A stretch of DNA of 27,467 nucleotides, taken from IMG/VR virus record IMGVR_UViG_3300048575_000466, positions 1 through 27,467 of that record, one strand, 5' to 3'. The stretch comes from a virus (Duplodnaviria > Caudoviricetes). This document shows positions 1 to 27,467 of this stretch, one piece after another (positions within the stretch are counted from its first letter, which is position 1; the number at the start of each line of letters is the position of its first letter). The notes beneath the pieces were generated by a model, which was not told the DNA's origin, did not search any database, and saw nothing but the letters and a program-made list of their open reading frames with translations. The position numbers and the translations under genes were made by a program.

Positions 1-738
1 CTATGTTAGCGCGGTCTCGGCGGCGCGGATGCGCGCGGCGGCGAGGGTCGCGTAGTCGGGCGACAGTTCGACGCCGATGAAGCGGCGGCCCGTCTCCAGG
101 CAGGCTATGGCCGTGGTGCCGCCGCCGAGGAACGGGTCGAGCACCGTAGCCCCTTGGGCGCTTACGGCGAGCAGATCCTTGACCAGCTCCACCGGCTTGC
201 TCGTCAGGTGGACTTTCTTCCTCGGGTCCACGGCATAGTGAAACACCCCCGGGAAGCACCGGCGCGAGTGCGTTTGCATCTTGTCCTTGACGGCATGGAC
301 CACGAACTCCGCGTCGTGCCGGAAGGAGCCCCGCGTCGGCCGGGCGCTCGGTTTGTGCCAGACGAGAATCCCTTTCCATACCCAGCCGGCGGCTTGAATT
401 GCATCGGTCATGACCGGCAATTGCCGCCAGTCGCTAAAGACTAGGCAGGAAGCGCCTGGCCTGGCCAGTCGCCAGCACTCCCCGAGCCACAACGCCGCCC
501 ACATGACAAAGGCGCGTTGGTCTTTCAGATCGCCGAGCATGGGCGGGTAACGCTTTTGAGCGCCGGCGAGCTGATACTTCAAGGATGGGGCAGTCTGGCG
601 CGCGGCCAGGTGCAGGCCGCCGCTCGAATACGGCGGATCGGTGAGCACCATGTCCACCGATTCGGCCGGAAGTTCCGCGAGAATCGCCAGGGCGTCCCCT
701 GTGTGGAGCACGCCGTTGTCAAAGACCTGTGGAGACAC
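1..738 (-). CDS. Site-specific DNA methyltransferase (N6-A/N4-C, beta class), 245 aa, in the mom position
   Basis: Catalytic motif TDPPY near the N-terminus, SAM-binding VLDPFLGGGTT near the C-terminus, HLTSKPVEL; GTG start with AAGGA 8 nt upstream. Confidence 0.92.
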   Translation of the reverse strand: MSPQVFDNGVLHTGDALAILAELPAESVDMVLTDPPYSSGGLHLAARQTAPSLKYQLAGAQKRYPPMLGDLKDQRAFVMWAALWLGECWRLARPGASCLVFSDWRQLPVMTDAIQAAGWVWKGILVWHKPSARPTRGSFRHDAEFVVHAVKDKMQTHSRRCFPGVFHYAVDPRKKVHLTSKPVELVKDLLAVSAQGATVLDPFLGGGTTAIACLETGRRFIGVELSPDYATLAAARIRAAETALT

Positions 739-886
739 GCGAGCAATCCTTCTTTTCCCCTGGTTGGGGCGTTTCGGGGCTCGCGGCCCTCACGTGATTT
801 ATGGTGCGGCACCGGGGACATTTGATTTCGATGGTCCCGGTGCCCTTGGCCAGTAGACGTCCGCAGCTTCCGCAACGTATCTCCAT
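719..886 (-). CDS. com: Com-family zinc-finger translational regulator, 55 aa (absent from the ORF track)
   Basis: Manual translation MEIRCGSCGRLLAKGTGTIEIKCPRCRTINHVRAASPETPQPGEKKDCSRVSTGL*; CxxC...IEIKCPRCxxIN is the Mu Com pattern; the 3' end overlaps the methyltransferase GTG as com overlaps mom. Confidence 0.9.
   Translation of the reverse strand: MEIRCGSCGRLLAKGTGTIEIKCPRCRTINHVRAASPETPQPGEKKDCSRVSTGL
777..789 (-). promoter_or_regulatory. Putative Com-binding mRNA hairpin
   Basis: GGGC-CGCGA-GCCC stem-loop inside com, about 40 nt upstream of the methyltransferase GTG; position analogous to the Com target upstream of mom. Confidence 0.45.
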
Positions 887-944
887 GATTGCCTTTACAA
901 GGTTGGGCCGGAAGCGTTAGCCCTCTCATGCTCGTGCACGAGCT

Positions 945-1020
945 GGGAGCGCGGCTTCGGCCGTGGCGCGATGTTCGCGCATCGCGTCGGTGGGGCGGTG
1001 CCCGCCGCCCTGCCGCTCCT
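945..1020. ncRNA. Candidate cloverleaf structured RNA/leader upstream of com
   Basis: Closing stem 945-951/1014-1020 encloses hairpins 952-963 (cUUCGg on +), 967-986 (7 bp) and 993-1010 (6 bp). Confidence 0.45.
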
Positions 1021-1024
1021 CTTC

Positions 1025-1261
1025 TTAATATCTCGCTATCCGTTCTCCCCCTTCGTCCGCCTCGATGGACGCCCGGCAATGGCCGGGGCCGAAGACGGCG
1101 TCCAGGCAGCGCTCCAGGGCGCGGCCTGCGCGGCTGCCGGCGGCGGACGCCTTGCCTACGCGACTGGAGACGGTTTCATCGGGATCGCCGCCGGTCAGGA
1201 CGGAAAGGAACTGGTCCAGCCCCAGAAGGACATTCCAGAAATAGCGCGTGGCCTTGCTCAT
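1025..1261 (-). CDS. Small phage hypothetical protein, 78 aa (MSKATRYFWNVLLGLDQ...GDPDETVSSRVG...GHC)
   Basis: ATG at 1261 overlaps the upstream stop (ATGA); only the last 78 aa of track ORF 1025..1633 look protein-like. Confidence 0.75.
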   Translation of the reverse strand: MSKATRYFWNVLLGLDQFLSVLTGGDPDETVSSRVGKASAAGSRAGRALERCLDAVFGPGHCRASIEADEGGERIARY

Positions 1262-1788
1262 AACTGGAAAACTCCGGCCTTTATTTGCTGCAAGCGCTCG
1301 TCGCTTACGATGTAGGCCTTTTCCCGGAGCATCCGCAGGGAGTTTTCCGTAAGCTGGTCGGCCATGTTCACGTAGCCGACGGCCCGGATGAAGGCCCACA
1401 TGCGGCGCACGTCGGCGTCCGTGGCCTCGGCGGCCAGGACGGCGTCCAGTTCGTCCTGGGTGAACAGGCGCATGAACTCGGCCGGGGTGAAGGTGCCCGG
1501 TGTGGCCTGTGCCGGGGTCGGCGGGTTGGCCGCCCACTCCAGAACCGCCGCCCAGGAATCCGGGAACGGCAACATGCGTTGCGTCTCCCCCTCTTCGAGC
1601 ACTGCCGCCGGATAGCCCGGGAATGCCGGGCAAACGCCGACAGCCAAGGCATGCTTGCTGATGATACGCGCTGTGTCGGCCCCTACTGTCACGGTCACGT
1701 CGTCGCCTTCGGGGATGGCGACGCCGAGGGATGCCAGGAGATTTCGCGATGCTGCGGCCATTTCGCTATGCAAAAGGATGATGTCCAT
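1258..1788 (-). CDS. Hypothetical tail-module protein, possible fibre chaperone, 176 aa
   Basis: ATG at 1788 coupled to the upstream TAA (TAATG); MDIILLHSEM...; lies directly after the glycine-rich gene. Confidence 0.7.
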   Translation of the reverse strand: MDIILLHSEMAAASRNLLASLGVAIPEGDDVTVTVGADTARIISKHALAVGVCPAFPGYPAAVLEEGETQRMLPFPDSWAAVLEWAANPPTPAQATPGTFTPAEFMRLFTQDELDAVLAAEATDADVRRMWAFIRAVGYVNMADQLTENSLRMLREKAYIVSDERLQQIKAGVFQL

Positions 1789-2900
1789 TAGGTCCATCCC
1801 ATTTGGGCAAAGGTTTTGGTCACAACGGAGCCGGCCCCACCAGCATAGGCACCGCTGCCGGCGGATGCGCCGCCATTCGCCGTCGTGTTTCCGGCACCGG
1901 CCGTGCTGCCCCCGCAAATTTGAGACACATGCCCCCCGCCGGATGCACCGCCGTTGGCTTTGTAACTGCCAACGGTGCACGCAACGCCTGCGACGCCATT
2001 GGCCTCTATGGAATCGGTACTGTTTCTGGTTATGTTGCCGCGGCAGATAATAAAGAGGTCGCCACCTGTTCCGTCGTTGCCCGCAGGGCCGCCGGACGTG
2101 GAGCCTTTTCCGCCAGGATTGCCTGTTCCGCCGGCGGCGGCGCAGCCGCTGTTGTAGTAAAAGCCATCGCCGCCTGGCCCTCCGTAGTTGTCGGCCTGCG
2201 GACCACCAACCGGGGTGCCGCCGCGGCTGGCGCAAGCGCCTCCTCCACCCGACCCGCCGCCCCATGGCGTGCCATTGCCAGGCCATCCGCACCCCATATT
2301 GTAGGGTGCACCGGCACCACCGGAACCCGTTCCGCCATTTGCGCCGGCGATGCCCCCATATATCCCCGTGCCGACGTTCCCGCAGCCCAATGCAGAGAGA
2401 AGAGCGACACTTCCGGCTGTTATGCTTGCACGGCAGTCCCCTATTTCTGGATCAGGGAACGCCCAAAAAACAGGATCGCCGATCCAGATGCCGTTTTGCT
2501 TGATGTAGTCGATAACGGCGCGCTGGGAGCTATGCTTCGCGGAAAGACGTACCGATTGCGGAATAGTGATGTCGTAACGCGGCCATTTTGCCGAGCCGGC
2601 GGCCCCTCTCGCGGTCATGGAAATTTTACCAGATGCCCCCATCACCAGCGAGTCGCACAGAATCATCAGGCCACGGCACCGCTGGGTCGTGGTCAGCAGG
2701 GCGTTGACTGTCAGCGCGCCATACCGAACAACTTTCATCGGCCCGTCTTGCACGGTGTCAATGTTGGTCGCCGTGGCAATGGTCACGTCTCCTAGGCTGG
2801 GATAGAAATCGAACAGCGGAGCCGCGAGAGAGCCAGGGGGCGCGATGGAAATGTCTTGCGTCCATGTGGCCTGGTTTCCGGGATAACGCGAAATGGCCAT
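1788..2900 (-). CDS. Glycine-rich putative tail adhesin/receptor-binding protein, 370 aa
   Basis: Repeated GGxGGG-type segments in the C-terminal half; located in the fibre module; lower GC (33/60 in two sampled lines). Confidence 0.7.
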   Translation of the reverse strand: MAISRYPGNQATWTQDISIAPPGSLAAPLFDFYPSLGDVTIATATNIDTVQDGPMKVVRYGALTVNALLTTTQRCRGLMILCDSLVMGASGKISMTARGAAGSAKWPRYDITIPQSVRLSAKHSSQRAVIDYIKQNGIWIGDPVFWAFPDPEIGDCRASITAGSVALLSALGCGNVGTGIYGGIAGANGGTGSGGAGAPYNMGCGWPGNGTPWGGGSGGGGACASRGGTPVGGPQADNYGGPGGDGFYYNSGCAAAGGTGNPGGKGSTSGGPAGNDGTGGDLFIICRGNITRNSTDSIEANGVAGVACTVGSYKANGGASGGGHVSQICGGSTAGAGNTTANGGASAGSGAYAGGAGSVVTKTFAQMGWT

Positions 2901-2903
2901 AGG

Positions 2904-3227
2904 CTACCCCTCGTCTCCCGAAGCCAGGAAGGACACGGCCGCCGCGCTGGACAGCGCCCGCAGTTTGTCCGGCGTGGGGCTGGCGGCGAGGCACACCTTG
3001 GTGTCGATGTGCACGGATTCGCCGGGGTCCAAAGTCCCTATGAACACCGTGCTTTTGATTGCGCCGGTGCTGTCGGTGAGCGTCACCGCGACGTCGGCGG
3101 CGTCCGGCGCGCCGTGGTTGCAGACGATCAGGCCGATGACGGCCACTTCGAGGGTGGGCGTCGGCACGACGAAATCCGTGACGACGCCGGCCGCCACTTG
3201 CGGCAGGGTCCAGGGTCTTAGCGCCAT
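2904..3227 (-). CDS. Hypothetical beta-rich tail-module protein, 107 aa (MALRPWTLPQ...)
   Basis: AGGAGG upstream of ATG 3227; it is the only protein-like portion of track ORF 2904..5504. Confidence 0.75.
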   Translation of the reverse strand: MALRPWTLPQVAAGVVTDFVVPTPTLEVAVIGLIVCNHGAPDAADVAVTLTDSTGAIKSTVFIGTLDPGESVHIDTKVCLAASPTPDKLRALSSAAAVSFLASGDEG

Positions 3228-3238
3228 GGGTGGGCCTC

Positions 3239-3775
3239 CTATCCGAATATGATGGCCAGCCGTCTGGCCATGGACACGTCGCCGGGCGGGCCGGTTTCGC
3301 CCCGGTCGCCCTTGTCTCCCTTCTCGCCCGTATCGCCTTTTGCGCCTTGCTCGCCTTGGAGCCCTTGGGGGCCTTGCTCGCCGGTGTCGCCTTTCTCCCC
3401 TCTCTCGCCAGTGTCCCCCTTGTCGCCCTTCGGGCCGGGCAGGCCCTGGGGGCCGGTGATGGCCGTCTGGGCGCGGGGACCGATACACACGTCGCAATCC
3501 GCATTGGGGATGGCCAGAAAGCGGATGATGCTGCCGCCCAGGGGATCGGTGACGGTGAAGGCGTAGGCGCTGCCTTCGGTGCCAAGCTCGTTGGGAAACA
3601 TGCGCAGCACGACCCGGCCGTTGGCGTCGGTCACGCCCTGCACCAGGCCCGGGACTTCCAGTCCCTGGTAGCGCTCGGTCGTGGTCAGGACGGCCTTGAC
3701 CGTGGCGTTCGCCACGGGCTGGCCCTGGCCGTCCAGATAGCGGACCGTTGCCGCGATGGTGGGGATGGCGCTCAC
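3239..3775 (-). CDS. Collagen-like (Gly-X-Y)20 tail fibre/whisker protein, 178 aa
   Basis: Twenty contiguous Gly-X-Y triplets (aa 108-167) after a roughly 100-aa N-terminal domain; GTG start. Confidence 0.85.
3275..3454 (-). repeat. Collagen triplet repeat (9-bp periodic coding repeat)
   Basis: [60 protein letters not shown]. Confidence 0.9.
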
Positions 3776-3778
3776 GGC

Positions 3779-4486
3779 CTACTCCAGGACGGGCCAGGCC
3801 AGGGCGTCGCACACGGCCTGGACGGCCTCGGGGGTTTGGGCTTCGCGCACGCGCTTCTTGGCGGCCAGGCGCACGGCCTCGATGGCCGCGCCCATGGCGT
3901 GCCAGGAGCGGGACATGGCCAGGATGGCCTCGGCCACGGCCCGGGGCGTGGCGGCGGTGATGCCGACCTCGCCGGCAATGAGCGGATAGGCGGCCGGATC
4001 GGGGTCCGTGGCCGCCAGATACGCCGTCGCCTGGGCTTCCTTGGCCTGGTAGGTCATGGCCCGGCCGGGGGTGAGGCTGATGTAGGGGGCGAGCTGGGCG
4101 TCGGCCTGGGCATCGATGACCGCCTCGCCGTCGGCGCGGATCGCGGCCATGTCCGGCTGCCAGGACGCGCCGTCCCAGGTGTGGCGGGCGCTCGGCGGCG
4201 GGGTCGCGGTGTAGCCCTCGGGAAGCGGGCCGAGGCTTTGCACGGTCGCGGCCTGCCGGGTGGCGGTGTCGTAGACCACCGCGCCCCGGTGGTCCTCCAC
4301 CACGCGCCAGGTCTGGCCGTCGAACACGGCGGCCTGGCTCGCGGCCAGCGTGGGCGGGACCACGTCGGTGGCGTTGGCCGGGCGCAGGTAGTTGGGCTGG
4401 CCGTCGATCAGGGGCCGGGCCGGGGACAGGCGCGGCGAAATAGGCCCGGTGTACACGCCGGATGCGTCGTAACAGTACAGGATCAT
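3779..4486 (-). CDS. Tail fibre assembly protein (Tfa-like), 235 aa
   Basis: PANAT..PP, WRVVEDHRGAVVY, LGPLPEGYT..PP...WDG..W motifs typical of Tfa; follows the fibre gene. Confidence 0.85.
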   Translation of the reverse strand: MILYCYDASGVYTGPISPRLSPARPLIDGQPNYLRPANATDVVPPTLAASQAAVFDGQTWRVVEDHRGAVVYDTATRQAATVQSLGPLPEGYTATPPPSARHTWDGASWQPDMAAIRADGEAVIDAQADAQLAPYISLTPGRAMTYQAKEAQATAYLAATDPDPAAYPLIAGEVGITAATPRAVAEAILAMSRSWHAMGAAIEAVRLAAKKRVREAQTPEAVQAVCDALAWPVLE

Positions 4487-4489
4487 GGG

Positions 4490-5197
4490 CTACCTCCAGC
4501 GGATGAGGAACATGAGGGCGAGGTTTTTCATGCGGGTTTCCAGGCCCTGGGGCACGGTGTCGAACTTGGCGGGCTGGATGGCGTCGGAAGTCACGGCGAA
4601 GTCGCAGGAATAGACGTTGTAGGCCGTTCCCGACTTGTTCCAGGCCTGATAGTCCAGGAGCGCCGAAGAGCCTTGCGCGCCGCCGCCGTTGCCCAGGGGG
4701 TGGTTGTGCTTTTTCACGGCGTCTTCCTGGGTGGAGCCCACGTGGTCGCCGCCGACGCGCAGGGCGGCGTCCGGGTCCACGCCGGCTCCGTGGTCCCAGC
4801 CGCGCGGCACGCGGCCGCGCAGGTTCGGCAGCTTGAAATAGCCCGTGGTGGCCGGGCCGAAGAGATCGCCGATTACGTCGTAAAGCGGCTGGTAATCCAC
4901 CCGGAGCAGCGACGCGCCGTCGCATTCCATCCAATCGCCGTTGGCGGGCAGGGTCTCGCTCGGCCAGAGCTTGATTTCCCCGATCTCGCCGGAGCCGGAC
5001 AGCTGGTTGATGGCCTGGCGCAACTGGTCGAAATTTCCTTTTTGAAGCGTGATGCCCGCCGCTTCGATGACCTTGGCCAGGTTTTCCTGGACGTCGTTGA
5101 GCCAGGCGGCCGTGACCACCGTGGCCATCTGCGGCACCGAGGGATCGCCCTCGGTGAAAAGGCTGTTCACGGCTCCGGGGCCGTCGATTCTGTGCAT
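4490..5197 (-). CDS. Short tail fibre protein with tail collar domain, 235 aa
   Basis: Mu gpS-like N-terminus (MHRID...FTEGDP...TVVTAAWLNDVQENL), collar motifs WMECDG and FKLPNLRGRVPRGWD, C-terminal ETRMKNLALMFLIR; GGAGG before ATG 5197. Confidence 0.88.
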   Translation of the reverse strand: MHRIDGPGAVNSLFTEGDPSVPQMATVVTAAWLNDVQENLAKVIEAAGITLQKGNFDQLRQAINQLSGSGEIGEIKLWPSETLPANGDWMECDGASLLRVDYQPLYDVIGDLFGPATTGYFKLPNLRGRVPRGWDHGAGVDPDAALRVGGDHVGSTQEDAVKKHNHPLGNGGGAQGSSALLDYQAWNKSGTAYNVYSCDFAVTSDAIQPAKFDTVPQGLETRMKNLALMFLIRWR

Positions 5198-5202
5198 GGC
5201 GG

Positions 5203-5823
5203 TTATCCTCCGTAGGCAAAGTGGACCATGGTGTGGGCCGGGGCGGCGTTGCGGATGGCGCATTCCAGAAGCTGGTTGCTCCAGCTGACCAGCGGCTCGC
5301 CCGCGCCGCTGACGCCGGCGCGAAAGACCGTTGTGGGCTCACCCGAGGCGTGGACCATCCAGACGTATTGCCAGAGCGCGCCCTGGCGCAGGGAGCGCCC
5401 GGCGCGCCAGCCGGCGGAAAAAAGCGTTTCGTAGTTGCTGATGCGCTCGCCGGCGCGGGAGTGGCCGGCCTTGAACTGGCCGAACTCTTCGATGCTGACG
5501 GCATAGCCCAGCTGGGCGGCCAGCCAAATAAAATAGGCCCGGTTGATGGCCGCGCGCTCGGCCAGGGCGATGGCCAAAAGCGCCAGGCGCTCCTGGAGCA
5601 AAAGCCCCTGCTGACGGCAGTCGCCGGGCAGGCCGTAGACGCGTTCGTAGTCCTCCAGCCACTCCAGGGCGGCCAGGGGCGTCAGGCCACGCAAGGGATC
5701 GAGGCCGACGGCCAGCGCCCTGTCGAGGGCCGCGCCGTCGGCGGCCAGCTCGTCCACGACCTGGCCGGCGGGTGCGTAGCTCGACGGCAACAGCGCCTGG
5801 AGCAAGGCGGCATGGCCGGCCAT
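5203..5823 (-). CDS. Baseplate protein, Mu gp48/YmfQ (DUF2313)-like, 206 aa
   Basis: LQALLP, LEDYERVYGLP and LECAIRNAAPAHTMVHFAY motifs; ATG coupled to the gp47 stop (TGATG). Confidence 0.88.
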   Translation of the reverse strand: MAGHAALLQALLPSSYAPAGQVVDELAADGAALDRALAVGLDPLRGLTPLAALEWLEDYERVYGLPGDCRQQGLLLQERLALLAIALAERAAINRAYFIWLAAQLGYAVSIEEFGQFKAGHSRAGERISNYETLFSAGWRAGRSLRQGALWQYVWMVHASGEPTTVFRAGVSGAGEPLVSWSNQLLECAIRNAAPAHTMVHFAYGG

Positions 5824-6887
5824 CACAGCGCCTCCGCTTCGACCAGGCCCAGGCGGGGCCATTCCAGGCGCTGGGCGTCCACCACGGCCACGAAGTTGGC
5901 TTGGGGCACCCGCACCTGGCGGTCGATGACGCCGGGCAGGCTGGACGACACGGCTTCGATCTTCGAGCGGTAGACCACGCCGCCGGGCGGCACGTCGGCC
6001 AGGACGTCGGCGAGGGCGTCCTGGAGCTGCGCGGTGTAGAGGGCCAGGGTCGTGACGGCCGGGTCCAGGCGCACGGCCACCTTGACCAGGACGTTGACGG
6101 GTGTGGGCGACAGTACCCAGGTATCCTTGCAGGCGGCCGGGCGGTTTTCGTCCACCACGGCCTGGGCGGCGGCGATGGCCGACGGCGCGGCCGGTCCGTC
6201 CGGACCGAGCACGGCCACGTCCACGGTGCCCAGGCCCCGGCGGTTGGGAAAGGTCCAGGCGCGCGAGATGCCGGCCACGGTCAGCGCCCAGCGCCGGTAA
6301 TCGTAGACATTGCCGCCGCCGGGCGGGTGCTGCATGTAGTCCAGCAACCGGGCCAGGAGCGCGGCGTCTGTCTCGGCGGCCACGCCGCCGGAAAGGGTCA
6401 GCCCGGCCTGGGATAGTATGCCTTCCGGGGCCTGGACGAAGAGCACCGGCTCGCCGGTGAAGACGGGCGTCACGCCGGCTTTTGCGGCGGCCACGGACGC
6501 GACGGCCCGGCCGTCCGCGCCGAGGATGGCCTGGGCGGTGGTTAAAAAGGTCAGGCCCGTGGCCACGTGACGCACGGTCTCGCCAGCGGGCAGGACCGCG
6601 CCGGGCGTGCCCTGGACGACCAGCTCGCCGCTGGCCGCGATGGCGGGTTTGCGGGTGATGCCGCGCAAGGCGGCGTGGCGCTCCAGGTATTCCGGGTCGG
6701 CGGTATCGGGCAGCACCTGCCGGGCGATCCACAACTGGTGCTGATACAGCCCGTCCACGGCGGCGGCCACGGCCGTTGCGCGGATGTAAAAGTCGCTGTC
6801 CGCGTCCACGGCCGCATCCGGCAGCTGGTTGCGGATGTCGCGCAGGTATGCGGCGCGGATGTCCTCGAAGCCGGGGATGGAATACAT
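5823..6887 (-). CDS. Baseplate J-like protein, Mu gp47, 354 aa
   Basis: WIARQVLPDTADPEYLERHA, ETDAALLARLL, PPGGGNVYDYRRWAL, RRGLGTVDV motifs. Confidence 0.93.
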   Translation of the reverse strand: MYSIPGFEDIRAAYLRDIRNQLPDAAVDADSDFYIRATAVAAAVDGLYQHQLWIARQVLPDTADPEYLERHAALRGITRKPAIAASGELVVQGTPGAVLPAGETVRHVATGLTFLTTAQAILGADGRAVASVAAAKAGVTPVFTGEPVLFVQAPEGILSQAGLTLSGGVAAETDAALLARLLDYMQHPPGGGNVYDYRRWALTVAGISRAWTFPNRRGLGTVDVAVLGPDGPAAPSAIAAAQAVVDENRPAACKDTWVLSPTPVNVLVKVAVRLDPAVTTLALYTAQLQDALADVLADVPPGGVVYRSKIEAVSSSLPGVIDRQVRVPQANFVAVVDAQRLEWPRLGLVEAEAL

Positions 6888-6889
6888 GG

Positions 6890-7246
6890 TCAGGCCACCC
6901 GCACCGGATGCTGGAAGGTGGCTTGGCGGCCCAGTGCGTCCACGACGGTGATGCAGAGCAGGCACCGGCCGTCGTGGGGCTGTTCGGAAGTCACGTCTAT
7001 GGAGCGCGCCCGGCCGTCATCCAGGAGGGGTTGCAGGGCGGCGGCGGCGTATTGCCGCGCCAGCTTGCCGATGCGCGGCAAGTCCTTGGAGCGCGCCAGC
7101 TCATGCAGCCGCGACCCGATGGACGGGTCCGCCCACCAGGAACCGAGCGGCGTGGCGAGGCGAATATAGACGGCGTTTCCCAGGTGGTTTATCCTGGTTT
7201 GCAAATATTCGCCGCTGTATGGATCAATGCCTTGGTCGATGCCCAT
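6890..7246 (-). CDS. Baseplate protein, Mu gp46-like, 118 aa
   Basis: TPLGSWWADPSIGSRLHELARSK and YAAAALQPLLDDGRA motifs; start set at ATG 7246. Confidence 0.9.
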   Translation of the reverse strand: MGIDQGIDPYSGEYLQTRINHLGNAVYIRLATPLGSWWADPSIGSRLHELARSKDLPRIGKLARQYAAAALQPLLDDGRARSIDVTSEQPHDGRCLLCITVVDALGRQATFQHPVRVA

Positions 7247-7298
7247 GGCCGCCACCTTAGTGGCGGTGCGGGGTGGTGGGATAGGTGAAGGGGTTCAG
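7247..7298 (-). promoter_or_regulatory. Putative activator-dependent late promoter, copy 1 (before gp46)
   Basis: CTGAACCCCTTCACCTATC-N13-CCGCCAC-TAAG-GTGGCGG-CC-ATG; same 19-mer and spacing as 19731-19782. Confidence 0.8.
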
Positions 7299-7329
7299 TT
7301 ACGACTATAGATATGTGGGAGAATATGCT

Positions 7330-7845
7330 ATGTCTGTTGAATTGAGAGTGTTTGGAGATTTTCCACTTCAGACGACAATAGATGAGAGAGTGAGGACGAT
7401 AGAAAGTATTGATGTAAGGGCTTTTACTTGTTCATCTTCAATAAAAGACATAATCAATTCGTGTGGTTGTTACGTATTTTGTATGCGACATGGAGAAAAT
7501 GTTAAGCCATGGTATGTCGGGAAGGCGACAGTTTCGTTTCGGCAAGAATGTTTTACTCCTCATAAAATAGCAAAATACAACAAAGCATTGGCTCTTAAGC
7601 CAAGGGCGTTGCCATGCATGTTCTTTGTTGCAAGATCCAACGGCGATGCCCTTTCGGAGAGAATAATTGGTGAGATAGAAAAATTTTTAATTGCAAAAGC
7701 ACTTGTTCAAAACAAAAAGATTCTTAATAGGCATCATACAGGCGAGCCTGAGTGGAGAATCTCAGGCGCAGTTAGAGCTAGGCCTGGTGAGTCTAGCCGG
7801 GCAAGCTCATTATTTAGCACAGCTCTGGGATTAACTGGCAGGTAG
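7330..7845 (+). CDS. GIY-YIG-like nuclease, 171 aa, AT-rich moron gene 1
   Basis: GCYVF-x9-WYVGKA-x4-R, then EIEKFLI and ILN, matching GIY-YIG Tyr/Arg/Glu/Asn motifs; GGGAGA 7 nt before ATG 7330; 23/60 GC in a sampled line. Confidence 0.72.
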   Translation: MSVELRVFGDFPLQTTIDERVRTIESIDVRAFTCSSSIKDIINSCGCYVFCMRHGENVKPWYVGKATVSFRQECFTPHKIAKYNKALALKPRALPCMFFVARSNGDALSERIIGEIEKFLIAKALVQNKKILNRHHTGEPEWRISGAVRARPGESSRASSLFSTALGLTGR

Positions 7846-7873
7846 TTTGAGCAGCTAGTTCCAGGGAGGGAGT

Positions 7874-8467
7874 ATGGACTATTTTTTATTCTCACGTGTG
7901 AATAGCTCTGCAAGTGAAGATGCAAGTGAAATTATACGAAGAAAAGAACTGGAACGGATTTCAGAAAACGGGAAGGAGAAGGGTTGCTTTTATTGGGGGG
8001 CGTCACAAGGGGTCAATGACAACTATTTAAAACTGTTGGTCGAAAAAGCAAACACAAGGAGTCCTGTTGTGCATTTTTGCATGACAGACAACAAGACAAA
8101 GAAAACTTTGCCGCGTCCAAAAAAAGTTCGTTGGACGGCATATGCTGCAGAAAAAGAACTTGTCCGGCTCCCCGAGGGCGTAACTATTTACAGCTATAAG
8201 TATACTGACAAATCTGTTGAAATTAATAAATATTATGCCCTTGTCTGCCGATCTAAATCTGCATTAACAAACCAGGCATTGAGCAAGAAGACACTCTACC
8301 TAGACGCCATGAGGCATATAGGTACTGGCAATAAGTTGGGCCAGTCTGTGAACAGTCCAATTAGATACGATACAAACATTCATACTGGAAAATGCTATAA
8401 GACAATATTTTCTGCAGAGTTAATTTACCCTTATTTTGTACGCTTGACATGCCCGGAAGATGTCTAA
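7874..8467 (+). CDS. Hypothetical protein, 197 aa, AT-rich moron gene 2
   Basis: Clean ORF with GGGAGG RBS, 28 nt after gene 1; basic and aromatic-rich (IIRRKELER...FYWG...AELIYPYFVRL). Confidence 0.8.
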   Translation: MDYFLFSRVNSSASEDASEIIRRKELERISENGKEKGCFYWGASQGVNDNYLKLLVEKANTRSPVVHFCMTDNKTKKTLPRPKKVRWTAYAAEKELVRLPEGVTIYSYKYTDKSVEINKYYALVCRSKSALTNQALSKKTLYLDAMRHIGTGNKLGQSVNSPIRYDTNIHTGKCYKTIFSAELIYPYFVRLTCPEDV

Positions 8468-8533
8468 TTACTGTATCATTCTGTCAACGCTTCGACACAA
8501 CTGTAACTATTACGAGTCAGTGTTAGATATTTC

Positions 8534-9190
8534 CTATTCACCATCGTTAACAATTGGTTCGCCTGTGCTGCCACCTTGACACCCAACATGATGATGCTTT
8601 CTCAATTTAACTTCTCCGCTAACATGATCCACGTCCGCCCTTGACGTCCCGGTGATGTGCAGGTTTCCGCGCCAGACGCCTTCGCAGTCCGCGCCATCCT
8701 CGTCGCCGCCTAAATCCCAAACGGGCGCATAGAGCCCCATGCGCTGGCTGGCGCGCAGGCGGATGCGCGCGGCCGTCATGTCGATGTCGTCCTTGATGAC
8801 GGCCTTGAGCTTGTCGGCCTCGATCTCGACAACCCGTTGCTCTTTCAGCGTAATCCTGGCCCCGGACTGGTTGTAGACGCAGACTTCGCCGCTTTTCAGC
8901 GCCTGCACGCGGTAGCTGCCGTGCTCGGTGGCCACAATGACGCTGTGCGCGCTCTTGCCGCCAAGCGGCAGCACAATGCACTGGCTGCCCGCCGGCGGCG
9001 CGCTGGTGAAGCCGAAATGCTGGAAGACTTCGCTGGCCTGCAACTGCTCGCCAGCCAGGCCATCGGCCTGCACAAGCTGCACGCCGGGCGCAGTGTCCAG
9101 CGCCGTCAGCACCGCGCGAAAGCCCAGGCGCACCCGGGACAGGGCGCGCGCGATCTTGGCGTCCACGCGCCGCAAAAAATCATTGCTCAT
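8534..9190 (-). CDS. Baseplate spike/assembly protein V, Mu gp45-like, 218 aa
   Basis: EVFQHFGFTSAPPAG, VIVATEHGSYR, LKSGEVCVYNQSG; C-terminal His-x-His tip motif (KHHHVG). Confidence 0.92.
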   Translation of the reverse strand: MSNDFLRRVDAKIARALSRVRLGFRAVLTALDTAPGVQLVQADGLAGEQLQASEVFQHFGFTSAPPAGSQCIVLPLGGKSAHSVIVATEHGSYRVQALKSGEVCVYNQSGARITLKEQRVVEIEADKLKAVIKDDIDMTAARIRLRASQRMGLYAPVWDLGGDEDGADCEGVWRGNLHITGTSRADVDHVSGEVKLRKHHHVGCQGGSTGEPIVNDGE

Positions 9191-10290
9191 AACAAGTCCA
9201 CCACCTTCCCGGCGCTTGCCGCCTTGCCTTTGCTTTTGCCGCCGGTCTTGGCCAGCTCGGGCAGCCAGACGCCGTCCTCTTTGAGTACCAGCTCGGTCAC
9301 GCTCCCCTTGTCGCGGCCGCCCAGGAACGTGCGGCCCATGAGGAAATACACCGCGTCCAGGCCGTGGGGTTCGCTGACCAGCCGCACGCGCTGGCCGGGC
9401 GTCCAGGGTTGGCCGGCTTCCTGGCCCTCCTGGCCCATCCGGTGGCCGCGCACCAGGGCGGTGAGGGTCAGGCCCTCCAGGCGGGAATCCATCAAGGCCT
9501 TTTGCGCCCGGCGCTTGGCTTCGGTCGCGCCGTCGCAGTCGCCGGCAACGAGAATAAGCGGCCGGTAGCCCGGCACGTCCGGGTCCGTCTCGCGGTGCTG
9601 GATGTCATGCTGGCCGTCCGCCGTCTCGGTGCCGTGGGACTGGCCCAGCACCGTGACCTCGCTGTAGCGGCCGGACACGTCCTCGGTGACGGAAAGGGAA
9701 AGGACGTTGTTGCCTTTGCCGTCGAAGCGCAAAACCAGCGTGGCCACGGGCGCGGCCACGTAATCCGGGCCGCCGACCACCAGCGTGCCGTCCGGCCCGA
9801 ACCAGGCCCAGCAGCCGTTGGCCTCGCAGGCCTGCCCCAGCGCGTCCCAGGCCGTCATGCCCGGCTCGATCTCCACCTTCTCCCGCGCGTTCGTGACGTC
9901 CACCCGGACCTTGGCGATGCCGAGCGGCCGCACGGCCAGGTCCACCACTTCGGTCAGCGTCACCTTGCGCCGCGTGAAGATCGGGGCGCTGCAATCGACC
10001 AGCACGGCGGCCCCGTCGCGGCCGGAAAGCGTCAGGGACTGCGCCCCCTTGGCCACCTCGCGTTCGATGCGGTCGATGCGGCCGGTCAGCACCACGTCCT
10101 GGCCCAGGCAGGCTTCCATTTCCGCCCAGGGCCGCACCGTGGCCGGAATCCTGTCCGCAGGGATGCCGAGCGTCACGCGCCAGGCGTCGGCCGGGGTGAT
10201 CAGGTGCGACTCGATGCGGTAGGTGGTCCAGTCCCGATGCTCGCGGCCGGCCACGCGGATGGTGACGCGGTCTTCAGCGGGCGAAGCCAT
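9187..10290 (-). CDS. Baseplate hub protein, Mu gp44/gpP-like, 367 aa
   Basis: LSGRDGAAVLVDCSAP, IEPGMTAWDAL, RYSEVTVLGQ, PWTPGQRV motifs; position after gpN. Confidence 0.9.
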   Translation of the reverse strand: MASPAEDRVTIRVAGREHRDWTTYRIESHLITPADAWRVTLGIPADRIPATVRPWAEMEACLGQDVVLTGRIDRIEREVAKGAQSLTLSGRDGAAVLVDCSAPIFTRRKVTLTEVVDLAVRPLGIAKVRVDVTNAREKVEIEPGMTAWDALGQACEANGCWAWFGPDGTLVVGGPDYVAAPVATLVLRFDGKGNNVLSLSVTEDVSGRYSEVTVLGQSHGTETADGQHDIQHRETDPDVPGYRPLILVAGDCDGATEAKRRAQKALMDSRLEGLTLTALVRGHRMGQEGQEAGQPWTPGQRVRLVSEPHGLDAVYFLMGRTFLGGRDKGSVTELVLKEDGVWLPELAKTGGKSKGKAASAGKVVDLL

Positions 10291-11632
10291 GGAGCGCCTG
10301 TCCTTGGGCGATGAAGTTGGGATTGCGCAGGCCCGGGTTCAGCCGCATCAATTCGGCCGCCCGGGTGTGGTCGCCGTAGAGCCAATGCGCGAAAAGCCGC
10401 AGGTTGCACAGGCTCGGCGCGGTGTGCGTCACCAGCGGCGGGTGCAGGTGAATGACCGTGGCCCCCAGCTCCTGGATGGCCAGCGCCGCCGCGCGCAGAC
10501 GCTCCACGACCGGGTAGGCCAGGTGCGTGGGCAGCACGAGCCGGTGCTCGTCCATGCAGTCCTGGTAACGCTGGCGCGTCGCGCCGACGATGGTTTCGAC
10601 CTCGGCCGGGGTAAGCGACGGCGCGGCCGCCTCGGCGGAAAGCGCCGCGCCGGCGGCGTTGCCCATGGCCACGGCCCGCTCCAGGTTGCACACGGCCGCC
10701 GCCATGGCCAGGGCCTGGCCCTGGGGCGTGCCCAGGTCCGCAACGGGCGCGGGGCCGGCCGTTCCCGTCGCCGGCACGGTCACGCTGGGCCGGGGCGCGG
10801 CCGCCACGGACAGGGGGCCGGAAACCACGCCGCCGGCGTAGAGCGCCGGGTCCAAATGGTAGGCCGTGGCGGTGCCGGCGGCCGTCAGGGGCAGGCGCGG
10901 CAGCCGGTCCGACATGGCGGCCAGACTGGCGAAGCGGCCGAAGGTTTCCGCCGGCAGGCCGGCCAAGTCGGTCACGGCCGTGGCCACGGCCCGGGCCTCG
11001 GAAGCCAGCGCCTGGGGGATGGCCAGGAAGTCGGCGGCCACCACCCGGGGCAGGCTGGCCAGGTCCCTGGCCAGGACGGTGACGGACCGGATCGCGCCCA
11101 CGACCTGGCCCCGGACGTAGGCCGAGAGCCTAGCCGGAAGCGTCGCGGCCCAGGCGGCATAGCCGGCCCAGGACGCCAGCGTGGCCAGGGACAAGGCGCT
11201 TTGCTGGTCGCCGGCCAGCCCCAGGGCTTGGGCCGTGGGCGTGGCCGGCTTGTCGAAAAAGGGAATGTCCGGGCTGGCCTCGGTAAAGACCAGCTCCATC
11301 TCGGCGTAGTCCGGGTGGTCCTCGTGGTGGTCCACGCGGTAGCTGGGGCAGGCCACGGTCAGGGAGCCGAACACCGGGTGGATCAGCTCGCCCTTGCCGG
11401 GCGTGTCCAGGGCCTTGATAAGGGCGGTCACGACGTCTTCGTAGTCCTCGCCCCAAAAGACGGCCCGGACCGTGACCTTGCGCGGCCGCCGGCCCATGTC
11501 CTCGATCTCCGCGCCGTCGCGGTACGGGTATTCGTGCTGGACGATGGCCCGCTCCACGTCGTCGCGGGCGGCGACGACGTCGAAGGGCACGCCGCGAAAG
11601 GAAGCCGGCAAAAGGGAATCGCGCCAGGCCAT
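10274..11632 (-). CDS. DNA circularization protein, Mu gpN-like, 452 aa
   Basis: N-terminal WRDSLLPASFRGVPF...HEYPYRDGAEIEDMGR...GELIHPVFG; C-terminal AHWLYGDHTRAAELMRLNP. Confidence 0.93.
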   Translation of the reverse strand: MAWRDSLLPASFRGVPFDVVAARDDVERAIVQHEYPYRDGAEIEDMGRRPRKVTVRAVFWGEDYEDVVTALIKALDTPGKGELIHPVFGSLTVACPSYRVDHHEDHPDYAEMELVFTEASPDIPFFDKPATPTAQALGLAGDQQSALSLATLASWAGYAAWAATLPARLSAYVRGQVVGAIRSVTVLARDLASLPRVVAADFLAIPQALASEARAVATAVTDLAGLPAETFGRFASLAAMSDRLPRLPLTAAGTATAYHLDPALYAGGVVSGPLSVAAAPRPSVTVPATGTAGPAPVADLGTPQGQALAMAAAVCNLERAVAMGNAAGAALSAEAAAPSLTPAEVETIVGATRQRYQDCMDEHRLVLPTHLAYPVVERLRAAALAIQELGATVIHLHPPLVTHTAPSLCNLRLFAHWLYGDHTRAAELMRLNPGLRNPNFIAQGQALHGFAR

Positions 11633-11634
11633 GA

Positions 11635-13809
11635 CTACTCCCGCTTGGCGTCGGCCGTGTTGTAGCTGTTCACGACCCGCGCCATTTCGTGGCCGTCAAC
11701 ATGGAGCACGGATTCCACGCGCAAGGTGCTCTTGTCCTCGACCACGACCTTTTGCGCGTCGGCCCTGGCCTGGTCCGATGGCCCCCAGAGCTTTTCCCCG
11801 GCCCAGCGGCCGATGTCGCTGCCGGCCCACCAGCCGGCGGCCCCGCCGGCCAGCCCGCCGAGCGCCCCGCCAACGGCCGTGCCGAGCCCGGGCACCACGG
11901 ACCCCAGGGCCGCGCCGCCCATGGCCCCGAGCTTCATGCCGGCGATGGCCCCGGCCAGGCCGCCGGCGTTTTCGGTGTGGCGGGCGTTTTTCTGCGCCCG
12001 GGTCAAGGCGCTGTCGGTTTCGGTGGAATAGATGTCCCAGGCGGCCAGCCCGGCCGTGGCCAGGACGCCGCCCTTGCCGCCGAACAGGCCGAGCAGCCCG
12101 CCCCGGCCGGCGACCCCGGTAGCGGCGGCAGCGGCCGCGCCGCCGGCCCCGCCGGTGAAAAGGCGCATGGCTCCAAAGGCGGCGGCCGCCGCGCTCATGA
12201 CGCCGATGGCCGTGGCCGCCTCGGTGGCCGCCGTGGCCAGGACCGGAAACCGCCGGGCCAGGTCGGCGGCCGTATCCGCCGTCGCCTTGAGCGGGCCGGA
12301 CACGTCGCCGAGCATGCGCGAGCGCGCGATTTCGGCCTCGTTGCCGGCGCGCTCCATGGAGGCGGCCGTGGTGGACTGGTAGACCTGATAGGCCGTTTCG
12401 CCCGTGCCTTTGGCGGTTCGTATCTGGCCCGCCACGTCGGCGATGTAGTCCTTCTGGTTGGTGGCGGCGATGAGCGCCAGGAGCGCCTGCCGGTCCTGGA
12501 CCACCTTGCCCACGGCCGAGGCCTCGGCCAGGTCAGTCATGTCGGAAAGGATTTGCAGGCGCTCCGGGCCTTGCGCCTTGCCCAGGCGCGCCTTGAGACC
12601 GGCATAGCGCTTGTCCTTGCCCACCACCTGCTCGTCCACGAGCCTGGCGAATGCCTCCAGGGGCAGCAGGCCCTTTTCCCGCGCCCGGGCGAGCGTGCCG
12701 GTCAGGTCGATGCCGAGCTTTTTGAAATCCTTTTGCGTGTCCTGGCTGTTGAGCTTTTGCAGCAGGTTGACCAGGTTGTTGCCTGCTTCGTCCTTGCTGC
12801 CGGCCGTGACGGCCGCCGCCTGGGAATAGGCCAGAATCTGCTCGAAGCCGGCCATGGACTTCATGCCCGAGCCCAGGGCCATCATCTTGGGCAGCCACTT
12901 GGCCATGTCGCGCAACTCGAAGCCGCCGGCCTGTCCGGCGGCCATGGCCTTGTCCAGGGCTTCGCCGGCCTGCCCCTCGGAGAAGAATTTTTGCTGGATG
13001 CCCCGGATGACGATTTCCGCGATCTCGCCGGAGCCGGCCCCGGCGGCGCTGGCGAACTTCTGGATGGTGGGCAAAAGCCTTTGAGCGCTATCCGCCTGGA
13101 CGGCCCCCGAGGCGAGCATGGCGTCCAGCGCTTCGGCCGCTTGGTCGCGGCTGCCGCCGCCCTGGCGCACAGCCGTGTTGACCGCGCCCTCCAGGTCCTT
13201 CATGCCGGCGATGCGGCCGGCCGCGTCGCGGTCGGCGTAGGCGGTGTTGGCCATGAGCGCCATGCGCTTCTCAAAAGCGATGGGCTGGCGCAGGGCCGCC
13301 GCCGCGACGCCGGCTCCGGCGGCCGCGCCCGCGCCGGTCTGGCCGATGCCCTGGCCGATGCCTTTCACCGCGCCAAGGGCCGAGCGGCCGGCCGCGCCCA
13401 CGCCGCGCAAGACGTCGCGCAAGCGACTGCCGGCCCGGGCCGTCCGGTCCAGCTCCTGCCCGGCCTGTCGGCTCTCCTTCCCGAGCCTGTCCGCCTCGCG
13501 CGCGGCTTGGCCGAGGCCGCTTGCGCGCACCTTGTCGGCCGCGCGGCCGACGTCTTCCACCTCCCGCGCGGCCCGGCCGGCGGTCTGGCCCAGGCCGCCC
13601 ATGAGCCTGTCCGTGCGTGCGGCGGCGATGCCGACCGAACGCACGCCCTCGCCGGCGCGGTCCATGCGGCCAAGCTCCCGGGCGGCGGCTCCGGCTCCCT
13701 GGCCCACGCCCCGGGCGGCCCGGGTGACGGCGTCCAGCGCCTTGGCCGCCCGGCCGCCCATCTCGTCGCGCAGGCGCAGGACGACCGCGATTTCCGTGCT
13801 CTTGCCCAT
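11635..13809 (-). CDS. Tail tape measure protein, 724 aa
   Basis: Long Ala/Gly-rich helical protein between the chaperone and gpN; AGQAGGFELRDMAKWLP core; C-terminal Gly/hydrophobic segments. Confidence 0.9.
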   Translation of the reverse strand: MGKSTEIAVVLRLRDEMGGRAAKALDAVTRAARGVGQGAGAAARELGRMDRAGEGVRSVGIAAARTDRLMGGLGQTAGRAAREVEDVGRAADKVRASGLGQAAREADRLGKESRQAGQELDRTARAGSRLRDVLRGVGAAGRSALGAVKGIGQGIGQTGAGAAAGAGVAAAALRQPIAFEKRMALMANTAYADRDAAGRIAGMKDLEGAVNTAVRQGGGSRDQAAEALDAMLASGAVQADSAQRLLPTIQKFASAAGAGSGEIAEIVIRGIQQKFFSEGQAGEALDKAMAAGQAGGFELRDMAKWLPKMMALGSGMKSMAGFEQILAYSQAAAVTAGSKDEAGNNLVNLLQKLNSQDTQKDFKKLGIDLTGTLARAREKGLLPLEAFARLVDEQVVGKDKRYAGLKARLGKAQGPERLQILSDMTDLAEASAVGKVVQDRQALLALIAATNQKDYIADVAGQIRTAKGTGETAYQVYQSTTAASMERAGNEAEIARSRMLGDVSGPLKATADTAADLARRFPVLATAATEAATAIGVMSAAAAAFGAMRLFTGGAGGAAAAAATGVAGRGGLLGLFGGKGGVLATAGLAAWDIYSTETDSALTRAQKNARHTENAGGLAGAIAGMKLGAMGGAALGSVVPGLGTAVGGALGGLAGGAAGWWAGSDIGRWAGEKLWGPSDQARADAQKVVVEDKSTLRVESVLHVDGHEMARVVNSYNTADAKRE

Positions 13810-13812
13810 GGC

Positions 13813-14291
13813 CTACGCTCCCTGTTTGCGGCGGCGCGGAATGATGCGCCGGCCGTTCCCGGTCCCGGCGCGGCCGGTCAGGATGGCCAGATAGGCTTCC
13901 GCCTGCGGCATGGTCATGGTGCGAATGTCCCCCAACGTAAAAGCCTTGCCCGCCAGCGCTACTTCGAGGAGCCGGTAGTCCCGGAGTCGGCGCTCGCGGG
14001 CGCGAGCTTTCCCCGCAGGGCCTCCTCGGCCTCGGAAAGGGACGTGTAGTCGCTGTAATGCAGGCCGGCCAACAGCTCGGGCGTGACGGCTTCGGCCGGC
14101 AGCGTGCCCAGGCGCGTGAGCGCGCGCGACCAGACATAGCGCGACAGACGCGCCGAACAGGCGTTTTCCGGGGCGTTTTCGATGGCCCATTCCATGTCCT
14201 CGATGGTGGGCACGCGCATCTCGAAGTCCTTGTGCAGCGCGCCGGCCGCGTCGCGGTAGCCGACCGACAGTTGCCCGGTGACGGTAATCAT
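13813..14291 (-). CDS. Tail assembly chaperone, -1 frameshift-extended form (159 aa predicted)
   Basis: Slip at G GGA AAG joins ...EEALRGK to ARARERRLRDYRLLEVALAGK...KQGA*, ending 3 nt before the tape measure ATG. Confidence 0.8.
13959..14291 (-). CDS. Tail assembly chaperone (Mu gp41-like), 110 aa
   Basis: Small acidic protein between tube and tape measure genes. Confidence 0.85.
   Translation of the reverse strand: MITVTGQLSVGYRDAAGALHKDFEMRVPTIEDMEWAIENAPENACSARLSRYVWSRALTRLGTLPAEAVTPELLAGLHYSDYTSLSEAEEALRGKLAPASADSGTTGSSK
14007..14013 (-). promoter_or_regulatory. Programmed -1 frameshift slippery heptamer GGGAAAG
   Basis: In-phase G GGA AAG (Gly-Lys), the same heptamer as lambda G/GT. 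Confidence 0.82.
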
Positions 14292-14294
14292 AGG

Positions 14295-14669
14295 CTATTC
14301 CTCCACTTTGTTGAGCGACAACAGCTTGGCGTCGATGCGCGCCTCGTTGTCCACGGTGTATTTGCCGCCGATGCTGACCACGGCGCAGTCCTGGTAGCTC
14401 TCCCGCTTGCCGCCGTCGGTGACCGGGTAAACGGTCAGCTTGGCCCCTTCGACGGCCGACCAGTCCAGGGCGTCGTCCTTGGGAATGGCGGCGGTGACGG
14501 ACAGCTCCCAGGTTTTCACGCCCTGGTGGTAGCCCATGGCCCGGCCGGTGCGGTTCATGGTTTTAACGACCTTGCGGCCGGTTTCGTGCTGTTCGGAAAA
14601 ATCCACGACCTCGTATTCCCGGCCGTCGATCTCCAGAATGATCGCGCCCAGGTATTCCTTTAACGCCAC
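14295..14669 (-). CDS. Tail tube protein, 124 aa
   Basis: Position between sheath and chaperone; beta-rich; GGAGGG RBS and GTG start. Confidence 0.82.
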   Translation of the reverse strand: MALKEYLGAIILEIDGREYEVVDFSEQHETGRKVVKTMNRTGRAMGYHQGVKTWELSVTAAIPKDDALDWSAVEGAKLTVYPVTDGGKRESYQDCAVVSIGGKYTVDNEARIDAKLLSLNKVEE

Positions 14670-14684
14670 GATAAGTTCCCTCCG

Positions 14685-16109
14685 TTAGAGCAGCAGGTCG
14701 ATGCGGCCGGCGAACACGTGCAGCCCGTTGACCACGTCCGCCGGGATCAGGGCATTGAGCCGGTTGGGGTCCTGGCTGTCGCGTTCCACGATGAGCCCGG
14801 GCAGGTTGGCCTTGACCTCCTCCACGATCTCCAGCTCCTCGCACTTGTAGAGCACGTCGATGAGTTCCGAGCGTACCTTGGCTTCCGTGCGGCTGGTCAG
14901 CTTTTCGCGGGGAAAGCGCAGGCTGATGCGCTCGCGGCAGGCCGTGCGCAGGTAGTCCAGGGTGCGGATGGTGGTGAGGTCTAAAAGCGCGATGTCTTCG
15001 ATGCCCTGGGCGTCGCGAGTGTAGGTGGTGATGGCGCGCACGATCTGCACCACCTCGCCCGGGCCGACCTCCAGGGGCGTGACGCCGTTATAGAGGGCCG
15101 ATTCCTGTTCCATGCGGCCCAGGCGCGCGGGCACGGGCGGCACGGCCACGGGGGAAAGGGCCAACGTGTTGAGCGGCCGGGCCGGGTCCTCCTCGCTGGC
15201 GATGACGGCGGCGTAGGCTGCGGCCACCACCCACGCCGGCGAGGGCGTGCCGGGCAGCAGGCCGCAGGTGATGCGGCCCGAGTTGATGAGCCCGGCCAGG
15301 GTGGTGGCCGCCGCCAGCGTGCCGGTGTGGGCGTAGACGCCGACGGCCCCGCGCTGCTCCAGGGCGTGGCTGACCGCGTCCAGATGCGAGCGTAAGGCGG
15401 TCAGTTGCGTCTGGCCGCTGTAGGGCACGGCGATGATGTCGTGCCCGTCCGCGAACACGGCGGCCAGGCCCGGGGCGATGTCCGGGTCGCTCATGCCGCC
15501 GGCCATGGGCGCGACTTCCGCCGCCAGCCCGGGCACGGCCAGGGAGGCGGCGAGGCTGACGCCGTTGCTGGCCGCGCCCTTGTTGCGGGCGGTCAGGGTC
15601 ACGACGCCGTTTGCGGCGGCGGCCGTCACGGGCAGGATGCGGCTGGCGTTGACGCGCTCGGCCAGGGCGTCGGCCACGGCGGCCGCGGCATCGCCCAAGG
15701 CGGCAGCCACCTGCACCAGCTGGGAGCCGATGGTCAGGTTGACCACGCCGACGCCGGTGGACGTGCCGGTGAGCGTCAGCTTCCCCGTGGCCGCGATGCC
15801 GGCCGCGTCGTCCGGCACGGTCACGACCGTCAGGCGCAGGTACGGGTTCGCGGTGATGGCCGCGCGCACCATGAGGTGGGCCAGGGAGCCGGTGCCGAAA
15901 AGCGCGCGCGCTTCCTCGTCGGAAAAGACCTCCACCGGCGTCAGCGCCGGCTGGGAGCCCTCGGCCGTGCCCTGGGCCACGATGAGCATGCGCTGCACGT
16001 TGGCCGGCAGCGTGCGCACGGCCAGTTTGGTGTTGAACTCGAAATACTTGCCCGGCTTGCGGATGGAGGCCGGCAAGGTGTCGAAGCTGATATGCGGGCT
16101 GGCCATCAT
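14685..16109 (-). CDS. Tail sheath protein, Mu gpL-like, 474 aa
   Basis: ISFDTLPASIRKPGKYFEF, DPARPLNTLAL, ALYNGVTPL, DVVNGLHVFAGRIDLLL. Confidence 0.95.
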   Translation of the reverse strand: MMASPHISFDTLPASIRKPGKYFEFNTKLAVRTLPANVQRMLIVAQGTAEGSQPALTPVEVFSDEEARALFGTGSLAHLMVRAAITANPYLRLTVVTVPDDAAGIAATGKLTLTGTSTGVGVVNLTIGSQLVQVAAALGDAAAAVADALAERVNASRILPVTAAAANGVVTLTARNKGAASNGVSLAASLAVPGLAAEVAPMAGGMSDPDIAPGLAAVFADGHDIIAVPYSGQTQLTALRSHLDAVSHALEQRGAVGVYAHTGTLAAATTLAGLINSGRITCGLLPGTPSPAWVVAAAYAAVIASEEDPARPLNTLALSPVAVPPVPARLGRMEQESALYNGVTPLEVGPGEVVQIVRAITTYTRDAQGIEDIALLDLTTIRTLDYLRTACRERISLRFPREKLTSRTEAKVRSELIDVLYKCEELEIVEEVKANLPGLIVERDSQDPNRLNALIPADVVNGLHVFAGRIDLLL

Positions 16110-16315
16110 TCCTCCTTGGGCGTCTGCGGCGCGGCCTCGGGCTTGGCTGCGGCGGCCTTGGCCGGCACGAGCAGCAAGTCGCGGTCGGCGATGCGGCGGC
16201 GGTAAAAGGCGCTGTCGGCCACGGCCACGGGCGCGGCGTCGGTGATGTAGCGGCGCGGCATGCCCTCCATGGGCACGCGCAGGCCGGGCGCGGCGCGCAC
16301 GGTGATGGTGTTCAC
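16106..16315 (-). CDS. Mu gp38/DUF2635-like small protein, 69 aa
   Basis: GTG overlapping the upstream stop (GTGA) with AAGGAG RBS; VRAAPGLRVPME...SAFYRRRIADRDL. Confidence 0.85.
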   Translation of the reverse strand: MNTITVRAAPGLRVPMEGMPRRYITDAAPVAVADSAFYRRRIADRDLLLVPAKAAAAKPEAAPQTPKEE

Positions 16316-16890
16316 GGCTTGTCTCCTTGTAGTTCGACCAAGTCGGCGGCGTCGGCCACGCCGTCGTCGGGCTGCAAGTGGTAGTTGAGCCCCACGCGCT
16401 CCAGCAGGGGTGGCTCGGGCGTTTCCAGCTCGCGCAGGCGCAAGGGGTAGATGGTGTGCCACTCCAGGGCGAAGGCGGACACGGCCTGGCCCTTGAGGCT
16501 GGCGTTTACGATGGTGCGGGCGCGGCCCGGCACGAAGGGATCGATGGGCAGGCCCAGGTCCTGGCCGGTCAGCAGCCGGCGCACGTCGGCAAGCATGCGG
16601 TAGGTGCCGACCTGCCGGCCGTCGCCCTGGCGGGTGGACGCCTCGGAGCGCAGGTTGCGCGCGCCGACCAGCACCACGAAGGTGGCCGGGATGTGCCAGA
16701 TTTCCTTGCTGGTGCTGATTGCTCTGCCCGGGCCGTCGTGGGCGAAGACCACCCACACGGCCGGGAAACGGCGCACCACCGGGTCCAAGCCTTCGTCGAA
16801 CTCGCCGCCGTAGGTGGCGACGTGCGGCTTGTAGGGCAAGGCCGCCTCGGCGATGCGCGCCTTGATGGCCTCCTCGATGACGGCGATCAC
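16312..16890 (-). CDS. Mu gp37/DUF1834-like tail completion protein, 192 aa
   Basis: GTG at 16890 overlapping the gp36 stop; IEEAIKARI, VATYGGEFD, PAVWVVF. Confidence 0.85.
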   Translation of the reverse strand: MIAVIEEAIKARIAEAALPYKPHVATYGGEFDEGLDPVVRRFPAVWVVFAHDGPGRAISTSKEIWHIPATFVVLVGARNLRSEASTRQGDGRQVGTYRMLADVRRLLTGQDLGLPIDPFVPGRARTIVNASLKGQAVSAFALEWHTIYPLRLRELETPEPPLLERVGLNYHLQPDDGVADAADLVELQGDKP

Positions 16891-17333
16891 GCCCCGTCTC
16901 CCTGCGGCGGCCGGAACGTCCGGCCCGGCCGCCGGTCGAACACCCGGCGGCCAGTGGAAAACACCACCCCGGCCGCGCTGCCCTCGCCGGGCAGGGACTG
17001 GCCGGGCAGGTCGGCCTTGCCGTCGGCGATGCGCGTGAGCCACTGCACGGCCTGGCGGTAGCGCTCCAGGATCGGGTCCGTCTCGCTGGCCGGGCCGCCG
17101 GTCAGGCGGTAGCGGGCGATGTCGCACACGGCCGCCACCAGCACCGGCGGCACGGGCGCGGCGATGGGCACGGCGTAGCGCCTGGCCAGGTAGCTGTCCG
17201 CCTCGGATGCGGCGCGGGAAAGCGCCGCCTCGACCAGCGCCGCGTCCACGTCGCCGGCGTTTTCACGGTCGGCGATGGCCAGCAGCTCGTCCTCGCCGAA
17301 GGCGGCGGTCATGTCGTCCAGGGTGGCGTACAT
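16887..17333 (-). CDS. Mu gp36/DUF1320-like head-tail connector, 148 aa
   Basis: MYATLDDM, ASEADSYLARRYAVP, CDIARYRL, RYRQAVQWLTRIADGK. Confidence 0.92.
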   Translation of the reverse strand: MYATLDDMTAAFGEDELLAIADRENAGDVDAALVEAALSRAASEADSYLARRYAVPIAAPVPPVLVAAVCDIARYRLTGGPASETDPILERYRQAVQWLTRIADGKADLPGQSLPGEGSAAGVVFSTGRRVFDRRPGRTFRPPQGDGA

Positions 17334-17660
17334 TTACTTGCCTTGCCCCTCGGCGGCGGTTTCGGGGTCCTCGTCGAAGCCGAAGTCTTCGCCGTCGCCT
17401 GCGCCGTTCCCGGCGGCCTCGGCCTTGTCGGGCGTGGGGTCGCCGGCCGCGCCGGGCTTCTTCTTGCGGGGCGGCGGCGCGTCCTGGGGCGTGTCAATGA
17501 CCTCCACCTCCAGGTCCGGGTCCGCCCGGAGCCGGGCGAGCTGTTCCTCGGTGACGGTGCCCGGGGGGATGTCGCCGGGCTCGGCCCCGTGCCGGAGGCC
17601 GGCCCGGTAATGGCCGCCGCGCAGGCTGCGCGTGCGCACGATGGCGGGAACCTTGCTCAT
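17334..17660 (-). CDS. Mu gp35/HI1506-like protein, 108 aa
   Basis: YRAGLRH...TEEQLARLRADPDLEVE followed by a disordered acidic tail; directly after the major head gene; AGGAGG RBS. Confidence 0.8.
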   Translation of the reverse strand: MSKVPAIVRTRSLRGGHYRAGLRHGAEPGDIPPGTVTEEQLARLRADPDLEVEVIDTPQDAPPPRKKKPGAAGDPTPDKAEAAGNGAGDGEDFGFDEDPETAAEGQGK

Positions 17661-17669
17661 GACGGCCTC

Positions 17670-18575
17670 CTAGTTGAGCCAGGGCGTGACCAGCACGTCC
17701 ACCAGGTTGGCGTTGGGGTTGTCCGAGCCGTCGGAACGCCGGGCCACCTGCACCACCTCGGCGGCAGGCGTGCGCAGGTTGGTGGGCACCACCAGCAGCG
17801 TGGGCTTGATGCCGAGCGGCCGGCCCCCATCGGCGCGGAAGGCGGTCATGGCGTCGTAGGCGGCGTTGAAGTTGGCGTCGTTGAGCGGCTTTTTCGAGCA
17901 ATAGGCCGTCTGCCAGAAGCCGAAGCCGGCGTTGCAGCGGTAGCGGATGCCGAAGCGGTAGGCGTCGGTCATGAAGACCGCCTCGTCCTTGCCGTCGGTC
18001 ATGCTGGCAAGCTCCGGCTTGGTGCGCTCCTGGAACAGCACGGGCTTGAGCACGCGGGAGGTGTCCAGCAGATACCAGGCCGGGTCCGTGCCGGCGTCGA
18101 GGTTGGAGACGACGGCGGCCTCGCCGGTGCCGTCCACGCTGGGATAGACCGGGTGATCGACGTCAAAGAAGTATTGGCCGTCGAAGCACAGCGTGGACAG
18201 GCCCAGGCGCAGCAGGCCGTAGACCAGCTCGTCCGGAAAGCTCTTGGCCGCGCGGCCCATCTCGCCGAAAAGCGGCTTGTAGATGCCCACCTCGTCGTCT
18301 TCGATGTCCGTGCGCTTCACGCTCACCGTGGACTCGAAGAGCTTGTTGACGATGGTGTAGCCGTGGGCGGCCATGTCCTTGAGCACGCGGGAGCCGATCC
18401 ATTCGACGAGCTGGGGGAACTGGCCCAGCCAGCCGTAGGTGTTTGACCGCGACGTGGACGGCATGAGCGTGGCCACCTTGTCCCAATGGGACGGGGTCTC
18501 GCCGTAGACGCGCTGGAACTCGGCCCGGAAGCCGGTAAACAGGGCGCTGACGAGCGCCGGGGTGATGATCGCCAT
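17670..18575 (-). CDS. Major head protein, Mu gpT-like, 301 aa
   Basis: NTYGWLGQFPQLVEWIGSR, CFDGQYFFDVDHPV, WYLLDTSRVLKP, GFGFWQTAY. Confidence 0.96.
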   Translation of the reverse strand: MAIITPALVSALFTGFRAEFQRVYGETPSHWDKVATLMPSTSRSNTYGWLGQFPQLVEWIGSRVLKDMAAHGYTIVNKLFESTVSVKRTDIEDDEVGIYKPLFGEMGRAAKSFPDELVYGLLRLGLSTLCFDGQYFFDVDHPVYPSVDGTGEAAVVSNLDAGTDPAWYLLDTSRVLKPVLFQERTKPELASMTDGKDEAVFMTDAYRFGIRYRCNAGFGFWQTAYCSKKPLNDANFNAAYDAMTAFRADGGRPLGIKPTLLVVPTNLRTPAAEVVQVARRSDGSDNPNANLVDVLVTPWLN

Positions 18576-19157
18576 TTACTTGGCCTCCTTGGCGCTGGCG
18601 TAGAGGTCTTCGGGGATGTTGAGGAGCCTGGCCGCCTCCTTTTCCTCGGCCGACAGCGCGGCCGCGTCGGGGCCGGCCGGCGGCGTGACGGTCGCGGTCT
18701 GCATGGTGGTCAGCGCGGCCACGGGCGCGGCCTTGGCCAGGTAGTCCCGGGCGGCGTCCGGGTTTTGGGCCGCCAGTTCGGTCAACCAGCCTTCGAGGGT
18801 CTTGTGCACCCGGCCGTCGGCCACGGCGGCCTTGATGGCGGCCGACAAGGCGGCGGTACCGTTTTCGGTCTGGGCGGCGGCGAGCTTGGCCTTGAGATCG
18901 GCGTTTTCCGCCGTCAGCGCGGCCACGGCTTCCACGGGCGCGAACCGGGCCGGGTCGGGCGTGGTCGCCTTGGCCGTCAGGTCGGCGATGGCCGCGTCCT
19001 TGCCGGCCAGGATGGCGAGCAAGTCCACGCTGGCGGCGGCTTCGCTTCCGGTCGCGACCTGGGCCTTGAGCTTGTCCAGCAGCGCCGTGACCTCCTCGGC
19101 GGTGGCGGCCACCGGCAGGTTGAGCAGAAAGCGCAGGCGCTTGAGCAGTTCGTCCAT
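18576..19157 (-). CDS. Internal in-frame scaffolding protein, Mu gpZ-like, 193 aa
   Basis: GGAGG followed 5 nt later by an in-frame ATG (MDELLKRLRFLLNLP) after a Gln/Pro linker; Ala-rich coiled coil. Confidence 0.72.
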   Translation of the reverse strand: MDELLKRLRFLLNLPVAATAEEVTALLDKLKAQVATGSEAAASVDLLAILAGKDAAIADLTAKATTPDPARFAPVEAVAALTAENADLKAKLAAAQTENGTAALSAAIKAAVADGRVHKTLEGWLTELAAQNPDAARDYLAKAAPVAALTTMQTATVTPPAGPDAAALSAEEKEAARLLNIPEDLYASAKEAK

Positions 19158-19730
19158 GCAATCCTCCGGTTGGGGTTGATGTGTTTGGGATGCGGCGACG
19201 TGCCGTGCGGCGGCCACGGCGGCCATGCCGTCGAGGGCCGGATTGTTGGTGAGCGCGGCGTTGATGAGCGACAGCACGGCCCCGGTTTCGGGGTCGAAGG
19301 TGAAAAGCGGCGATATGTAGCGATATTCGTCGGCCCGGATGTGCTCGCGCGCGGCATCGGTCCAGGCCACGCGCGCGAACAGCCCCCGGCCGGGCACGTA
19401 GGCAAGCGCCTCGATCCAGCCGGCGGCCACGGCCTTGTGACCGGCGTCCTTGGCGGTGAGCGTATGGTGCTCGTAGTCGATGCAAAGCGGCGTTTCGCGC
19501 TGGTTGGCGCGAGCGATCAGCGCGGCGGCGATGTCGGAATCGAGCCGCCAGGCCTTGGCGGCGCAGCCCTTGATGCTGCCCGGCCGCCCGTCCCGGGCGT
19601 CGAAGCTGCCGTCCGGGAAAAGCTGGACGTTGCAGCCTTCAGGCAGGGAAGCGGCGTCGGCCACCGGGACTAGCGCCACGGCCAGGGCGGCCGTGGCGTG
19701 CGTTATCGGGGAGTGGGTCGCGTTGCGCAT
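18576..19730 (-). CDS. Prohead protease/scaffold, Mu gpI-like, 384 aa
   Basis: IDYEHHT, AAGWI, VAWTDAA, EYRYISPLF, AALTNNPALDGM; start set at ATG 19730. Confidence 0.94.
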   Translation of the reverse strand: MRNATHSPITHATAALAVALVPVADAASLPEGCNVQLFPDGSFDARDGRPGSIKGCAAKAWRLDSDIAAALIARANQRETPLCIDYEHHTLTAKDAGHKAVAAGWIEALAYVPGRGLFARVAWTDAAREHIRADEYRYISPLFTFDPETGAVLSLINAALTNNPALDGMAAVAAARHVAASQTHQPQPEDCMDELLKRLRFLLNLPVAATAEEVTALLDKLKAQVATGSEAAASVDLLAILAGKDAAIADLTAKATTPDPARFAPVEAVAALTAENADLKAKLAAAQTENGTAALSAAIKAAVADGRVHKTLEGWLTELAAQNPDAARDYLAKAAPVAALTTMQTATVTPPAGPDAAALSAEEKEAARLLNIPEDLYASAKEAK

Positions 19731-19782
19731 GTCCGCCACGCTAGTGGCGGAAGGGCTATGCGCGATAGGTGAAGGGGTTCAG
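19731..19782 (-). promoter_or_regulatory. Putative activator-dependent late promoter, copy 2 (Mu PI-equivalent)
   Basis: CTGAACCCCTTCACCTATC-N13-CCGCCAC-TAGC-GTGGCGG-AC-ATG directly before the protease gene. Confidence 0.82.
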
Positions 19783-19791
19783 GAAGAACCG

Positions 19792-21348
19792 CTAGTCTTC
19801 GTCAGCAATCAATATTTTTTCAGCATCGTCAGGTGCTTTAGAAAATGATGTATTGAACGACTCAAGTTCTAGAACTGGAGCTGAGCGTAATCTATCTTTT
19901 GCAGAATCTGTTGACAAATCAATCTCATTAAATTTCCCTTGTAGCTTTCTGAGGTGTGCATAACAGCCTATGTTAATTGAAAACGCTTGATAGGTTCCTT
20001 CTTTTGATTTGTGGGTGAGCGCAGTTGCGGCGGTATGTATTATTCTGTAATCAAGAAGTCGGTATATTACTTTCCGAAAGCTATCGTTTTGCTGCAAAAT
20101 TCTTTCTGAAATTAGAAAAGCATTTGTCTGCTTGTCTAAACAGAATTCTCTTATGACGTATATTGCCTTTATAAGTGGCTCTTGTTCTGTAACTTCTGAA
20201 TCATGTTTCAGTTCTTGAATTAAATGCTCAAAATTTGATTTGCTTAAAATTCTTACGTCATCCTTGCCAATTCTTCCGTCACTATATTGTTGAACATTAC
20301 TCAAAACTTCTAAAAAAAGCGACAGAGTGTCGCGCGGAACTCCACCTCCAGCCAAGACAAGCCGGTCAAACCCTTCTCCCTTAAACAAGTTGTCAAGTGC
20401 ATCTTTCTTTATTCCCGCGAGGTTGCCAAATTCATGAAAAATCCTTCTGTTTTTTTCTCGTGTCTTGCGAAAATCTTCAAAGGTGTAGTCAATGTTTATT
20501 GGTTGATAGTCATGGCGTTCCTGTGCCCCGATTGGTTGTCCGCCATGGTCAGAATACAGAATTGACACATGTCTAAGCGTAGCCAGCTTGAAAAAGATCG
20601 GTACATCTTTGCAAAGGCGGTGTACATAATCAACAACAAAGGGCTGGTCTTCTTGTCGAAGATGATAAAGGTCATCAATTTGTAAGAACAGGGTCTTGAC
20701 AGACGAAGAAATTTCAAAAAAATCTCTTAATTGCTGTTTAAGTCTTGGGAGCCATAAGTTAATTTCTCGAATTTTATTCTCTTTTATTGTATATTGTTTT
20801 TCAACATCTTCTTTTTGTTTATCTGTGCAGCTAAGGCTTCCCTTCGCTCCCGCACCGCTTCCTGAAGAATATGAAAGGTCAGCACCAGCGTTAAGACTGC
20901 TTTCAGCAGAAGAAAATGTTTTAATAGCAGATTCTGTAAAGTCGTCTCTTTGGCGTAACGCGTTAAGATCCTGCCGTATATTGATAATTAATTCTTTGAG
21001 GCGACGTTTTTTTCCAAACCATCCTTTTAGGTGCTTCTCAAGCTCACCAAATAGCGCGTCGAATATCTCGATCAAAACATTTGGGAAAGAATGGTGCTTG
21101 AAATCTTCACAATTTAGATAAACAGATTCCTTGTCTTTAGACAAATGCCTGGAGGAATATTGCAATAATAAAGTTTTTCCACAGCCACGACGCGCAAAAA
21201 TAACGTGATTCTGGCGCGCGCTAATATCACTGACTTCAGTTCCACTATCTATATAGGTGACGTTTTCTGCACTTCCACGCTGAACTCGTAAGTTCTCTTG
21301 AATGGCATTGCGAAGCTCAGCATATTTGTCTATAATTTTTGGAGCCAT
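19792..21348 (-). CDS. P-loop ATPase (ORC/Cdc6- or STAND-like), 518 aa, AT-rich moron
   Basis: Walker A variant VIFARRGCGKT, Walker B LFLQIDD, downstream AGGGVPRD motif; GAGGA 4 nt before ATG 21348; 20/60 GC in a sampled line. Confidence 0.85.
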   Translation of the reverse strand: MAPKIIDKYAELRNAIQENLRVQRGSAENVTYIDSGTEVSDISARQNHVIFARRGCGKTLLLQYSSRHLSKDKESVYLNCEDFKHHSFPNVLIEIFDALFGELEKHLKGWFGKKRRLKELIINIRQDLNALRQRDDFTESAIKTFSSAESSLNAGADLSYSSGSGAGAKGSLSCTDKQKEDVEKQYTIKENKIREINLWLPRLKQQLRDFFEISSSVKTLFLQIDDLYHLRQEDQPFVVDYVHRLCKDVPIFFKLATLRHVSILYSDHGGQPIGAQERHDYQPINIDYTFEDFRKTREKNRRIFHEFGNLAGIKKDALDNLFKGEGFDRLVLAGGGVPRDTLSLFLEVLSNVQQYSDGRIGKDDVRILSKSNFEHLIQELKHDSEVTEQEPLIKAIYVIREFCLDKQTNAFLISERILQQNDSFRKVIYRLLDYRIIHTAATALTHKSKEGTYQAFSINIGCYAHLRKLQGKFNEIDLSTDSAKDRLRSAPVLELESFNTSFSKAPDDAEKILIADED

Positions 21349-21391
21349 ACATTCCTCATATTTCAAGCTAATTACCTAAAATACGGCATCT

Positions 21392-21420
21392 CTCATAGCT
21401 GGTCCCCATTAATTTGTCCA
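21392..21420 (-). promoter_or_regulatory. Possible sigma70 promoter of the ATPase moron
   Basis: TGGACA-N17-TATGAG; imperfect -10. Confidence 0.3.
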
Positions 21421-21489
21421 GCTTGTGTATGCTTTTGGCGATAGAAAGGCCGTTAGACCTCCGTTAAAATCCATCCTCCCCCTTTCCCC

Positions 21490-21972
21490 CTAGCCTCGCC
21501 CCGCCAGCACCCTTTGCAGCGATTCTAACGCCGTTCCCTCGATTTCCGCCTCATCCGCCGGCCCCACCCCGAAAAACCGCCGGGCCGGAATATCCCCCCA
21601 AGGAATCGGCATCCCGCGCCGGGTGCTGCCGTACTGGCCTTTCCTGGCTCCGAACTGGTGGGTGGCGGCCTTCACGTCGGCCGTTCCCACCCGTGCGAAG
21701 TCCGGGCCGGCCTCGCTATGGATGGAGCCGGCCAGGATGCCGCTGACCTGCAAGAGGGGCTGGGCGCTGCCGCGCTTGGCGACCGTCGCCGGCGACAAGG
21801 CCGCCCAGGGCTCCCCGGTGACCGGGTCGGACTGGCTGGCGAAGGCGCGCTCCGGGATGTCGGCCAGCACGCCGGCCAGGGCGCGGGTCACGGGCGTCAT
21901 GTTGCGGCCGGTGGCGATGATGTTGGCCAGCAGGTTTTGCGCCTGGTCGATATGGACTTCGATCTCGATCAT
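21490..21972 (-). CDS. Virion morphogenesis protein, Mu gpG-like, 160 aa
   Basis: DPVTGEPWAALSPAT, LQVSGILAGSI, AATHQFG, IPARRFFG; ATG 21972 with AAGGA upstream. Confidence 0.92.
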   Translation of the reverse strand: MIEIEVHIDQAQNLLANIIATGRNMTPVTRALAGVLADIPERAFASQSDPVTGEPWAALSPATVAKRGSAQPLLQVSGILAGSIHSEAGPDFARVGTADVKAATHQFGARKGQYGSTRRGMPIPWGDIPARRFFGVGPADEAEIEGTALESLQRVLAGRG

Positions 21973-21987
21973 GCTTATTTCATCCTT

Positions 21988-22090
21988 GTGGATGCGACAC
22001 GGTGACACTCTCCCTGCCGTAGCACGGGCAGCCGCCCGGAGCGCCATGCGAGGTTTCCGCGAAAAGCGGGTGGGAGGCCTCGCCATCCAC
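21988..22090 (-). ncRNA. Candidate structured ncRNA between the MuF gene and gpG
   Basis: Closing stem GUGGAUG/CAUCCAC, three internal arms, and a CUCCC/GGGAG loop-loop complement. Confidence 0.6.
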
Positions 22091-22096
22091 GGTTCA

Positions 22097-22123
22097 AAGC
22101 GCCCCGTGTCTCACGGGGCGCTT
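22097..22123. terminator. Perfect 12-bp hairpin over the MuF stop codon (terminator or processing signal)
   Basis: AAGCGCCCCGTG-TCT-CACGGGGCGCTT; only a short U tract on the minus strand. Confidence 0.5.
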
Positions 22124-23349
22124 CGCTTTTTCAGCCGTCGCAATTCCCGCTCCCGCTTGGCCGCGTCGCCGCTCAGGCGCACCACGCTTTGCACGAAGAG
22201 CGCGTCCCCTTCCACGGTCGCCTTCACCACGACCAGCACGCCGCCGGGCCGATCCAGCACGTAATCCAGCTTCCGCGCGCTTTCCTGCACCCGTTCGCCA
22301 TGGTCCACGGCTTCCTGGACCAGCCGGTAATCCTCGGGGCCAAGCTCCTGGTGCCGCGCCGCCTGCTTGCCGGCCGTCTGCGGCGAGAGCCGGGCCACTT
22401 GCGAGCGTGCGCCGATAAGCCCGGCATCCTCGGCTGGCAGCACGGCTAACGGAAAGTTGCCCACGGGCTTGGCCAGCCACTGGCCCAGCACCGGCCCGCG
22501 CGTCATTTCCCCTACGGCCGCCCGCGCCAGGTCCGCCGGCGCGGCGTCGAGCTTGCGCGTCAGCTCGTCCAGCGCCCCGCCCAGCCAGGACGCGCCCGCA
22601 TTGCCGGAGAAGCCGGCGTCGGTGAAGGCCACGTGGCCGGACTGCGGAACCTTGTAGCCCGTGACCGGCTGCGTGAGCCGCTGCCCGTCGGCGGCGGGCA
22701 CGGTCACTTGCTCCGTGACCATGTGGCCCACGCCGGATTCCGGGCTGACCTTTTCCGCCTCCAGCCGAGAATCCGAAAGCGCCCGCACCCGACAGCGGCA
22801 GTTGAAGCCGTTGGGCGGATAATGCGAACTCCAAAAGGGATCGTCGAAACGGAAGGTGCGGCCGGAAAGGATTTTGTGGGACGGCCGCGTCTTGCCGTCC
22901 AGCACGGCCACATACTGCCACCAGGGCCGGGCGTCGGCGTTTTCGAGCATGGCCTTGTAGCGGCCGGCCATGAAGGCGGTTTGCAGGTTCTGCCGGTAAA
23001 TCAGCCGCAGCCGGGCCGGGCTGCCGAGCTGGACCTTCCGCTCCTCGCCGGTGCGGGGATCGACCATGGACGCCTTGCCCCACCAGCCCTTGGCCCGCAG
23101 CTTCGGCAGCAAGTCCTTGCGAAACCAGGCTTCGGTCTTGCCCTCGGCCAGGGCGGTCTTGAGCGCGGCGCGGATGTCGGCCAGCACGTCCAGGCCCGCC
23201 GCCTTGGCCACGGTGAACGCCTGCGCATGGGCGGCCTGGTCCAGCTCGTGCCAATTGAAAGTGATTTTGTAGCCCTTGGCCTCGAAATAGGCCACGGCAT
23301 CGGCGGGCGGCAGGCCCAGGGCGAAGGACAGGGAAACGGGCGCGGGCAT
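22111..23349 (-). CDS. Minor head protein MuF (gp30-like) with C-terminal putative PBECR-type RNase domain, 412 aa
   Basis: AFTVAK, RLRLIYRQNLQTAFMAGRY, WQYVAVLDGKTRPSH, FWSSHYPPNGFNCRCRV; roughly 120-aa C-terminal extension (domain call is inference). Confidence 0.9.
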   Translation of the reverse strand: MPAPVSLSFALGLPPADAVAYFEAKGYKITFNWHELDQAAHAQAFTVAKAAGLDVLADIRAALKTALAEGKTEAWFRKDLLPKLRAKGWWGKASMVDPRTGEERKVQLGSPARLRLIYRQNLQTAFMAGRYKAMLENADARPWWQYVAVLDGKTRPSHKILSGRTFRFDDPFWSSHYPPNGFNCRCRVRALSDSRLEAEKVSPESGVGHMVTEQVTVPAADGQRLTQPVTGYKVPQSGHVAFTDAGFSGNAGASWLGGALDELTRKLDAAPADLARAAVGEMTRGPVLGQWLAKPVGNFPLAVLPAEDAGLIGARSQVARLSPQTAGKQAARHQELGPEDYRLVQEAVDHGERVQESARKLDYVLDRPGGVLVVVKATVEGDALFVQSVVRLSGDAAKRERELRRLKKRSAP

Positions 23350-23352
23350 GGA

Positions 23353-24993
23353 CTATTCGGCCCCAGCCGTGGGTACGGCCTCGGCCTGGGCCGAAAGCCG
23401 CCCCCACAGCTCGCCCACGAACAGAACCCGGGCCGTCAGTTCCTCCAGGGCCGTGGTGTCCATCTTCGGGTACAGCTCGGCCAGCTTGCCCACGAGCGCT
23501 TCCGGGGCGATGCCGGCTTCGACCTCGGCCAGGATCGGGGCCAACATGTCCCTGGCCAGGGCGGTCAGGACGGCGTCCGGCACCATGGCCGCGTCCACGG
23601 CGTCCTGGTCCGGGAAGCGCGGCTCGTCGCCGCCTGCGGCCGCCAGCGCCGCCGTGGCCTCGGCCGGGTCCGGTTCGTCGGGTTCGTTGGGTTCCTTGGG
23701 CTCCCGGGGCTCCTTGGGCGCGGCGTCCTTGCGCCGCAACACCGGCTCGCCGTCTTCCGGCATGGGGATGCCGGCGCGGTCGTGCGCCCAGCGGGTGGGG
23801 ATGTCCATGACCGTGGCCAGCTCGGGCAGCGACTTGGCCAGCTTCTCCAGGTCTTCGGGCCGGCTCGGGTCGAAGACGAAACGTGGCAGCAAGGCCGGAT
23901 CGGTGACGCCCTCATTGAGGAAGGCCAGCGGGGCCAGCAGTTGCCGCGTCAGCGTGCCGGCGATCTGGCGCGCGTCGCTGGCCAGGATGTCCAGGCGCAC
24001 CTCGTTGTGGATTTCCCCCAGCGCCTGGGAGCCCACGCCCTTGGTGTCCGTGGTGAGCGTCGAGCCCAGGATGGCCTTGGACTGCCCGGTCTCGCACAGG
24101 TCGTGCATGGCCATGAAAGGCTTTTCCGAACCCCGGGCCGCCTCCTCAAAGGATATTTCCATACCCTCGGGGATGATGCCGGCGGCGTCGGAGCCCAAGG
24201 CCCGCAGGGCGTTGAGCAGCGTCTTTTGCTCCTCGTCGCTGGTGTTGGCCGGATACTTGCCCAGGCGCATGGGCAGGCCGTGGATTTCCAGGAACTGCGA
24301 GAAGTCGCCTCGGCAATACTGCTTGAGCAGGTAGGTCCAGCACAGCACGCGGAAAAGCCCGGCCCGGGCGAAGAGGCCGGACTTGCTGCGGTGCTTGTGC
24401 ACGATCCAGCCGAGCGGCCACAGTTCCTGGCCCTCGGGCGTGTCGTCGCGCAGGCGCAAGGTCCCGTCCCGGCCGTCCCAGGAATCGAGGGGCAGCATGA
24501 ACCAGTTTTGCGGCCGGTGGTGCAGGCCGGCAGGCAGATGCCGGGAGCCGTCGTGGCTCCACTCGATTTCCAGGCAGGCGAAGCCGTGGCCGACGGCGTC
24601 GGCCAGGTCCAGAATGACGTCCTCGAAGTCCGGGACGGCCTCCACCTGTTCGCGCACGGCCATGGCCACGGCCTCGGCACGCTTGCCGCCGGCCTTGCCC
24701 GGTTCGATGCGCCAGGGGATGGACAAAAGCGCCCGGCGGCGCTTGGACAGTTCGGCATGGATGTGCTCGTCGCGGTCCTCGATCTCGCCGAAAAGGGTGT
24801 GCTGGCCCACGATGTCGCCCTCGTCGGCCGCGCGCAAAAGCGCCTCCAGCCGCTTGGGTGTGAGCCCGCCGGTCAGGCTGGCGATGTAGGCGTTGTGCAG
24901 CGCGGCCAGCGTCGCCGTCTGCATCTCCTTTCGCGCGCCGCCCCTGAAGGCGGCGAAGGCGGCTTTCAGGCGATCAATCATCGTCGTCGTCAT
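23353..24993 (-). CDS. Portal protein, Mu gp29/DUF935 family, 546 aa
   Basis: IEDRDEHIHAELSKRR, DAVGHGFACLEIEW, FLEIHGLPMRLGKYP, SKAILGSTLTT, ALGEIHNEVR. Confidence 0.95.
   Translation of the reverse strand: MTTTMIDRLKAAFAAFRGGARKEMQTATLAALHNAYIASLTGGLTPKRLEALLRAADEGDIVGQHTLFGEIEDRDEHIHAELSKRRRALLSIPWRIEPGKAGGKRAEAVAMAVREQVEAVPDFEDVILDLADAVGHGFACLEIEWSHDGSRHLPAGLHHRPQNWFMLPLDSWDGRDGTLRLRDDTPEGQELWPLGWIVHKHRSKSGLFARAGLFRVLCWTYLLKQYCRGDFSQFLEIHGLPMRLGKYPANTSDEEQKTLLNALRALGSDAAGIIPEGMEISFEEAARGSEKPFMAMHDLCETGQSKAILGSTLTTDTKGVGSQALGEIHNEVRLDILASDARQIAGTLTRQLLAPLAFLNEGVTDPALLPRFVFDPSRPEDLEKLAKSLPELATVMDIPTRWAHDRAGIPMPEDGEPVLRRKDAAPKEPREPKEPNEPDEPDPAEATAALAAAGGDEPRFPDQDAVDAAMVPDAVLTALARDMLAPILAEVEAGIAPEALVGKLAELYPKMDTTALEELTARVLFVGELWGRLSAQAEAVPTAGAE
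23672..23716 (-). repeat. Five degenerate 9-bp tandem units encoding KEPREPKEPNEPDEP in the portal linker
   Basis: + strand ggttcgtcg ggttcgttg ggttccttg ggctcccgg ggctccttg. Confidence 0.75.
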
Positions 24994-26614
24994 GGTCGTG
25001 GCGTCCTTTGCCTATCAGGTTGCGACCGCCGGCCTTGGGCACGCGGGTGAAGGCCATGGCGGCGAAACCGCGTGAAGCGGCCTGCCACAGCATCTCCAGG
25101 GCGTCCGGGCCGTCGTCGTGGTCGGCTTTTGGGAAGTGCTTGAGCTGTTCAATCAGCGTGCGCTGGCTGGTGTGCAGGCGGATGCGGCCCTGGGCGAAAT
25201 ACGGTTGCAGGGCTTCAATGCGAAGCGCCTTGTCGGCGATGGGCACAACGCCCCGGGCCGGGATGGCCAGGCCCCGCAGCATGGCCCGGCGGATCAATTC
25301 GGTGCGCAAGAACTCCTGAAACTGCACGCTCTCCACCACCCACAGCAGGCAGCGGTAGCGCTCGTGAAAGGTGATGACGTCTTCGATGATGCGGTCCGGC
25401 ACGCGCTTGCGGATGGCCGCCTCGACCACGTCCAGCACGCCGCGTTCGCGGGAATAGCCGCCGATGAGGATGGCCGAAGGGTCGCGGCCGGCACCGGACT
25501 TGCCGAGGCTCGGGTCCAGCGCCCCGAAATAGCGCCAATCGTCGCGGCGCTCCACCCAAAAGGTGAGGCAGGCGGCAAAGGGCGCGTCCTCGCCGGAGAG
25601 CGGGTCGTTTTGCTGCTCGCTGTCGAAAGCGGCGTGGCCGTCGCGGGCGCGCTTGAGCATGAGCTTGTAAAGCGGCCGCGCCGACGGCCAGGAAACCACG
25701 GCGCCTTTTTCCATGGCCTTGCCGGCCTTCTTGTAGAAGACCATGGCCGCGTCCTCGCCCAGGGCAAGCAGGATCTCTTCCCAGCGGTCCCACAGGTCCA
25801 TGCGCTCCGGCCACTGGAGGATGGCCTTGAACTTGCGCGAGCGCCACAGCCGATTGCCGAGCAGCCGGGCCAGCACGGAATCGTAATGCAGCACCGTGCC
25901 GACCAGGATCACGTCCATGGTGTCGCCGGCCTCGCCAAGCGACAAAACCGTCTTTTGCAGCCAGCTTTGCAGCTTGTCGCGCTGTTCCGGGCTTTTCACG
26001 TTCTCGTCGTTTTCCAGGTCGTCGCAGATGACCAGGTCCGGCCGGTGCGGGCCGTGGCGCAGGCCGCGCATGCGCTTGCCCGAGCCGAAGGCTTGCAGCT
26101 TGGCCCCGCCGGCGGTGATGGCCACGCCCACGTTCCAGACGCGCCCCAGGCCCACGGCCTCGGGCCAGTCCATGGCCAGGCGCGGGTTGGCCTCCAGCTC
26201 CACCTTGACCGCCTCCAGCAGCGCGGCGGCCTGCTCGAAGGCGTCGGCGATGAGGATTATGTAGCGCTTGCGGCCGGTGAGCAGGCACCACAAGACGAAG
26301 ATCATGGCCACGATGGTGGACTTGGCTTCGCCGCGCGGCGCGGCGCAGGCCAGCCGCTGGCCGTCCGGGTGGTCCACCAGCGCCGGCAAGGTCTTGTCGA
26401 GCCAGGCGTGCAAGACGCTGTCGCCGTAGCGGTTGTAATGCGGAAAATAGGTGTGGCGGAAAAACGAGAAATCGCCCCGCACGCGCTCCCGGCGTTCCCG
26501 CGAGGCGGCCGGGTCCGCAGCGAAGCCGTCGCACTCGGCCTCGATGGTGCGGCGCATGCTTTCGGCCAGCCGCGCCAGCTCGGCCAGGAAGTCCTTTTGC
26601 TTGAGCTTGGCCAT
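24974..26614 (-). CDS. terL: Terminase large subunit, 546 aa
   Basis: Walker A APRGEAKST, Walker B LVICDDLE, nuclease GALDPSLG and HDDGPDALE; directly upstream of portal. Confidence 0.95.
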   Translation of the reverse strand: MAKLKQKDFLAELARLAESMRRTIEAECDGFAADPAASRERRERVRGDFSFFRHTYFPHYNRYGDSVLHAWLDKTLPALVDHPDGQRLACAAPRGEAKSTIVAMIFVLWCLLTGRKRYIILIADAFEQAAALLEAVKVELEANPRLAMDWPEAVGLGRVWNVGVAITAGGAKLQAFGSGKRMRGLRHGPHRPDLVICDDLENDENVKSPEQRDKLQSWLQKTVLSLGEAGDTMDVILVGTVLHYDSVLARLLGNRLWRSRKFKAILQWPERMDLWDRWEEILLALGEDAAMVFYKKAGKAMEKGAVVSWPSARPLYKLMLKRARDGHAAFDSEQQNDPLSGEDAPFAACLTFWVERRDDWRYFGALDPSLGKSGAGRDPSAILIGGYSRERGVLDVVEAAIRKRVPDRIIEDVITFHERYRCLLWVVESVQFQEFLRTELIRRAMLRGLAIPARGVVPIADKALRIEALQPYFAQGRIRLHTSQRTLIEQLKHFPKADHDDGPDALEMLWQAASRGFAAMAFTRVPKAGGRNLIGKGRHDHDDDDD

Positions 26615-26617
26615 GGG

Positions 26618-27118
26618 CTACCCGAAGAGCCTCGCGACTTCGGCCCCGAACGGTTCCAGCACCTCCAGGAAGGCCGGGCCGTGCTGGGGGTAGTGGTCGC
26701 GGATGAAAAGGCCCAGCTTGTCCAGCACCGAAAGCGCCGTGGCCAGCTCGGACGTCTCGGGCAGCACGCGCTTGCTGGCCGCCACGGTCTTGTTGAAGCT
26801 GTCGGCCAGGCTGGCCAGCATATCGACCTTGGCCGCCGCCGGCATGTCGGCATCGCTGGAAATGATGTCCATCATGGCCTTGTGCTGCACCACGTAGTCG
26901 GCCAGCATTTGCCGGGCCACCGCTTCCACGCCGTCGCCGGCGAGCAGGCAGGCGGCCCGCAGCTTGTCCCAATCCTCGCCGGCTTCCCGGGCCTTGCGCT
27001 TCCAGCGGGTGGCCGTGCCCGGGGACACGCCGGCCCGGGCGGCGGCCATGTCCAGGGGCAACCGCTCGTGCACGTAGGCGGCCCGCACGGCCGCGACCTT
27101 TTCCGAACCGTGGGCCAT
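26618..27118 (-). CDS. DUF1804-like HTH protein, probable small terminase, 166 aa
   Basis: MAHGSE.. HTH-like AAARAGVSPGTATRWKRKA..GEDWDKLRAA; directly upstream of terL; start set at ATG 27118. Confidence 0.85.
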   Translation of the reverse strand: MAHGSEKVAAVRAAYVHERLPLDMAAARAGVSPGTATRWKRKAREAGEDWDKLRAACLLAGDGVEAVARQMLADYVVQHKAMMDIISSDADMPAAAKVDMLASLADSFNKTVAASKRVLPETSELATALSVLDKLGLFIRDHYPQHGPAFLEVLEPFGAEVARLFG

Positions 27119-27120
27119 GG

Positions 27121-27312
27121 CTACCAGCCCATCTTGGCCTTGATGTAGCCGATGGCGATGGCCACCACGCCGCCGGCGACGGAGCCGGACAGGCCGCCGG
27201 CCAGGCAAGCCCGCCGGTCCACGGCGTCGAGTTGCGCCGTCACCTTGTCCACCTTGCCGTCGATCCGTCGCAGCAGTTCCAATTCCGTGGGCTGCCCCTT
27301 GTTTTCGCTCAT
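27121..27312 (-). CDS. Small hypothetical protein with C-terminal hydrophobic helix, 63 aa
   Basis: GGAGG RBS, ATGA coupling; coiled segment then AGGLSGSVAGGVVAIAIGYIK. Confidence 0.8.
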   Translation of the reverse strand: MSENKGQPTELELLRRIDGKVDKVTAQLDAVDRRACLAGGLSGSVAGGVVAIAIGYIKAKMGW

Positions 27313-27467
27313 GATTTCCCTCCTCCGATGAGGCGATCCAACTTGTCTTCAATGGCCTTGAGGCGGTCCAACATCTCGGTGCGCATCAACAAGTAGTCGT
27401 CGCGGCGCACGCAGCCGTCCGCCACCTTTTCCCGCAGGGCCGCCACCTCGGCTTCGTTGCGTTTGAG
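27309..27467 (-). CDS. Partial coiled-coil hypothetical protein (3' end only; Mu gp25-like position)
   Basis: Open frame from the window edge: LKRNEAEVAALREKVADGCVRRDDYLLMRTEMLDRLKAIEDKLDRLIGGGKS*, stop overlapping the next ATG. Confidence 0.7.
   Translation of the reverse strand, partial: LKRNEAEVAALREKVADGCVRRDDYLLMRTEMLDRLKAIEDKLDRLIGGGKS

Follow-up and report, generated by a model that had tools for sequence, protein, structure and literature searches.

The locus raises the question of what takes the place of an immunity gene behind a MuF gene with a toxin-type C-terminus. The window, i.e., the whole stretch of 27,467 nucleotides analysed, is a record of a Mu-like phage, in which portal, gpF, gpG, gpI and gpT were identified by Pfam, tail genes too, and in which the late genes lie on the minus strand. 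The MuF (gpF) minor head protein of 412 aa (22111..23349, minus strand; PF04233, E 1.6e-23) belongs to phrog_220, annotated as minor head protein and DNA pilot; its Phage_Mu_F domain covers aa 58-188, a predicted RNase-fold domain forms the C-terminus, and the names of close relatives point to Desulfovibrionaceae. The neighbouring gene outside the module is the tail-completion gene gpG (21490..21972, minus strand; PF05069, Phage_tail_S, E 1e-31) with its ATG at 21972. Between the MuF end at 22111 and this start lies a gap of 138 nt (21973-22110), the length given in the original prediction. MuF polymorphic toxins, encoded in the head module of temperate phages, join a MuF N-terminus to a C-terminal toxin domain that varies, and the immunity determinant follows directly downstream; a small protein ORF was present there in 89.4 % of 191 toxin genes (Jamet et al. 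2017, PMC5576092). The window shares the head-module MuF whose toxin-type C-terminal domain varies and, by our reading, may share a downstream immunity determinant, but a small protein immunity ORF directly downstream is absent; unlike in these toxins, a predicted non-coding RNA takes this place, probably encoded on the other strand and with a promoter of its own. A small-protein immunity gene in the gap was considered as a candidate and rejected, in agreement with the earlier claim that the gap holds no immunity-like ORF: the ORFs crossing it lacked frame conservation, none was conserved, and the element lengths spread over the three frames (39/29/34 of 102).

The last 129 aa of MuF (aa 284-412; 22114..22500, minus strand) are predicted to be a PBECR3-like BECR domain, based on invariant residues, an AlphaFold model and fold matches. 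K328 (22366-22368), H333 (22351-22353), Y341 and S388 (22186-22188) were invariant in 39 of 39 aligned sequences. The AlphaFold model (pLDDT 95) consists of two helices, H40-49 and H55-67, followed by four strands, a topology that fits the N-terminal helix and the sheet of 4-5 strands of BECR/PBECR. Best fold matches were BrnT (Z 6.3, rmsd 3.0, 75 aligned), CdiA-CT of E. coli NC101 (6.2), the colicin D tRNase (5.3) and RelE-type toxins. The Z-scores of the model are middling, 6.3 at best, yet the matches agree: the best 12 VIA fold rows (Z 6.3-4.3) were RelE/BrnT/CdiA/colicin D-type toxin entries. Foldseek yielded no match for the domain at E ≤0.001. PF18812 (PBECR3) matched eight of 39 members below the cut-off, the best with E 3.8e-5, and gave no match to the window's own domain, which we regard on sequence grounds as PBECR3-like, yet as a separate subfamily below the Pfam cut-offs. 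The invariant H333 and S388 fit the PBECR layout of a His plus a Ser/Thr (Iyer et al. 2017, PMC5512222). Neither a Pfam match nor a fold row connected the domain to the ToxN/CptN/TenpN family; the best rows were BECR. Together, the model, the fold matches and the weak PBECR3 matches bear out the prediction that the MuF extension has a BECR/PBECR-type RNase fold. The domain profile matched 1310 clusters (50 % identity, E up to 0.001), while tblastn against cultured phages was without a match and no laboratory phage with the exact subfamily was found.

In the gap, a predicted small RNA of the tRNA cloverleaf type extends over 21988..22090 of the plus strand, according to an MFE fold, covariation and the model R2 (90.7 bits on this strand). 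Read on the plus strand, an acceptor-like stem (5' arm 21988..21994, partner 22084-22090; double-sided changes in six of seven pairs) is followed by a D-like arm (21999..22020; stem 21999-22002/22017-22020) with CUCCC (22010-22014) in its covarying loop, a variable anticodon-position arm (22022..22042; hairpin 22025-22038 and pairs 22022-22042 and 22023-22041; double-sided changes in six of seven pairs), a 5-nt linker and a covarying T-like arm (22048..22083; stem 22048-22053/22078-22083) stacked on the acceptor stem. The T-like loop contains an optional hairpin (22057-22069) and GGGAG (22072-22076), and the contact of D-loop and T-loop is a 5-bp covarying helix. Every helix of the originally predicted fold was found again at its coordinates; that fold had overlooked the two covarying pairs which extend the anticodon-position hairpin (22022-22023 with 22041-22042).

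A lone 103-mer folded no better than shuffled sequences (z -1.1 on the minus and -1.3 on the plus strand); the support for the RNA is therefore comparative. A pattern scan of viral contigs yielded 111 loci. In 88 distinct aligned viral copies the helices were paired in 97.4 % of the cells, and the covariation score was 0.366 against 0.118 in shuffles, none of 500 reaching the observed value, with slid controls at 0.064 or less; the RNA covaries, as the original prediction expected of homologues. A broader set of 102 copies, hand-picked from viral and GTDB loci, had 95.5 % of the cells paired and a covariation of 0.432 versus 0.128. The loop-loop pair was U-A in 70 and C-G in 18 of the 88 viral copies. 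Among 67 model-aligned copies, from loci partly chosen as variants and with the best of five registers used, the loop-loop helix was complete in 64 (shuffles: mean 41.9, maximum 49), and recoded helices exist, e.g., CUAGC/GCUAG and CUGCC/GGCAG. The invariance of the D-like stem carries no information, because this stem was fixed by the search pattern. The RNA element is real. A further helix, pairing alignment columns 55-60 with 124-129 on the MuF strand, was dropped because its G·U pairs become A·C on the likely strand and it only matched shuffles. Rfam 15 had no match at the gathering threshold in the window, only partial terminator-like matches with E above 1, so no existing Rfam family explains the RNA, as the original prediction had left to be checked.

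The closest RNA shapes are tRNA (RF00005) and tRNA-like RNAs, e.g., YrlA. With tRNA the window RNA shares the cloverleaf topology, a contact between D-loop and T-loop, and the stacking of the T-like arm on the acceptor. Unlike in tRNA, the elbow is a 5-bp Watson-Crick helix, and a CCA, the T-loop consensus and a fixed anticodon loop are missing: CCA stood close to the 3' end in just 10 of 102 copies, a 7-nt anticodon loop was not present in the family, and the sequence of the anticodon-position arm varied freely among the copies. ARAGORN made no call for the RNA family of the window.

The strand was deduced from the non-canonical cells. Read in the MuF sense, A·C occurred 41 times versus 13 times for G·U, and 32 versus 3 times once three terminal pairs and three poorly aligned rows were removed; such an A·C excess corresponds to G·U on the opposite strand and thus points to a reading on the plus strand. 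Just before the first helix on this strand, a TAnnnT hexamer was present in 49 of 91 copies (sense control 2/86), and a TA with TTG 16-18 nt upstream in 49 of 91 copies (sense control 0/86). The window has a weak match to a sigma70-like promoter (21953..21981, plus strand; -35 TGGACT at 21953-21958, 17 nt, -10 TATTTC at 21976-21981), recognized by sequence reading and the family pattern; the consensus scan did not list this weak version, which overlaps the gpG start. An intrinsic-terminator-like hairpin with U-tract lies 3' of the RNA and overlaps the MuF end (22097..22131, plus strand); it was overlooked in the original prediction and found in some relatives only. As judged from sequence features, the RNA most likely reads on the plus strand, opposite to MuF, and the sense-strand reading first proposed did not stand. 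In that form, a pseudoknotted antitoxin would be cut from the late mRNA on the MuF strand; the Watson-Crick covariation, equal on both strands, would allow for it, but the A·C excess, a promoter pattern confined to the other strand and tRNA T-arms of sister RNAs on that same strand make it the least probable of the readings considered. In one metatranscriptome, a 269-nt contig of depth 4 spanned 21936-22199; the expression data are assembled contigs (21 runs listed, 4 examined), which carry neither strand nor ends.

The convergent layout would also fit another function: as a cis-antisense regulator, the RNA would lower the synthesis of the toxic protein in a type I-like manner, by pairing with the late mRNA or by extending into MuF. 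The overlap of the promoter with the gpG start would suit such a regulator, as would the many copies that end at the MuF stop without a terminator. For antisense pairing, however, conservation of a tertiary fold and of a covarying loop-loop helix would be unnecessary, and orphan copies exist without an adjacent target; we consider this function improbable.

The RNA follows the C-terminal domain and not gpG, as expected for a partner of the domain in the original prediction. Linkage and gap counts are raw counts over related loci, with many genomes incomplete: the domain preceded the RNA directly in 80 of 88 distinct viral loci that had enough upstream DNA and were found by the DNA pattern alone, and the RNA was carried by 23 of 24 loci found by the protein profile. 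In the 24th, L349, reading by eye showed a promoter followed by another type of cloverleaf. The gene after the RNA was gpG in 26, gpI in 12 and another gene in 14 of 52 cases. Among 151 genomes, all from one class (presumably the first of 401, as inferred from their numbering), 20 had the RNA; 12 had both, none the toxin only and eight the RNA only. Two exceptions were observed, L052 with the RNA kept behind a degenerate domain and L042 with an RNA of the window family behind a PBECR2 domain. In L215, MuF-domain genes are repeated with an RNA copy at each repeat. In L044:2060-2540 and L348, the toxin gene and the window-family RNA are separated by additional structured non-coding DNA, which has complementary loops of its own and is perhaps a second RNA type.

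To look beyond this subfamily, 107 complete MuF proteins were clustered to 64 representatives. Four frameshifted pieces and L379, which has another toxin type followed by a 101-aa ORF, were dropped, and the remaining 59 were sorted by eye and Pfam into 41 intact, 9 degenerate and 9 short MuFs. For the 48 with a gpG match, a gap of at least 60 nt preceded gpG in 32 of 32 intact-domain MuFs versus one of 16 short or degenerate ones, mostly confirming the prediction that the RNA slot is missing after short MuF genes. L140, an exception, has a short MuF, a gap of 92-98 nt (L140:3286-3380) and a high promoter-plus-helix score. At a threshold of 10, this score was reached by 35 of 41 intact MuFs versus 4 of 18 others; at 9 the classes were not separated (36/41 versus 12/18, p 0.07). 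The gaps of the PBECR2, PBECR3 and MuF_C types hold unrelated sequences that, by eye, mostly close stems behind a promoter opposite to MuF, and several of these sister RNAs show tRNA T-arms on that strand, also read by eye; the gap of L377 was ambiguous in this reading. The sister RNA of L352, on the strand opposite to MuF, scored 35.6 bits to Rfam tRNA (cut-off 29), the only match in an Rfam scan of 16 sister-RNA loci. A blastn of the sister RNAs against all loci found close relatives only and missed a likeness of L150 and L269, which covered 26-27 nt only in pairwise blastn. Behind MuF-PBECR2 of L363, L365, L355, L360, L364 and L362, a second conserved convergent RNA family, 71-83 % alike, was observed, specific to PBECR2 MuFs.

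Closely related loci differed in domain and RNA together. In L075 and L134, the N-termini are 93 % and gpG 96 % identical, with both domain and RNA replaced; for the pair L177/L194 (90 % and 98 % identical), L194 is without the His and without the RNA. The gpF of L352:1330-2740, related to that of phage Mu (85 % in the N-terminal part), has the His segment intact and a convergent RNA; Mu has neither, and its F and G genes overlap. In Mu, D108, DMS3 and MP22, the F and G genes abut or overlap. The toxin without RNA was never seen, the RNA was often alone, and both were swapped and lost jointly, therefore the pattern is the one predicted for an antitoxin. The phi29 pRNA is the model for a virion or packaging cofactor, in which loop-loop pairs would join copies of the RNA. 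The position in the head module and the complementary loops are compatible with such a role, but the same head genes occur without the RNA in Mu, D108, DMS3, MP22 and short-MuF phages, and the RNA exists as chromosomal orphan, hence a packaging function is very improbable.

Orphan copies were frequent. A GTDB scan, with 79 loci searched by the model out of 121 returned of an estimated ~260 stretches, gave 81 model matches, 31 adjoining the domain and 50 not. In 43 of 45 genomes with orphan RNA there was no domain match, many of these genomes being incomplete. Neighbours of the orphans were type IIG restriction enzymes, a SIR2 protein, integrases, other prophage sites and housekeeping genes. 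A PADLOC match or a CRISPR array was present within 2 kb in about 10 of 45 orphan loci, a value without background rate and with 65 of 116 ORFs near orphans as PADLOC input, so that the vicinity of defence genes is a lead only. The RNA may instead serve the phage as a weapon against host defence: it would be a decoy for tRNA-cutting effectors of the host such as anticodon nucleases, and the PBECR domain would mature or partner it without being blocked by it. Its tRNA shape and the persistence of orphans without the domain fit this function, an autonomous role would likewise explain the 50 of 81 matches away from the domain, and PBECRs were suggested to target mRNA or CRISPR RNA rather than tRNA (Iyer et al. 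2017, PMC5512222). Against it stand the switch of the RNA family along with that of the domain family and the one-sided occurrence, with RNA lacking a toxin common and the reverse not seen; also, orphans beside host restriction, CRISPR and housekeeping genes suit a protection of the host better, although a background rate is missing here as well. We regard the anti-defence decoy as unlikely.

Several loci had more than one copy. The paired copies in L203:1854-2085 and L225:1783-2037 differ in their loop-loop code, with recoded loop helices in tandem; L203 has a promoter-like site at each copy, and L395 and L397 are tandem as well. In L227:1944-2269, beside a HipA-like gene, two RNA copies alternate with a tRNA that ARAGORN calls tRNA-Pro and that is near-canonical but has an odd anticodon arm. 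An orphan copy around 1500-2700 of L393 lies about 550 nt from a CRISPR-like repeat array. At the contig start of Desulfatitalea alkaliphila (L269:270-2030), 1.9 kb of largely non-coding DNA adjoin a CRISPR array and contain several promoter-led small RNAs, namely two window-family copies and two cloverleafs similar to the L150 partner, together with further repeated elements; by its sequence the stretch looks like an orphan RNA immunity array.

Drawing on the fold, the conserved residues, the RNA structure, the linkage, the joint swap and loss and the orphan copies, we consider it fairly probable that the RNA is a tRNA-mimic immunity gene which would neutralise a virion-delivered BECR RNase. 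Colicin D and CdiA-CT, the closest folds, cut tRNA, and the domain may thus cut host tRNA; a tRNA-shaped RNA would suit it since the fold family includes tRNases. The cloverleaf RNA would act as a decoy that binds the RNase; it is likely transcribed on the opposite strand from a host-type promoter of its own, which would make it available in lysogens and as soon as the phage DNA has entered a cell. As the anticodon-position arm varies freely, the enzyme may grip the elbow and core of the RNA and not this arm. Considering the phrog_220 annotation and the MuF/PBECR literature (PMC5576092, PMC5512222), the predicted MuF BECR RNase domain probably travels inside the phage head into the next cell. 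Protection would extend to lysogens and to cells whose phage DNA survives, a cell that receives the protein yet destroys the phage DNA would be poisoned, and hosts and other elements might keep orphan copies as acquired immunity. Extended to all types, this becomes a tentative picture that may well be wrong: Mu-like phages would inject a tRNA-cutting RNase with a DNA-encoded, tRNA-derived RNA under a host-type promoter as only antidote, so that genome-destroying cells are poisoned and lysogens immune, bacteria would stockpile orphan RNAs of several specificities by restriction and CRISPR loci, and each PBECR family would have its own tRNA-mimic RNA, forming a polymorphic toxin system with RNA immunity genes.

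To our knowledge, the immunity factors described for polymorphic toxins are proteins. The full-text literature searched, which covers few subscription journals or supplements, had no paper pairing MuF or PBECR with an RNA, and such a pairing was not found in the parts of Weinberg 2017 that were covered. A BECR preprint (10.64898/2026.08.28.747851) presents protein immunity only in the part covered. The account of PBECR2, PBECR3 and MuF_C (PMC5512222) mentions, in the sections considered, no RNA partner or immunity factor, whereas the window has a candidate RNA partner. The motifs DNAVirus_1035 and DNAVirus_615 (Fremin et al. 2023, PMC10690425), with 76 nt, 139 sequences and a distance of at most 25 nt to gpG 33 times, overlap each other on opposite strands, and their host range (Desulfovibrionaceae, Rhodobacteraceae, Rhodocyclaceae) overlaps that of the window RNA; compared by listed features, not alignments, they are probably the motif of the window. 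They are listed with no assigned function and as possibly cis-regulatory, and the entries considered contain no link to MuF, a nuclease or a tRNA shape (PMC10690425).

Like type III ToxIN/CptIN/TenpIN and AbiF, the window may present a protein RNase neutralised by a structured RNA. ToxIN, CptIN and TenpIN are arranged as one operon with promoter, tandem RNA repeats, terminator and then the toxin, the ToxIN-type RNAs being tandem pseudoknot repeats (PMC12283969); the AbiF RNA consists of abiF motifs (bioRxiv 10.1101/2025.04.15.648962), and both RNAs are tied to the operon of the toxin. The window RNA is instead a single, tRNA-shaped copy behind the toxin gene, convergent and likely on the opposite strand, its family has orphan copies, and the BECR toxin is fused to a virion protein. 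In place of the likeness to a ToxI-type pseudoknot drawn in the original prediction, the RNA folds as one cloverleaf, most probably encoded on the other strand and with its own promoter. By the features compared, the system belongs neither to the MuF toxin-immunity pairs nor to the classical type III systems; the wider system of RNase and tRNA-like RNA likely works as a blend of both. If true, such an immunity gene, an RNA of tRNA ancestry, would neutralise a nuclease in a new manner and give tRNA-like RNAs a new role, and would explain PBECR-bearing MuF genes without an immunity ORF as well as the dead copy of phage Mu. The set of 1310 clusters would then be a large natural source of matched RNase/RNA pairs for RNA-protein specificity, and the system a direct way to test what virion-borne PBECR domains do.

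Further downstream in the window, an AT-rich gene for an ORC/CDC6-like AAA ATPase of 524 aa (19792-21366, minus strand), which had no match in PADLOC or PHROG, is inserted between gpG and gpI. Two promoter-like sites are located near this gene on the plus strand, at 21308-21336 and 21442-21470.
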